DNA of 64,000 nt from an uncultured delta proteobacterium. GTDB lineage: Bacteria; Desulfobacterota; Binatia; UBA9968. A program made the translations under genes and the position numbers. The number at the start of each line of letters is the position of its first letter. Position 1 is the stretch's first letter. Of the stretch, positions 1-64,000 are shown piece after piece. The stretch covers positions 32,001 through 96,000 of the forward strand of contig CAVYTU010000007.1 of the NCBI GenBank assembly GCA_963771465.1, read 5' to 3'. The notes under the pieces were generated by a model. That model searched no databases and was not told the DNA's origin. It saw only the letters and a list, made by a program, of their open reading frames with translations.

Positions 1-359
1 TCAGCCAGTATGGCTGGTTGGTGATGGCCACGTTTATCGGCGCCTTCATCTGGCTCTATGCGGATACCGTGAGCAAGACCAGCCTTTCGAGTCAGATTGC
101 CGGGATTCAAACTTTGGCAACCGAAGAAGGCAAACAGATGGTTCTCTCGGTGACACAAAGCGACGGCGTCAATGTCAAATACCTGATCAAATTGCCCACA
201 GCCGATAAGACAGCGGTTGCCGCAACAGAAGCCCCTGCCATTGAAAAGGTCTCAAAGTGGGAGATCGAGAGATTGGGCACGGCTCTAAGCACCGGCGATA
301 ATCCATTAACGCTTGGCGTCGCGCTGAAACTTTCCCAACTCGCCATCGATCCCAAATAG
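1..359 (+). CDS. Hypothetical membrane-anchored protein, 3' part (frame open to window edge)
   Basis: Frame of ORF 18..359 has no stop back to position 3; hydrophobic segment WLVMATFIGAFIWLYA; no family recognised. Confidence 0.55.
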   Translation, partial: SQYGWLVMATFIGAFIWLYADTVSKTSLSSQIAGIQTLATEEGKQMVLSVTQSDGVNVKYLIKLPTADKTAVAATEAPAIEKVSKWEIERLGTALSTGDNPLTLGVALKLSQLAIDPK

Positions 360-509
360 ACGCGGGATTTCCACAGCTCAATCAGCCTGAGGTGCCGATC
401 CGGCGCCTCGGGCTGATTGCTTTCGTTTCCCTCTTTCGACGCTCCCCGTGACGTAGAAATTTTCCTGCCGAATACGTCGTTGAACATTCGCACGAGCTGC
501 ACTAGCCGT

Positions 510-552
510 GATGGAAAAGGATAAGGGCTGAAGGATAATGGATAATGGATAA
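510..552. repeat. Purine-strand heptamer repeat tract (GGATAAN-type)
   Basis: gatggaaaaggataagggctgaaggataatggataatggataa; reverse complement of the TTATCC/TCATCC tracts at 1181, 2144 and 3268. Confidence 0.7.
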
Positions 553-569
553 CGCTGAAAGCCAACTGC

Positions 570-689
570 GATCTAAAAATGCGGACGAAAGATTACGCGC
601 TTTCGGTGATCCGGTTCTTTACGGAATTACCGAAGAGAACTGAAACTCAAATTCTCGAACGGCAGTTATTGCGCTCTTTGACGTTTTGA
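570..689 (+). pseudogene. Four-helix-bundle protein (23S rRNA IVS protein/bAvd-like), N-terminal fragment
   Basis: Manual translation DLKMRTKDYALSVIRFFTELPKRTETQILERQLLRS matches the family N-terminus (QLLRS motif); homology stops where the palindrome at 678 begins. Confidence 0.65.
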
Positions 690-701
690 GAATTCTCAAA
701 A
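678..701. repeat. Palindromic repeat copy 1 (partial)
   Basis: ttgacgttttgagaattctcaaaa; 18-bp core TTTTGAGAATTCTCAAAA is a perfect palindrome. Confidence 0.85.
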
Positions 702-749
702 GCTGGAAAGGCTTGACAGGACAGGCCGACAAGTCTTAGACCGCCGGTC

Positions 750-1048
750 ATGGACGAGAAGCGTTATCGCGAGTCGCGTCTTTGCCGGCTGCTCGGCAAT
801 CCTATCGTCTATCAGCTGGTCACGCTGCTTGAAATGGGCGGACCGACGACGCCAACCAGGCTCGCGAAACTCATCGGGCGCCACGTGTCCGCTATCAGTA
901 TTCACCTGGGCAAGTTACGGGGCGCCGATGTCGTGTGTCATGATACCTCGGGAAAAGAGACGCGCTATTGGCTCAGCACAAGGACGAGATAAAAGGACTT
1001 CTGAAGATGCTGCAAAAAGTCGTAGACGTGTCAGCAAAATTCGATTGA
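750..1048 (+). pseudogene. ArsR-family winged-HTH protein, 1-nt frameshift near 974
   Basis: LGNPIVYQLV...SAISIHLGKLRGADVV HTH pattern; alternate frame continues HKDEIKGLLKMLQKVVDVSAKFD to TGA at 1046-1048. Confidence 0.6.
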
Positions 1049-1058
1049 GGCCCACTTT

Positions 1059-1082
1059 ACGTTTTGAGAATTCTCAAAACGT
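1059..1082. repeat. Palindromic repeat copy 2
   Basis: Perfect 24-bp palindrome ACGTTTTGAGAATTCTCAAAACGT followed by GCAA. Confidence 0.9.
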
Positions 1083-1180
1083 GCAAGTTCCACCACCTCA
1101 GGTTCATCAGTGAAAGAACAAGCAACACAAAATCCAAATCGAAAAATCCAAGACTTTAGACAGGCAGTGTCGTTTTATAA

Positions 1181-1270
1181 ATTTATCCTTTATCCTTTCA
1201 CCGGCACCAGTTTTCCCCTTCATCCCTTTATCCTTTTGCCGTCATCCCTTTCGCTGCGCCTTTATCCTCT
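1181..1270. repeat. Pyrimidine-strand heptamer repeat tract (TTATCC/TCATCC)
   Basis: tttatcctttatcctttca...cttcatccctttatcctttt...gtcatccctttc...tttatcctct. Confidence 0.75.
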
Positions 1271-1277
1271 CCTATAG

Positions 1278-1312
1278 TTGACGGGTTTATATAAAGACGA
1301 TATAAAGTTTAT
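1278..1312 (+). promoter_or_regulatory. Sigma70-like promoter, probably leaderless, with AT-rich palindromic operator for the TA pair
   Basis: TTGACG-17 nt-TATAAA ending 6 nt before ATG 1313; palindromes TTTATATAAA and ATATAAAGTTTATAT overlap it. Confidence 0.6.
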
Positions 1313-1591
1313 ATGAAGACCCTAACGATTACCGACGCCAAAAAAAATCTCGGGCGTTGGCTGGCAGCCGCGGCGCGGGGCGACGATATTGGAATCATTT
1401 GCGGCGCGGACATCGTCGCGCTGCGCAAAGTTGACGTCGAGTCCACCGACTATGCCCAGCGAGAATACGGCGCCACCGCGGCGCAGCTGGCCGCCTTGGA
1501 AAAAGCCACCGAGCAGCGCTATCAGCGCCTGAAGCGGAGTAAAAAGCTCGCGTCGACCACCGCGCAGGAACTCAGGAAGATGCTTGAGTAA
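1313..1591 (+). CDS. Phd/YefM-like antitoxin
   Basis: MKTLTITDAKKNLGRWL N-terminus typical of Phd; overlaps the downstream toxin gene. Confidence 0.75.
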   Translation: MKTLTITDAKKNLGRWLAAAARGDDIGIICGADIVALRKVDVESTDYAQREYGATAAQLAALEKATEQRYQRLKRSKKLASTTAQELRKMLE

Positions 1592-1874
1592 GCTTCTTGC
1601 CATCGACCCCGCGGTCATCCGCCGCCTGCGTGAACTGCCAAAAAACGAAAAGGTTGAATGCTTGCTTGCCATTTGCGATCTGGTTGACGGTTATGGTCAA
1701 CCTCATGTTCATAGCGGGCTTGGCATCCGCAAGCTAGGAGGCAAGCTTTTCGAATGCCGCGGCAACCGCGATCTCCGATTTATCTTCCAAGACCGAGGCG
1801 CCGAGCTTTACGTTTCGTTCCTCGGCAATCACGACGAGATCAGAACGCTCCTCCGCCGCGGCAACTATCGATGA
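1584..1874 (+). CDS. RelE/ParE-superfamily toxin
   Basis: 96 aa; GLGIRKLGGKLFECRGNRDLRFIF...FLGNHDEI; coupled to antitoxin. Confidence 0.7.
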   Translation: MSKLLAIDPAVIRRLRELPKNEKVECLLAICDLVDGYGQPHVHSGLGIRKLGGKLFECRGNRDLRFIFQDRGAELYVSFLGNHDEIRTLLRRGNYR

Positions 1875-1943
1875 ACGATTCGAGGTAATTGGACTTTCCA
1901 GTGATAACTCAGGCCGGGCGCCAAAGTTGTTGGCAAGATCGCA

Positions 1944-2102
1944 ATGAAACGAAAAGCCAAACTTACGACGAGTAAAGAATTTTCCGCGGCGGTCGGCCGG
2001 GCGCTGCGCCGCGCCGCCAAGGTCGCCCGCAAGACCGCGCGCATGCACGGCACGCCGATTTATGTCTGGAAGAACGGCAAAGTAGTCGCCGAAAAACCGT
2101 AG
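1944..2102 (+). CDS. Small basic protein (52 aa) of the type found downstream of zeta-toxin-like ATPases; preceded by ATPase C-terminal remnant DNSGRAPKLLARSQ*
   Basis: Manual translation MKRKAKLTTSKEFSAAVGRALRRAAKVARKTARMHGTPIYVWKNGKVVAEKP; below ORF-track cutoff; remnant stop overlaps its ATG. Confidence 0.6.
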   Translation: MKRKAKLTTSKEFSAAVGRALRRAAKVARKTARMHGTPIYVWKNGKVVAEKP

Positions 2103-2143
2103 AGCGAAATCGCAAAGCCCAAAACGGTAATTCGGCTTTCCGG

Positions 2144-2310
2144 TTTATCCTTTATCCTTTCGCCTTCGTCCTTTTTCGTGTCCTTCCGCCCTTATCCTTT
2201 CCACGTTGTTTCTCCTTCATCCCTTATCCTTTAGCCCTCATCCTTTCTAAGCCCACGCCCACGGCCTTTCTCCGACCCACGAACACGGCTTTTGCCCGAT
2301 CACGATCACG
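2144..2310. repeat. TTATCC/TCATCC heptamer tract followed by CACG(A/C)NCACG motifs
   Basis: tttatcctttatcctttcg...cttcatcccttatcctttagccctcatcctttc, then cccacgcccacgg, cccacgaacacggctttt, gatcacgatcacg. Confidence 0.75.
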
Positions 2311-2533
2311 TCAATTCTCCCCATCACGCGCCCGATCCTATAAATTTTTGCGCACATATTATTATCGTCAACAATTTTGATAATCTTGTGGTAGCGGCGA
2401 GGTCAATTGACCTACGAAATTGTCGTCCACGGTGGGAAGTAAGCTAAAAGCCGTGGACACGGCAAAGGCAAAAATTTATGAAGTGTCCTCACCCGTCCCG
2501 GGAATGCCGGCGGCCAGGGCAGCGGAGTGAACT

Positions 2534-3223
2534 ATGCGCCACAACTCCATGAGATCGACTCGCCGCGCGGTTTTAGCCGTCACCTTCGCCGTGGGTGCCA
2601 GTGCATGGGCAGCCGAACGCGTCGTCGTCGAGGACTGGCGCTCGAATCCGCTCGGTGCGCGGGGCATTCCGCGGGAATGGAAGGAGCAGACCTGGGGAAA
2701 GCCCGGCTACGACCTCGGGATCGTTTCGGACAACGGTCAGCCGGTCCTGCACCTGAGGAGCAAGGGTGAAACTTCGACGATCATTCGCGACCTCAAAACT
2801 TCCGTCGATCTCAAAGCGACGCCGATCATGGAGTGGAAATGGAAGGTCATGACGCTTCCCGCCGGCGGCCATGCCTGCCAGCAGGCGACCGACGACGAGG
2901 CCGCGCAGGTTTACGTCGGCTGGCTGCGCTCGCCGGAGACGGTGCGCTCGCGCATCATCGGCTACGTTTGGGATTCGACGGCGCCGGCTGGCACGATCTG
3001 CAAGAGCCAGAAGACCTCCACGGTGACCTATATCGTCCTGCGCTCGGGCTCCGACGAACTCGGCAAATGGATTACCGAGCGCCGCAATGTCGTCGAAGAC
3101 TTCCGTAAGATCTATGGCGAAGCGCCGGACAACTCGACCGCCCTCTCGCTCGGCATCGATTCGGACGATACGCGCTCCAGTGCCGAGTCGTTCATCGGAC
3201 CGATCGTCTTCACGCGCCCTTGA
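2534..3223 (+). CDS. DUF3047-family secreted protein
   Basis: Signal peptide; EWKWKV, DDEAAQVYV, GYVWD, WITERRNV.EDF, IDSDDT motifs; GC-rich codon usage. Confidence 0.8.
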   Translation: MRHNSMRSTRRAVLAVTFAVGASAWAAERVVVEDWRSNPLGARGIPREWKEQTWGKPGYDLGIVSDNGQPVLHLRSKGETSTIIRDLKTSVDLKATPIMEWKWKVMTLPAGGHACQQATDDEAAQVYVGWLRSPETVRSRIIGYVWDSTAPAGTICKSQKTSTVTYIVLRSGSDELGKWITERRNVVEDFRKIYGEAPDNSTALSLGIDSDDTRSSAESFIGPIVFTRP

Positions 3224-3239
3224 CGAGCGCAGTTTCCCC

Positions 3240-3389
3240 CACACGATCACGTTTTTGTATTTCAATTGCATCCCTTCATCCCTTCGCCTTTTTCCTTTTC
3301 CCAGCGCCCACGATCACGGCATTCCCCACCAGGACCACGAACACGGCTTTTCCTATTTCATCCTTTATCCCTTTGCCTTTATCCTTTCC
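3240..3389. repeat. CACGATCACG/CACGAACACG motifs plus TCATCC/TTATCC heptamer tract
   Basis: cacacgatcacg, cccacgatcacgg, ccacgaacacggctttt (shared with ~2277), tttcatcctttatccctttgcctttatcctttcc. Confidence 0.75.
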
Positions 3390-3614
3390 GATCTAGCTGT
3401 GCTGTACGGCATCACTGTAGGAAGACTGAACGAAGCTGTTAAACGCAATCGCGATCGTTTTCCCGCCGATTTCATGTTTCAGCTAACGGCCGAGGAGTTT
3501 AGTTCTTTGAGGTCACAAATTGCGACGTCAAACTTGAAATCGCAAATTGCGATATCAAGTTATGATTGGTGTGGTCGGCGTCACCCGCCATTTGCCTTTA
3601 CTGAACAGGGTGTG
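3390..3614 (+). pseudogene. ORF6N-domain DNA-binding protein, internal fragment
   Basis: DLAVLYG...LNEAVKRNRDRFPADFMFQLTAEE...GRRHPPFAFTEQGV is the ORF6N signature; lacks start and C-terminus. Confidence 0.8.
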
Positions 3615-3682
3615 AGTGACAGTCTGAATTGGCGGTTGCTGCGGTGATTGCGTGGAATTGCTCGCTGCCGTATCTTAGGATC

Positions 3683-3992
3683 GTGAAAATAATTAGGGAT
3701 TGCTTCGGCACCTCAGTTAGGCTCACTGACGAACGACTGGCGCATATCTTGGAGCATACTGAGATGGCAGGGATGGAGGATGAACTTGAGCGGGTATTGC
3801 GAACGCCGAGCGAAGTGCGACGATCGCGATCCGATGATAACGTAAGGCTCTTCTACGAATTTTACACGCGCACTCGAGTGGGTGGAATGGTTGTGTGTGG
3901 TGGTAAAGTATTCGGCGGACGCGGCTTTCGTCATTACTGCGTACTGGAGGGACACATTGAAAGCAGGAGAAACCGTATGGCCGAAAAAGTAA
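3683..3992 (+). pseudogene. DUF4258/PBECR-like putative RNase toxin, frameshift near 3886
   Basis: VRLTDERLAHILEH.EM...; alternate frame continues WLCVVVKYSADAAFVITAYWRDTLKAGETVWPKK*. Confidence 0.6.
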
Positions 3993-4189
3993 AAGTCTGG
4001 TTCGATCCCGAAGGCGACTTCTTAGAAGTACGGTTCAGCGACGTACCCGGGTTTATGCGTGAAACCGCCCATGACGCGCTGATGGAGCGAGTCGACGATC
4101 ACGGACAAGTGGTCGGGTTCAGCATTCTCGGCGTCAGCCGCTTTCGCAAGGGGCGGCCTTTCGAAGCAGAGTTAACCGCCGGCAAATAA
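3977..4189 (+). CDS. DUF2283-family putative antitoxin
   Basis: MAEKVKVWFDPEGDFLEVRFSD...ERVDDHGQVVGFSILG; AGGAG RBS upstream. Confidence 0.75.
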   Translation: MAEKVKVWFDPEGDFLEVRFSDVPGFMRETAHDALMERVDDHGQVVGFSILGVSRFRKGRPFEAELTAGK

Positions 4190-4265
4190 GCTCGCGGAAA
4201 ACCGCTAGCGGAGAAAGCGTAACGAACGAAGTAGTCGTTGACGATCCTTCTCCTTAAAACTCATT

Positions 4266-4296
4266 TTGACGTTTTGAGAATTCTCAAAACGTGCAA
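4266..4296. repeat. Palindromic repeat copy 3
   Basis: TTG-ACGTTTTGAGAATTCTCAAAACGT-GCAA. Confidence 0.9.
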
Positions 4297-4410
4297 CTCC
4301 CCCATCCGAATCTGTCATTGAACCTTTTAACCTTCAACATTGAACCGGCGAGTTAATTGAAGCGACGACATGACAGTGATAATCTGAGTGGGCCGTCGAG
4401 GTGTAATCAA

Positions 4411-4617
4411 ATGAAAACAAGGCGAAATCGAAAAGATCCTGAATTCGTGATGCGGGGAGGAAAGCCTACCGCCGTTATTCTGAGTATCGAGGAGTATCGA
4501 AAGCTGCTCGAACGAGTCGAGGATGCCGAAGATCTCAAGACGCTCAAGGCGATGAGGAAGCGACCGCTAAAATTCCGCAAACTCGAAGACTTCCTAAAGG
4601 ACGCCGCTGGTGTATGA
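4411..4617 (+). CDS. Phd/RelB-like antitoxin
   Basis: GKPTAVILSIEEYRKLLERVEDAEDL motif; GAGGT RBS upstream. Confidence 0.75.
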   Translation: MKTRRNRKDPEFVMRGGKPTAVILSIEEYRKLLERVEDAEDLKTLKAMRKRPLKFRKLEDFLKDAAGV

Positions 4618-4862
4618 GGTTCTGATAGAGCGGACCGCCGAGCGTGATCTAAAATCTCTCCCCACCAATCTCTTTGATCGTATCGTTCCTCGTATTAAAG
4701 CCCTCGCCGAGATTCCACGGCCATCCGGATGCCATAAACTAGCCGGTTCCAAGAATGACTGGCGCATTCGGATCGCGGACTAGAGTCGTCTATGAAATTG
4801 ATGATGCGCACAAACGCGTGAGAATCTTCCGGGTTAGGCACCGCCGAGAGGTGTATCGCTAA
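4610..4862 (+). pseudogene. RelE/StbE toxin with frameshift/stop near 4781
   Basis: Manual translation MYEVLIERTAERDLKSL...PRPSGCHKLAGSKNDWRIRIAD* then other frame RVVYEIDDAHKRVRIFRVRHRREVYR*. Confidence 0.8.
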
Positions 4863-4917
4863 GGTGAGCTAGAGTGAGCAGTCGGCTTGGCGCTGCTGCG
4901 ACCGCCATTAGCCAGCG

Positions 4918-5102
4918 CTCATTATCGTATTTTTCGTGCGTAAGAGGACTCAGCAAGCTTTAGTTGTGTCGGCACGGGGCATGACCACAGTGAAAGAAAA
5001 CGATATGAAAAAAATTAAAAGTTCGCTTTCGAAAGCTCGGTCGTATGCGGAAATCGGAGAATACTGGGACCAACACGACTTGAGCGATGTTTGGAGAAAC
5101 AC
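4918..5102 (+). pseudogene. BrnT-like toxin C-terminal remnant plus truncated cognate antitoxin (from 5005)
   Basis: LIIVFFVRKRTQQALVVSARGMT/ERKRYEKN*; then MKKIKSSLSKARSYAEIGEYWDQHDLSDVWRNT, cut by an IS end. Confidence 0.55.
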
Positions 5103-5356
5103 TGGACTGCGCCCCATTGACTGGAGAGAAAAGCTGAGAATTAGAGGGAGGGTGAGATCGGCTCAACCAGCGGGTAAGATGGACTCGGGAGAAGGAGTCG
5201 ATCGATGGGGAAACAACGACGGAAGTTTGAAACGGGGTTCAAGCAGCAGATTGTCAGTGAAGTGGAATCGGGTCTGTTGTCAGTCAGCGCTGCCAGCCGC
5301 AAGTACCAAATCTCTGACAGTGTGATCGATGGCTGGCGGCAAAAAGCCCGGCAAAG
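5103..5356 (+). mobile_element. IS3-family left end and truncated OrfA transposase (from 5205)
   Basis: TGGACTGCGCCCCA terminal-repeat-like start; MGKQRRKFETGFKQQIVSEVESGLLSVSAASRKYQISDSVIDGWRQK is an HTH_Tnp_1 pattern; AAGGAG RBS. Confidence 0.7.
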
Positions 5357-5364
5357 CAAGCGTC

Positions 5365-5670
5365 GAGCAATTTATACATGTGTTCCTTCTCTTTATCGGT
5401 GGAAACGATGGGCAAAGGATGCCCGCAAGGTGTGCCCGTGATGATCATCTTTTCTAAAACGCGCAAACGCCTCTCGATCTCGGTCGACATTTCTACCTCA
5501 CTGGCGGGCAAGTGCCGCCTCTAGGAGTTCAAGACGCTTCTCCAGCTCTTCAACCTGGCGAATCTTAATCCCCTGCTCAAGAATCAGCGCAGCACACCTT
5601 GCCCGAACGTCCTGCTTGCCGGCCTTCATAAGCTCAAGCAGCGTGTCTACCGCCGCCGTGGCGTTGATCT
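5365..5670 (-). pseudogene. Fragments of two phage/integrative-element-like small genes
   Basis: NATAAVDTLLELMKAGKQDVRARCAALILEQGIKIRQVEELEKRLELLEAALARQ* (stop 5498-5500) followed by MSTEIERRLRVLEK... Confidence 0.4.
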
Positions 5671-6103
5671 ATACCTTGCACCGAATGCGTCGTCCTGCCC
5701 CTATTGTAGCGCGTCCCTAAACGTTTCCTATTTACTTCCACACAAATAGAGCGTTGATCGGCTAAGCTTCGCTTGATCGCATGCTTGCTGCTCGGATGGC
5801 ATCGACACTAACAGCGGAATCAATCTTTTTTGCCGGCGGGTCAGGCTATTTGTCGGTGTGTCGTTCATTTCGGGTTAGTTCGGTCCAGTACTTTCCAAAA
5901 TGTTCTGAAATTATTGCGCCATTGGAACTACGAGGAAGGGGTGGCCGGTCGATTTCCCGGGGGTGGGGTAGGCGATCTTGCTAATTTGTGCCCAATTGCG
6001 GAGATAAAACAAGGAAAAAGCAAGCAAGTCGAGCGGGCTGCCAAGCTCGGGCTTACCTGCTTGCTCTTGACGTTTCTTGATGCTGGTTGCAGTAGACGAA
6101 AAG

Positions 6104-6161
6104 CTCGAAATCAAGTTCACGGGGAACCGTGACGGGGGTTCGAATCCCTCCCTCTCCGCCA
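6104..6161 (+). mobile_element. Displaced 3' half of tRNA-Ser(CGA); probable att site marking the island end
   Basis: CTCGAAA anticodon loop, TCAAG, long variable arm, GGTTCGAATCCC T-arm and CTCTCCGCCA end; 5' acceptor strand and D-arm absent. Confidence 0.75.
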
Positions 6162-6356
6162 ACTTTTTCACTCGAGCTTTCCGATCGATCTCGTTTCGCC
6201 TAGAGTCCTGCGTGAACCCGCCAAAGTTTTAGCCGAAAAATTACCGCGTTCAGCGCGCGGGTGCCGATGCAATCCGGCAGGAAAGTTGCGGCAACTGGGT
6301 CAGCTCGATCTTGACCGCAAGCGAATTGGGTTTGGGATATGCAGATCAGTGCAGGG

Positions 6357-6641
6357 TTAATTGCGCTTGTCACAGTTCCAGGACCACGCGCCGCGATCGT
6401 CGAAGATCGCCTCTCTGAAAAGCGTATTATAAAAGACTTCGATCATCTCGCCGTTGCCGCGAACCCTAGCGACTCTGAGGGACGACCAAATATCTGACCA
6501 GGGGATGAGCTTGAGTGGTTGCTCGTTGGTGGCTGACCCTGTCTCGCGCGCTAAGCTGGGCGAGGTGCCATCGCGGGAATGCGCTGTATTCACTGTGTCG
6601 GTCGGTGATGCTTGTTTCGGGTCTTTAAGAAACGGTGGCAT
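6357..6641 (-). CDS. Hypothetical protein (94 aa)
   Basis: GAGG 7 nt upstream of ATG; sigma54-like promoter upstream. Confidence 0.45.
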   Translation of the reverse strand: MPPFLKDPKQASPTDTVNTAHSRDGTSPSLARETGSATNEQPLKLIPWSDIWSSLRVARVRGNGEMIEVFYNTLFREAIFDDRGAWSWNCDKRN

Positions 6642-6724
6642 GGGTCGCCTCGTTGCTAACCTGTAAGATTTTCTGACAGAAACCTGGTCCCTTGGGATCG
6701 TTTGGATCGGATGATTTAATTTGG

Positions 6725-6772
6725 AGCAATTGGAATGCCACTAGCATTGAAGCGTGCAATATCAACGACTTG
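6725..6772 (-). promoter_or_regulatory. Sigma54 -24/-12 promoter with adjacent IHF site
   Basis: Minus strand TGGCATTCCAATTGCT (6740-6725); TATCAACGACTTG at 6760-6772 fits WATCAANNNNTTR. Confidence 0.6.
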
Positions 6773-7087
6773 TGACGCAGTAGCGATTGGAGCGTGTAAT
6801 GAAATCCGTAAACTAGTTTTACAGTTTATTTTTCATCTAAAATTACTTTTCATTCGTAATTAAAAATACTTTTATTGAAATAGTACTTAGAGTGTTTTCG
6901 CAAGCCATTTTGCGCTTTGGATAAAGCGTAAACTGTTTTAACAACACGGACAAAATTTTCACTGCACAGAGCGGCAGAAATTTATCGTGGACCTTTCCAT
7001 TGTCTGGCGCTACTTTGTAGTAAAGTGAGTGCGCCTATGTTAATTTTGAACCGGTCGACGGTGATTTGTGACCAGGATGCTCGATAA

Positions 7088-7179
<92 letters not shown>

Positions 7180-7246
7180 AAACATCGACTTCGGTTGAGC
7201 GCTACCTTTAAGCTGGTATAACGGAGATAATCGTTGACCGATATGA

Positions 7247-7381
7247 CCAGGATGTCGATTGCTGATAGTTAGGTCCCGTGCAAGGCGGCCCCGCGAACCC
7301 CGTCAGGTCCGGAAGGAAGCAGCGGTAACGGCACACCCCTGTGCCACGGGGAAACCTGGCTGTCAGCAATGGGCATCCTGG
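7247..7381 (+). ncRNA. ffs: Signal recognition particle RNA
   Basis: TCAGGTCCGGAAGGAAGCAGC core; long closing stem; canonical position upstream of dnaX. Confidence 0.92.
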
Positions 7382-7447
7382 CCTCACTCCGCGAGGCATC
7401 TCAGATGCGTCTTGTGAGCTTTGAAATTTGCGATTCCGAAGGGATAA

Positions 7448-9151
7448 ATGTCCTACTTAGTCGTCGCGCGTAAATGGCGGCCGCAGAATTTCGAAGATAT
7501 TGCCGGCCAGGAGCATATTACTCACACGCTGCAGAACGCTATCCGTTCCGAGCGCGTTGCCCACGCCTACTTGTTCACCGGTGTGCGCGGCGTTGGCAAG
7601 ACCACCGCGGCGCGCATTCTTGCCAAGGCGCTTAATTGCGAGCAGGGTCCGACCGCCACGCCATGTAATCATTGCAGTCACTGTGACGAGATCACCCAAG
7701 GTAGCTGTTTAGACGTTCTTGAGATCGACGGTGCGTCCAATCGTGGCATCGATGAGATCCGCCAGATTATCGAGAACGTGCGTTACCAACCGGCAAAATG
7801 CCGCTTTAAAATTTATATCATCGACGAAGTGCATCAAGTCACCAAGGACGCTTTCAACGCCCTGCTCAAAACGCTGGAAGAACCGCCGCCGTCGGTGAAG
7901 TTCATTCTGGCGACCACCGAACCGCATCGCTTGCCGGAAACGATCCTGTCGCGTTGCCAGCGTTATGATTTTCGCCGAATTAATCTGCGAGAAATCGTCC
8001 AACGCCTCGGTGCCATCGCTAAAAGCGAAGGGCTGAACATTACCGAAGGCGCACTCGTTCTGCTCGCCCGGGAAGCTGACGGCAGCATGCGCGACGCGCA
8101 GTCGTTGCTCGAGCAAGTGCTGGCTTGCGCCGATCCTGCCGGCGGCAAGGCCGAGAGAACCGCCGTCGACGAAACTTTGCTGCAAGAGATTCTCGGCCTG
8201 GCCGAGCGTCGAGTGCTTTATGAGATTTCGGCGGCGGTGCTTTCAGGCCAGGCCGCTAAATGTCTCGCGGTGGTCGCCGAAGTGGTTAACCAGGGACGTG
8301 ATCTTAATCGACTGTCGCGCGATCTTGTCGAACAATTTAGAAACCTTTTAGTGGCGCGGGTGGCCGGCCAGAAGAGCGCGCCAGCGAGCGGTGGCGGCGC
8401 GCCGTCGCTGCTGGATTTGCCCGACCAGGAGATCGCCGATCTCATTGAGCAAGCCGGCTCGGTTGCCGTCGAAATGCTGCTCGATTATTTCGATTTCATG
8501 GCTGCCGGCGATGAAGAGATCGCCCGCTCGGCGACGCCGAGGTTTGCTTTAGAAACTGTCTTGATTCGATTGGCGACTTTACCGCAGACGCTGCCGGTGG
8601 CAGAATTGATCGAGCGTTTGGAACAGTTGGAGGGCAAAGCGCCGGCCCCGGTGCGGCCTCAAGTGATGGCTCAACGGATCAGTGAACCGACGGCCGTTGC
8701 GCCGGCGCCGACGATTCGCGCAGCGTCGCCCTCAGTTGCCACCGTGCCTTATGTCGCCGAGCCGCCAGGGCGCGTTCCATCGGGCGATGTTTGGCGCGAT
8801 TTTGTCGCCTTCGTCGGTAAAGAGAAAAAGTTTCTCGCCTCTCATCTCGACGCCGCGACAGCGCAAAGTTTACCCCCGGGACAATTAAAGATCAGCGTCG
8901 CCGAGCGCCATCATTTGGTCTTCCTGCAAGACAGCGATAATTTCGCGACGCTGAAGGATCTAGCCAAGAGATTTTTCGCCGCCGATGTCGCCGTGCAAAT
9001 TTCCGCGATGCTTGCGGATACTTCGGTGCTGCCGGCCGATGGTGGTGCACGCGCATCGGCCGGGCCGGCGGCCGATCGTAGCGAGATGGTCAAAGAGGCG
9101 CTGCGGATATTCGGCGGATCGGTGCGCACGGTGCGACGGGAAAACAACTAA
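7448..9151 (+). CDS. dnaX: DNA polymerase III subunit gamma/tau
   Basis: ARKWRPQ, GVRGVGKTT Walker A, Zn cysteines, IIDEVH, SRC motif. Confidence 0.97.
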   Translation: MSYLVVARKWRPQNFEDIAGQEHITHTLQNAIRSERVAHAYLFTGVRGVGKTTAARILAKALNCEQGPTATPCNHCSHCDEITQGSCLDVLEIDGASNRGIDEIRQIIENVRYQPAKCRFKIYIIDEVHQVTKDAFNALLKTLEEPPPSVKFILATTEPHRLPETILSRCQRYDFRRINLREIVQRLGAIAKSEGLNITEGALVLLAREADGSMRDAQSLLEQVLACADPAGGKAERTAVDETLLQEILGLAERRVLYEISAAVLSGQAAKCLAVVAEVVNQGRDLNRLSRDLVEQFRNLLVARVAGQKSAPASGGGAPSLLDLPDQEIADLIEQAGSVAVEMLLDYFDFMAAGDEEIARSATPRFALETVLIRLATLPQTLPVAELIERLEQLEGKAPAPVRPQVMAQRISEPTAVAPAPTIRAASPSVATVPYVAEPPGRVPSGDVWRDFVAFVGKEKKFLASHLDAATAQSLPPGQLKISVAERHHLVFLQDSDNFATLKDLAKRFFAADVAVQISAMLADTSVLPADGGARASAGPAADRSEMVKEALRIFGGSVRTVRRENN

Positions 9152-9194
9152 CGAATTTAAGTCGGTTCAAATGGCGGCATTGCCAGGAGGAATG

Positions 9195-9518
9195 ATGGCA
9201 AGTATCGGTGGTATGGGAAACCTACTCAAGCAAGCCCAAGAGATGCAAGCGCGGATGGCCAAAATTCAGGATGAGCTGGCCGGCAAGACAGTGCAGGGTT
9301 CCTCCGGAGGCGGCATGGTGCAAGTGACGGTGAACGGTCAGTTCAATCTCACCGCAGTGAAGATCGAAGCCGCCGCGGTCAATGCCGATGAAAAAGATAT
9401 GTTAGAGGACTTGATCTTGACGGCGGTCAACGACGGCATGCGCAAAGCACGCGAGATGGCCTCGGCGGAAATGGCCAAGCTTACCGGCGGCCTAAAAATT
9501 CCCGGCTTGATGCCGTAA
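9195..9518 (+). CDS. ybaB: YbaB/EbfC nucleoid-associated protein
   Basis: GNLLKQAQEMQ...GGGMVQVTVNG...LEDLILTAVND; AGGAGG RBS; synteny. Confidence 0.95.
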   Translation: MASIGGMGNLLKQAQEMQARMAKIQDELAGKTVQGSSGGGMVQVTVNGQFNLTAVKIEAAAVNADEKDMLEDLILTAVNDGMRKAREMASAEMAKLTGGLKIPGLMP

Positions 9519-9620
9519 TCCATCCCGTTAAGTCTGGTGTAATAGATTTCCGTTTCCAGCATCCGGAATTTAAAGTATGAAATTTGACAATTCAAAGGCC
9601 AAAGGCAGCGAGGCCCATTC

Positions 9621-10241
9621 ATGACGATGTATCCGGCGCCGCTGGCCCGGCTGATTCAAGAGCTCTCCAAGCTTCCCGGTATTGGCGAGAAATCCGCCGC
9701 GCGCTTGGCGTTTCACATGTTGAAGGGCAAAAAAGACGATGTCTTTCGTTTGTCCGAGAGCATTGGCAGATTGCGCCAAGAGATTGGATTGTGCCAACGC
9801 TGCTTCGGTTTCAGCGAGGTAAAAGCGCAAGATGAAGACGGCGCGCTGTGTGATGTCTGCCGCAATTTCGACCGGGAAGCTGACAAGATCTGCGTCGTCG
9901 AAGAGCCCGCTGACATGATCGCAGTGGAAAAGTCCCAGGAATTTCGCGGCCTCTATCATGTTCTGCACGGCACGATTTCACCGCTCGACGGGATTGGACC
10001 GGACGCTTTGCGAATTAAAGAGCTGCTTGAGCGATTGCGCGATACCGCGGTCAAAGAAGTCATCGTCGCGACCAATCCGACCATGGACGGCGAAGCAACC
10101 GCGCTCTATCTTTCCAAAGTGATTAAACCGCTCGGAGTTTCAGTCACGCGCATCGCGCGTGGCCTGCCCATGGGTGGTGATCTCGAATATACGGATGCCG
10201 TGACTTTGGGAAAGGCTCTGGAAGGTCGGAGAGAAATTTAG
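9621..10241 (+). CDS. recR: Recombination mediator RecR
   Basis: LPGIGEKSAARLA HhH, C4 zinc finger, TOPRIM, GLPMGGDLEY. Confidence 0.97.
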   Translation: MTMYPAPLARLIQELSKLPGIGEKSAARLAFHMLKGKKDDVFRLSESIGRLRQEIGLCQRCFGFSEVKAQDEDGALCDVCRNFDREADKICVVEEPADMIAVEKSQEFRGLYHVLHGTISPLDGIGPDALRIKELLERLRDTAVKEVIVATNPTMDGEATALYLSKVIKPLGVSVTRIARGLPMGGDLEYTDAVTLGKALEGRREI

Positions 10242-10275
10242 CCGCGGCTTGCCGACCGTTAAGCGAATCGACTCA

Positions 10276-11310
10276 CTAGCCGAAAATTTTTCGCGCGAAA
10301 TCGATCATCAACCAGCTCAACATTGCGATTGCCGCCGAAGCCGGGATCGTAAGAATCCACGCCCAGACGATTCTGCCCGCAACATTCCAACGCACCGAAC
10401 GCAGCCGGCGCAAGGAGCCGACGCCGATGATCGCGCCCGTGATCGTGTGCGTGGTCGAAACCGGGATGCCAAAGTGAGCCGCGCCGAACAGGGTGAACGC
10501 GCCCGCCGCTTCTGCGGCGAAACCGCCGATTGGCTGAAGGCGCGTAATGCGCGATCCCATGGTGTGGACGATGCGCCAGCCTCCCGATAGCGTGCCGAGT
10601 CCGATGGCCGCATGCGCCATTAAAACAATCCAAAACGGGATAAGGAGTTTGCCCATCTCGTCGCTGACCAAATAGCGATACTCGGGGACAATGAACAGCG
10701 CGCCGGCGATAATGCCCATGGTTTTCTGCGCGTCGTTGGTGCCATGGCCGAGACTGTAAGCGGCCGCGGAGATCAGCTGGCCGCGGCGAAAAATATGGTC
10801 GACGCTGGCCGGAATCGACCGCTTGAAAATGTTGAGGATCGCCACCAAATTCAGCATGCCTAAACCCATGCCGAGGAGCGGTGCGAGGACAATAAATATT
10901 AGCGTCATGATCCACCCACCCGGTATAATGATGCCGAGTCCTGCCTTGGCGATGCCAGCACCGGCATAACCGCCGATCAAAGCGTGTGACGAGCTGGTTG
11001 GCAGCCCGACGTACCATGTGATCAGATCCCAAACGATGGCGCCGATCAGTGCCGCGAGGATAACGTAGGAATCGACCTGTTTGACGTCGAGCAGGCCGCT
11101 GCCGATGGTTTTGGCCACCGCGGTGCCGAAGGTAAAAGCCGCAACGAAGTTCCAAAAAGCGGCCCAGACGACGCCTTGCAGCGGCGTCAGCACTCGCGTC
11201 GAGACCACGGTGGCGATGGAATTGGCGGCGTCGTGAAAACCGTTGACGTAGTCGAAAGCGAGAGCGACGACGATGATAAAAATAGTCAGGACCAGAACCG
11301 GATCAGCCAT
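10276..11310 (-). CDS. pit: PiT-family inorganic phosphate transporter
   Basis: GFHDAANSIAT, PTSSSHALIGG, GTNDAQK, PVSTTH signatures. Confidence 0.95.
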   Translation of the reverse strand: MADPVLVLTIFIIVVALAFDYVNGFHDAANSIATVVSTRVLTPLQGVVWAAFWNFVAAFTFGTAVAKTIGSGLLDVKQVDSYVILAALIGAIVWDLITWYVGLPTSSSHALIGGYAGAGIAKAGLGIIIPGGWIMTLIFIVLAPLLGMGLGMLNLVAILNIFKRSIPASVDHIFRRGQLISAAAYSLGHGTNDAQKTMGIIAGALFIVPEYRYLVSDEMGKLLIPFWIVLMAHAAIGLGTLSGGWRIVHTMGSRITRLQPIGGFAAEAAGAFTLFGAAHFGIPVSTTHTITGAIIGVGSLRRLRSVRWNVAGRIVWAWILTIPASAAIAMLSWLMIDFARKIFG

Positions 11311-11929
11311 TTTTGATTACCACCCGTTGCAGCACGTCGGCGACATCTTCCATTCGGTCGGTGGTTTCTTCGAGCATTTCGTAGATTTCTTTCCAGCGAA
11401 TCAAGTTGAATAGGTCGTCTTTGTGACTGACGATATCCACCAGCGCTTCACGTAAAACACGGTCGCCGTTATTCTCGATGGTGTTGATCTCCTTAATGTG
11501 TTCCGCGACCAGACGAAAGTTTTTCTTTTCGCGCAGGTTGTGCATGGCTTCGTGGAGTTCGATGGCGCCGCTGCGGATCAATTGCCCCAACTGCCTGGCG
11601 CGTTCCGTCGGCGCTTCGATGCGAAAGATGACCATGCGAACGGCGGTGGCTTCGATGGCGTCCATGGTGTCATCCAAAGCCGAGATCAGCCTTTCAATAT
11701 CTTCGCTGTCGAGTGGGATGATCAAGGTGTGCATCAATAGATGCATCACTTCGTGGACGACGAAGTCGCCGCGGTGTTCCAGCTCAGTGATGTGGGCCAC
11801 TTTCGCTTCCACATGCTCATAATTGTCTAATAGATCTTGCAAAGCATCGGCCGCTTCAACCAGGTTGGCGGTGGCTTTCTCAAACCAGTCGTAGAATTTA
11901 GTTTCAGCCGGCAAAAACTGAAATTTCAT
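11303..11929 (-). CDS. DUF47 / PhoU-like Pit accessory protein
   Basis: EHRGD...PLDSEDI...LDD...ENNGD...WKEIYE..E..TD; overlaps pit start. Confidence 0.92.
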   Translation of the reverse strand: MKFQFLPAETKFYDWFEKATANLVEAADALQDLLDNYEHVEAKVAHITELEHRGDFVVHEVMHLLMHTLIIPLDSEDIERLISALDDTMDAIEATAVRMVIFRIEAPTERARQLGQLIRSGAIELHEAMHNLREKKNFRLVAEHIKEINTIENNGDRVLREALVDIVSHKDDLFNLIRWKEIYEMLEETTDRMEDVADVLQRVVIKNG

Positions 11930-12044
11930 TATGATCGCTCCGAAAATATTGTCGATTAAATGGAAATTAGAATTCGGGAACTGGAAACGCGATGATACTT
12001 AGCACGCGCTCAGCCGAGGTTCAACTGAATCTGGAAAATTTGGA

Positions 12045-14255
12045 TTAAGCGAACAAGGCTTCTACACGCCGGCGAATCTCATCTCGCACTTGGCGGAAAA
12101 TAGGCAGGATTTCTTCTTCGGTCCCAGCGGCCGCAGCCGGGTCAGGAAGCGGCCAGTGAGAACGTTTTACTGTGGCAGCTAAGGTCGGACAATGTTCATC
12201 GGCATCGCCGCAAAGCGTGATCACTTGGTCGATGTCGTTCAGCGGTACCTTATCGAGTCCTTTTGAAGATTGCATGGAAATGTCGACGCCGGCTTCTTGC
12301 ATTACGCGCACAGCGAGCGGATGAATGGATTTCGGATCGGTGCCGGCGCTGAAAAATCGATAACGGCCATTGCCGAGATGACGCGCGAAGCCTTCGGCCA
12401 TCTGGCTGCGACACGAGTTGCCGGTGCACAGAAATAATAAAGACTGTGCTGGCTGGGCCGGCGCGACAGCCGGCAAGCGTACGCGCACCGTGGTTCCTTG
12501 GCTTATCACGCTGTCGATGCTGAATTCTCCGGCGTGAGCCTGGACGATATATTTGACGATGGCAAGGCCGAGTCCGGTGCCGCCAAGATCGCGCGAACGC
12601 GCCTTGTCGACGCGATAAAAGCGTTCGGTCAAGCGCGGCAGATCTTTTTCCGGTATGCCGGTGCCCGTGTCTTTGACGACAATCTCCACCCGAGACGGTT
12701 CGCCGTTTCTGCTTTGCACCTCACTCGCAGTTAGCGAGACGGCGCCGCCCGCGGGTGTATATTTGATCGCGTTGTCGACCAGATTGATAAACAACTGTTG
12801 CAAGCGATCGGTATCGCCAAGAATTTCTGGCAGGTTATCGTCGACTCCCTGGCTCAGTTTCACGTTTTTCTTGGCCGCCTGGTCCCAGAAAACTTCCAAG
12901 ACCCGCTGAATCAATTGTCGCGGTTTTAACCCTTTTGACGATAACTGAATTTTGCCGGATTCGAGATCGGATAAAGTGAGCAAATCTTCGGTCAACCGGC
13001 TCAGCCGTTCGGCATGACGCTCGATAATTTCGAGGAATTGCCGGCGATCCTCGGCGTCAGCGGGCGGTGTGTGCAGCAATGTCTCGACGTACCCCCTAAT
13101 CGCGGTGAGCGGTGTGCGCAGTTCATGGGACACGTTGGCGACGAAATCCGATCGCATGTTTTCCAATTTCTTGATGTCGGTGATGTCGTGGAAAACCATG
13201 ATCGATCCCAACGACATGCCAAGTGGCGTTCTTAACGGCACGGCGTTGATGCGAAACCAGCGCGTGTCGTCGAGCTCGACTTCCTTGGAATAGGACGCGC
13301 TGGCAAAATTCAACTTGAGCACATCTTGCAGGATGTTGTGAATTTCCGGATGGCGTGAAAGTTCGAGCACCGAGATGCCGTGCAGATCTCGGTCCGTAGG
13401 GGCGTGAAACATCGCCTTAGCTTGGTCGTTGATCACCATCACTTTGCCTTTGGGGTCGAGCACCAATACGCCTTCGACCATGCAGCGCAGGATCGATTCG
13501 GTTTTTTCTTTTTCGCCGGTGATCTGCCCGATATCGCCCCGGAGTTTTCGGCTCATCTCGTTTAGGTGCCGTTCGAGCAGCGCGATCTCGTCGCGGCCGC
13601 CATGGGGAAAGAAGTTATCCGGAAACGTGCCACTGGTAACTTGTCCCGAAAAGCGCACCAAACGGCGCACGCGACGGCTCAGGTCGCGCGAAAAAGCCCA
13701 GGCCAACAGTAGCCCGATCGCCGATGCGACGATCAAGCCGGTGAGCAACGACCGGCGAAACGAGCCGATAACGGTCTCAACCTCTTTGAGCGCTGTGGCG
13801 ACGCGCACGACGCGTTCCTGTCCGGCGCCGGATTGGTGGAAGGCGCGATAGAGCAGATCATAGCCAACGGTTGTGCTGTAGCGGATCGCCGTGCCGGCGC
13901 CGCTTCGCCTCGCTTCGATCACCTCAGGCCGCGCAGCGTGATTTTCCATGCGTATCGACGGTTCTGAGGAGTCACCTAAGACGCGTCCGTCCATGGCGAT
14001 TACAGTGATGCGCGAGCCCAAGTCGCGCGCCAACTGTCGGCAAAGGGCGTCCAAGGGCTGTCCCTCGATATCGAATGGGAGCACGCGGCCGAGCAGATGG
14101 GCTTCCTGGTCCATGCGTGCGCTCAGGGTGGCGATGTGAAATTCGCGAACTTGATTGTTCGAGTAAAAATAGAAGCCGGCGAAGAGCAGCGCGACGACGG
14201 AGAAATAGGAAAGAAAGACCTTGGCGACTAGGCTATTGTTCCAAAGCCTTTTCAT
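12045..14255 (-). CDS. phoR: PhoR sensor histidine kinase (TM, HAMP, PAS, HisKA, HATPase) fused to a C-terminal ArsC/LMW-PTP domain
   Basis: DFVANVSHELRTPL, NLVDNAIKY, ERFYRVDKARSR..GGTGLGL; then CTGNSCRSQMAEG...TLCGDADEHCP...WPLPDP; start at ATG 14255 or GTG 14276. Confidence 0.9.
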   Translation of the reverse strand: MKRLWNNSLVAKVFLSYFSVVALLFAGFYFYSNNQVREFHIATLSARMDQEAHLLGRVLPFDIEGQPLDALCRQLARDLGSRITVIAMDGRVLGDSSEPSIRMENHAARPEVIEARRSGAGTAIRYSTTVGYDLLYRAFHQSGAGQERVVRVATALKEVETVIGSFRRSLLTGLIVASAIGLLLAWAFSRDLSRRVRRLVRFSGQVTSGTFPDNFFPHGGRDEIALLERHLNEMSRKLRGDIGQITGEKEKTESILRCMVEGVLVLDPKGKVMVINDQAKAMFHAPTDRDLHGISVLELSRHPEIHNILQDVLKLNFASASYSKEVELDDTRWFRINAVPLRTPLGMSLGSIMVFHDITDIKKLENMRSDFVANVSHELRTPLTAIRGYVETLLHTPPADAEDRRQFLEIIERHAERLSRLTEDLLTLSDLESGKIQLSSKGLKPRQLIQRVLEVFWDQAAKKNVKLSQGVDDNLPEILGDTDRLQQLFINLVDNAIKYTPAGGAVSLTASEVQSRNGEPSRVEIVVKDTGTGIPEKDLPRLTERFYRVDKARSRDLGGTGLGLAIVKYIVQAHAGEFSIDSVISQGTTVRVRLPAVAPAQPAQSLLFLCTGNSCRSQMAEGFARHLGNGRYRFFSAGTDPKSIHPLAVRVMQEAGVDISMQSSKGLDKVPLNDIDQVITLCGDADEHCPTLAATVKRSHWPLPDPAAAAGTEEEILPIFRQVRDEIRRRVEALFA

Positions 14256-14952
14256 CAAACTTGTAGCCGACACCACGCAGAGTGAGGATCCACTGGGGTT
14301 TACTATCGTCCTTTTCGATCGCTTTGCGCAAGCGGCGGATATGGACGTCGACGGTGCGCGGCGTGACGAAGGTGTCGCCGCCCCAGACGCGGTCGAGCAG
14401 TTGGTCGCGATTCAAAACCCGGTTGGGGTTTTGCACCAAAAATTTTAGCAACTCAAATTCCTTGAGCGTAAGTTTGACGGTCTGGCCACGGGCGAACACT
14501 TCGTAAGTCGAAAAATCGATTTTGAGCCCACCTTTGTCGTAGGCGGGCACCTGTTCCGCGTTCGCCGCGCCATTGGCGCGGCGCAGGATGGCGCGCACTC
14601 GCGCCACCAGCTCGCGTGGACTAAAGGGTTTCGCCAAGTAATCGTCCGCTCCCATCTCCAGGCCGACCACTCGATCGGCTTCTCCGGCTTTGGCCGTCAG
14701 CATGAGTATCGGCAGCTTTGCCGTATCGGGCCGCTCTCTCAGCAGCCTGCAGACTTCAAGGCCGGACAATCCCGGCAACATGAGATCGAGAATGACCAAG
14801 TTCGGCTTGTCGCGCTGAACGATCTTGAGGGCGTGCTCGCCGTCCTCGGCTTCCAGCACCTTGTAACGCTCCTGAACTAGATTGTAGTGAACCAGCTTAC
14901 GAATATCGGGTTCATCTTCGACGATGAGAATTTTATGCGCGTTTGTTGACAT
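14233..14952 (-). CDS. phoB: PhoB-like OmpR-family response regulator
   Basis: Receiver (EDE, LDLMLP, KPF) plus winged helix RTVDVHIRRLR; lies between phoU and phoR. Confidence 0.92.
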   Translation of the reverse strand: MSTNAHKILIVEDEPDIRKLVHYNLVQERYKVLEAEDGEHALKIVQRDKPNLVILDLMLPGLSGLEVCRLLRERPDTAKLPILMLTAKAGEADRVVGLEMGADDYLAKPFSPRELVARVRAILRRANGAANAEQVPAYDKGGLKIDFSTYEVFARGQTVKLTLKEFELLKFLVQNPNRVLNRDQLLDRVWGGDTFVTPRTVDVHIRRLRKAIEKDDSKPQWILTLRGVGYKFDEKALEQ

Positions 14953-14958
14953 AAACCC

Positions 14959-15651
14959 TTATACCGACGGTGGCAACTGTTTCATGTGACGGATGCTCTT
15001 GCCCTTGACCATGAAGATGACCATTTCGGCGATGTTGGTGGCGTGATCAGCGATGCGTTCGAGATATTTGGAGATCGAGCTGATTTTCGTCGCCCGGCTG
15101 ATGGTCTGAACGTTTTCCAGCATAAAGGTGAGCGTCTCGCGGAATATCTGCGAGTTGAGTTGATCGACCTCGTCATCGTCCTTACAAACCTTGAGCGCTA
15201 AATCGGTATCTTCCCGCACGAAGGCGTCGAGACTTTCGCGGATCATGCGTTGGGAAATGCGCGCCATCCTTGGAATATCGATATAGGGCTTGAGTTGCGG
15301 CTCTTGATTGAGTTCCAACGCGCGTTCGCAGATATTGACCGCCATGTCGCCGATCCGTTCCAAATCGGTGGTGATTTTTAGTCCGGTAGTAATGAAGCGC
15401 AGGTCGCGTCCCGCGGGTTGGTGCAGGGCTAAGAGCTTGATGCACTGATCATCGATGTTGACGTCGAGTCGGTTCACTTCATGGTCGCGTTCGATGATGA
15501 TATTGCACAGGTCGGAATCGCGGTCGACTAAAGATTTGACCGCTTTCTGAATTTGGTCTTCGACCAATCCTCCCATGTAGAGGATTTCTTCGCGGAGTTT
15601 GGTCAGCTCTTCCTCGTATCGTTTGTCGGTATGCTCGTTTAACATCGGCAT
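14959..15651 (-). CDS. phoU: Phosphate signalling protein PhoU
   Basis: QPAGRDLR...TDLERIGD...YLERIADHATNIAE. Confidence 0.95.
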   Translation of the reverse strand: MPMLNEHTDKRYEEELTKLREEILYMGGLVEDQIQKAVKSLVDRDSDLCNIIIERDHEVNRLDVNIDDQCIKLLALHQPAGRDLRFITTGLKITTDLERIGDMAVNICERALELNQEPQLKPYIDIPRMARISQRMIRESLDAFVREDTDLALKVCKDDDEVDQLNSQIFRETLTFMLENVQTISRATKISSISKYLERIADHATNIAEMVIFMVKGKSIRHMKQLPPSV

Positions 15652-15656
15652 CTCCC

Positions 15657-16506
15657 TTATCCGAAACGGCCGGTAATATAATCTTCAGTCTGACGCTTTT
15701 CCGGCGCGGTGAAGAGCTTGCCCGTTTCGCCAAATTCTACCAACTCGCCCAGATAGAAAAAAGCGGTGTAGTCCGACACCCGTGCCGCTTGTTGCATGTT
15801 GTGGGTGACGATGACGATGGTGAAAGTGTCTTTCAATTCGTGAATCAGCTCTTCGACTTTTGCCGTCGAGATCGGGTCCAAGGCGGAGCAGGGTTCATCC
15901 ATCAGCAGCACTTCGGGCTCCACCGCCATTGCCCGGGCGATGCAGAGGCGTTGCTGTTGGCCGCCGGATAAATCCGCCGCGCTCTTGTGCAAGTTGTCCT
16001 TGACTTCGTCCCAGAGGGCGGCGCGGCGCAAGCTTTTCTCGACGACTTCATCGAGAAAATGGCGATTGTTAATACCGACGATACGCAGGCCGTAGACGAC
16101 GTTCTCATAAATGCTTTTTGGGAAGGGATTCCATTTCTGAAAGATCATACCGACCCGGCGTCGCAGCTGAATGACGTCGGTCGACGGATCGTAGATGTTC
16201 TTGCCGTCGAGTTTGATGCTGCCGGTCACTCGGGTGCCCAGTACCAGATCGTTCATCCGGTTAAGACAGCGTAAAAGAGTCGTCTTGCCGCAACCGGAAG
16301 GACCGATGAACGCGGTAGCCTTCTTAGGCGCGATTTCTACGTTGATGGACTTCAGAGCCTGTTTTTCACCGTAATAAAAGTCGAGCGTCTTCCACGTTAA
16401 TCAACGGCGCGGCGGCCGATGCGTCAATCATGGGTTTCGCGATGCTCTCTAGTTTCACTTTGGGTGTGTCGCGCCGAATCGATCCGGCCGCCTCCTGTAA
16501 GTCCAT
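15657..16506 (-). CDS. pstB: Phosphate ABC transporter ATPase PstB; apparent 1-nt frameshift near 16388
   Basis: [11 protein letters not shown]...[35 protein letters not shown]; N-terminus MDLQEAAG with GGAGG RBS lies in another frame. Confidence 0.9.
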
Positions 16507-16541
16507 CTTACCTCCATCTATTGAGTTTTTCACGACAGCGC

Positions 16542-17450
16542 CTACCATTTTATTCGTTTGCGGAAGCGATAGCGGAAATAGATCGCAATGCCATTCATGA
16601 CCAGGGTCATGACCATTAGAACCAGCCCGGTCGCGGCGGCGTTCAAATGGAACTCCTGTTGCGGACGGGAAACCCAATTGAACATTTGAATCGGCATTAC
16701 CGTGAACGGAGACATCAGCCAGTCAAACGAAATAAAGGGAAACTCAGGTTTGACCGGCGCGTCGGGAAGAAAGGCGATAAAAGTCAACGCGCCGATGGTA
16801 ATCAGCGGCGCGGTTTCACCGATAGCGCGTGAGAGCGCGATAATGATCCCGGTCAATATGCCTCCCATAGAGTAGGGAAGCACATGGTCTCGGGTGGTTT
16901 GCCATTTGGTCGCTCCTAGCGCTAACGCGGCTTCCCTCATACCGGCGGGGACGGCGCGAATCGATTCGCGAGTCGCGACGATCACGATCGGTAGGATGAG
17001 CAAGGCTAAGGTGAGCCCGGCGGTAAGAATGCTCTGACCCAACCCGAGCTGATAAACGAACAGACCCAGCGCCATGAGGCCGTAGACGATCGATGGAACG
17101 CCGGCAAGATTGGCGATGTTAATTTCAATCAGACCGGTCAACCAATTTTTTGGCGCGTATTCTTCAAGGTACGCGCCAGCCGCGACGCCCATCGGCACGG
17201 CCGCTAAGGCGGTGACGAACATGATCAAACAGGTGCCGACCCAGGCTGAGAGTATTCCGGCCTGGCCGGCGAAACGGGAAGGGAAGGAAGTAAAAAATGT
17301 CGCGGTCAACCGGCCGGCGCCATCGGCGGCCAATTGCACGATCAGCGCGGCGAGCGTAATCAGGCCGACACAGGTCGCCAACAGACCTAGGATGCCGAAT
17401 AAGCTGTCCAGCCGTTTGCGACGATGATTATTTTTCTCAGCGGCAGTCAT
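16542..17450 (-). CDS. pstA: Phosphate ABC transporter permease PstA
   Basis: NLAGVPSIVYGL, EAALALGATKWQ, RAIGETAP. Confidence 0.95.
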   Translation of the reverse strand: MTAAEKNNHRRKRLDSLFGILGLLATCVGLITLAALIVQLAADGAGRLTATFFTSFPSRFAGQAGILSAWVGTCLIMFVTALAAVPMGVAAGAYLEEYAPKNWLTGLIEINIANLAGVPSIVYGLMALGLFVYQLGLGQSILTAGLTLALLILPIVIVATRESIRAVPAGMREAALALGATKWQTTRDHVLPYSMGGILTGIIIALSRAIGETAPLITIGALTFIAFLPDAPVKPEFPFISFDWLMSPFTVMPIQMFNWVSRPQQEFHLNAAATGLVLMVMTLVMNGIAIYFRYRFRKRIKW

Positions 17451-17451
17451 G

Positions 17452-18402
17452 TCAGTAAATCTCCCGGTAGCGTTTGCGCAAGAGATATCCGGCGATATTG
17501 AAGACCAAAGTCATTGCCATCAATGTCAGCCCGGCAGCGAATATACTCTGATAGGCGATGCTGCCGTGGGGCAGATCGCCCAAGCTCACCTGAACGATGT
17601 ACGCGGTGATGGTGGCGGCACCCTCCATTGGGTTCAGGGTTAAGTTAGGCTGTTGGCCGGCCGCAATGGCCACAACCATGGTTTCCCCTACCGCCCTGGA
17701 GAACGCCAAAACATAAGCTGACGCGATACCGGAAAAAGCCGAGGGGAAGAGCACCCGTAACGCGGTCTGGAGCCGCGTCGCACCCATGGCATAGGAGCCT
17801 TCGCGAATAGTTACCGGCACGGCTCTCATGGCATCTTCACTCAAGGAACTGACGTACGGGATGATCATAATGCCGATGACGACGCCGGCGCTAAGCATGT
17901 TGAAACCCGGCAGTTCAGGCAAAAGTTTTTGCAGTATCGGGGTTACGAACAGTAGCGCGAAGTAACCAAAAACTACGGTCGGCACGGCGCTCAAAAGTTC
18001 CAGGATCGGTTTTAAAACTTCTTTGACCCGACTATTGGCATATTCACTAAGATAAATGGCGATGGTGGTGCCCACGGGCAGCGCTAGTAGCAAGGCGACC
18101 GACGAGGTTACCACCGTGCCGGCGACCAAGGGCATGATGCCATAGTGGGGATTCTCGAATAACACGGTCCACTGGGTGTCGGTTAGAAAATCGACGATCG
18201 AGACGCTTTTAAAGAATGACCAGGATTCAGTAAGTAAAATTCCAACAATGCCCACCGTGATCGCGATGGAAGAGAGTGCGCACAAAAACATCGCAAACTC
18301 GATGATCCGTTCACGGATTTTTTGCATACTCAAATGCGCAGCCGACGCCTGCAGCGAAATCTTTCCTGCCAGATAGCCGGCTTGAGCCTGGTTGGCTTCC
18401 AT
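17452..18402 (-). CDS. pstC: Phosphate ABC transporter permease PstC
   Basis: ELLSAVPTVVFG, RAVGETM; operon order. Confidence 0.95.
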   Translation of the reverse strand: MEANQAQAGYLAGKISLQASAAHLSMQKIRERIIEFAMFLCALSSIAITVGIVGILLTESWSFFKSVSIVDFLTDTQWTVLFENPHYGIMPLVAGTVVTSSVALLLALPVGTTIAIYLSEYANSRVKEVLKPILELLSAVPTVVFGYFALLFVTPILQKLLPELPGFNMLSAGVVIGIMIIPYVSSLSEDAMRAVPVTIREGSYAMGATRLQTALRVLFPSAFSGIASAYVLAFSRAVGETMVVAIAAGQQPNLTLNPMEGAATITAYIVQVSLGDLPHGSIAYQSIFAAGLTLMAMTLVFNIAGYLLRKRYREIY

Positions 18403-18438
18403 ACTCTGGTTTCCTTCTATTCCTTAGAGACAGAGGAA

Positions 18439-18475
18439 GAATTGACGGGATACGGTCAAAGCATCCCGCCAATTC
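18439..18475 (-). terminator. Hairpin between pstS and pstC (terminator or mRNA stabiliser)
   Basis: GAATTGACGGGAT...ATCCCGCCAATTC inverted repeat. Confidence 0.5.
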
Positions 18476-18487
18476 AACCGGGGGAGG

Positions 18488-19474
18488 TTAGAACTTCGCT
18501 TCTCGCTTCAGTAGGTCTTCGATTTTCACACCTACTTCGGCCTCGCCGCCGAACACGGTCCCGATCTTGTTCTTCTTCAAATGATCGAGGCCCACGCTAT
18601 AGGCGCTCTGGGGAAGCGCTACATATTTTACGTCTTTAACCAGCTTTGGAGCGTTTTTCAGATAGAACTCGACGAACTCCTTGACATCCGGCTTGTCCAT
18701 GGATTTTTTAGCAACGTAAATAAAAATCGGACGGGAGAGAGGTTGATAAGAGCCGTCTTCAACAGTTTTGGGTGACGGAACGACGGGACCTTTGCCGCCG
18801 TCGATCGCGACCGCCTTGAGCTTTTTCTGGTTCTCGACATAGTAAGCAAAACCAAAATATCCCAGAGCATTGCGGTCGTTGCCGATGCCTTGGACCAGGA
18901 CGTTATCGTCCTCGCTGGCGGTAAAGTCACCGCGACTGGACTTGGCCTTTCCGACAATCGCTTCGGTGAAGTAATCGAAGGTCCCGGAATCAGCGCCGGC
19001 ACCAAACAGTTTCAACGGCGCATTGGGCCAGTTGGGGCGGACTTGGTTCCAGTTTGTTATCTTGCCTTGCGCGCCGGGTTCCCAAATCTTCTTGAGCTCT
19101 GCCACGGTCATTGACCCGGCCCAATCATTTTTTGGGTTCACCATCACGGTCAATGCGTCATAAGCGACCGGTAGTTCAAAATACTCAATGCCGGCACCCT
19201 TGCATGCTTCCATCTCTTGCTTAAGGATGGGTCGCGAAGCGTCCTGGACATCGGTCTCACCGCGGCAGAACTTCTTGAAACCGCCGCCGGTGCCGGCGAT
19301 GCCGACCGTGACTTTGACTTTGCCTTTTTTAGATTTTTGAAATTCTTCGGCGACCGCTTCGGTTATGGGAAACACCGTGCTTGAGCCGTCGATCTGGATA
19401 ACTTGTGCCTTGGCCGCAGGCGGGGCGACCCCGAGGAGGGCGAGAAGTGAAACTGCCAATAATGCATTTTTCAT
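18488..19474 (-). CDS. pstS: Phosphate-binding protein PstS
   Basis: Signal peptide, [31 protein letters not shown]. Confidence 0.95.
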
Positions 19475-19512
19475 CTTTTTCTCCTTTTTCTACGAGTTAA
19501 TTAGCGATCCAA

Positions 19513-19649
19513 TGTTACGGTTATGTTACAAGCGTCTTAACGTTTGATGAATGCGACGGCTGCATCAAATCGTTTATCTCAATCATTCGACGGTGAACGT
19601 AAGCGCCAATTGTAAATGCTACGTGACGGTTGGATTAAGACCGAATTAA
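19513..19649 (-). promoter_or_regulatory. Two arrays of Pho-box-like 11-bp-periodic hexamers upstream of pstS
   Basis: Plus-strand TGTTAC/TGTTAC/TCTTAA at 19513/19524/19535; TGTAAA/CGTGAC/GATTAA/AATTAA at 19611/19622/19633/19644. Confidence 0.65.
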
Positions 19650-19669
19650 ATAGGGACGGCCATCCATCG

Positions 19670-20668
19670 CTACGGTTGGGGTTCACGCTGGAGAAGCGTG
19701 TCAATTTTTATGGCGATTTCAGCCTTGCCACCGAAGGCAGTCCCGTAGCGTCCGATTCTTACTCGCTCGATAGCGAGCTCATATCCGCGAGTCGGCAGGG
19801 GCACATATTTCAATTGCTTGACGATTTGTGACGCCCTGGTGAGATAGAACGCGATGAACTGGCGCATTTCAGCCCCATCAAGGCTCTTTTTGCTGATGTA
19901 AATAAACAGCGGTCGCGACAGCGGTTGGTAGGTGCCATCTTCTACGCTCTTAACCGACGGCGACACCGGTCCGTTGCCGCCGTCGATGGGCACAGCCCGC
20001 AATTTCTTCTGATTTTGAACGTAGTAACCGTAGCCAAAATAGCCAAGCGCATCGGGCTCTTTGGCGATGGCTTGAACCAGAACGTTGTCGTCTTCGCTAG
20101 CGCTGTAATCGCTTCGGCTCGCTTTGGACTTACCGACGATCGCTTCAGTGAAGTAATCGAAGGTGCCTGAATCGGCGCCTGGAGCAAACAGTTTGATCAG
20201 CCGGTCGGGCCAAGCGGCGCGAATCTGTCGCCAATGGGTAATTCGACTCTGCGCCGCCGGTTCCCAGATTCTTTTCAGCTCGCCGATCGAAAATGAGTTC
20301 GCCCAATTGTTCTGGGGATTTACCAGTACCGTTAAAGCATCGTAGGCGAGCGGGATCTCGATGAATTGAACGCCGAATTTTTTGCAGAGATCCAGCTCGT
20401 GTTTGAGAATCGGCCGGGACGCATTGTTGATATTCGACACTTCAAGGCAAAAATTTCTAAAGCCGCCGCCGGTTCCTGATATTCCAATGGTCGCGGTGAT
20501 CGAGCCGTGCATTAGTTTTTGAAAGTCATCCGCGGCTTTCTTGGATATCGGATAGACCGTGCTCGAACCGTCGATTTTGATCGCTTGAGCGTAGAGCAGC
20601 GCCGGCAATATAAAGCCTAAAGCGGCGACAAAATTTTTTTGCAGCAATGCCTTTAGAAGCTCTTTCAT
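19670..20668 (-). CDS. pstS: Second phosphate-binding protein (PstS paralogue)
   Basis: [28 protein letters not shown]; colinear with the adjacent PstS. Confidence 0.9.
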   Translation of the reverse strand: MKELLKALLQKNFVAALGFILPALLYAQAIKIDGSSTVYPISKKAADDFQKLMHGSITATIGISGTGGGFRNFCLEVSNINNASRPILKHELDLCKKFGVQFIEIPLAYDALTVLVNPQNNWANSFSIGELKRIWEPAAQSRITHWRQIRAAWPDRLIKLFAPGADSGTFDYFTEAIVGKSKASRSDYSASEDDNVLVQAIAKEPDALGYFGYGYYVQNQKKLRAVPIDGGNGPVSPSVKSVEDGTYQPLSRPLFIYISKKSLDGAEMRQFIAFYLTRASQIVKQLKYVPLPTRGYELAIERVRIGRYGTAFGGKAEIAIKIDTLLQREPQP

Positions 20669-20691
20669 TTGTTTATGGCAATACTAGGCAA

Positions 20692-20785
20692 CCAATGTTA
20701 CGGCTAGGTTGCGCTCCGATGAATAAGCTCCGCGTGAATGGGGCTACAGCTAGGGATACGCGATTTTCGTAACAAGGATTTAACA
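20692..20785. promoter_or_regulatory. Divergent Pho-box-like sites for pstS2 (minus) and the TMK-like pair (plus)
   Basis: CCAATGTTACGGCTAGGTTGC nearly duplicates the pstS site; GTAACA and TTAACA at 20769 and 20780. Confidence 0.65.
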
Positions 20786-20873
20786 ATTGGCAGGATCGGG
20801 ACTGCTGGCGCTTCGCAGGCGACATTTGATAAGTTGGACCCGAATACGACGCGAATTGGAGGGTTAATTTCTC

Positions 20874-21608
20874 ATGGCTGGCGGCATGAAAATGTACGGC
20901 AAACATCGCTTTCCTGGGCGATTGTTCATCGTCGAAGGAATTGACGGCTCGGGTAAGAGCACGCAATTGATGCTGCTCAAGAAGTGGCTTGAGTCCGAGG
21001 GTTATGTCGTCTATTTCAGTGAGTGGAACTCTTCGCCGCTGGTTCACGATGTGACCAAGCGCGGCAAGAAAAAGAAAATGCTGACGCCGATGACCTTTAG
21101 CTTAATTCATGCTACCGATTTTGCCGACCGCACGGAACACCACATCATTCCGCCGTTGAAAGCGGGCGCCGTCGTGTTGGCCGATCGTTACGTTTATACC
21201 GCGTTCGCCCGCGACGTGGTTCGCGGTGTCAGTCCCAAGTGGGTCAGGGATCTTTACGCCTTCGCCGTCAAGCCGACCATCGCCTTCTACTTTCGCACGC
21301 CGCTGGACGTGTCCATGAAGCGAATTCTTGGTGGCCGTGATGCGATCAAGTATTACGAAGCGGGCATGGACCTCGGTCTCAGCGACGATTTGGAACAGAG
21401 TTTCAAGCTATTTCAAGGACATATCATCGAGGAATACGAAAAGATGGTCGATGAGTTCGGTCTCGTCGTGATCGACGCCACCCGTTCCATCGAAGAGCAG
21501 CAGGCGGAAGTGCGCCAGATTGTCGGCGATGCGCTGGCCGGAACGAAGAAAACCAAGGTGAGGCGATGGCTCGATTTAACTTCTTTGGCGAAGGGCTCCC
21601 GGATATAG
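20874..21608 (+). CDS. Thymidylate-kinase-like P-loop kinase, copy 1
   Basis: IVEGIDGSGKSTQ, LADRY; start could be 20886 or 20892. Confidence 0.85.
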   Translation: MAGGMKMYGKHRFPGRLFIVEGIDGSGKSTQLMLLKKWLESEGYVVYFSEWNSSPLVHDVTKRGKKKKMLTPMTFSLIHATDFADRTEHHIIPPLKAGAVVLADRYVYTAFARDVVRGVSPKWVRDLYAFAVKPTIAFYFRTPLDVSMKRILGGRDAIKYYEAGMDLGLSDDLEQSFKLFQGHIIEEYEKMVDEFGLVVIDATRSIEEQQAEVRQIVGDALAGTKKTKVRRWLDLTSLAKGSRI

Positions 21609-22261
21609 ATCTCGCTGAGTTGAAGGGCAAGCTCATCGTCTTGGAAGGCACGGACGGTGTCGGCCGCTCGACTCAGATCGGGCTGCTCAAGCAGTGGCTC
21701 GAAAACCACGGCCATGCCGTGCTCGACACTGGTATGACTCGCTCGGCCCTGGCCGGCAAGCGGCTAAAGATTGCCAAGGAAGGCCACACGCTGGGCGGCA
21801 TCACGATGAGTTTGTTTTATGCCACCGATTTCGCCGATCGCTTGGAGAACGAAATCATTCCGGCGTTGCGCGCCGGCTTCATCGTGCTCACCGACCGATA
21901 CACTTATTCGCTGATGGCGCGGGCGATTGTCCGCGGCGCCGATCCGGAGTGGCTGCGCGAGGTGTACGGTTTCGCACTCATCCCCGACGCGATTTTCTAT
22001 TTGCGCGTGCAGATCGACGACCTGATCACGCGCGTGCTGCAAAGCCGCGGCTTTAATTACTGGGAGTCGGGCATGGATCTCCACATGGGCGAAGACATGT
22101 ATGAAAGTTTTGTCCGCTATCAGAAATGGCTGTTGGCCGAGTTCGATAAGATGGTCGAGGTTTATGGATTTCAACCCATCGATGCGGCGGGCTCGGTGGA
22201 GGATGTTTTCAATGACTTGCGTGACCGAGTCGACGCCGTGGTCGCGCGCAACGGCGCCTAG
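21566..22261 (+). CDS. Thymidylate-kinase-like P-loop kinase, copy 2 (Walker A Lys replaced by Arg)
   Basis: VLEGTDGVGRSTQ, LTDRY; overlaps copy 1 by 43 nt. Confidence 0.85.
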   Translation: MARFNFFGEGLPDIDLAELKGKLIVLEGTDGVGRSTQIGLLKQWLENHGHAVLDTGMTRSALAGKRLKIAKEGHTLGGITMSLFYATDFADRLENEIIPALRAGFIVLTDRYTYSLMARAIVRGADPEWLREVYGFALIPDAIFYLRVQIDDLITRVLQSRGFNYWESGMDLHMGEDMYESFVRYQKWLLAEFDKMVEVYGFQPIDAAGSVEDVFNDLRDRVDAVVARNGA

Positions 22262-23181
22262 CGCTTGGGGTGCGGCGCCTCGATCAGCGGTTTCCAGCGC
22301 ACCCAACATTCAGGGACTTTGGCGGCGTCGCTGAGAAGTTGATTGATTGTCGTCTGAGTGTGGAGTTTTTCTTTTTCCATTTCAGTGAGCAGAGATCGGC
22401 CGATGTCGGGATGATCGGCCAGGAAATTGGCCCGGCCGATGAATTCCGCAAGGTCGGCGATGAGCAGTAAGCGGTCATGCCAGTCGCCGAGAGCGTTTTG
22501 TAGTTCCTTGAGTGCTTGCACCAAGGGCTTGGCCTTGTTTTCTCCCAACTCTGCGAGTAGTTCGACCCGGTAGCGCAAACGTTTGCCAGCGATGCGGAAC
22601 TGGTGGAGGTGAACTTCATCGCTCTGCTCGGTCGCCGAAACGAACGCTTCCTGCCAAGCTGCCATCGATTTCGCGACTGCGTTTTCAAGTATCTTGACCG
22701 GATCGGCGTCGCTGTCGGCGGCTGCGATCAGCGCCTGCGCGCGGGTGATGAAGCTAAACAAATCGTGCCGGGCGATCTCGTGGCGTGCGCGCTCGAGTAG
22801 CCGGCCGCGTTGCGCTTCAAGCTCATCTTGAACCGCACCCCACGCAAGCTGCACTGCGGCTGCGCCGGCGCGCCGGCGTTTTTCCTTTATCAGATCGAGG
22901 TTGACGTCGAGATTGCGGCAAGATCCAAGCGCTTGGCGCACCTGGCGCAGAAGGCGCAGCACTTTTTTGATTTTTGGTGGTTTGGCTGCCGGATGGATTG
23001 CGCGCAGCACCTGCTGTAGACGACGACTCCCAACGCGCAGATGATGGATCGTTTCCGGATCGTCGTTAACCAGCAATTTTGGCATGAGGGTGGCGAACCG
23101 TTGCAGACGTTTGCGGGCGAGCTTTAGCAACCTTTTCTGGTTCGAGATAGCCGCCTCAGAGGGGTTTGCCGTAGCGTCCAT
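22258..23181 (-). CDS. CHAD-domain (polyphosphate-binding) protein
   Basis: IHHLRVGSRRL, LG..RNLDV, LHQFRIAGKRLRY, LQNALGDWHD. Confidence 0.9.
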   Translation of the reverse strand: MDATANPSEAAISNQKRLLKLARKRLQRFATLMPKLLVNDDPETIHHLRVGSRRLQQVLRAIHPAAKPPKIKKVLRLLRQVRQALGSCRNLDVNLDLIKEKRRRAGAAAVQLAWGAVQDELEAQRGRLLERARHEIARHDLFSFITRAQALIAAADSDADPVKILENAVAKSMAAWQEAFVSATEQSDEVHLHQFRIAGKRLRYRVELLAELGENKAKPLVQALKELQNALGDWHDRLLLIADLAEFIGRANFLADHPDIGRSLLTEMEKEKLHTQTTINQLLSDAAKVPECWVRWKPLIEAPHPKR

Positions 23182-23189
23182 GGCTAGCT

Positions 23190-23714
23190 TCAATGTTTCG
23201 CCGCTCGGGTTCCGAGTAGACGCAGCTGTTTGGGCGCCAGGTGCCAATGCAGGATGGCTGGACTCGACGGCGGCAAGCCGTCGATTTCGATCCGGCAGAG
23301 CGATCCTTTGCGCAGATCGATTTTCATTCCATGGCCGCGGCTGCCGCAGAGCAACGAGCTTATCGTTTTACTGAGCAAAGGCTCATGACCGACCATGAGG
23401 AGGTGGTCGCGATCATGATAGCGCGTTAGGCTGAACAGCAGATGCTCCAGGTCACTTTCCGGCGCGAGGCCGGAGACTTCTTCGAGACAAGATTCCAGAC
23501 CCAGTGCGGTCGCGACAATTTCCGCGGTCTGGCGCGCGCGCAAGACCGGACTGGTCAAAATCCCGTCAAAGGCAACGTCTAGACGGCGAATTCCGCGTGC
23601 CGCCCGGCGTAGACGTTTAACGCCCTTAGGCGTGAGCGGCCGCTCGTTGTCACGCGTTACTGCGGGTTCGTCCGCCGCGACCGCGATACCATGACGCATG
23701 AGATAGAGATTCAT
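23190..23714 (-). CDS. sixA: Phosphohistidine phosphatase SixA
   Basis: LYLMRHG, RPLT, SPVLRARQTA, VGHEP. Confidence 0.9.
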   Translation of the reverse strand: MNLYLMRHGIAVAADEPAVTRDNERPLTPKGVKRLRRAARGIRRLDVAFDGILTSPVLRARQTAEIVATALGLESCLEEVSGLAPESDLEHLLFSLTRYHDRDHLLMVGHEPLLSKTISSLLCGSRGHGMKIDLRKGSLCRIEIDGLPPSSPAILHWHLAPKQLRLLGTRAAKH

Positions 23715-23746
23715 TGCGATTGGGCTTTCCTAACATTTCTTCCATG

Positions 23747-24187
23747 CTAAGAAATATTGCGCCAGTGATCGAGAAACAAGGCGAAAACTCTTTTGTCGAT
23801 TTCGTCGCGGTTCTCCCGAATCGCCTTTAGCGTTGGCTGGTCGTCACCGCCACTCGCCGGATGGTTTGGCACGTTCCAGTTTTCGACGCTGGCGCGACCC
23901 GGTAGATTCGAACATTTTTTGTGGGCGTCATCGAAGCTCACGACGAGATCGATCTCTTGGATCGGCACATCGGCCAAACCCTTACTACTTTGACCGAGCA
24001 TGCTGATGCCCAATTCTTGCATCGCTTGTACCACATGGAGAGGAATGACTCCTGGCTTGATGCCGGCGCTAAATATTCTCGTTCGCGGCGGCGCCAGATG
24101 CTTGGCGCTGGCTTCGGCAATCTGGCTTAAGCAGGTATTGTCTTGGCAAAGGAAGAGAACGTTACGTTGAATGCTTTCGCGGCGCAT
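23747..24187 (-). CDS. LMW-PTP/ArsC-fold protein with degenerate active site
   Basis: VLFLCQDNTCLSQIAE (no CX5R arginine), FSAG, QSSKGL; WNVPNHP instead of W..PDP. Confidence 0.8.
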   Translation of the reverse strand: MRRESIQRNVLFLCQDNTCLSQIAEASAKHLAPPRTRIFSAGIKPGVIPLHVVQAMQELGISMLGQSSKGLADVPIQEIDLVVSFDDAHKKCSNLPGRASVENWNVPNHPASGGDDQPTLKAIRENRDEIDKRVFALFLDHWRNIS

Positions 24188-24203
24188 TTCGACCTCCTAT
24201 TTT

Positions 24204-25754
24204 TTATCGTGAATGGTTGGTTGGCTTACGTTTGAGCGAAAGGTTGAGATTGAAAACTTCTTCCAGCAGCCTGCCTTTTTTGAGCGCCCGGTCGATTTCA
24301 TCGTCAATGTTGGCGCGCGCGGTCACCGCGATCGTCAAGATTTTGTTCTTGGCGAGGGCGGCGCTCACCGATTCGACTCTTTGCTCGCGGCGAAAGTCGA
24401 GCGCGTCGGCGATGCGCACCAGCGCGCTCAATTTGCGCACCACGTCCTGATCCGCCGGCGCCAGTTGGCTAAAGCCGAGATGTTTGGGACTGGGGTGCGC
24501 TTTGCGGTGATAGCGCGCGATGTTGGCGACCAGCTCGAGGTCGAGTTTGTTGAACGACTTCATGCCGGAGCTCTTGACCAAGTAGTAAGAGTGCTTATGG
24601 TGCTTGGGTTGAGCGATGAAAAGTCCGATATCATGCAGCAGCGCCGCGGCGTTGAGCACGCTGGCGTATTTTTCCGGCAACTGGTGCACGCGATGCAGTT
24701 GATAGAAAAGATTGAGCGCCAGCTGACTGACGTGATGAGAATGGGCGGCATCGTAAAGATATTTCTGCGAGACCTGTTCGAGCGACTCGGCACGCTCAGC
24801 GTCGGGATACCAGGGACCGGTTTCTTCGTAGTGCCGGCGCAGCAAATCGACCATCAAGCCGTCGCGTAGGCCACGGCGCGATACAAAAATATAATCCAGC
24901 CCGATCTCTGCCATAATTTCATGGAGCACCAGGCCGCCGGCGACGACAATGTCGGCGCGTTTGGGATCGCCGCTGATCATCTTGGCGCGCTCCGCGGCGG
25001 GCTCGTTGATCAAGATCTCAAGCAACGCTCTGAGCCGCTGGCGCCGTAAGACGGTGAGTGAGCCGGCTTTGTTGGGATCGCCGGTGACCCGCGTGTCGGT
25101 TTCGGCCAGTGCCGTGATCGTGCCGCCGCTACCGAAGGCCATGGTGAATTTTTCGCGTTGAACTCGCCGCACCACCGGTTTCAGCTTGGCCCGAACGAAC
25201 TCTCGAAGCTGTTTAACTTCCTTGTGATGGGGCGGGTCGTTGGCCAGGTAACCTTCCGTTAAGCGCACCGCGCCCAAAGGCAGACTGAACAAGCAGAAAG
25301 TATTGGTCGTGTTGGCCACCGCGATCTCGACGCTGCCGCCGCCGATATCGAGGAACAAGCCGAGGGGCAAATGAAAACGGAGTCCGCTCATAATGCCGAG
25401 GCTGATCAAGCGCGCTTCTTCCTCCTCGGACAGGACTTCCAGCGGTATGCCGATCTTGGCCGCGCGTTTGACAAATGCGCGGCCATCGGACGCTTCGCGC
25501 AATGCGCTGGTGCCGGTGGCGCGAATCGCTTTGACGCGAAAACGGTCGGCTAGTTTCTTGAAATCGGCGAGGACATTAAGTGCGGCTTCGGCTGTCTGTG
25601 GGTTGAGCTTGCCGGTATTGAAGACATCGCGCCCCAAGCGCACTGGCTGACGCTCCTGCTCTAACACCCGATAATGCTTGGGGTGATCGACCACCGCGAC
25701 TTGGCAACGCATGGCGTTGCTGCCGACATCGATTACCGCGAAATGATCTGCCAT
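24204..25754 (-). CDS. ppx: Exopolyphosphatase Ppx/GppA with C-terminal HD domain
   Basis: IDVGSN, EEEAR, DIGGGSVE, GLRDG, LLHDIG...HHKHS. Confidence 0.93.
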   Translation of the reverse strand: MADHFAVIDVGSNAMRCQVAVVDHPKHYRVLEQERQPVRLGRDVFNTGKLNPQTAEAALNVLADFKKLADRFRVKAIRATGTSALREASDGRAFVKRAAKIGIPLEVLSEEEEARLISLGIMSGLRFHLPLGLFLDIGGGSVEIAVANTTNTFCLFSLPLGAVRLTEGYLANDPPHHKEVKQLREFVRAKLKPVVRRVQREKFTMAFGSGGTITALAETDTRVTGDPNKAGSLTVLRRQRLRALLEILINEPAAERAKMISGDPKRADIVVAGGLVLHEIMAEIGLDYIFVSRRGLRDGLMVDLLRRHYEETGPWYPDAERAESLEQVSQKYLYDAAHSHHVSQLALNLFYQLHRVHQLPEKYASVLNAAALLHDIGLFIAQPKHHKHSYYLVKSSGMKSFNKLDLELVANIARYHRKAHPSPKHLGFSQLAPADQDVVRKLSALVRIADALDFRREQRVESVSAALAKNKILTIAVTARANIDDEIDRALKKGRLLEEVFNLNLSLKRKPTNHSR

Positions 25755-25810
25755 TGAAAGGTTTCATATCATATCGCGCCAGGGTAGCGAGCCCCATGTC
25801 GAGGACGATC

Positions 25811-25838
25811 GGTTAAATTTAGGTTAAATCTGAGTAAA
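25811..25838 (-). promoter_or_regulatory. Pho-box-like array upstream of ppx operon
   Basis: GGTTAA/GGTTAA/AGTAAA at 25811/25822/25833. Confidence 0.65.
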
Positions 25839-25873
25839 TTCGAATAGTCCAAAAACGACCTCGCATTACTCGA

Positions 25874-26221
25874 TCATGATTCGAACAAACGGTAGACGTT
25901 ACCGGCTTTGCGGCGTGATTTGCCGGCACGGGCGGCGCCGTGAGTGGCGCGCGTGGCGGCGCATGCGCCAATCTCCTTGGCAAGTCGATCGGCTAATTGC
26001 ACGATTTCTTCGACAACGTGCTCAAGCGCTTTAAGATCGCTGTCCGCCCGTGACGGAGCCTTATCTTCATGCTCGCGTCGAAGCGAACCACGGATTTTGA
26101 AACTATAAAGACTGATCACGCTCAATTGGTTGAGCATTTCGTGCAGAATCCGGCGCGCTTCATTGGCGCGATCTATGGGCTTGGGTTTTTCTGATTTTGG
26201 GGTTGCCGGAACGATGCGCAT
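25874..26221 (-). CDS. Small protein resembling a stand-alone HisKA (DHp) domain
   Basis: ILHEMLNQLSVISLY H-box-like helix plus second amphipathic helix; AAGGAG RBS. Confidence 0.55.
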   Translation of the reverse strand: MRIVPATPKSEKPKPIDRANEARRILHEMLNQLSVISLYSFKIRGSLRREHEDKAPSRADSDLKALEHVVEEIVQLADRLAKEIGACAATRATHGAARAGKSRRKAGNVYRLFES

Positions 26222-26604
26222 CGTGAGCTAGCTCCTTGTGCCTTGATGCACGGGCGCGATTAAAGTTGCCCGGATCCTGCTGTGCCGCGCTCTTGGTTCG
26301 GGTTCGGCCGATTACATTTTGTCCGACCAAACTTTTGACAATATTTCTCTCCATGGCCGAGGCGCAACCCTTCCGGAAAGAAGGCAAAGCAGACGTGCCT
26401 TGAAGCTCGCAGCAATGCATTTGTCTATGAGAATCAGCAGTGACAATGTCAATCATCGTGCCACGCGGGCATAAAATGAAACATTCGCCCCGCTGCCCTC
26501 TTTCCTCCAGGGTCACGCCTCGATCGGTACGCTGTCATCCGTTGTCCTGGTTGCCTGAATGATGCGGACTAGCGGTGTTGGGTGGTGCTGAAAACGCCCG
26601 ACCG

Positions 26605-27147
26605 TCAAATACTCGCGGTGCTTTGGCGCGGCCAGCCGAAGAGATACGGCACAAACTTCTTGCGCCACGGCTGGGACGGCAACGGCGGTGTGATCGACAA
26701 CACCGGACAGGGGCTTAGCCGCGTGACGCGGTCAGTGATGCCGCCGTTCAACCAATGGCGCAGGCTGCGGCTGCGGCGCGGCGACATGATGATCAGATCG
26801 GTTTTTTCCTCCGCCGCGATCGAGGTGATGTGCTCGGTGACGCTGCCGAGCACAACTCTCTTGGTCGCGCACGGCAGCTGCTTGAGCTTGGCGAGATGGG
26901 GCTCCAAGAAATGGTTCAGATCGAGAGTCGCTTCGGCAAGAACGCGATCGAGCGGCCATACCTTATTCTGGTTACCGGTGTAGATTTCGAACTCTGACGC
27001 CAATTCCCATGCGTTGGTTTCGCTGGCGACGTGGAGTATGACCAGTGCGGCTTTTTCTTCCGCTGCCAGCCAGCAGCCATACGACAGGGCACGCCGGGAA
27101 TGCTCCGACAGATCGGTCGGTACCAAGATTTTGCTTAATCGTTTCAT
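26605..27147 (-). CDS. Universal stress protein
   Basis: KILVPTDLSEHS...ILHV...DLIIM...GGITDRVTRLSPCPVL; AAGGAGG RBS. Confidence 0.9.
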   Translation of the reverse strand: MKRLSKILVPTDLSEHSRRALSYGCWLAAEEKAALVILHVASETNAWELASEFEIYTGNQNKVWPLDRVLAEATLDLNHFLEPHLAKLKQLPCATKRVVLGSVTEHITSIAAEEKTDLIIMSPRRSRSLRHWLNGGITDRVTRLSPCPVLSITPPLPSQPWRKKFVPYLFGWPRQSTASI

Positions 27148-27226
27148 AAATCCTCCTTGACAGTTTTACTGTAGGTACTCTAACTCGGCCGTGTTAGCGC
27201 GTGATGACGGCGCGAAAAACTGTCGA

Positions 27227-27790
27227 TTAAGCCAGGGCGAGATGGCTTGGCTGTCTGCTGATTAGGATTTCTGGAATAGGAGTGCCGTCGATGATCGGCA
27301 GCAGGAGATCGCATCTTTGTTTGTGGCGCACCGATTCCAGACAGAATACCATCTTGAGTTGTGGCGTATCGATGGCGCCAAAAATCCCCAGGCGAGTATC
27401 TGATTTATCGATGCCGATCCACTCTTCGACGCGAAATCCGAGCTCGTCAAAGAGTTCGTCGATGACGTGCTCCGCCACTCGGATGCCGCGGCCGGCAACG
27501 CGGAGTTGGATCCAGTAGCTCGGTTTGATGCCGATAAAGCTATTGAGATCGTTCAGACAAGTCCTGCGCCTGAGCGATACTTCGATGGCGGCGTCGGGGT
27601 CGCTGGTCAGGAGCGTCTCGTAAAGAAAGCGGCGCACGAAATCTTGCGCCGTCTGGTTGTGCCAGGGTACCTGCGTAAACGTAGGAGCGAGGGTTACGAA
27701 GACCGGCGGTTTGTCGCCGATACGGTTGCGGCTAAATCTTGAAATCGCGTCCTGAATGACCGTGCCGAAATCCAATTTTTCCATCATCAT
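27227..27790 (-). CDS. Hypothetical protein resembling a degenerate stand-alone HATPase_c domain
   Basis: Colinear by eye with the PhoR catalytic domain but lacks the N-box Asn and G1 Asp; AAGGAG RBS. Confidence 0.6.
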   Translation of the reverse strand: MMMEKLDFGTVIQDAISRFSRNRIGDKPPVFVTLAPTFTQVPWHNQTAQDFVRRFLYETLLTSDPDAAIEVSLRRRTCLNDLNSFIGIKPSYWIQLRVAGRGIRVAEHVIDELFDELGFRVEEWIGIDKSDTRLGIFGAIDTPQLKMVFCLESVRHKQRCDLLLPIIDGTPIPEILISRQPSHLALA

Positions 27791-27827
27791 CTCCTTTGAT
27801 CTTTTTGCTCTAACTCTGACGAAGCTT

Positions 27828-27855
27828 GGTTAACGCGGTGTTACCGACGAATTAA
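27828..27855 (-). promoter_or_regulatory. Pho-box-like array upstream of the HATPase-like and USP genes
   Basis: GGTTAA/TGTTAC/AATTAA at 27828/27839/27850. Confidence 0.6.
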
Positions 27856-27998
27856 ATTCATAATAGCTTGGCGTTTCGGCGGCGGCTGTGTTGGGGACAA
27901 AATGGGCTGGCGCTTGGGTCGGCGAGCTCTGCCGCGCCGATGGCTTGCGTATATGTGTGGCAAAGAAACTTTCGTAAAATTCTTGCCGATGTGGGAGA

Positions 27999-28029
27999 GC
28001 GTCTCGGCGGGTATGACTCGCCGAGACGC
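27999..28029 (-). terminator. Hairpin just after phoX stop
   Basis: GCGTCTCGGCG-9 nt-CGCCGAGACGC. Confidence 0.55.
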
Positions 28030-28041
28030 CCGTAGATTTCA

Positions 28042-30025
28042 TCAACTGCCGATCGGACCACCGTCGTCCTTGGTGATCACGATGCAGGCCGAGCGCGGAC
28101 GCCCACCGGCAGCGCCGTCGGGCCAGGAGCTTAACGCCTTCGGATTGGCCGGGTTGGTGGGCGTGTCGTCGGGCGTCTCGCCCGGGTGCTGGATGCCGAC
28201 GAACATGGCGAGCTCGTCGGGAGTGGTGAACACGCCGGTGATTTCGCACTGCTTGGGACCGACGAGAAAGCGGCGAATTTCGCCGGACTCCGGATCAGCG
28301 CACAACATCTGGTTGTGGCCAAACCCCGCGTACGCACCCGAGTTGATCGTCGACGTCGACACGTCGGTTTCGATCCAGAGTCGGCCGCTCGGCGCCACGT
28401 ATATCCCGTCGGGCGAGCCGAACTTATCCCCCTCGATGTCAGAGCCATGGGCTGGAACGCTTGGGTCACCGCAGAGCGCGAAGATCTCCCACTCGAAGTC
28501 GGGCTCATCAAAGTCCTTATCGTATTTCCAAGTGATGATATGCCCGTAGTCATTGATGGCGCGCGGATTGGCTGCGTCCACAGCCGGTCGTGCCGCACCC
28601 GCGGTAGTGCTGCCGTTAGGGTTGTTGACGGAAAGTGGGTTGCTGCCCCGGCGGTTATTGTTGGTGAGGGTGGCGATGGCCGTAAGCGCTTTGGGAAAAG
28701 TATCGATCCATTCGGGACGATCCATCATCGTGGCACCGACCGCGTCGGCGGCGCCACGGGTATTGATCAAAATATCATTCAACGTCCAGCCCATCGGGTG
28801 ATCCGGCGTGGGCGGAACATCTGCCGGCGTGAGCGGCAGCCAGTTGCCGGTGCCATCGGCGTTAAACTTGGCGACGTAGAGGATGCCATCGTCGAGGGGA
28901 TTGATTCCCTTGCGGCGCGCCTGGCGCCACGGCAGGTTTGACACGTACCGATAGATGTATTCGTTGCGCTCATCATCGCCCATATAAACGACGATCTTGC
29001 CGCTCTTGGTCTCCTGCACCCAAGCGCCTTCATGTTTGATACGGCCGAGTGCGGTGCGCTTTACCGGCGTTGAAGTCGGATCGAAAGGATCGATCTCGAC
29101 CACCCAGCCGAAGCGGTTGGGCTCGTTCCGTTCGACGTCGGCGTTGAAGCGCGGATGAGTCGTGTGCCAGCGAAAGCCCGACGTGAGCGGCGAGATACCG
29201 TAGCGCTTCTCAAATGCGCTGCGCGGGTCCGGTGCCGTCGATGGTCCGGAAAAAGAAACCATTGAAATTCTCCTCGCAACTGAGATACGTGCCCCACGGA
29301 GTAAAGCCCATGGCGCAGTTGTTCACCGTGCCGAGCACGAGTTTGCCGGTGGGATCCGCGCTCGTCTTCAGCCGATCATCTCCCGCGGCCGGGCCGCCGA
29401 TCTCGATCGGAGTCTGACCGGTAATGCGGCGTGCGTACTGCGACGGCCGCACGACGCGCCACTCGCCGCCCTTTTGGCCTTTGCCGCCTTGCTTGGTGAT
29501 CTCGATGATCGATACGCCGTGGGCGTTGATCGATTTGTTGGTTTTTTCCGCGTTCCAGTTGGCGATGCCGTCGGTGAAAAGCAGACCTTCATCGGCGTAC
29601 TCGTTGTTCTGCACCAGTAGTCCGCGCGCCGAACCGTTTATCGGAAAATACACCACGCCGTCGTTGTGCGCGCCCCACTGGAGCGCCTGATCGGCGGCGC
29701 TGTTGCTGGCATCCTGCTTGAACGCTGGCCCGTTCGACACCGGGTCGCCCCAGGCGATCAATACACGCGCTGTGTATCCCGGAGGCACAACGACCTCGTC
29801 GGCCGTGGACACCGGAATCGCCTGAAAGCCGAGCAGCGGTCCGCCATTGGCTTTTGCCGAAGCCGGTACGGCTTTCAGCAAAGCATCGACGCCGACTAAT
29901 GAAAGGGCCGCCGCGGTAAGACCGCTTTTTAGAAAGCCGCGTCGAGACACTCGCGCGTCGACAACGTCCTGTAAGGACTGGTTGCCGGAAGTGTTGCAGA
30001 CATTATCATCATCAGGATTGTTCAT
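28042..30025 (-). CDS. phoX: PhoX-family (DUF839) Tat-exported alkaline phosphatase; apparent frameshift at ~29215-29255
   Basis: SRRGFLK Tat motif, NNCA.G.TPWGTYLSCEENF, PNRFGWVVEIDP, KHE, MDRPEW, SPDG, CEITG, IQHPG; split over two ORFs. Confidence 0.9.
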
Positions 30026-30074
30026 GTTGATCTCCTCGTGTGTTTAGATTGTGCGATCTTTAATATCCCCGCTA

Positions 30075-30135
30075 GATTGCGCGCGAGTCACGAGGCTGCG
30101 ACATGATGATTAATGTTCGGTTACGTTGACGTTGC
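30075..30135 (-). promoter_or_regulatory. Extended Pho-box-like array upstream of phoX
   Basis: GATTGC/AGTCAC/TGCGAC/GATTAA/GGTTAC/CGTTGC at 30075, 30086, 30097, 30108, 30119, 30130. Confidence 0.55.
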
Positions 30136-30182
30136 GCCGCCGGCCGGTTCGAACTTTTCTGGGCATTGGCCGAAAGCCTCAC

Positions 30183-30217
30183 TTGATCTGAATGTTATTT
30201 CGATGATAGTGGAAATA
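30183..30217 (+). promoter_or_regulatory. Probable arsR promoter/operator
   Basis: TTGATC followed by TATTTC-10 nt-GAAATA inverted repeat abutting the start codon. Confidence 0.5.
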
Positions 30218-30597
30218 TGGAAATAAGGGCGGCGGTAACGACTCTAGCGGCACTCGCGCAGGAAACCCGGCTGTCGATTTTCCGTCTCCTTGTCGAGGCG
30301 GGAAGAGACGGCGAATCAGTTGGGCGCATCGGCGAGAGTTTGAAAGTCGCCGGGGCTACGTTGTCGTTTCATTTAAAGGAACTGGCGCGGGCGGGCCTGG
30401 TGACTTCAAGGCAAGAGCGGCAGTTTATTTACTACACCGTCGATTTCGAACGCATGGCTGAGATCATGACTTTCCTTACCCAGAATTGTTGCCACGGCAT
30501 GCCGCAGGCTTGCCTCAACGTAGTCGAAACGGCCCTGGGAAGCTGCTGCCCACCTAGCCCATCTAAACCCAAGAAGAAGAAAAGGAGTCGATCATGA
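30217..30597 (+). CDS. arsR: ArsR-family arsenic-responsive repressor
   Basis: LAALAQETRLSIFRLLV, TLSFHLKEL, C-terminal NCC.G. Confidence 0.92.
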   Translation: MEIRAAVTTLAALAQETRLSIFRLLVEAGRDGESVGRIGESLKVAGATLSFHLKELARAGLVTSRQERQFIYYTVDFERMAEIMTFLTQNCCHGMPQACLNVVETALGSCCPPSPSKPKKKKRSRS

Positions 30598-31055
30598 AGC
30601 GTTTTCACGTTCATGTCATCGTTAACGATCTCGATGCCAGCATTCAGTTTTATTCGACCGTGTTCGGCATCCCACCTACGGTTCTGAAGCCCGACTATGT
30701 GAAATGGATGGTGGATGATCCGCGGATAAATTTCGCGATTTCGACGCGCGGCAGTGCGCCGGGTATCGATCATCTCGGCGTGCAGGTGGATTCGGACGAT
30801 GAATTGAGTGAATTGCGTGAGCAAGCGAAGGCGGCTGAAGTCGTTGTGTTCGACCAGGCCGACGCGACGTGCTGCTATGCGCGCTCCGACAAGTATTGGA
30901 TGACCGATCCGCAGGGGATTCCGTGGGAGACTTTCCATACGCTCGACACAATTCCCCTTTACGGCAACACGGAGCTCGCGCAGACAAGCGCTTGCTGCAG
31001 TGCCGCGCCAACCGGCGAAACCGCGTCCAACAAATCCACTGCGTGCTGCGGGTAA
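30594..31055 (+). CDS. ArsI/CadI-family VOC metalloenzyme
   Basis: [41 protein letters not shown]. Confidence 0.88.
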
Positions 31056-31066
31056 GGGAGACATTT

Positions 31067-31563
31067 GTGAAACAGGAAAATCTAAATGTTCTGTTTTTGT
31101 GCACAGGCAATTCGGCGCGCAGTATTATGGCTGAGGTCATTCTTAACTCCCTCGGAAAAAACAAATTCAAAGCTTTAGTGCGGGGAGCCATCCAGCGGGC
31201 AGCGTGAATCCACTGGCGCTGGCGCTTCTAGAAGAGTACCGCCTTCCAACCGAAGGCCTGCGCAGTAAGGACTGGAGTGAATTCTCCCAGCCGGACGCGC
31301 CGTTCATGCATTTCGTGTTCACGGTTTGTGATCAAGCCGCGGCCGAACCTTGTCCGGTCTGGCCCGGCCAACCGATGACCGCGCATTGGGGCGTTCATGA
31401 CCCGGCGGCGGTTCAAGGTAGCGACGAAGACAAGCGGAAGGCTTTTCTTAAGGCATATACGGAGCTTTATCGGCGCATATCGTTATTTATCAATCTGCCG
31501 TTCGGGACACTCAGCAAGCTCGCTCTCAAAGAAAAACTTGACGAGATCGGTCGCGCGCAATGA
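31067..31563 (+). CDS. arsC: LMW-PTP-type arsenate reductase ArsC; apparent 1-nt deletion in T-run at ~31175
   Basis: [16 protein letters not shown]; then SAGSHPAG...RSKDWSEF...[25 protein letters not shown] in the next frame. Confidence 0.88.
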
Positions 31564-32219
31564 GTTTTGGTCGGACAGCGACGGCAGAGGCGGTTGGAAC
31601 GGCCTTATTGCTGGCGATTGTGGTGGGTTCCGGCATCATGGGCGAGCGGCTCGCGCAGGGAAACGCGGCGATTGCTTTGTTGGCGAATTCGATCGCCACC
31701 GGCGCCGGGCTCTATACTTTGATTGTCATCTTCGGGCCAATTTCTGGGGCGCACTTCAATCCGGTTGTCTCAGCGGTCAGCGTGTGGCAGGGCGATCTTA
31801 CTGGAAGTCGCGGCATCGCTTATGCGTTGGCGCAAATCGCCGGCGCGTTCACGGGAGTGATTGCGGCGCACGCGATGTTCGGGTTGCCGATTGTTCAGGT
31901 CTCGGCGCATGTGCGCTCGACATTTGGAGAAGGATTCGGCGAAGTAATCGCAACATTTGGTTTGGTCCTGACGATCACTCTTACTTCGCGGTTTCGCGCT
32001 GAGGCGATCCCAACGGCAGTGGCCGCGTACATCACCGGCGCTTACTGGTTTACCTCGTCAACCTCGTTCGCCAATCCTGCTGTTACATTAGCTCGCGCGC
32101 TAACCGATACCTTCGCCGGCATTGCGCCCCAGAGCATAGTGCTCTTTGTTGCTGGACAGCTGATCGGCGCCACGTCTGCGACATTACTTTCTCGATGGCT
32201 GCTGAGCGGAAATCAGTAA
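31560..32219 (+). CDS. MIP/aquaporin-family channel (AqpS-like arsenite channel)
   Basis: SGAHFNPVV and YWFTSSTSFANPAVT motifs; last gene of the ars operon. Confidence 0.88.
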   Translation: MSFGRTATAEAVGTALLLAIVVGSGIMGERLAQGNAAIALLANSIATGAGLYTLIVIFGPISGAHFNPVVSAVSVWQGDLTGSRGIAYALAQIAGAFTGVIAAHAMFGLPIVQVSAHVRSTFGEGFGEVIATFGLVLTITLTSRFRAEAIPTAVAAYITGAYWFTSSTSFANPAVTLARALTDTFAGIAPQSIVLFVAGQLIGATSATLLSRWLLSGNQ

Positions 32220-32403
32220 TACGTATCCGCGTCAAATTAGTATTGACGGCTGGATTGGACGCACCTATTCAAAGGTGAAAAAAGGTTCGGTAGGAAAGCG
32301 AGCGTCCCGGAGAGAGAATGATAGCTTCTCCCAAACACCGGCGAGTGCGTTGCATTTTTATTTGCTTCTTTAGTCGGCTACTGTTCTGATTCGCCCACAC
32401 GAC

Positions 32404-33417
32404 CTAAGCGTAGATCAACTCTGTCTCCGCGCTCACGTCAGGATAAAAGTCGACGAGTTGGCTTTGGCGAACGACCCCCATGATGCGCTCGACGTCGGCC
32501 GCCGATAACTGTTGCGACCACTTGGTGGAAGCTTCCAACGGATCTTTGAATACGCTGTAATAGTGCTCGGATTGACGCGACGTGCTGCGTTGGACGAAGG
32601 TTTCGACTTGATGGTGCCACGTGAGGCCGGTGAATTGGATCAACTCTTTCGCCTTGGCCACTGGATGAGCGCAAAGATCTTCGTAGCGCAGAACCGTACA
32701 GCCCGCGATGCCTTCAATGCCGGCCAAGGCGATCTCATTATATAAAACCCAGCGCCAGGCCAGCCGTTCCACCGGATGCATCGCTTTGACGGCTTGATCG
32801 CTGGGGTTTCTTTGTTTGTGCGGCGATTCTTCGAGGAGCATGCGCAGCACGGGAAAATCGTCGCTGCTTTTGGCAGTGGAGCTGAACTGCCCGCGCGCTT
32901 CGCCGTTTAAAACCGAAGCGATATAGCCGCCGGGATGGCGCAGTATCAACACGGCCTTGGAGTCGGCAACTGCGCGGACGATCACGCCCAGCCGTCCAAG
33001 TGATTCTATCGACTTCCAAACCACATGGATGCCTCTGGCTTTCTCAAGGTCAGCAAATTCGGGGATCGGAATATCGGAAATAAAAGGCTCAGATACCTTG
33101 GTCGCCAGCACCGCAAAACGTCTGAGCAATAGGCCGGTGGAAGACAGGTAACTTTTAGGGAAGATCGGCAAAGTGCCGGCAGAGCGCGGGCTGTTGACGT
33201 TCGCGAGTCTGTCAACGAAGTGCGTGACGGTGGATCGATATTTGTGATAGTCCGCAACCGGCGCAATCAGCGGTAAACTCTTCAGCGCGCTACCGCTGTC
33301 GGGTTCGTGGCGATACAGCGTGTCCGGGTGGCTGTCGAAAATCTTACCGATCCAGGTGGTACCAGAACGGGGTTGTCCAAAGAGCAAGATGAGTGGTTGT
33401 TTCATAATGACAATCAT
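32404..33417 (-). CDS. Sulfotransferase-family protein
   Basis: GQPRSGTTW PAPS-binding loop, HEP, ILRHP...S, LRYEDL. Confidence 0.85.
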   Translation of the reverse strand: MIVIMKQPLILLFGQPRSGTTWIGKIFDSHPDTLYRHEPDSGSALKSLPLIAPVADYHKYRSTVTHFVDRLANVNSPRSAGTLPIFPKSYLSSTGLLLRRFAVLATKVSEPFISDIPIPEFADLEKARGIHVVWKSIESLGRLGVIVRAVADSKAVLILRHPGGYIASVLNGEARGQFSSTAKSSDDFPVLRMLLEESPHKQRNPSDQAVKAMHPVERLAWRWVLYNEIALAGIEGIAGCTVLRYEDLCAHPVAKAKELIQFTGLTWHHQVETFVQRSTSRQSEHYYSVFKDPLEASTKWSQQLSAADVERIMGVVRQSQLVDFYPDVSAETELIYA

Positions 33418-33630
33418 TGATTGAGGATATTAAGGTTCAGTTAACGCAGGGTGAAAATCTTGTGATTTCAACGGCGCTTGCGTCACTGGCGGATCGATTG
33501 CAAGGATAATTCTGCTTTCTGGCCGTGGTCGATGTGGGCGTCGAAATTCCATCGATGGCACGGTAAAGCCTCGAATAATCCGCGCTGCCGCCTGGAATCT
33601 TTCGCGGTTTGCTTTAATATCCGGAGAAGT

Positions 33631-34890
33631 ATGACTCCTGGGAGTTGGAAAGTTATTGGCACCGACGCGGCATCAGCTAAATCGCGCCAGAAACTCAGCG
33701 TGATCGCGCTGCTCTATTTTATTCAAGGCGCGCCGGCCGCGATTTTGTGGGAGGTGTTGCCGGTTTATTTTCGCATCAACGGCGTGTCGTTGCGCGCCAT
33801 CGGCGGGCTGCGATTGCTCGAACTGCCATACTCGCTCAAAGTTTTCTGGTCGCCGTTGGTGCATCGCTTCGGTGACCGGCGCCATTGGATTGTGGTCTGC
33901 ATGTTCGGCATCGCTGCGGTTCTGTTTGTGCTGCCATTCGTCAACGTCGCCGCCGTCGGCGCAATCGTGCTCGTGTTGATTCTCGTCCTGACGACTCTAT
34001 CGGCGACCCAGGATATCGCCATCGATTCCTATTCGGTCGGTTTGGTGAACCGAGAAGAAGAGGGCGCAGCCAACGGCATGCGAGCTTCGGCGTATCGTGT
34101 GGCTTTGGTTTTGGTCGGCGGTGGTGCGGTGCTTCTTGCCGGTGTGCTGGCGTGGAATTCTCTATTTATTCTGGCCGGCATTATTTTCGCCGCCCTCGGT
34201 ATCGCTGCGCTGGCCATTCCGCGTTTAAGCGTGCCCGACGGAGCGCGCGAGCATTGGCTCGTCGGTTTTGCCGGCTGGGCCGGCACTTGGAAAGTGATTC
34301 CGCTGATTCTTTTTGTTTTGACCTACAAGCTTGGCGAGTTCGCCATCGGGCCGATGGTGAAACCGTTTTGGGTCGACTACGGCAAGTCGATTTGGCCGGC
34401 GCAAGAAGACCTAATGTTTCAGATCGGTCTTTTCCCGACGACGTTCGGCATCGTCCTCAGCGTCGCCGGCGCGCTGATGGGCGGGGCATTTATTTCGCGC
34501 TATGGAATCTTTCACGGCGTCTGGTTTTTAGGAGCGCTGCAAGCGGTTTCAAATTTGGGTTATTCGTTGGTCGAGTGGCTCGACCTCGGCCGCTTCGGTC
34601 TCTACGGCGCGTCCATGTTCGAGTCGCTCAGCGGCGGGCTCGGTACCGCGGCGTTTCTCGCGTTCCTGATGAACGTCTGCCAGAAAGAACACGCAACGGT
34701 GCAATACGCATTTTTGTCTTCGATCTTTTCGCTCACCGGACGATTGATTGGCGGCATTAGCGGGTTAGGAGCGGAAGCGTATGGGTTCGCGAATTACTTC
34801 GCGATTACGTTCGTGTTGTCGGTGCCGGCATATTTACTTTTGCCGTGGGTGAAGCAGTGGATTCACGACGAGGGAATACGCGAGCGTTAA
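33631..34890 (+). CDS. AmpG-like MFS transporter
   Basis: LLYFIQG, PYSLKVFWSPLV, SATQDIAID, ATVQYAFLSS. Confidence 0.85.
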   Translation: MTPGSWKVIGTDAASAKSRQKLSVIALLYFIQGAPAAILWEVLPVYFRINGVSLRAIGGLRLLELPYSLKVFWSPLVHRFGDRRHWIVVCMFGIAAVLFVLPFVNVAAVGAIVLVLILVLTTLSATQDIAIDSYSVGLVNREEEGAANGMRASAYRVALVLVGGGAVLLAGVLAWNSLFILAGIIFAALGIAALAIPRLSVPDGAREHWLVGFAGWAGTWKVIPLILFVLTYKLGEFAIGPMVKPFWVDYGKSIWPAQEDLMFQIGLFPTTFGIVLSVAGALMGGAFISRYGIFHGVWFLGALQAVSNLGYSLVEWLDLGRFGLYGASMFESLSGGLGTAAFLAFLMNVCQKEHATVQYAFLSSIFSLTGRLIGGISGLGAEAYGFANYFAITFVLSVPAYLLLPWVKQWIHDEGIRER

Positions 34891-34903
34891 GTCGGTGAGC
34901 TTT

Positions 34904-34942
34904 GTCATCATCCGTTTATCTGCCGTTAATCTATTATTTACA
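34904..34942 (+). promoter_or_regulatory. Pho-box-like array upstream of the phytase-like gene
   Basis: GTCATC/TTTATC/TTAATC/TTTACA-like hexamers at ~11-bp spacing from 34904. Confidence 0.5.
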
Positions 34943-34984
34943 AAATACACATAGGTTCTGATGAATTTTATTTTGGAGGTGTTC

Positions 34985-36323
34985 ATGCCTGTGAAGCCAA
35001 CTTGCAAATCCGCGCTTGGAGTCGTGCTACTTTCCCTATGCGCCTACGGTGCGATTTTTTTTCAATCCACGGAGCTGTACGCTCAAGGCGAAATCAAAGC
35101 GACCTACCGTTTTCCTGAGCTGGCCATCAAGCAATTTCAGAACGCGAAGTTTCCCGGCAGCGTGATGAATGATCGCAAGGTGCAACTTGGTTCGGTCGGC
35201 AGCGATCTTTGGCGCAGGATAAGCGACGCGGGCGGCGAGTTTTGGACGGTGACGGATCGCGGACCCAATGGTCAAGTTCGCGTCGACGGGCGAAACCGCC
35301 GCACCTTCTGGGTGCCGGAGTTCAATCCCGTGATTCTCCGGGTCAAAACTGAGGGCGATTCAATTCAAGTGCTGCGAGACTATTCCGATCGTCGGCCGTT
35401 CTGGCAAGCCCGTTACCGGTATGCCCAATCTCAAGGGAGTCGATGAAACTCCCTACGATTATACGGCGCGTAAAGAATTGGAATTTAACGTTAATGGTCT
35501 CGATACCGAAGGATTGGTGCGGACCAAAAACGGCGAGTTTTGGCTCTGCGACGAATATAGCCCTTCGCTACTGCGGGTGGATCGGAGCGGTAAGGTGGTC
35601 AAACGGTTTGTCCCTGCGGGACTCGATCTGCCGGGCGCGGATTATCCAGTGGAGGCGAGCCTGCCGGCGGTGCTCGGTAAAAGAAAGATCAATCGCGGCT
35701 TCGAGGGCTTGGCGATGAGCTCGGACGAGAAATCACTTTATTTGATTTTGCAAAGCCCGCTGGGGATTCCCGACCGAAAGGCGGGCGAGGAGTCGCGCAA
35801 TACGCGCGTGTTCGTCTTCGACCGGGAAACGGAGCGAGTGACGGCCGAATATGTTTACCGCTTTGAAGAGGCGACGGAGTTCGATCCCCGGCCGAGAATG
35901 AACCGCGACGAAATGAAACTTTCCGCGGCGGTTTATCTAAATCCGACGACGTTACTGATCTTAGAGCGCACCGACTGGGTGGCCAAACTTTACACCGTCG
36001 ATCTCAGCGGCGCGACCAACATACTCAAGAGCAAGTGGGACGATCCGGCCACCACGCCCAGCCTCGAAGCGCTGGCAGATCCGGCGAGCGCTGATATCCG
36101 CGTGCTGCCCAAGGCCCTCGTCCTCGACCTCAGCCGATTCAAAGACATTCCGGAAAAGATCGAAGGCGTCGCCGTGATCAATCGCAACACAATTGCGATC
36201 TCGAACGACAACGACTTTGACACTGTGGAAAGCAAGTATGACGAGCAGGGCAATAACGTCGGCAATGGCAAGATGAGTCACATTTTTATCATCGCTCTCG
36301 ATAAGCCCTTGCCGTTGCAGTGA
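34985..36323 (+). CDS. Secreted esterase-like-activity-of-phytase family protein; apparent frameshift at ~35374
   Basis: TDRGPNG, GLDTEGL, DEYSP, NRGFEGLA, QSPL, KIEG, NDNDF; GGAGG RBS. Confidence 0.85.
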
Positions 36324-36475
36324 TTTTTGCGCATTGACCGACCGAAAGGTGGAGGTTGTTGCCCGCGCTTATGCGAATTCGTTAGTTCGAGCATAGGGCG
36401 CGCGCACTTCGCCATGCACTGGGAATTGACAGACTCGTTTCGGAAGTGATTCCCTCCATTTAAATATTCAGCGAT

Positions 36476-36503
36476 TTAACATAAATTTAATCGATCTGTA
36501 ATG
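36476..36503 (+). promoter_or_regulatory. Pho-box-like array upstream of ppk1
   Basis: TTAACA/TTAATC/GTAATG at 36476/36487/36498. Confidence 0.65.
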
Positions 36504-36601
36504 ATTCGCGATCGGTTTGGCGCGAAGAAAAAGTTAGGATCACTGGGTTTTCACTGCGCCTGGTGTCGCGCCGGAGCGAATAATTGTCGAGGTACCCCAC
36601 G

Positions 36602-38692
36602 ATGGAGCCCAATCTTTACATCAATCGCGAACTGTCATGGTTGGAATTCAACCGGCGCGTGCTGCAAGAAGCCAAGGACGAGAGCGTGCCGCTGCTCGAA
36701 CGGGTTAAATTCCTCGCCATCTTTAGCTCCAACCTGGATGAATTCTTCATGGTGCGCGTGGCGCGGCTTAAACGCATGGTTTTTGAAGCCGATCAATCGG
36801 TCGATCCCGATGGCCTCACGCCGGCAACCACGTTGACGTCGATCTCGGCGCGCATGCACGAGCTGGCTGATGAACAGCATTCCTGTTTTCTCAACACCAT
36901 CATGCCCCAACTGAGCGCCGAAGGAATTCATCTCGTTCGTCCCGAAGAGATGAATGGCGAGCAGGAGAGATTTCTCGAAGATGTGTTTCACCGAACGCTC
37001 TATCCGATCGTTACGCCGCTCGCCATCGACCCTGGCCATCCGTTTCCCTATTTAGCCAACCGCTCGCTCTGCTTAGTCGTTTCGTTGCGGCCGACGGTGG
37101 TTTCGCGCCTGCCGCACACCGATCTTTCCATCCTGCATATTCCGACCCAGGTCGCGCCGCGCTTTATCTCGCTTCCCGGCCGCGAAGGGCAGCATGCCTT
37201 CATGCTGCTCGAAGATGTGCTGCGGCACTACTTGCCACGGCTTTATCACGGCTTCGAAATCGTTTCCTGCCAGGCGATCCGCGTCACCCGGGACGCTGAT
37301 TTTTTAATTTCACGGCGGCGCGATGAGAGTCTCATGATGACGATTGAAAAGGGCGTGCGCGACCGCCGCATGGGCGATGCCGTGCGGTTGCAGTACGATC
37401 CGGATTTGCCGCGTGAAATCGTCGCTAAACTGGTGGACGAGCTTGAGCTGACCAGCGAGGATCTTTATTCCGGCAGAGGCTTCACCGCTTTCACCGATTT
37501 GTTCCAACTGTATGCCGCCGTGAACATGCCCAAGTTGAAAGACCGGCCGCAGACGGCTGTGCCAGTGCCGGGGTTCGAGCGGGCGGCGGATATGTGGAGC
37601 GCGATTCGCGGCGGCGATGTGTTGACGTTTCACCCCTATCAGAGCTTTGACGCGGTGACCCGCTTTGTCGACGAAGCGGCGTTGGATCCGAAAGTGCTGG
37701 CGATCAAGATGACGCTATATCGCGTGAGCCCGACCTCACCCATCGCGCAGTCGCTGCGCCGCGCCGCTGAAGCGGGGAAAGAAGTCTCGGTGCTGGTCGA
37801 ACTGCAAGCGCGCTTCGACGAGGAAGCAAACATCACGTGGGCGCGCGCCTTGGAAGAAGTCGGCGCTCATGTCGTTTACGGCATGGTCGGTTACAAGACC
37901 CACTGCAAGGTGTGTTTGGTGGTGCGCCAGGAGGCCGACGGCATCCGACGCTACTGTCACTTGGCGACGGGAAATTACAACGTGCGCACCGCCGGCATCT
38001 ACAGCGACTTGGGCCTGTTCACGTGCCGCGAATCATTCGCGCAGGATCTGACCGAGCTGTTCAATCTGCTGACCGGCTACACGCGACCGCAGAAGTTCAA
38101 CCATTTAATATTGGCTCCGATCGGCTTGCGCGAACATTTCATAACCCATATCCGCAAAGAAGCGGACGTCGCCCGCGGCGGCCGTCCGGCGCGCATCATC
38201 GCCAAGATCAACAGCTTGATCGATCCGGCCATCATCGAAGAACTTTACCTCGCCAGCCAGGCCGGAGTGCAGATCGATTTAATCGTGCGCGGCATGTGCA
38301 GCTTACGGCCCGGCGTCGCCGGCGTTTCCGAGCGCATTCGAGTGCTCTCCATCATCGACCGCTATCTCGAGCACGCCCGGGTTTTTTATTTTCTCAACGG
38401 CGGCGAGGCGACCTATTGGCTGGCGTCCGCCGATTGGATGGAGCGCAATTTCGATAATCGTATCGAAATCGCTTTTCCCATCCTCGATCCGCAACATCAA
38501 GCGAGGCTGAAAGAGATCTTGGAAATTCAGCTCTGTGACACGGTAAAAGGCTGGCAGATGCAAAGCGACGGCAGTTTCCACCGTGCCCCCAGCGGAGCGA
38601 GCGGAGAATGCCGCTCTCAGGAACGCTTGTACGAATTGATCAGGAGCAGCGCTACGGGTTTGAGCCTAAGTCTAAACAATCTCTCGAATTAG
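36602..38692 (+). CDS. ppk1: Polyphosphate kinase 1
   Basis: NRELSWLEFNRRV, NLDEFFMVRVA, KMTLYR, ARFDEE, KTHCK, TGNYN, SADWM.RN. Confidence 0.97.
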   Translation: MEPNLYINRELSWLEFNRRVLQEAKDESVPLLERVKFLAIFSSNLDEFFMVRVARLKRMVFEADQSVDPDGLTPATTLTSISARMHELADEQHSCFLNTIMPQLSAEGIHLVRPEEMNGEQERFLEDVFHRTLYPIVTPLAIDPGHPFPYLANRSLCLVVSLRPTVVSRLPHTDLSILHIPTQVAPRFISLPGREGQHAFMLLEDVLRHYLPRLYHGFEIVSCQAIRVTRDADFLISRRRDESLMMTIEKGVRDRRMGDAVRLQYDPDLPREIVAKLVDELELTSEDLYSGRGFTAFTDLFQLYAAVNMPKLKDRPQTAVPVPGFERAADMWSAIRGGDVLTFHPYQSFDAVTRFVDEAALDPKVLAIKMTLYRVSPTSPIAQSLRRAAEAGKEVSVLVELQARFDEEANITWARALEEVGAHVVYGMVGYKTHCKVCLVVRQEADGIRRYCHLATGNYNVRTAGIYSDLGLFTCRESFAQDLTELFNLLTGYTRPQKFNHLILAPIGLREHFITHIRKEADVARGGRPARIIAKINSLIDPAIIEELYLASQAGVQIDLIVRGMCSLRPGVAGVSERIRVLSIIDRYLEHARVFYFLNGGEATYWLASADWMERNFDNRIEIAFPILDPQHQARLKEILEIQLCDTVKGWQMQSDGSFHRAPSGASGECRSQERLYELIRSSATGLSLSLNNLSN

Positions 38693-39622
38693 TTTCCGCC
38701 AGGAGTCTAATTCTCGTTTTGGTTTAACTAGATAGGCCAACTCCCGACAGTATCGCTTGAGCGCTCGATAAAACCCCCTATTACCTTCCAACTTGAGCAG
38801 TATACGACGCAGCTTGGCGGTGTCGCCGCATGGATAGTAACCGGGGAATTTGGCGCCCAGCGTGCCGACCAGGCCGGGAATTTTTGACGCCACCACGGGA
38901 ACACCGCTCGCTAACGCCTCCGACAAGACGTTTGAGCTGCCTTCCATCTTCGATGTGATGCAGACGAGATCGCTGGCCGCCATCTTTGCTCGCGTGCGTC
39001 GGTGCGAAAGTTGGCCGATCCAACGGTAACGCGGGTTGCGAGCGGCCTCAGCCTTTGCCTCAGCGCCCAGTCGCGAATCCAATGCTTGACCAACGTGGGT
39101 GACTTGAATGCGCGACTCGGCGGGCAAGTTGCGCACGGCGACGCGCGTGCGCAGCGGATCTTTTTCTTCGCGCAGATGGCCGACGACACAGACGTTAAAG
39201 CTCACGCTTCGTTTCGGAGTGCTGGCTCGGACCGCCTCAGCCGACTGATAGATCACTTGAGTTTTGGCCTGCAATCGCCTGGGTAATTCTCGCAAGGCCA
39301 TCTTTTGCAGCGCCACAAGCCGGGTGGCCAGCTCAAGGGATCGTTTAGCTTTGGGATCGACGTGAATGTCGCGATAGACATCGGTGCCGGTCAGCACGAC
39401 GATGAGCGGCAGGATGGGATGACGGTCATGAAAACGCCGAATCGAATCGTAGCTGCGCCGAGCGTGGAGCGCGATGAGCAGATCGCAGGCCTTACCGTCG
39501 TAGCGTTGCGTCACGCGCACTCGGTGGCCGAGTTTTTTTAGGATTCCGGCCCAGCGCACGGCGGTGATCTTGTTGCCGTTGTTGATTTTCAGCGGCGCCG
39601 GCGTGACCAGTTGAATTTTCAC
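38672..39622 (-). CDS. senB: Selenosugar synthase SenB-like GT-B glycosyltransferase
   Basis: GNKITAVRW, IALHARRS, VLTGTD.YRD, GHLREEKDP, SKMEG..NV..EA; directly downstream of senA. Confidence 0.85.
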   Translation of the reverse strand: MKIQLVTPAPLKINNGNKITAVRWAGILKKLGHRVRVTQRYDGKACDLLIALHARRSYDSIRRFHDRHPILPLIVVLTGTDVYRDIHVDPKAKRSLELATRLVALQKMALRELPRRLQAKTQVIYQSAEAVRASTPKRSVSFNVCVVGHLREEKDPLRTRVAVRNLPAESRIQVTHVGQALDSRLGAEAKAEAARNPRYRWIGQLSHRRTRAKMAASDLVCITSKMEGSSNVLSEALASGVPVVASKIPGLVGTLGAKFPGYYPCGDTAKLRRILLKLEGNRGFYRALKRYCRELAYLVKPKRELDSWRKLIREIV

Positions 39623-39631
39623 GATGGCAGT

Positions 39632-41059
39632 TTATTGGGCGCAGGTGCGAAAGCCGGCCCAAACGTCGCGCCGGTCAGGCGTGTAGAAGTTGCGCCAGCT
39701 GTTGCGGATCAGCAGCGACGAAGTGGCCCAACAACCGCCGCGCAGAACTTTATGGGTGCCGAACCAGGGCTGTGAGTATTCCTTGTAAGGATCGACGCTA
39801 AAGCCTGGATAGGACACGAAATTGTCGGCGGTCCATTCCCAAACGTTGCCGATCATCTGGCGGCAGCCGAAGGCGCTGTCACCGGCGCCATGCGCGCCGA
39901 CCTCGACGATTCCGCCGTCGCTCCAATCGAGATTGGCATGTTGCTGGGCGGGAGAATTATCACCCCATGGATAATAGCGACGCCGCTTAGCAAGCCCGGC
40001 TCCGTTGGTTGCTGGTTCGCCGGACGCCGCCACTTCCCATTCCGCTTCAGAGGGCAATCGCCGGCCAGCCCACCGGCAAAACGCTTCGGCTTCGTACCAA
40101 CTGACATGCGCCACCGGCAGGTCTTCGTTGAGCAAGACATACTTGTCGTACACGCGTTGCTGCCAGCGCCCGTTGTCGAGCGGTTGCCAGTAGACCGGAT
40201 GGTCGAGTGTCTCTTTGAACGCGGTCAATTCCACCGGCTCGTTCAGGGTCTTATTAAAAAACTTGGCAAAGGACTTTTCCAATTGTGGCGCGCCGCCGGA
40301 TTCGAGCCATTGCCAGCCCTCGGCGCTCCAATATTTTCTCTCGCTGTAGCCGCCTTCTTCGACGAATTCTAAAAACTCGCCGTTGGTCACCGGCGCGCGG
40401 GCGATGCGAAACGGTTTGAGCTCGACCTCGTGGGCCCATTTCTCGTTGTCGAACACAAACGGAAGGTTCTTGTTGGCGCCGATCGTGAACTTGCCGCCGG
40501 GAATTTCCACGTCGCCAGGACAGGCGCGTTGATCGACATCGGCGAAAGCAGTTGGTTGGAGGAACGGCGGTGGTTGATATCCAAGCGTCTGGCGCGTGTA
40601 GGCGAGGGCTTCGGCGTGCATGCCTTCGTGAAACGTGGTTAGCCAATAAAAATAAAACTCGTCGGGCGATAGCTCAGACTTGCTGTCGATAGCTGCGATA
40701 CAACGCTCAAGCACTTCGTTCATGTAAGCCAGCGTATCGGTGCGGCTCGGCAGCAACAGTTCCCAGCGCGTGTCATGGGCGACATCGGTGGAGTTATAAA
40801 GCCGGTCGCCATGCTCCAGGATCGGCCGATCTTTACGTAAGTGACGCAGCGTCCAAAATTCCTGAGTCCACGCGACGTGGCCAATTTCCCATAACGGTGG
40901 ATTGACGATGGCGATACGCGGTCCGATCATCTGGCTATCGTCAAGGTCGACGACCAGGCTGAGCAAGCGGTCACGGAACTCGCGCATGGTGGCGATCAAT
41001 TGGTGCACGCTCATCGCGGCGATAGGACTGGCGGTCGCGCTGGAAATCATCGTTGGCAT
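39632..41059 (-). CDS. senA: Selenoneine synthase SenA (EgtB-like DinB + FGE domain enzyme)
   Basis: NPPLWEIGHVAW.QE.W, HEGMHAE metal motif, FVFDNEKWAH, GNVWEW, GFRTC. Confidence 0.82.
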   Translation of the reverse strand: MPTMISSATASPIAAMSVHQLIATMREFRDRLLSLVVDLDDSQMIGPRIAIVNPPLWEIGHVAWTQEFWTLRHLRKDRPILEHGDRLYNSTDVAHDTRWELLLPSRTDTLAYMNEVLERCIAAIDSKSELSPDEFYFYWLTTFHEGMHAEALAYTRQTLGYQPPPFLQPTAFADVDQRACPGDVEIPGGKFTIGANKNLPFVFDNEKWAHEVELKPFRIARAPVTNGEFLEFVEEGGYSERKYWSAEGWQWLESGGAPQLEKSFAKFFNKTLNEPVELTAFKETLDHPVYWQPLDNGRWQQRVYDKYVLLNEDLPVAHVSWYEAEAFCRWAGRRLPSEAEWEVAASGEPATNGAGLAKRRRYYPWGDNSPAQQHANLDWSDGGIVEVGAHGAGDSAFGCRQMIGNVWEWTADNFVSYPGFSVDPYKEYSQPWFGTHKVLRGGCWATSSLLIRNSWRNFYTPDRRDVWAGFRTCAQ

Positions 41060-41140
41060 TTCGGCATTTGTCGCGAAATTCTTGACCGATTCAATTGGCC
41101 GAGAATTTATTCTACTTGATTTGATGGATATCGCTACCCG

Positions 41141-42283
41141 TCATAGATCTGAAATCAGTTTTAACATGGCCGCGCGCCAGGGCGCTAATTCTTTCACCCA
41201 GCGTCGACCACGATTGCGTTCGACGTAGGCGCATGCTGCCCGCAGTCGGCGCGTCTCGGCTGGTGTTAGTTGCAGCGCGCGTTTATCCTGTTTGGCGGCG
41301 ATGCTCGCTTCAGCATAACTCCTGAGCGCCCGCCACTGAGGTAACGCCGCGGCGCCGAAGCGCTGGCGAACGATTTTCGTCCAGGACGATTCCGCTCGGT
41401 ACTTGGCTGGCGCCCAGGCGTAATCGAAGCAAGTCGCTAACGGTAGGAAGCTCAAATCTTCCTGGAGCAATGGATTGTTGAGATAGCCGTAGACGCATTC
41501 CGGCAAGCGCGGGTCGCGTCCCGTCAGTGGCGTGAGATGCAACTCGTCACTCATGGACAGGTCGTTTACCGGATAATTGTCCCATAGCAGCAGGGGGCGC
41601 TCGATCTTTTTGACGATGCGCTTCACATGAGAAAGAGCGATGCTCTTTGAAACCACTGATGGGCCGGTCCAGAAGCAGGGGACGTCGGACGGAAGATAGC
41701 GAACCAAAGTTTCAAGAAAGTTCAGCTCGAATTTGCCGAAGACCCGTTCGAGCAGCGCATCTTCGCTGTAATACGAAGGACAAATCCACCACTCGACGTC
41801 GCTCCAACTCGACGGCTGCGCGGCAATGATTTTTGCCATCCAAGTCCCTTCGGCCCGCGCCAGACTATTCTTGAACGCGCGCCGGTCGCGCGCATCGGTC
41901 AAGCGCGAAGGAATATCGTCGAACAGCACGGCGAAGGTGCGCACGCCGGCATCGTAGAAGCGCTGCGCTTTGCGGAGAAGGATGCGAACGGCGTCATCGT
42001 CGCCAAAGTACAAACCTTCGCCGGGATGAAAACCGTAGACGAAATCGATTTGATGTTTATTTGCAGCTCTAATTAAGCGCAGTAGCTCACGCCATTGCGC
42101 CGCGGGGTAAGGTCGTCGCCAAAGTTTGCGGTGATAGGGATCATCCTTGGGCGCATAGAGATAGGTGTTCATACCGCGCGCCGCGCCAAATGCAAACAGA
42201 CGCCGCCGGTGCGCCATCGACCACAGCGGACCGAAGAAGCCTTCGACGATGCCGCGGCGCTGAAAAGTCTTGGCAGGGTTCAT
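41141..42283 (-). CDS. GH84 beta-N-acetylglucosaminidase (O-GlcNAcase-like), catalytic domain, no signal peptide
   Basis: RGIVEGFFG, YLYAPKDDPYHR, LFDDI catalytic Asp pair, FWTG, LWDNYPVND. Confidence 0.88.
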   Translation of the reverse strand: MNPAKTFQRRGIVEGFFGPLWSMAHRRRLFAFGAARGMNTYLYAPKDDPYHRKLWRRPYPAAQWRELLRLIRAANKHQIDFVYGFHPGEGLYFGDDDAVRILLRKAQRFYDAGVRTFAVLFDDIPSRLTDARDRRAFKNSLARAEGTWMAKIIAAQPSSWSDVEWWICPSYYSEDALLERVFGKFELNFLETLVRYLPSDVPCFWTGPSVVSKSIALSHVKRIVKKIERPLLLWDNYPVNDLSMSDELHLTPLTGRDPRLPECVYGYLNNPLLQEDLSFLPLATCFDYAWAPAKYRAESSWTKIVRQRFGAAALPQWRALRSYAEASIAAKQDKRALQLTPAETRRLRAACAYVERNRGRRWVKELAPWRAAMLKLISDL

Positions 42284-42499
42284 GCCGCGCTAATTTCGCA
42301 CAGCAGCGCTGGAGGAACAAGATTGCGGTATTTAATTGGCGTGAGGCGCGGAATAATTTAGCGATTTGGTACGGAAGTAGTGAGACCCGCTGCGCTTTCC
42401 TGCACACTTTCGTGGAAAGGTAATCCAGAGTTTTAAGAGGTTGCGCGCGATACTCGGGCGATGGGCATGCAGCTCGTCCGTCCACTAGTGGAAAACGTA

Positions 42500-42534
42500 G
42501 CCTGAGTTACGATTCGGGTTTAAACCTCTCAGGC
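42500..42534 (-). terminator. Hairpin downstream of the alpha/beta hydrolase
   Basis: GCCTGAG...CTCAGGC inverted repeat. Confidence 0.4.
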
Positions 42535-42540
42535 GGTTCG

Positions 42541-43401
42541 CTAGCTCTTCAAAAACGGCACGCCCAGGCGCATCAGGTCGTCGAAGGCATCCCAATGCAC
42601 CATGTGCTTGCAGCCATTGACAATGTGGAGGTTGAGCTGCGGTTGTTGTTGTTTGAGCAATTCGGCGCGTTCGCCGGCGTGTGCCCGGTCCTCGCGGCCA
42701 AATATCATCAATAGCGGCATCTTCAGGTCGGCGAGTCTCTCCCATAACGGCTTGGCCGGCGCCGCGCCGCCCGCCGGCGCGTCGTGACTCTGGCGTTCCT
42801 GGTGCGCGATGAAATTGCGACCAGTCATGCGGCTGTGGCGTATGGCCACGTCTTCGTCCGAGATCAAGGCATGGTTGAAGGTGTCCGCCTGCAGGAGTTT
42901 GCGGGCATCCTCCAGCGTCGGTTCCTTTTGCGCCATCTCTTTGTCGACGCGCGCCTGTACCGCTTCGTACCTGCCGACCTGCGCTTCGGTCTGCAGCGGC
43001 AGCAAAGAGCCGGTGCCAAGAATGACGACATGTGAATAGCGGCTCGGGTCGTCCAATGCCAGTTGAATCGCGAAGCCGCCCGAGCGCGAGTGCGCGATCA
43101 GCGCGGTCTTGCCCAGTCCCGCGGCATCGATGAATTTCGGGATGGAATTGCGTTGCTGCGCCGTGCTTTGCTTGGCGGGAATTTCGGAAAGGCCAAAGCC
43201 GGGAAGGTCAAAGGCAACCGCGCGAAATCCGGCCCTGGCAAATGGGCCAAGATTGCGCAGAAACACGTCCGCCGAGCTGCCGAGCGACGCGCCATGCAGA
43301 AACAGCAGCGATGGCCCTGAACCTTCTTCGATATAACGAAGTTGCAGTCCATCGACGCTAACAAACTTGTCTTTCGGTTTGATTCTTTCCACAGTATCCA
43401 T
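42541..43401 (-). CDS. Alpha/beta-fold hydrolase
   Basis: LFLHG, FDLPGFG.S, AHSRSG nucleophile elbow, GRED, C-terminal His. Confidence 0.88.
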   Translation of the reverse strand: MDTVERIKPKDKFVSVDGLQLRYIEEGSGPSLLFLHGASLGSSADVFLRNLGPFARAGFRAVAFDLPGFGLSEIPAKQSTAQQRNSIPKFIDAAGLGKTALIAHSRSGGFAIQLALDDPSRYSHVVILGTGSLLPLQTEAQVGRYEAVQARVDKEMAQKEPTLEDARKLLQADTFNHALISDEDVAIRHSRMTGRNFIAHQERQSHDAPAGGAAPAKPLWERLADLKMPLLMIFGREDRAHAGERAELLKQQQPQLNLHIVNGCKHMVHWDAFDDLMRLGVPFLKS

Positions 43402-43673
43402 GAGATTATCTCCTCTTAGGGCAGAATAAAGATTCTAATCCAGCTGCGCGTTGCCACGTAACGGGCGAGGCAGCTCCATGGCGACGTCGTTCAAGTTTAG
43501 GAACTCTGTACAGAAAACTTAATCAATGTTTCTGACCGGACCTATAGCGCCGAACCGGCGAGGTGTCAATTGCGCGAGCGTTTCGTGATCGTCGTAGCGT
43601 TGCTTCTGCTGGGTAAGGTTTACTTGCCAATGTTCCTGGCATTGCGTAGGATCGAATCGGTTGAGCGACTCTC

Positions 43674-44486
43674 ATGCGCATTGCCACTCAAGCCGTTACA
43701 TTTTGTTTTGCCACCGCGTTGCTCGGGTTGCCGCTATTTGAATCGGATGGCGCCGATTCCAAAGCCGCCTCGGACATGATTCGCGTTCCCGCTGGCCCAT
43801 TCCTGATGGGCAGCAACAACGGGCCGGAAGATGAGCGGCCACAGCATCAAGTTAACGTCGCCGAGTTTTTCATCGACCGAACTAAAGTGGCTAACGCGCA
43901 TTTCGCACAATTCGTGAATGCGCGCGGAGTGAAGTCAGCCGACGGACAAATATGGTACGATAGCGATGATAACGACGCGCGGATTCATCGGCGCGACGGT
44001 AAATGGCAGGCCGATGCCGGCCATGAGAATCATCCGGTGGTGGAAGCTTCTTGGTACGGCGCGTCGGCGTATTGTTCATGGGTTGGCAAGCGTTTGCCCA
44101 CCGAAGCGGAGTGGGAGAAGGCGGCGCGCGGTACGGATGGCCGAAAATATCCCTGGGGCAACGATGCGGTGGATTCAACGCGGGCGCATTTCAATGGCGG
44201 CTGGAACGATTTCCGCCCGGTGGGAAGTCTTCCCAAAGGCGCGAGTCCATACGGCATGCTTGACGCCGCGGGCAACGGCTGGGAATGGGTGAGCAGCGCC
44301 TATATGCCTTATCCTTACAATACCAACGACGGGCGCGAAGATTTTACCAAGGCGCAAGTGCGCGTCACGCGCGGCGGCGGGCAGGATTCGCGAGCCGACG
44401 AATTGGCCACCACGCATCGCGGCCGCCATGTGTCGCGCAATCCGCGCGGTGGCCATCACAACATCGGCTTTCGCTGCGCTCGCTGA
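43674..44486 (+). CDS. Secreted FGE-sulfatase/SUMF1-domain protein
   Basis: F.MGS, RLPTEAEWEKAARG, YPWG, GNGWEW, IGFRCAR; signal peptide. Confidence 0.88.
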   Translation: MRIATQAVTFCFATALLGLPLFESDGADSKAASDMIRVPAGPFLMGSNNGPEDERPQHQVNVAEFFIDRTKVANAHFAQFVNARGVKSADGQIWYDSDDNDARIHRRDGKWQADAGHENHPVVEASWYGASAYCSWVGKRLPTEAEWEKAARGTDGRKYPWGNDAVDSTRAHFNGGWNDFRPVGSLPKGASPYGMLDAAGNGWEWVSSAYMPYPYNTNDGREDFTKAQVRVTRGGGQDSRADELATTHRGRHVSRNPRGGHHNIGFRCAR

Positions 44487-44501
44487 GTACCACTAGTTCC
44501 C

Positions 44502-45143
44502 ATGCCGGCCTATTTCATCACCCAAGGCGTACTGATCGGCTTCGTGGTCGCCGTGCCGGTTGGTCCGCTCGGAATCTTATGCATCAACCGCGCGCTGGTA
44601 GCGGGGGCGTTATGCGGACTTATTTCCGGCCTTGGGGTGGCGACCGCGGATGCGCTGGCGGCGAGCGTCGCGGCTCTGGGTATCTCGTTTGTATCGGGCT
44701 TTTTGATCAAGCACCAGATTGTTTTGCGTCTGGCGGGCGGTGTATTTCTCTGTTACCTCGGCGCACAGATTTATCGCACCAAACCGAAACCGGCGGCGGC
44801 GCCGCCGAGCGACGTCAACGGCTTGGTCAATGCTTACGCGACGACGTTCGTCCTAACCTTTTCCAACCCGGTGACGCTACTTTCATTTATCGCGATCTAT
44901 GCCGGCTGGCATGTGCCGAGCTTGCAGGGGCGATATCTTGCCGCGGCCCTGCTGGCGCTCGGCGTCCTTATCGGTTCGGCGCTTTGGTGGGTCTGTTTGT
45001 TCATTGGCATGACGGCGTTTCGCGAGAAATTCAGTCTCGACGCGCTCGTCTGGGTGCATCGTGTTTCAGGCGCATTGATGGTCGGGTTCGGTATCGTCAT
45101 ACTTTTAAGCTTGTCGCCGCTCAAGCAGGTATTCGGTATTTAA
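44502..45143 (+). CDS. LysE-family exporter
   Basis: AVPVGP...GLGVATAD...LTFSNP; six hydrophobic segments. Confidence 0.88.
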   Translation: MPAYFITQGVLIGFVVAVPVGPLGILCINRALVAGALCGLISGLGVATADALAASVAALGISFVSGFLIKHQIVLRLAGGVFLCYLGAQIYRTKPKPAAAPPSDVNGLVNAYATTFVLTFSNPVTLLSFIAIYAGWHVPSLQGRYLAAALLALGVLIGSALWWVCLFIGMTAFREKFSLDALVWVHRVSGALMVGFGIVILLSLSPLKQVFGI

Positions 45144-45150
45144 ATCTAAG

Positions 45151-46122
45151 ATGCTAAGTGAGTCGATCGCCTTTGTGAGCCGCGCCGGCGGCGTACCCAG
45201 CGTGATTAATGGCGCATTAGCGCTTTTTCATATTGGCTTGAATATTTTTCAATTTGTCATCTTGCCGTTGTGGCTTTTGCCGCTGGAGCGAAACTGGGCC
45301 TGGACGCTTTTGCCGCTGGCGCTATTGACCAATCCGTTCTGGAGTCTGATTCACGAGGCGATCCACGATCTATTTCATCCCAACCGCCGCGCGAACGCTC
45401 TGACCGGCCGCCTGCTGGCGATTCTGTTCGGTTCGCCGTTTCGCATCCTTCGGCAGAGCCATTTGCTCCATCATAAGCTCAATCGCATGCCGGTGGAGGG
45501 GACGGAATATTACGATCGCGGCAAAGGCGCTAAAGCTGCGGCGGCGCCGGGGTACTATTTTCAAATTTTGCTCGGCCTGTATCTCGTCGAAGTCGTGAGC
45601 ACGCTGGGTTTCCTTTTGCCGCGTCAATGGCTGCAACGATTCCGCGAAAAACATTTGCCGGCACACAGCGTCAGCAGCATTCTTATGCAGAACTGGCTTG
45701 GTGCGGAATCACTGCGCGAGATTCGCCTCGACGGTTTGCTCACCCTCGTGTGGCTGTCGTTTTCGTTTTGGTTATACGGTGAGAGCTGGCCGCTGCTGCT
45801 CGCCGTGTTAGTGGCGCGTGGCTTTTTGATTTCGTTTCTCGATAATGTGTATCACTACGAAACTCCGGTGAGCGATGTGTTCTTCGCAAAAAATCTCCAG
45901 TTGCCGGCGCCGCTCGCCAAGCTGCTGCTCAATTTTAACCTCCACGGCATTCACCATATCAACCCGGCGATCTCGTGGATCAATTTACCGAAGGCTTTCG
46001 AAGTCCAAGGGGCGAAGTTTCAAGGCCGCTACTTTGCCGCAGCCCTGCGCCAACTGCGTGGCCCCATCGCGCTCCAGGAATTGCCCCAAGGCGCGCCGAC
46101 GCTGCGCGTGCGGCCAAATTAA
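45151..46122 (+). CDS. Membrane fatty-acid-desaturase-family di-iron enzyme
   Basis: His boxes HEAIH, HLLHH, HGIHH. Confidence 0.8.
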   Translation: MLSESIAFVSRAGGVPSVINGALALFHIGLNIFQFVILPLWLLPLERNWAWTLLPLALLTNPFWSLIHEAIHDLFHPNRRANALTGRLLAILFGSPFRILRQSHLLHHKLNRMPVEGTEYYDRGKGAKAAAAPGYYFQILLGLYLVEVVSTLGFLLPRQWLQRFREKHLPAHSVSSILMQNWLGAESLREIRLDGLLTLVWLSFSFWLYGESWPLLLAVLVARGFLISFLDNVYHYETPVSDVFFAKNLQLPAPLAKLLLNFNLHGIHHINPAISWINLPKAFEVQGAKFQGRYFAAALRQLRGPIALQELPQGAPTLRVRPN

Positions 46123-47147
46123 CCTTCTTTACGAAACAACAGCACCGAGAACCATTGATTAGCGTCGGTGAAGTGCTCGACCGGTGTGAGGCCGATGAAT
46201 CGTAATTGTTGTTGGAGCCGGTTGGCGTCGAATTTGCGGCTGATCTCGACGAGAATTTTTTCGTTCTGACGCCACTCGAATGCAGCACCAGCGTTCGGGA
46301 AGCGAATTTCCTGGGACGCGGTGGCGACGGCGTACATTTCGATCTGTTGCCATTCTGGATTGAACCAGGATTGGTAGCGCATTTGCTTCAAGTCGAAATT
46401 GGCGCCGAGCAAACCGTTGATGTTGCGAAAGACATTCAAGATAAATTCAGCGGTGATGCCGCGGCTGTCGTCGTAGGCGTCTTCGAGTAATTTTACCGGT
46501 TTTATCCGGTCGGCGCCGAGCAGAAGATAATCGTCGGGCCCCATGGCCGCCGATAGGGCGCGGAAAAAGCGCGGAAACTCGGTATGGTTGAAGTTGCCGA
46601 TGGTGCTGCCGAGAAAGACGAACAAGGTCGGCAGACTTTTTTCGATGGCGCAAATGCCGTCTTCGTAACGTGCGTGGATGCCGTGGAATTCCAACTGAGG
46701 AAAATCCTTTTGCACCGCGCTCTGTGAAGCGAGCAGGCCGGCGACGCTTACATCAATGGGCGCGAAGACACTCTGGCCGCGCTGGCGCGTTTGCTCGCTC
46801 AGCAAATGGATGGTTTTCTTGCTGTAACCGGCGCCGAGCTCGACGATGCATTTTACCGGCGCGGCGGCGACGATGTTCTTCGCGTTGGCTTCGAGAATGC
46901 TATTCTCCGTTCGCGTCAGATAATATTCCGGCAGGTCGCAGATATCTTCGAACAATTCCGAGCCGTGCTCGTCGTAGAGATGATAGGCTTCGAGCCAGCG
47001 CGGCTGATCCCAAAGCGTGGTCAAGATCGACATGGTTGGAATGGCGTCGAGGTCGGCGTCTTGCAAAGACCAGATGCCCGGCGGATTGGACAGCCAGCGC
47101 GAGCGCTGATCGGCGGCGAAGATATGTGGCGCTGTTGGTTGTGTCAT
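46119..47147 (-). CDS. egtD: L-histidine N-alpha-trimethyltransferase EgtD
   Basis: LYDEHGSELFE.IC.LPEYY.TRTE, ELGAG, FLGSTIGN, AYDDSRG.TA.F..N, EISRKF. Confidence 0.88.
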   Translation of the reverse strand: MTQPTAPHIFAADQRSRWLSNPPGIWSLQDADLDAIPTMSILTTLWDQPRWLEAYHLYDEHGSELFEDICDLPEYYLTRTENSILEANAKNIVAAAPVKCIVELGAGYSKKTIHLLSEQTRQRGQSVFAPIDVSVAGLLASQSAVQKDFPQLEFHGIHARYEDGICAIEKSLPTLFVFLGSTIGNFNHTEFPRFFRALSAAMGPDDYLLLGADRIKPVKLLEDAYDDSRGITAEFILNVFRNINGLLGANFDLKQMRYQSWFNPEWQQIEMYAVATASQEIRFPNAGAAFEWRQNEKILVEISRKFDANRLQQQLRFIGLTPVEHFTDANQWFSVLLFRKEG

Positions 47148-47248
47148 GAGTTGGGAGACTATAAAAGAAAATTGAACAGGATGCGACCACGGGTTTAAGT
47201 GCTAATTTCGCATGCTGAATAACCTGCGCAAGTAGGGAGGCGAAATTC

Positions 47249-47326
47249 CGTTATGCAGCGCGAAAGCGGGTCATCCAGGTTCATTCCGGGGTTCAAAAGA
47301 AAGCCTGGATTCCCGCGGGAATGACG
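47249..47326. repeat. Degenerate REP-like palindromic element
   Basis: cgttatgcagcgcgaaagcgggtcatccagg...cctggattcccgcgggaatgacg. Confidence 0.5.
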
Positions 47327-47345
47327 GAGGGGAACCTTCGCTTTT

Positions 47346-48113
47346 ATGAACAGCAATGAAACAACGATCAGATTTTGGGATGTGAACTTCGTCCTGCCCG
47401 ACGGCAAGAAGTTGCTCGCCGATCTCAATCTTGAGGTCGCGAGCGGCGAGACTCTGGTTTTGCTCGGCCGCAGCGGCTCTGGCAAGACGACGATGATGAA
47501 GTTGATCAACCGGCTGATCGATCCGACTTCGGGGCGGCTAGAGGTGGAAGGGAAGGCGACGGTGGAGTGGGACCCGATCCAACTGCGCCGGCGCATCGGT
47601 TACGTCATCCAAGAGATCGGTTTGTTTCCGCATCTGACCATCGAGCAGAACATCGGGGTTGTCCCGCGGCTCGAAGGTTGGGAGCCGGATCGTATTGCCG
47701 AGCGGGCGCGCGAGCTGTTGAAACTCGTCGGCCTCGACGCCGACCGCTTCGCTCAGCGATTTCCCCGCGAGTTGTCCGGCGGGCAGCGCCAGCGTATCGG
47801 GGTGGCGCGGGCGTTGGCTGCCGATCCGCCGGTCATTCTTCTGGACGAGCCTTTCGGCGCCCTAGATCCAATCACTCGGCACGGCATTCAGCAAGAATTC
47901 AAATCCCTGCAACAGGAACTCGGCAAGACGATGGTGTTCGTCACGCACGACATCGCCGAGGCTTTTGTCCTGGCGACTCGCATCGCGCTATTGAAAGACG
48001 GCGAGATGGTTTTGCTCGGGCCGCCGGCTGAGCTGCTCGAATCGAGCCATCCGGAAGCGCGCGCTTTCGCCGAGTGCTTTCACGACGGTCAAAGCATCGG
48101 GAGACCGAAGTGA
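47346..48113 (+). CDS. ABC ATPase, osmoprotectant (OpuC/ProV/EgtV) type
   Basis: GRSGSGKTT, LRRRIGYVIQE.GLFPH, LSGGQRQR, DEPFGALDP. Confidence 0.92.
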   Translation: MNSNETTIRFWDVNFVLPDGKKLLADLNLEVASGETLVLLGRSGSGKTTMMKLINRLIDPTSGRLEVEGKATVEWDPIQLRRRIGYVIQEIGLFPHLTIEQNIGVVPRLEGWEPDRIAERARELLKLVGLDADRFAQRFPRELSGGQRQRIGVARALAADPPVILLDEPFGALDPITRHGIQQEFKSLQQELGKTMVFVTHDIAEAFVLATRIALLKDGEMVLLGPPAELLESSHPEARAFAECFHDGQSIGRPK

Positions 48114-49672
48114 CGCTGCTGGAATTCTTCACCCACAACAGCGGCGAACTCGGCGAGCTGGTCTTAGAGCATTTATTTTTAGTCGTCGTTTCCACCGGCA
48201 TCGCCGTGCTGATCGGCGTGCCACTCGGTATCTTGCTGACGCGCAAACCGGGATTGAGTAAACCGATTCTCGGCTTCGCCAACATCATGCAGACGGTGCC
48301 GAGTTTGGCGCTGTTCGGTTTTCTCATTCCGCTCAATCTTTATCTATTCAATGTGAAGATCGTTGGCGGCATCGGCGCGCGCACGGCGATCGTCGCGCTG
48401 GTGCTTTATTCGCTCTTGCCGATCATCCGCAACACGTTTACTGGAATTTCCAATGTCGATCCGGCGATCCGCGAAGCCGGGCGCGGCATGGGCATGACCG
48501 ACCGTCAATTGCTTCTCCAAGTCGAGTTGCCGCTGGCGCTGGGCGTAATCATCGCCGGCGTGCGCGTGGCGACCGTGATTTGCGTTGGCACGGCGACGAT
48601 TGCCGCGGCGATCGATGCCGGCGGCTTGGGGCGCTATATTTTTCGCGGCCTGCGCGCCAATGATAATGTTTTGATTCTTGCCGGAGCGGTGCCCGCGGCG
48701 CTGATTGCCCTTGCCGCGGATTTACTTTTGGGCTACGTCGAGAAAACGATTCAGTCCGGGGCGGCGGTTAAGGTAAGCGGTCGCAAACTTTTATGGTCCG
48801 GCGCCGCGGCTCTGTTGGTTTTTCTCGCAGTAGCGTATTTCTTTTTAGGCAAAAGCGCCGGGCGCATCGCGGTAGGCTCAAAAGACTTCACCGAACAAGT
48901 CATTGTCGGTGAAATTCTCGCCCAGGCGATCGAAGCGAAAACCGGTGCCGAAGTGGTGCGCCGCTTCGATCTCGGCGGCAACTTAGCGCACGATGCGCTG
49001 ATCGCCGGCGAAATCGACGTCTATGTCGAATACACGGGCACGGGCTTACTGGCGATTCTCAAGGAAAAGCCGCTGTCCGATCCGCAGGAAGTTTATCGAC
49101 GGGTGAAGTCGGAATACGCCAAGCGCTTCAAGTTGGAGTGGACCGAGCCGCTCGGCTTCAATAATACTTTCGCCATTCTCGTCCGCGGCGATGACGCCAA
49201 AAAGCTCAATTTGAAAACCGTCAGCGACGCCGCAAAGGTCTCCAATCAATGGCGCGCCGGTTTCGGCCAGGACTTCATGTCACGCGCCGACGGTTATCCG
49301 GGATTTTCCAAAGCCTACGGCTTTCACTTCGAAGCGACACGCGAGATGGATTTGTCCTTGACCTACCGGGCGCTGGCGGAAAACCAAGTCGATCTGATCG
49401 CCGGTAATTCCACCGACGGTTTGATCTCGCGCTACGGCTTATTTCAGCTCGACGATGACCGCCGCTATTTCCCACCCTACGACGCCGTGCCGGTGGTGCG
49501 CCAGGCCGCGCTGGAAAAATATCCGGCGCTGCGCGAGGTGCTAAAACAACTGGGTGGCATTCTTAGCGTCGACGAAATGCGCAAGCTCAATTATGCGGTG
49601 GACGCTGAGAAGCGGCAGGCGAAGGATGTGGCGCGGGAGTTCTTACGGCAAAAACGGCTGCTCGATCATTGA
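48110..49672 (+). CDS. Fused permease + substrate-binding protein, betaine/ergothioneine (EgtU-like) ABC importer
   Basis: QTVPSLALFG, EAGRGMGM, GSKDFTEQ, EYTGT, GFNNTF, FPPY. Confidence 0.88.
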   Translation: MTLLEFFTHNSGELGELVLEHLFLVVVSTGIAVLIGVPLGILLTRKPGLSKPILGFANIMQTVPSLALFGFLIPLNLYLFNVKIVGGIGARTAIVALVLYSLLPIIRNTFTGISNVDPAIREAGRGMGMTDRQLLLQVELPLALGVIIAGVRVATVICVGTATIAAAIDAGGLGRYIFRGLRANDNVLILAGAVPAALIALAADLLLGYVEKTIQSGAAVKVSGRKLLWSGAAALLVFLAVAYFFLGKSAGRIAVGSKDFTEQVIVGEILAQAIEAKTGAEVVRRFDLGGNLAHDALIAGEIDVYVEYTGTGLLAILKEKPLSDPQEVYRRVKSEYAKRFKLEWTEPLGFNNTFAILVRGDDAKKLNLKTVSDAAKVSNQWRAGFGQDFMSRADGYPGFSKAYGFHFEATREMDLSLTYRALAENQVDLIAGNSTDGLISRYGLFQLDDDRRYFPPYDAVPVVRQAALEKYPALREVLKQLGGILSVDEMRKLNYAVDAEKRQAKDVAREFLRQKRLLDH

Positions 49673-49804
49673 CCTCGGGAGGCGCACTTAGTTTTTCTTT
49701 ATTGGTTCGATGGCGCGGATTTGGCACATAACAGGAATCTGCACGAGATTGCCTAGAGACGGTGGAAATTCGGCGCGGCTTACCGCAGAAAGTCGGGTGG
49801 CACG

Positions 49805-50851
49805 ATGGCGAAAGTGAAAGGTTTTATCGACGCCGACGGACATGTGGTCGAAAGCGATGCCGAGTTGCTGGATTTTCTACCGCGGCCGTACCATGGGCGC
49901 GCTGACCTGCTCGCATTCCCGTTCTTTCCCACCCTGGACGGGTTTCATCGCCAAGCGCGGCGCGTCGCCGATGGCAAAGGCCGTTACATCGCCAAGGGCA
50001 GTTTGAAAGAGTGGCAAGATTTTCTCGATGAAGATCAAATCGCCTGGTCGGTGCTTTATCCCACCGCCGGGCTCACCTTCGGCTTGATCCGCGACAAGGA
50101 TTGGGCTTGTGCGGTTGCTGCCGGATACAACAATTATCTTTACGAGACCTTTACTAAACCGGAAAAACGTTTGAAGGGCATGGCGCTGATCCCGCTCCAA
50201 TCGATTCCTGACGCGGTGAAAGAATTGAAGCGCGCCGTGAAAGAACTCGGCTTCGTCGGCGCGATTTTGCCGGCGGTCGGATTGCGCCAGCCCTTCGGCG
50301 ATCGGAAATATTTCCCGGTTTACGAAGTAGCTGAGAAACTCGGTGCTTTGCTCGCCGTTCACGCCGCCCCGACACAGGGGATCGGCGTGGACAACTTTGA
50401 CCGCTTGATCGAGGTGCGCACGCTCAGCCACGGTTTTGGTCAGATGATTCAGATGACCAGTATGATTTATAACGGCGTGGTGGACAGGTTCCCGAAATTG
50501 AATATCGCCTACGCCGAGGCGGGCTGCGGCTGGGTGCCGTATTTACTCGAACGCATGGACATGGAGTACGAGCACCGCAACACGCAAGTGCCGGAGTGCA
50601 AAAAGTTGCCCTCGGAGCATTTGAAAAGCGGACACATCTTCATTCATTGTGAGCTCGAAGATCGCGCCATCCCGCAGGTGGCCGAGCAGCTACGCGACGA
50701 TATCCTTTTCTGTGCCACCGATTTCCCGCACGAGCCGCGCACCGAGTTTCGCGAGAATATTGAAAAATTCTTGGCGCGGAAAGATGTCCGCGAGGAGACC
50801 AAGCATCACTTGCTGTTCGAGAACCCCAAGCGCATGTATCCGCTGGCGTAG
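49805..50851 (+). CDS. Amidohydrolase-2 family protein
   Basis: IDADGHV, VLYPT, EAGCGW.P, TDFPH. Confidence 0.88.
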   Translation: MAKVKGFIDADGHVVESDAELLDFLPRPYHGRADLLAFPFFPTLDGFHRQARRVADGKGRYIAKGSLKEWQDFLDEDQIAWSVLYPTAGLTFGLIRDKDWACAVAAGYNNYLYETFTKPEKRLKGMALIPLQSIPDAVKELKRAVKELGFVGAILPAVGLRQPFGDRKYFPVYEVAEKLGALLAVHAAPTQGIGVDNFDRLIEVRTLSHGFGQMIQMTSMIYNGVVDRFPKLNIAYAEAGCGWVPYLLERMDMEYEHRNTQVPECKKLPSEHLKSGHIFIHCELEDRAIPQVAEQLRDDILFCATDFPHEPRTEFRENIEKFLARKDVREETKHHLLFENPKRMYPLA

Positions 50852-51009
50852 CCGGAAGCTGCGATGGGAGAACTTGCTCGACTGTGCCGAGCTCGCCAAG
50901 AATTATGAGAGGAGTGAGAGAATATCCGTTAGTAGGTCGATAAAAAATGCTTCTGAGTCCTTTGACGATTCCAGAGCTCGTCCTGAGCTAGCCGAATGAA
51001 CGAACGCAA

Positions 51010-52479
51010 TTATGATTTTGAATTGCGGATCAGTCGCGCGTAGAAGTTTACACAGCGCTCGTAGTCCTGAATAGAAATTCGTTCATCGATGCCGTGATAT
51101 CGCTTGGTGTCTTCGATATTGAGCGTTATCGGCAAGAAGCGAAAAATATTTCTTGTGAGTGCCGCATAGTGTCGCGAGTCAGTGGCGCCGACCAGCAATG
51201 CTGGTGCGACAATCGCTGTGGGTGCGGTCTCGCGAATCGTGCGCTGGAGTAGCTTGAAAGTCGGACTCTCGATATCGGACACGCCCGACGGCTCCGTGGG
51301 GATCGGCAACGCGGTGAGCTTGATGCGCGGTTCGTCGATCACTTCTCGCACGTGTTCCATCGCGCCGGCGGTCGTCTCGCCTGGCATGACACGTAGATTG
51401 ACCACCGCGCGGGCCTGGGCCGGTAAGATGTTTTCTTTGACGCCGGCGTTGAAAATCGTCGGCGCCAAGGTGGTTCGTAGGACGGCGTTGGTGAGCGGTG
51501 ACGCGGTTAATTGCTTTTTCACCAGGGGCTCGAACAACCAGAGATTGGCGAGCGTCGATTTTTTGCTCCACGCCATTTCGGCGCCGAGAAATTCGAACAT
51601 TGCGCGCGTCGGTCCGCGCAGCTCGGCTGGAAACGGCGCCGCGTCGAGGCGTTGGAGCGCACGGCTCAGCGTGCCGATGGCGGTATCAGCCGGCGGGATC
51701 GAGCTATGGCCGCCGGTGCTCGCCACTGTGAGCTCAAGGCTTAAGTAACCTTTCTCGGCAACGCCGATGAGCGCCACCGGCGCCGCAATGCCCGCAATGA
51801 TGCCGCTCAAGATATTCATTCCTTCGTCTAGGGCAAACTCCATTTCTATTTTTCGCGCGCGTAGTAGCTCGGCGATTTTTGCCGCGCCATGGTTGCCGCC
51901 GAGCTCTTCGTCGTGGCCGAACGCCAAGTAAACCGTTCGCTCTGGCGCGAATCCTTCGCGCAGTAAATGTTCCACCGCCTCAAGCATCCCCAGCACGCTC
52001 GCCTTGTCATCCATCGCGCCACGGCCCCAGACGTAACCATCAGCGATGGTTCCCGCGAACGGCGCCTGGGTCCATGATTTTTCAGTTTCGGAATCTACGG
52101 GGACGACGTCCAGGTGAGCGAGCAAGAGAATCGGTTTTAGTCCCTCGGTTTTTCCTTTCCAAGTGTAGAGCAAGCTGTGCTCGTTGACGGCTTCTTTGCC
52201 GAGGTAGCGATGCACGAGGGGGAACGATTTTTCCAAGAAAGCGTGAAAATTGCGAAATTCCTGGGCGTTGAATTCGGCGGCGGTTTGATAGGAAACGGTC
52301 TTGAAGCGAATCGCTTCGCCGAGCCGGCTCACGATGGTATCGCGCTCAACATTGATGGGCACGATGGGAGCCGCGTGTATTTGCCGGGAGGTGAACGTCG
52401 CCGTGCGCACGACAATGATGGCGCCGAGAAGTCCAACGACGCCGACAAACGCAAGAATGAATTTTTTCATCGGAATCAC
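51010..52479 (-). CDS. M20-family peptidase (carboxypeptidase S/PM20D1-like)
   Basis: AHLDVVP, GRGAMDDK, GHDEE, GGHSS, GATDSR, HGIDE. Confidence 0.9.
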   Translation of the reverse strand: MIPMKKFILAFVGVVGLLGAIIVVRTATFTSRQIHAAPIVPINVERDTIVSRLGEAIRFKTVSYQTAAEFNAQEFRNFHAFLEKSFPLVHRYLGKEAVNEHSLLYTWKGKTEGLKPILLLAHLDVVPVDSETEKSWTQAPFAGTIADGYVWGRGAMDDKASVLGMLEAVEHLLREGFAPERTVYLAFGHDEELGGNHGAAKIAELLRARKIEMEFALDEGMNILSGIIAGIAAPVALIGVAEKGYLSLELTVASTGGHSSIPPADTAIGTLSRALQRLDAAPFPAELRGPTRAMFEFLGAEMAWSKKSTLANLWLFEPLVKKQLTASPLTNAVLRTTLAPTIFNAGVKENILPAQARAVVNLRVMPGETTAGAMEHVREVIDEPRIKLTALPIPTEPSGVSDIESPTFKLLQRTIRETAPTAIVAPALLVGATDSRHYAALTRNIFRFLPITLNIEDTKRYHGIDERISIQDYERCVNFYARLIRNSKS

Positions 52480-52532
52480 TGACTGGTAGCAAGTTCACTG
52501 TGTGACCGCAAACCGCTGATTTGTGGGAAGGT

Positions 52533-52559
52533 TTGACAAGCAAGGGCTTGTCCTATAAT
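52533..52559 (+). promoter_or_regulatory. Promoter with palindromic operator upstream of the cupin gene
   Basis: TTGACA...TATAAT (15-nt spacing) overlapped by GACAAGC-N4-GCTTGTC. Confidence 0.45.
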
Positions 52560-52601
52560 TTTTTAGGACGATTTAACGATAGAAAATTGGAGGAATAAGC
52601 G

Positions 52602-53537
52602 ATGAGTGATTTCTATACGGATTGGCTGGAACAGTCTAAGGCCAATGAGAAGGCAGTGGCTGAATCGCCACGATTTACGCGGTCCAAGGATCTCAAATGG
52701 GTGCGCACACCGCAGGATTTCACGGCGGCGTTGATGATTGCGCCCGAGTTGGGTTTTACCACTGGAGGTAGCTGTATGATGCGGGCGGAGATCCCGGTGG
52801 GCTGGCATTCCGGCCAACATCTCCACGGTGAAGAGGCGATCTATATCGAGAGCGGCGAAGGCTTCATGATTCTCGACGACAAACGTTACGATTTCGGTCC
52901 TGGCACCGTAATTCACGTGCCCTATCGGTCAACCCATCAGCTCTTCAACACCGGCAAGGTTCCGGTTGGCTACATCTCCGGCCTGGCCTGGCATCTCGAA
53001 GCCGCGGTTTACATGGGCAAAATGGAACAGTTGGAAAAGTGCGGCGAGAACGATGCCAAGGCGATGGCAGCTTTTCCAAAGGAAGAATCTCAGAATTGGC
53101 CCGAAGATGGCCGGCGTATCGCCATGCATCAGAGTCAGCATGTGAAGTCGGATGAGTCAAAACACGGCGCGACCTATTTCTTGATGGGCCGTAGCGGCAA
53201 AGACAATGGTTTTAAGGCGACCGGCGTGGCGATCAGCTCGATCTTCGTCGATCTGCCGCACACCAAGAGCCACAGCCACGCGCATCCCGAAGCCTATCTC
53301 TACGCGCTCGAAGGCGACGGTTATTCCGAGATCGGCGGCAAACGTTATGACTGGAATCAAGGCGATGCTATCCATGTGCCGCCGGGCATGCTGCACCACC
53401 AGCACTTCAATCCCTACGATCGCGATATGAAGGAGCTGCGCTTCGAGTTCGGCGTGCGCTATTGGTTCGTCGATCAGTACAAAGGCTACGTCACCATCGA
53501 CAAGCACCTGAAGGCGACGACGCACATGATCGACTAA
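52602..53537 (+). CDS. Bicupin-domain protein
   Basis: Two cupin motifs: HLHGEE..YI.SG.G...H.P..STHQ and HAHPEA..Y..EG.G...H.P...HHQH. Confidence 0.85.
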   Translation: MSDFYTDWLEQSKANEKAVAESPRFTRSKDLKWVRTPQDFTAALMIAPELGFTTGGSCMMRAEIPVGWHSGQHLHGEEAIYIESGEGFMILDDKRYDFGPGTVIHVPYRSTHQLFNTGKVPVGYISGLAWHLEAAVYMGKMEQLEKCGENDAKAMAAFPKEESQNWPEDGRRIAMHQSQHVKSDESKHGATYFLMGRSGKDNGFKATGVAISSIFVDLPHTKSHSHAHPEAYLYALEGDGYSEIGGKRYDWNQGDAIHVPPGMLHHQHFNPYDRDMKELRFEFGVRYWFVDQYKGYVTIDKHLKATTHMID

Positions 53538-53556
53538 TAGCTTCGCTCATTCGGCT

Positions 53557-53596
53557 AAAAAAGGCGAGCTAACAATTGCGTTAGCTCGCCTTTTTT
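53557..53596. terminator. Bidirectional rho-independent terminator
   Basis: AAAAAAGGCGAGCTAAC-loop-GTTAGCTCGCCTTTTTT between convergent genes. Confidence 0.9.
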
Positions 53597-53626
53597 GTTG
53601 GAGCGGATCTTGGGACGGAAGATCGC

Positions 53627-55399
53627 TCAGCCGTGATTGCGTCGGTCGCAGACGGAGTCGATGAGCGCGGGTTTGCCTTGCTTGACTTGCTCGATGGCGC
53701 GCTTAAGAGCGCCTTTCATATCGTCGCCATTTTCGATTGGGCCTTCGGCATACCAGCCCATCGATCGCGCCAAACCAGCGAAGTCGGGGTCAGGGCCGTA
53801 AAGGTCCATGCCGATGTGCGCGCGAGTCGGATCTGTCCCGCGGGTTCTGGCCAATACCAATTGGTGGTTCCAATCGTTATAGTAAGCGCGGTTGTTGAAC
53901 ATGACGATGAGCATGGGGATTTTATATTTGGCGGCGATCCACAATGCTCCGGCGTCGAACATCAAGTCGCCATCCGGTTGTAGATCGACCACGAGCCGTC
54001 CGGTTCCCTTGTTCGCCAGTGCGGCACCCAACGACAAACCGATCTGCGTGCCGGTGCCGAGTTCGCGTCCGGCGTGAGAATAAGGCCGATCGAAATTCCA
54101 CAGCTTCTTACCCCAACCGCCTATGTCTCCCGTGGTGAGCACCCAGTCTTCGCCTTTGATTGCGTCCCACACTTCAAGGGCAAGACGCGGCATGGTCATC
54201 GGCTTGGAATCCCAATTCTCCTGGGCTTGCTTGGCCCACTTGGCGCGGTTTTCGGTGTGGCGCTTGCCGATCGCTTCGGCGCGCTTGGCGATTTTTTCCG
54301 CCAGCCCCGGCGTCTTGGCGATGCGTTCTTTTAAAAGTTTGGTCAGTTGCGGCGTCGCCGTGACCGGGTCGGCGGTCATGCGTTGCTGGGCATAGTAAGG
54401 ACGCGCGTAGTCCATCGACCATTTGCTGATTTCAATGTCGGTAAAGCCGATGTCGATCCAGGTTGCGTTCGCCTGAACTTTGCTGACGACCGTGCGCGTG
54501 GCGATGTCACGCACGTGAGTCGGCTTCTCGAAATCGGCGATGTCGAGGGTCAAGACAACATCGACGCCGTCGTAGCAGCCGTCAAAGTCCGACGTAAGAT
54601 TGAGCGGATGATCGTTGGGGAAATTAAGCCGCGAGCCGACGTCCCACACCGACGCGCCCAACGTTTCGGCGATCTCCACAACATGATTCCACCCATGGGG
54701 CGGACGGGCGGCGAAGTCGGCGATGATCGCGACACGATTCGCGGCGGCGAGAGTGTCGGCGGCTTTCGCCAGCGCAATCGGGTCCGGTGATGGCGCCGTA
54801 GGTACTATGGCGCTGCCAGCGGGCGGCATCTCGACATCGTGATCGAGCTGGGCTTCTTGGAGGCCGGCGTCGTAGCACATGTAGATTGGCCCCTGGCGCG
54901 CGCTCATCATGACCGAGTAGGCGCGCGCGAAGGCACCAGGTACGCCGTCGACTGTCGACGGCTGATAATCCCATTTGACGAAATTGCGGATCGCTTCGCC
55001 TTGCACGTTGGCGGTGTGAATCCAATCGATGAAGGGCCGACGCTTCGGTTCCGCGAGCGGCCCAGTGGCGCCCATGATAAAAACCGGCGCGCGATCGAGA
55101 TAGGAATAATAGACGCCCATGGGCGCGTGCAGCAAGCCGACTAGGTTGTGCACGATGGCGATCATCGGTTTGCCTTTAACCCGAGCGTAGCCGTGGGCGA
55201 TCTGCACGGCGATCTTTTCGTGCTGGCAGAGAATCATCGGCGGGTTGTTCTCGCCGTAATTGACCAGCGAGTCGTGCAAGCCTCGGTAGCTCGCGCCGGG
55301 ATTGAGCGCGATGTACTCGAACTCATACTTTTTGATCATGTCGACGATGACGTCGGACTGCCAACGCTTGTCGGATTTTTTGACTGTCGTATCTGCCAT
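53627..55399 (-). CDS. Thiamine-pyrophosphate-dependent enzyme, copy 1
   Basis: NPGASYRGLHDS, HEK.AV.IAHGYA, GDLMF...NN TPP motif. Confidence 0.9.
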   Translation of the reverse strand: MADTTVKKSDKRWQSDVIVDMIKKYEFEYIALNPGASYRGLHDSLVNYGENNPPMILCQHEKIAVQIAHGYARVKGKPMIAIVHNLVGLLHAPMGVYYSYLDRAPVFIMGATGPLAEPKRRPFIDWIHTANVQGEAIRNFVKWDYQPSTVDGVPGAFARAYSVMMSARQGPIYMCYDAGLQEAQLDHDVEMPPAGSAIVPTAPSPDPIALAKAADTLAAANRVAIIADFAARPPHGWNHVVEIAETLGASVWDVGSRLNFPNDHPLNLTSDFDGCYDGVDVVLTLDIADFEKPTHVRDIATRTVVSKVQANATWIDIGFTDIEISKWSMDYARPYYAQQRMTADPVTATPQLTKLLKERIAKTPGLAEKIAKRAEAIGKRHTENRAKWAKQAQENWDSKPMTMPRLALEVWDAIKGEDWVLTTGDIGGWGKKLWNFDRPYSHAGRELGTGTQIGLSLGAALANKGTGRLVVDLQPDGDLMFDAGALWIAAKYKIPMLIVMFNNRAYYNDWNHQLVLARTRGTDPTRAHIGMDLYGPDPDFAGLARSMGWYAEGPIENGDDMKGALKRAIEQVKQGKPALIDSVCDRRNHG

Positions 55400-55439
55400 T
55401 CAGATGCCCTCCTTATGTTAGGTCGATAAATTTACAATT

Positions 55440-55521
55440 CACCACGAAGGTCGCGTAGGGTACGAAGGGTTCGAATAATTAGTTTCTTCACCTTTGTGCC
55501 CTTTGTTATTTCGTCGTGAAA
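55440..55521. repeat. Degenerate CACCACGAAG...TTCGTCGTG inverted-repeat intergenic element
   Basis: caccacgaaggtcgcgtagggtacgaaggg...cctttgtgccctttgttatttcgtcgtgaaa. Confidence 0.4.
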
Positions 55522-55538
55522 GCGAAGCTGTGTACGAT

Positions 55539-57308
55539 CTAGGCATTCTCGCCGCGGCGCCAGACTATCACGTCGACGAGCGATGGCTTGCCGGCTTTAA
55601 CCTGCGCGATGGCGCGTTTCAGCGCTGGCGCGATTTCGGCTGGATCTTCGATGGCGCCTTCGGCGTACCAACCCATGCCTTTGGCGATGTGGGCGAAGTC
55701 CGGCGGCGGCGCTTCCAAGTCCATGCCGATGTAAGCGCGCGCGGGGTCGGTGCCGCGCTGGTGCGCCATGTGAATTTGATGCGCCCAGTCGTTGTAGTAG
55801 GCGCGGTTGTTGTACATGACGATCAGCATCGGGATGTCGTACTTGATCGGCGTCCAGAGCGCGCCTAAGTCGAACATCAAATCGCCGTCGGGTTGGAGAT
55901 CGATGACGAGCTTACTGGTTCCCTTATACGCCAGCGCCGCGCCGATCGACGTGCCGATCTGGGTGCCGGTGCCGAGCTCGCGACCAAGGTGGCGGTAAGG
56001 TTTGTCGAAGTCCCATACTTTGTGCACCCATTCCTTGAGCGTGTTGGCGGTGAGCACCCAGTCTTCATCTTTGATCACCTGCCATATTTCATACGCTAGG
56101 CGCGACTCGGTCATGGGCCGCTCGTTCGCTTCCTTTTTAACTTGCTCCTGCCACTTCTCCCACTGGCGGTTATGCCTTTCGCCGATCGCTTTCTTGCGTT
56201 CGTCGATGCGCGTCACCAGCGCTTTATCGCCAGCGATGCGCTTGCGGATCGCGGCGGTCAACGCGGGAATCGTCAGTGCGCTGTCGCCGAGCACGCGGTG
56301 ATCCCAGTTGTGATGTTTGTTATAGTCGGTGGCCCATTTGCTGATCTCGATGTCGGCCAATCCAACATCGATCCATTTGCAGTCTGGCGTAGTCACCACG
56401 GTGATCTCGCGCGTCTGAGTATTTAACTTGTGCGAGCCGCGGGTCCAGTCGACGACGTCCAATGCAGCCACCAGATCCACGCCGTTGAAAGCATCGCCAT
56501 GGAAGCTCACGCTCAATGGGTGTTTGTTGGGAAAGCCAAGCCGCTTGTTGATATCGTACACTGAAGCGCCGATGGTTTCGGCCAACTCGACGGTCGGCGC
56601 ATAGCCGATGGGCATGCGCGCGGCGTATTCGGTCAAGAGCAGCGGATTCTTGGCGGCGACCAGCATGTCGGCGGCTTGCTCGATTGCGGTGCTTTCGGGT
56701 GCAACCCGCGACGGCACTTTGACGTTGTAGTGCGGCACCGTGACGTTTTCCGTTAGCTTCGCTTCCTGCATCGCCGAGTCGTAGACCATGTAGACCGGCC
56801 CTTGCGGTTCGCTCATCATGATCGAGTAGGCGCGCGCGAAGGAATCGGGCACGCCGTGAATGCTGCCGGGCTGGTAATCCCATTTGGTAAACTGGCGCAC
56901 CGCGTCGCCTTGGGCGAAGGCGGTGTGAATCCAGTCGATGAACGGACGGCGGTATTTCTCGTCCATCGGCCCGGTGGCGCCGATGAGAAATACCGGGCTG
57001 CGGTCGATGTAGGCGTAGTAGATGCCCATGGGCGCGTGCAAGAGGCCGACGACGTTGTGCACGATGGCGATCATCGGTTTGCCGCTCGCCTTGGCGTAGC
57101 CGTGAGCGATCTGCACGGCGATCTTTTCGTGATTACACAGCAGCATCGGCGGCTGGTTCTCGCCGTAGTTGACCAACGAGTCGTGCAATCCGCGATAGCT
57201 CGCGCCCGGATTGAGCGCGATGTATGGGAAGCCGTATTGCTTGATCAGATCGACGATGATGTCGGATTGCCAACGTTGGGTGGATTTTTTGATTTCGCTT
57301 TCGCTCAT
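55539..57308 (-). CDS. Thiamine-pyrophosphate-dependent enzyme, copy 2 (tandem paralogue)
   Basis: Same motifs as copy 1; colinear throughout. Confidence 0.9.
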   Translation of the reverse strand: MSESEIKKSTQRWQSDIIVDLIKQYGFPYIALNPGASYRGLHDSLVNYGENQPPMLLCNHEKIAVQIAHGYAKASGKPMIAIVHNVVGLLHAPMGIYYAYIDRSPVFLIGATGPMDEKYRRPFIDWIHTAFAQGDAVRQFTKWDYQPGSIHGVPDSFARAYSIMMSEPQGPVYMVYDSAMQEAKLTENVTVPHYNVKVPSRVAPESTAIEQAADMLVAAKNPLLLTEYAARMPIGYAPTVELAETIGASVYDINKRLGFPNKHPLSVSFHGDAFNGVDLVAALDVVDWTRGSHKLNTQTREITVVTTPDCKWIDVGLADIEISKWATDYNKHHNWDHRVLGDSALTIPALTAAIRKRIAGDKALVTRIDERKKAIGERHNRQWEKWQEQVKKEANERPMTESRLAYEIWQVIKDEDWVLTANTLKEWVHKVWDFDKPYRHLGRELGTGTQIGTSIGAALAYKGTSKLVIDLQPDGDLMFDLGALWTPIKYDIPMLIVMYNNRAYYNDWAHQIHMAHQRGTDPARAYIGMDLEAPPPDFAHIAKGMGWYAEGAIEDPAEIAPALKRAIAQVKAGKPSLVDVIVWRRGENA

Positions 57309-57630
57309 GCTGATTTGCTCCCTCGTGCCAACATTAAGAGCGGCAACGCCGCTCCGCCATTCCTTATGTCAGAAAACCCGCCGCGAGTCATCATGGGCGG
57401 ACATCTTTTGTTATCTGGGAAATAGCGAGGTCGTCAAGGGGTTTGATTGCGCCGTGGCTTGATTGTGCCGCCAGCGCGCCGCCCTGTCCGATCCAGTTCG
57501 ATCGTCAAGCTAACGATGAAGCGAGTGCGAGTAATTGATTTTTTTCAATGGCTGTGGATTACTGACGCCAACCTCATGTGCGTTCTGCTTACGACGACGA
57601 CCTGCGATAATTGATTTTGTCTGCGCGTCA

Positions 57631-59226
57631 ATGCAAGGCTCTTCAAGCAAATCCCCAATGGGCGTGCCGCAGCAGTTAATTTCTCGCGGCGTTTGTGCCG
57701 CAGCGTTGGCTTTAACGCTGATCGGCGCCGGTATACTCACCGTTGCCACTCACTCGGGGATTGGCATTTACACCGATTCGATCGTCTATATCGGCGCGGC
57801 GCGAAGTTTCCTCGCCGGCGATGGTTTTCAGTATCTGACCGATATCGGCCAGTTCTCTCCAATCACTCAATATCCACCCGGTTATCCGTGGCTCATCGCA
57901 GCGTTTGCGTGGATGGGGTTAGACCCGCTCGATAGTGCGCGCTGGATCAGCATCTTTTTCTGCGCCGGCAATTCACTGCTCATCGCGTATATCGTACTTT
58001 GCGCAACGGCATCTTTTGGCGCAATGCTTCTGGCAGTGTTTCTTTCTTTCGCCGCCTTCCCGATGGTCTATATCAATTCGCAGGCGCTATCCGAACCGCC
58101 ATTTATTTTTTTGATACTATTGGGCTACTGTTTCTTAGCGCGCTATTTGCGAGAATCTCACGCCGCATCGATTTACTGGTTTGCTCTGGCTATCGGGTTG
58201 AGTTGTCTGGTGCGCTATGTCGGCATCGCCTTCGGCATGACCGGTGCCGCGGTGATTCTATTTCACGGCCGAGATGATTGGCGCAAGCGATTTGTCGATG
58301 CCACAACCTTCTCCATATTGTCGGCGATTCCCATTGTTGTTTGGGTTGTCAGGAACTACTTGTTGGCGGGCAACGCGGTCAATCGGACCTTCGGTTTTCA
58401 TCTGCCGACGCTGGCGGATTTATTGCCTTCGATGGACACCGTCGCTTACTGGCTATTGCCGACGAGCATTGTTGACAATGCGCCGTGGCCTTCGCGCTTG
58501 TTTATCGTGCTCGTGTTGATGCTTTTCTGCGGCCTGGCGAGAAAGGTGGATTTGTCTCGGTCGTGGTATCCGCGCTTGATGATTTATTGCGTGGTCGGCT
58601 ACGGCTCGTTCTTGTTTGTTTCCTTTTCATTTAACGATCAGCCGCTCTTTTTCGATACTCGCACTCTGGCGCTGCCCTATGTCGCGGCGATGATTGTCGC
58701 GCTGACAATCATGACGGAGTGGTTAAGAATAAATCGCTCGATGGGAAAATCCTGGCGCTGGTTTGGCTTCGATTGTGTGATCATCGTAGTGCTCGTGCTC
58801 CAGCTGATCAACGGGGTCGTGTGGCTGCGCCATAGTTACTTGGGCGGGATCGGCTTCGCTTCCGAAACATGGCGCCATTCCGAACTTATCCATTTCGCCA
58901 AGAATGCGCCGCAGTCCACCCCGATCGTCAGCAACGCTCCCGATTTCATTTATACCCTGACCGGTAGACGCACCGCCATGATTCCTTACAAAGCTGATCC
59001 GGACACCCGTCAACCCAATCAGCAATTCACCAAGGCAATAGCAGTCATGCACGAGCAGTTGAAGCAGCCCAACGCAGTGTTTGTCTACTTCAACGATGAA
59101 GATCGACTATGGTATTTGCCGTCGATCAAAGAGCTGGAAAGCGCTATTCCGCTGTACGCTGTTAAGACCGCGAAGGATGGAACGATCTACGGTCTAAAGA
59201 GTTCCGAGACGGCATCCGCGCGCTAG
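57631..59226 (+). CDS. Polytopic membrane protein, GT-C (PMT/ArnT-like) glycosyltransferase
   Basis: TDSIVY...YPPGYP...SEP.F...RY.G pattern with many TM helices; start uncertain (57631 or 57658). Confidence 0.7.
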   Translation: MQGSSSKSPMGVPQQLISRGVCAAALALTLIGAGILTVATHSGIGIYTDSIVYIGAARSFLAGDGFQYLTDIGQFSPITQYPPGYPWLIAAFAWMGLDPLDSARWISIFFCAGNSLLIAYIVLCATASFGAMLLAVFLSFAAFPMVYINSQALSEPPFIFLILLGYCFLARYLRESHAASIYWFALAIGLSCLVRYVGIAFGMTGAAVILFHGRDDWRKRFVDATTFSILSAIPIVVWVVRNYLLAGNAVNRTFGFHLPTLADLLPSMDTVAYWLLPTSIVDNAPWPSRLFIVLVLMLFCGLARKVDLSRSWYPRLMIYCVVGYGSFLFVSFSFNDQPLFFDTRTLALPYVAAMIVALTIMTEWLRINRSMGKSWRWFGFDCVIIVVLVLQLINGVVWLRHSYLGGIGFASETWRHSELIHFAKNAPQSTPIVSNAPDFIYTLTGRRTAMIPYKADPDTRQPNQQFTKAIAVMHEQLKQPNAVFVYFNDEDRLWYLPSIKELESAIPLYAVKTAKDGTIYGLKSSETASAR

Positions 59227-59449
59227 AATTGAAGGCTATTGCCGGGACGATCTTTTTTCACCAGTCTGCCAAGCGATCGGTGGCAACATTGTAAGTTTCT
59301 TAGGGAATCTGTGATGTTAGACGTTTCAGCCATAATTGGGGAATTCCACTGAGCGAAAATCCGATGGAAAATGAATTATTTAAATCCAGTAAACCTTTGG
59401 CCGGCGCGCAAGTCTAATTTTGTAGAGGCTATTAAACCAAGGAGGTATC

Positions 59450-59755
59450 ATGAAACTCTCAAAAAACGCGCTGTTAGGTGCACTCGTCATTGGCGGATTG
59501 TTTGCCGTAACGGCGCCGGCATCTGCGGATTACAGACATGGTCGTTACTATAACAATCGGACAGAAATTCGAAATGACCGGCGCGAGTTATTCAACGATC
59601 GTCGTGAGTTGCGTCGTGACTTGCGCAATGGCGCAAGCCGCGCCGAAATCGCGCAGGATCGTCGCGAAATCCGCGATGATCTGCGAGAACTACGACAAGA
59701 TAATCGGGGTTGGCGCTATGACCGCTGGGGCCATCGTACATGGTGGGGCTGGTAA
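59450..59755 (+). CDS. Small secreted protein with DRRE(L/I)R repeats
   Basis: AAGGAGG RBS, signal peptide ending ASA, repeated charged heptads. Confidence 0.8.
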   Translation: MKLSKNALLGALVIGGLFAVTAPASADYRHGRYYNNRTEIRNDRRELFNDRRELRRDLRNGASRAEIAQDRREIRDDLRELRQDNRGWRYDRWGHRTWWGW

Positions 59756-59822
59756 ATGCTGATAATGTCGAGACGATTTACCATCAAGCGACACTTTCTC
59801 AGCTAAGTTCAAGGTGATCGAA

Positions 59823-59854
59823 TCGGGGGTGCCGGCACTGTCTGGCACCCCCGA
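59823..59854 (+). terminator. GC-rich hairpin downstream of the secreted protein gene
   Basis: TCGGGGGTGCC...GGCACCCCCGA. Confidence 0.6.
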
Positions 59855-59857
59855 CTG

Positions 59858-59944
59858 ATTCTGTTCATTTCCCTTTCATTCAACGATGCGCCGCATTATT
59901 TCGATCCTCGCACCAGAGCGTTGCCTTACGCTGCGGCAATGACC
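59858..59944 (+). pseudogene. Relic fragment paralogous to the GT-C gene segment 58609-58695
   Basis: ILFISLSFNDAPHYFDPRTRALPYAAAMT versus FLFVSFSFNDQPLFFDTRTLALPYVAAMI; many synonymous differences. Confidence 0.65.
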
Positions 59945-59983
59945 GATTACGGATCAGCGAAAGTTTCCTCACCGCCATACTCA

Positions 59984-61426
59984 TCAGTACGATTTTGGCC
60001 ATGACTCCGGCGTAGGTATCTGCTTCTCCTTGGAACTGACGCTGGAAAAGTAGATCCATCCTGCCAGTAATCGCAGGGTTGATGACAAGCCGAACAATAG
60101 CGCTAACGTAAGCAAAAATATCGCGAAGGCTTTTTCAGTTTCCACGGTCGCAGATGGCACTATCGTCGCGAACCCTAACCCCGCGGTAGCACTCATCATC
60201 TGGCTGTAGAGAGTGGCCGCAAAGCCGTAAGGCAGCGCCTGGTCGACAGCGAGAAATATTCTGCAAAGCATCGGCTCCTCACGAAGCGACCACACGGTAT
60301 GCATCATCGGATAGAATGAAAGGCAAGCAACAGATACGGCGTACCAAATGTAATGGCCTTGATGGAAAAGCGATCCGTGCCACGCCGGCAGCAGCACCAT
60401 GGGTACAGCAAACGTCAGGGATAATATCGTAAGCGTCCATTTTCTAATCGTGCTGTTATTCAATAGGATTGCTGAAATAGTCAAAACTAGTGTCCCGGTA
60501 ACCATGATGCCTGCCATTATTTCAATGAGCGAAACCTGTGTATCCAGCCAGATTTCTGCTCCTGAAATCAGAGTGCCTGCAACGTCGAAAACGCTCGCCG
60601 GAGAAACACTGAAGTATCCAAATTGATTTAGGACCTGCCAAACAATGGTCAAAAGTATAATAAGGAGCGTGGCCGTCCAGAACGACGCTCCGTCTCTGCG
60701 GCGTAGATCGGCAACGAGAATCTCTCTGTACGAAGCTGCGCTGTGATCGATACCAGATATATTTAACCAGTTAACCACAAAGAGAAGGAATGCCAGAACA
60801 GATGCCGCGACATAATGCCTCACTACATTATCATTTGCGGAAACCACGACCCAGTTATCCAGCCAAACTGACAATGCCAATACGAGTGAAATAAACAAAG
60901 CTCGATGGCAAGCAAGGCCCATGGATTCCGAAACGCTCCTTCGCCACTCTAACCGCAACAGATGTCTGGTACACAAAAAGTGATAGCAAACTCCTAGAGC
61001 TACTGCCGGGATCGTCATTGTCCAAATAAAGAAATACCGATCACCTTGTTGGCCGGGGGCCACAAAAAGCAGCAGAACCAAAGCCCACCAGATGATGAAC
61101 GGTGTCCACTGTCCGATTCGAAGTAGCGAAATCGACGCCGATGCTAGTTTGGAATTCTGCGCAATTAGGTAGCCAAGCATGGCTCCAATCGATCCGCCGG
61201 GCAAACAGGAAAGCCCAAATAAGATGGCGATGTTGCACAACCCGTATCGCAGCTTGTCTCCGCCCCAAGTTTCGGGAAAACTTATCCAACGAACGGCGTT
61301 AGGGTCTTCAGGCGACGGTCTCGTGTAAATTAATAGCAATGCAAAAAATAGTGCAAGAATTGGAAGTGAGAGCGCTCTTGTCAGACTGATGGTGTCGCCT
61401 TGTGCGTCGTCAAGCTGTTCGGTCAT
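59984..61426 (-). CDS. Polytopic membrane protein, distantly like a duplicated NitT/TauT ABC permease
   Basis: Many TM helices; SPASV...IWLDTQVSL and TAGLGF segments; visibly lower GC than neighbours. Confidence 0.55.
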   Translation of the reverse strand: MTEQLDDAQGDTISLTRALSLPILALFFALLLIYTRPSPEDPNAVRWISFPETWGGDKLRYGLCNIAILFGLSCLPGGSIGAMLGYLIAQNSKLASASISLLRIGQWTPFIIWWALVLLLFVAPGQQGDRYFFIWTMTIPAVALGVCYHFLCTRHLLRLEWRRSVSESMGLACHRALFISLVLALSVWLDNWVVVSANDNVVRHYVAASVLAFLLFVVNWLNISGIDHSAASYREILVADLRRRDGASFWTATLLIILLTIVWQVLNQFGYFSVSPASVFDVAGTLISGAEIWLDTQVSLIEIMAGIMVTGTLVLTISAILLNNSTIRKWTLTILSLTFAVPMVLLPAWHGSLFHQGHYIWYAVSVACLSFYPMMHTVWSLREEPMLCRIFLAVDQALPYGFAATLYSQMMSATAGLGFATIVPSATVETEKAFAIFLLTLALLFGLSSTLRLLAGWIYFSSVSSKEKQIPTPESWPKSY

Positions 61427-61458
61427 GGTCCGCTGCCATTTAGGTGCACACAGAGTCC

Positions 61459-62886
61459 TTAGTGGTTTATCACCGTCATCAAGTCGCAAGCATTCGCCAA
61501 TCTAGCAACGGACCAAGCGGCTTCAATTAACTGTGATTGGCGGCCTCCGTCCAAAACCCCTTCGCAGCAAGACCGCACCTTTGCTTCCAAATCAGCATCG
61601 TTCAGTGGATTTTCCGGGCCGCCGCGATAGCGTTCGTCGGCCCAGCCTTCGACTTGTTTGCCGTTCGTCAACTGGATGGCGATGCGCGAGCGCATTTTGT
61701 CGAAGCCGAGTTTTTCGATTTCCGGATCGAGTTCGGTTGTGATGCGCTTTTGCATCGCTTGCATGGGCGCGGCGGCGACGAACCCGTCGGAAAATTCTTT
61801 CTTGCCAGCTTTGCGCGCCAGTGCGATCATCGCCAGCGCGGCGGGCAGAGAAAACTTTGCTTGCAAGTGATTGGCCGCGATCGGATAGCGAATCGGGTTG
61901 AGAATGTTGGTGCCGGCGAAGACTCTCACTGTCTCGATGTCGTCCGGCTTCACGTCATGTTCACTGACAAGCTTCAACATTAGATCGATGGTTGGATGCG
62001 TGAGCACGCCGCAGGGATACGGTTTGATCGATACGCCGGGTTCGGCGATCGTCCAGGTCTTGCCGAACCCTTGGAAAATCTTATCCGCGCTGACGCCGCC
62101 GCCTTGAACCGCAAAAAATCCCCACGGGCCGTCGAGGGCGTCAGGATCGGCGGTGAAACCGCGCGCCGCGAGCAGCGCGGCGGTGACGCCGTTCTCCGCG
62201 GCACGGCCGACGTGGAGCGGCTTGGTCATGGTGCCGAAATTACAACGGATGCCAGCGGCCATGCTGGCGGCGATGCCAAAGCCGCTGCGCAACTTCTCGC
62301 CATTTAATTGCAGCAGCTTCGCAGCCGCTGCGAACGCGCCAAAAGTTCCCACCGTGGCGCTGGAGTGCAAGCCTCGCAAATAGTGCTGGGGCAACATCCA
62401 CTCGGAGATTTTGCACTCGACTTCGAAGCCGGTGAGAAAGGCGAGCATGAAAGTTTTGCCATCGATGCCGCCGACTTTCTGCGCCATCACCAAAGCGCTG
62501 CTCAATGGCGGAATCGTCGGATGAGTTAACAAGCCGTAGACGTGCGCCGGATCGATGCTCACCTGACTATCGTCCCAATCATGAGCGTGGCCGGCGGTGC
62601 CGAGCACGCGCGCGGCCATCGGCGCCGGCACTTTAGTTTTGCCGCGGCTTAGCAACAGCGCGTCCAGCCGCCCGCCGATTTCAGCCGCTTCGTCGACGAG
62701 CAACTGTACCGTCTGTTCCTCAGAACCCGCGACAAAGAGCCCGAGGCCGTCGAGCAAGCAGCGTGTGCCGATGCGCAGCGCTTCAGCGGGAATCGCCTTG
62801 AGTGTTACGTTCTCGACGAAAGCAGCTGCCGCGGCAGTGGTTTTCAAGCCGTACGGTACGGACGCGTAAGGATTTTGCTCGGCCAT
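61459..62886 (-). CDS. MmgE/PrpD-family protein
   Basis: GHAHDWDD...HP, G.HS, GTMTKPLH.G, KPYPCG..TH, AKFS, GGPENPL. Confidence 0.92.
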   Translation of the reverse strand: MAEQNPYASVPYGLKTTAAAAAFVENVTLKAIPAEALRIGTRCLLDGLGLFVAGSEEQTVQLLVDEAAEIGGRLDALLLSRGKTKVPAPMAARVLGTAGHAHDWDDSQVSIDPAHVYGLLTHPTIPPLSSALVMAQKVGGIDGKTFMLAFLTGFEVECKISEWMLPQHYLRGLHSSATVGTFGAFAAAAKLLQLNGEKLRSGFGIAASMAAGIRCNFGTMTKPLHVGRAAENGVTAALLAARGFTADPDALDGPWGFFAVQGGGVSADKIFQGFGKTWTIAEPGVSIKPYPCGVLTHPTIDLMLKLVSEHDVKPDDIETVRVFAGTNILNPIRYPIAANHLQAKFSLPAALAMIALARKAGKKEFSDGFVAAAPMQAMQKRITTELDPEIEKLGFDKMRSRIAIQLTNGKQVEGWADERYRGGPENPLNDADLEAKVRSCCEGVLDGGRQSQLIEAAWSVARLANACDLMTVINH

Positions 62887-62923
62887 GGCGAATTAACTTT
62901 CTGCGATGAGTAATGTTTGACAA

Positions 62924-63616
62924 TCAATCGACAACTTCGGAGACGTAGTAGTCGATGAAGCGGCGGTGAACGTCAGGACGGCTTTCGTTTCGGGCCATCG
63001 CTTCGCATTCCTCTTTCGAGTGGACTTTTACCGGCCCGAGCGGCGCGGCCATGATTTGGAGCTTGGCGCTGCGCACTAAGTCTAAGCCGAGACGAAGCAG
63101 TTGATCCAAATTTGTCGCCACCACCGTGCCGCCGTGGCCGCGTAGCAGCACGGCGACTTTATCGCCGAGGGTCTGTGCGACTTTGTCGCCGAGGGACTCG
63201 TTGCGAATCAGAACCGGCGAGTCGTAGATCGGTGTGCCGCGGTAAAACTGCACGCCGCAGTTGGCGATGACCTTTATTTCTTGTCCCGTGGCGGCGACGG
63301 CGATCACTTCATCGGCGTGATAATGCAGAATACATTGGACATCGGCGCGCGCCTTGTAGATCGACGTGTGCATCGCGGTCTCGCCGTTGGGCTCGCCGAA
63401 GCCGTCGAGTTTGTTGCCGTCGGCGTCAAGGATGATTAAGTCCCGCACGGCGACTTTTCCCGGCGGCATATGCGGCGTGCTGAGTATGTGATCGTTGGGC
63501 AAACGCGCGGTGATATGGCCGTAGCCGTCAATCACGCCTTGATGTTGCAACACTTTGGCTACCATCACCATTTTATCTTTGAGTGCTTCCAACGGTTCGA
63601 TCATGATCATCTCCAT
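62924..63616 (-). CDS. Class II aldolase/adducin-family protein
   Basis: GHITAR, E..MH.SIY.AR.DV..I.H.H, LLRGHG. Confidence 0.88.
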   Translation of the reverse strand: MEMIMIEPLEALKDKMVMVAKVLQHQGVIDGYGHITARLPNDHILSTPHMPPGKVAVRDLIILDADGNKLDGFGEPNGETAMHTSIYKARADVQCILHYHADEVIAVAATGQEIKVIANCGVQFYRGTPIYDSPVLIRNESLGDKVAQTLGDKVAVLLRGHGGTVVATNLDQLLRLGLDLVRSAKLQIMAAPLGPVKVHSKEECEAMARNESRPDVHRRFIDYYVSEVVD

Positions 63617-63676
63617 TTGTTGTGTAACGCTTGGGTGGAATTGTGGTGAAAGCCGATCGACGGCAAAAACTTCAGC

Positions 63677-64000
63677 TCACTTTATGTTCGATTGTTTGAG
63701 AAAATCGTCGAACAACGTAGCCATTTCGCCGGCCTTCTCGTCCCACTCTTCGCGCGGACTGAGCGCTTCGTCGTAGTGCTTGGGAAACAACACGTGCACC
63801 TCGCTGGTTTGCAACAGGCGGCCGAGGGTTTCGCCGGTCTGCCGCCCATGGGTGAGATCGTTTCCTGGGACGATACACGCTGGAACTTTGATCGAGCGCA
63901 GATCGGCTTCCGTCGCGCCAATGACCGGTAGGTCGGCGCCTTTGAGAAAATAATCGCGCCAGCGTGACATCACCTCGATGAAGCGCGCCGGCGCCATTTT
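63677..64000 (-). CDS. Probable alpha/beta hydrolase, C-terminal part (continues beyond window)
   Basis: DLRSIKVPACIVPGNDLTH...FDDFL. Confidence 0.55.
   Translation of the reverse strand, partial: KMAPARFIEVMSRWRDYFLKGADLPVIGATEADLRSIKVPACIVPGNDLTHGRQTGETLGRLLQTSEVHVLFPKHYDEALSPREEWDEKAGEMATLFDDFLKQSNIK

Follow-up and report, generated by a model that had tools for sequence, protein, structure and literature searches.

A PhoR-type sensor kinase with a C-terminal thioredoxin-type arsenate reductase domain in the phosphate gene cluster of an uncultured bacterium

The stretch of DNA analyzed here (64,000 nucleotides; hereafter the window) carries a phosphate acquisition locus with the gene order pstS-pstC-pstA-pstB-phoU-phoB-phoR::arsC, followed by a DUF47 gene and pit. 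The features of this locus, of the fusion gene that it contains, and of two further loci with arsC-related genes are as follows.

10276..11929, minus strand: DUF47 gene and pit (PHO4 family), from Pfam; directly downstream of the fusion gene
12045..14255, minus strand: phoR-arsC fusion gene, 736 amino acids; Met1 invariant in 79 aligned homologues
12048..12443, minus strand: ArsC (LMWPc) domain of the thioredoxin type, from Pfam, NCBIfam and PDB sequence matches
12138..12143, minus strand: D105-P106 of the ArsC domain, from the alignment with 1jl3
12189..12212, minus strand: redox segment with the resolving cysteines (C82 codon 12210-12212, C89 codon 12189-12191)
12405..12428, minus strand: P-loop C10-X5-R16-S17 (C10 codon 12426-12428, R16 codon 12408-12410)
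12444..12470, minus strand: linker of 9 residues, variable in sequence and nearly fixed in length
12468..12818, minus strand: HATPase_c domain (Pfam), N, G1 and G2 boxes kept
12954..13157, minus strand: HisKA domain (Pfam), phospho-accepting His at 13125-13127
13182..13499, minus strand: PAS domain (Pfam)
13539..13694, minus strand: HAMP domain (Pfam)
13842..14138, minus strand: sCache-like domain (Pfam), flanked by two predicted long helices
14233..14952, minus strand: phoB, overlapping the start of phoR
14959..15651, minus strand: phoU, with no additional domain
15657..19474, minus strand: pstS-pstC-pstA-pstB; pstS from PBP_like_2, the other three presumably, from their motifs
23747..24187, minus strand: catalytically dead ArsC-like gene, flanked by ppx and a gene for a sixA-like histidine phosphatase
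30217..32219, plus strand: ars operon (arsR, glyoxalase-fold gene, split arsC, MIP channel gene)

Several further features of the region were noted. A tandem pair of pstS-like genes lies at 18488-20668 (minus strand), and a tandem pair of thymidylate-kinase-family genes (20874-22261, plus strand) faces the CHAD gene within the phosphate cluster. At 16385-16386 and at 29241, the contigs of two or three sequencing runs are one base shorter than the window; these two sites are therefore probable assembly errors, which shorten pstB and split a long gene (28042-30025), respectively. We take the latter gene to resemble PhoX. Ahead of DUF47-pit, a promoter-like motif (11988-12025, minus strand) is conserved in one group of relatives; other relatives possess at this site repeats spaced 11 bases apart, which presumably resemble PHO boxes.

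The frame of the fusion gene (14276-12045, minus strand) is free of stop codons. Its longest version begins at a GTG at 14276, and the Met shared by the relatives, at 14255, sets the length of the fusion protein at 736 amino acids. The deduced protein has the architecture sCache-HAMP-PAS-HisKA-HATPase, to which the 9-residue linker and the thioredoxin-type ArsC domain are appended. In a Pfam search with the 743-residue frame, HATPase_c ended at residue 603 and LMWPc spanned residues 614-742 (E 3.3e-19); HisKA, HATPase_c and LMWPc thus occur in one frame, the architecture that the initial annotation had read from the DNA. The H-box of HisKA, the N, G1 and G2 boxes of the HATPase and the PAS domain are all present in the fused PhoR, which falls under the cut-offs of both pertinent kinase models, TIGR02966 (305.4 versus 334.2 bits) and NF046044 (371.5 versus 400 bits); these models were built for other lineages. 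The sCache-like domain probably resides outside the membrane. A single-chain structure model (mean pLDDT 80, pTM 0.38) contains folded individual domains whose mutual arrangement is not fixed, and a fold search with this model recovered kinases only, the nearest being of the WalK type.

An assembly artefact or the merging of two genes was considered and ruled out. A contig from run X1, a soil run that may be the source sample and one of the 4 runs compared from the 24 listed, crosses positions 11700-12920 including the junction with five substitutions and no gaps, so that neither a stop nor an indel separates the two parts, and the identical in-frame junction is present in 35 further genomes. 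A contig from an RNA library covers 11715-12324; its presence is not evidence of transcription. Across the linker, the distance to C10 stays constant to within 3 residues in 37 of the 38 fused copies, and the linker of one genome (G042) is about 35 residues longer. The proposal that the linker is entered in frame with no internal ATG proved correct for the part following the last HATPase strand; within that strand, one in-frame GTG is found after a Shine-Dalgarno-like word. Since fused relatives do not show this combination more often (6 of 37 rows) than unfused ones (5 of 35 rows), a conserved internal start for a free ArsC is unsupported.

The best match of the C-terminal tail to a protein of known structure is ArsC from B. 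subtilis (1jl3; E 5e-38), colinear over 127 residues, and C10, R16, C82, C89 and D105-P106 align with it without gaps. The best NCBIfam match is TIGR02691 (arsC_pI258_fam) at 164.5 bits, below the cut-off of 174.3, which is passed in only one of the 90 family genomes, by the fused copy of G022 (179 bits). Together, Pfam, TIGR02691, the 1jl3 alignment and the key residues substantiate the initial reading that PhoR carries an intact thioredoxin-type ArsC domain at its C-terminus. We also considered and rejected an identity as a low-molecular-weight protein tyrosine phosphatase: true members of that group match with E-values of 6e-5 and worse, compared to 5e-38 for ArsC, and the redox pair is present. 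Passages of the literature describe a three-cysteine relay with reset by thioredoxin for the thioredoxin-coupled ArsC enzymes (PMC6193951, PMC10483234, PMC8949286) and treat the two resolving cysteines as their defining feature (PMC8949286, PMC6193951).

Among 38 fused domains taken from genomes and picked by kinship rather than by domain score, N13, R16 and S17 are invariant, C10, D105 and P106 are each kept in 37, and C82 and C89 are kept in the same 36. The corresponding counts in 117 database proteins (from 120 listed matches), which are biased in that these were ranked by their ArsC domain, are 116 for C82 and 117 for C89; in a second set of database proteins they are 81 of 82 and 80 of 82. 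Position 65 is Lys in all 38 fused domains; the Asp found there in known ArsC proteins is presumably the potassium site. We assume a catalytic role for Asp105. Cys15 is found in all 38 fused domains and also in 20 of 30 free ArsC representatives, and we therefore make no claim for a special Cys10-Cys15 switch; few positions are conserved in the fused domains alone when compared with these 30 free representatives, and kinship may account for them. With dN/dS values of 0.11-0.23 in 16 of 18 pairs (the remaining two being saturated), near those of the N-terminal sensor part, the ArsC domain of the fusion is under purifying selection. Two full-length copies (G048 and G068) have lost both resolving cysteines at dN/dS values similar to the others. 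G068 lacks all three catalytic cysteines and retains N13, R16 and S17; its locus is riddled with frameshifts, which may be due to noise or to decay.

The fusion gene and the ars operon are 18 kb apart; the fused ArsC sits in the pho operon. The arsC gene of the ars operon (31070-31563, plus strand) is broken into two frames near 31175, a break that may be real, since one contig from run X5 agrees with the window across it. A PF03960 match elsewhere in the genome contains a stop. The remaining LMWPc gene, the one in the ppx/sixA-like/CHAD operon, belongs to a clade of 42 family copies (support 99), none of which has Arg16 or Cys82. This conserved pseudo-enzyme of the ArsC fold occurs in 18 of 36 fused and 17 of 35 unfused genomes, hence equally in both groups. 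A tree places it together with the fused domain at support 89, for a larger group only. With the arsC of the ars operon split and the other LMWPc gene dead, the source genome has no unbroken LMW-type ArsC other than the fused domain. Both thioredoxin and thioredoxin reductase are encoded in this genome; searches of it for an Acr3 or ArsB exporter found none.

To follow the fusion among relatives, we searched 90 genomes of the family; the locus was readable in 78, and in the others, 12 in number, no phoR match reached the threshold. In 36 of the 78 genomes the two parts are fused in frame (including G068, scored as fused despite several frameshifts upstream in the kinase), which speaks against orthologues being always separate genes. 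In 35 genomes phoR ends after the HATPase, six have a frameshift or a contig end within the locus but retain the domain or its beginning close by, and one was left unassigned. Decayed arsC remnants follow six of the 35 unfused phoR genes (G014, G018, G059, G099, G100 and G101), and one genome (G077) carries the family's own ArsC domain as a standalone gene at the same site, without phoR. In a tree of the kinase (87 rows, three short rows left out), fused and unfused copies are interleaved and the fusion is kept on most deep branches, so that at least 17 changes of state are needed among the 70 family rows. The fused domains mostly cluster apart from the ArsC proteins of ars operons, at modest support in a short alignment. 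From this grouping, the interleaved kinase tree and the decayed remnants, we infer a single fusion in the ancestor of the family and many later losses; the fusion would have arisen by extension of phoR into an arsC gene located downstream of it. No match spanning the fusion was found outside the family among 301 genomes of the class or, with a different query, among 401 genomes of the phylum. A comparison of 36 fused with 34 unfused kinase rows yielded no column, of 599, that differed after correction. The family, one of uncultured soil bacteria, probably belongs to the class Binatia: close homologues are recorded in databases under names such as 'Candidatus Binatia bacterium', 'Candidatus Binatota bacterium' or 'Deltaproteobacteria bacterium', with a few others that look like bin mislabels, and a named Candidatus Binatus kinase is a near outgroup. 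Automatic annotation labels proteins of this kind as PhoR or as 'thioredoxin type arsenate reductase', naming one half each time.

A free arsC gene is present in 18 of the 36 fused and in 24 of the 35 unfused genomes (Fisher p 0.15), counts in which draft genomes can miss genes and the split arsC of the source genome is scored as absent. Over independent pairs, this complementarity amounts to 4.4 versus 0.9 (median p 0.25). Fused genomes hence lack a free arsC more often as a trend only, and not significantly.

Arsenate reductase genes also occur in the phosphate loci of other lineages. Free intact arsC genes of other subtypes directly follow phoU in three of about 100 genomes (G800, G812 and G820), and a further one does so in G225. 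Locus L085 has such a gene (5638-6057) immediately ahead of phoB, and G990 possesses the order phoU-phoB-phoR-arsC, with arsC 39 bases past the phoR stop, as the one case noticed among 201 genomes. The loci with a free intact arsC at the end of a pst-phoU or phoU-phoB-phoR operon, in unrelated lineages, are L326:5035-8245, L331, L332, L333 and L338. We found no description in the literature of this placement of arsC at the end of pho/pst operons or just ahead of phoB. Among the 80 loci listed from named genomes, most with a distant PhoR, at least six have an ArsC-type gene within 10 kb and none has a fusion. In four loci lacking the fusion (L151, L152, L154 and L170), phoR is followed directly by an arsC of another subtype encoded on the opposite strand.

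The ArsC fold has been joined to other proteins as well. In four of eight loci fetched (L334-L337; four genomes of another phylum), PhoU, encoded between pstS and pstC, is fused to a dead ArsC-like domain, which lacks the catalytic Cys and Arg and shares only 26-35% identity with the domains described here. Two kinase-ArsC fusions outside the family, both with another ArsC subtype (P0129 and P0131), turned up in the 150 top-ranking of 1.84 billion representatives, 44 of which were scanned. The kinase of P0131 groups with a Myxococcota sequence, and that of P0129 with other Binatia. Each is a singleton on a contig of only 1-2 kb, and neither was recovered in related genomes (201 and 25), so that independent fusion origins are no more than possible. 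One Acidobacteria record (P0279) joins an ArsC domain to a protein named glutamate-tRNA ligase.

We consider the fused domain to be best explained, with a probability of about 0.5, as an arsenate reductase under Pho induction that is tethered to the PhoR-PhoU-Pst complex. Phosphate starvation would induce the pst-phoU-phoB-phoR operon and with it the fused reductase; arsenate would enter via Pst and Pit, and the PhoR-PhoU-PstB assembly would hold the ArsC domain near the transporter. There, the domain would reduce arsenate through the Cys10/Cys82/Cys89 relay and be reset by thioredoxin, and arsenite would be exported separately, probably through the MIP channel encoded in the ars operon. Parts of the literature report arsenate uptake by Pit and Pst, with the Pst system of B. 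subtilis as one that does not import arsenate (PMC12607644), and describe PhoU as a bridge from PstB to the PAS domain of PhoR (PMC13577022). The scheme builds directly on the fusion, the residues, the selection, the gene order and the thioredoxin system. It is favored by the kept catalytic set, by purifying selection, by the presence of thioredoxin and its reductase, by the free intact arsC genes at phoU, phoR or phoB elsewhere and the standalone domain of G077, and by the status of the fused domain as the only unbroken ArsC of the genome, together with the free-arsC trend and the absence of differing kinase columns. Several observations weaken it: the trend is not significant; a free arsC persists in half of the fused genomes; the two copies devoid of the redox pair evolve at similar dN/dS; no Acr3 or ArsB was found; and the linker is of nearly fixed length. 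Moreover, a sensor kinase would usually provide a detoxifying enzyme with a carrier of low copy number. The dead domains conserved on PhoU and beside ppx indicate that the ArsC fold also has non-catalytic jobs in phosphate loci.

The kept cysteines, and the existence of the fusion itself, would also be accounted for if the reductase reported to the kinase. We hold it as a tentative possibility that turnover of arsenate flips the disulfide switch of the ArsC domain and that PhoR thereby tells arsenate from phosphate in the cytoplasm. The elaborated version, in which the Cys82-Cys89 disulfide formed during arsenate reduction would alter the kinase/phosphatase output of PhoR until reset by thioredoxin, with Pst and Pit being tuned when arsenate instead of phosphate comes in, appears to us slightly more doubtful still. 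A change of the 82-89 segment from helix to loop upon oxidation, described in a section of PMC6193951, is consistent with such signaling, as are the nearly fixed linker, the same fusion in two unrelated single proteins with another ArsC subtype, and a separate ArsC for detoxification in half of the fused genomes. Loss of the redox pair in G048 and G068 without faster change, and the non-catalytic use of the fold in other phosphate loci, would fit an allosteric link. However, no position of the kinase co-varies with the ArsC domain, G042 tolerates its additional linker residues, the many changes of state on the kinase tree imply that the kinase works without the domain, and the free arsC genes at the same operon position elsewhere imply that no physical link is needed; the two single proteins, for their part, are singletons on short contigs absent from the related genomes.

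The initial annotation had offered two functions for the fused domain, local reduction of arsenate and sensing of cytoplasmic phosphate. As far as gene content and conservation can tell, the former appears better supported, through the cysteines kept in 36 of 38 copies and the arsC genes in pho/pst operons. The latter, in which the P-loop would bind phosphate and move PhoR to its phosphatase state, arsenate reduction being a leftover, we regard as unlikely. It draws on the invariance of N13, R16 and S17, even in G068, on the dead ArsC-like domains on PhoU, on an account in PMC8949286 that the P-loop cysteine of pI258 ArsC binds arsenate and phosphate alike, and on the switching of PhoR being still unclear according to a portion of PMC13577022. 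Binding by the P-loop alone leaves the retention of Cys82 and Cys89 unexplained, as they are unnecessary for it, and this retention speaks for a functional reductase rather than a domain that only senses phosphate; in addition, the dead relatives on PhoU and beside ppx lack the P-loop Arg and thus provide no argument for anion binding, and the frameshift-rich locus of G068 is a questionable witness. Less probable still is a tethered phosphatase that uses the side activity of the fold on a protein or metabolite of the Pho system: ppx and a sixA-like phosphatase gene are at the same locus and pNPP is hydrolyzed by many thioredoxin-coupled ArsC enzymes, yet matches to true tyrosine phosphatases are weak and the resolving cysteines are dispensable for phosphatase activity, both biochemical points being taken from excerpts of PMC8949286. 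Equally remote is a passenger, a chance read-through fusion tolerated while being lost and with no role for the link to PhoR, which would suit the missing domain in 35 of 78 genomes, the remnants in six and the want of co-varying kinase positions, but which runs against purifying selection and retention on most deep branches, and which differs from the tethered reductase only by denying a benefit of tethering.

Arsenate enters cells through phosphate transporters, chiefly when phosphate is scarce, and the reductase domain sits on the very protein that switches these transporters on. Were detoxification its only task, the tethered reductase would make arsenic defense an ArsR-independent part of the Pho system; as a regulator of the kinase as well, it would represent a new kind of kinase input and bear on how PhoR reads the phosphate status. 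Should the disulfide switch be true, the ArsC fold, live on PhoR and dead on PhoU and in the ppx operon, would be an overlooked component of phosphate signaling. The uncultured hosts limit genetics; the cytoplasmic part of the fusion protein can be expressed and assayed, and close relatives provide a natural comparison set in which the domain is intact, devoid of its cysteines, split off as a free gene, or decayed.

Both halves of the protein are known. For a PhoR joined to an ArsC domain whose active site is intact, we found no description in the full-text literature, subscription papers being mostly outside that search. Genetic linkage of pst/pho with ars genes is already documented in parts of PMC3834237 and PMC7533571. 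The coupling of phosphate uptake to arsenic is shared with the arsenic islands and the PhoBR-AioSR cross-talk of Agrobacterium outlined there, systems in which the genes are separate and AioX or ArsR senses arsenic (PMC3834237, PMC7533571), whereas the reductase is here part of the kinase. The fused domain shares the CX5R loop, C82, C89 and D105-P106 with ArsC from B. subtilis (1jl3) and the S. aureus plasmid pI258 (TIGR02691), but differs in its fusion to a kinase, its place outside an ars operon, its Lys65 and its score below the TIGR02691 cut-off; the usual ArsC is a free enzyme whose gene shares an ars operon with those for ArsR and an arsenite pump, and here it is fused to PhoR in a pho operon. 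With the PhoR/PnpS kinases (TIGR02966, NF046044), the protein has in common the PAS-HisKA-HATPase core and the adjoining phoB, phoU and pstSCAB genes; it deviates from them by the additional C-terminal enzyme domain of 133 residues, by the sCache-like and HAMP domains and by missing both cut-offs. The PhoU proteins with a dead ArsC domain likewise place this fold on a member of the Pho signaling complex, but have lost the catalytic Cys and Arg that are intact in the PhoR-fused domain. Fusions of ArsC with ArsR, Acr3, ArsA and GNAT proteins illustrate that ArsC readily joins its neighbors; the partners in those are mostly arsenic genes, whereas a histidine kinase appeared as the partner only in the present family and in the two singletons.
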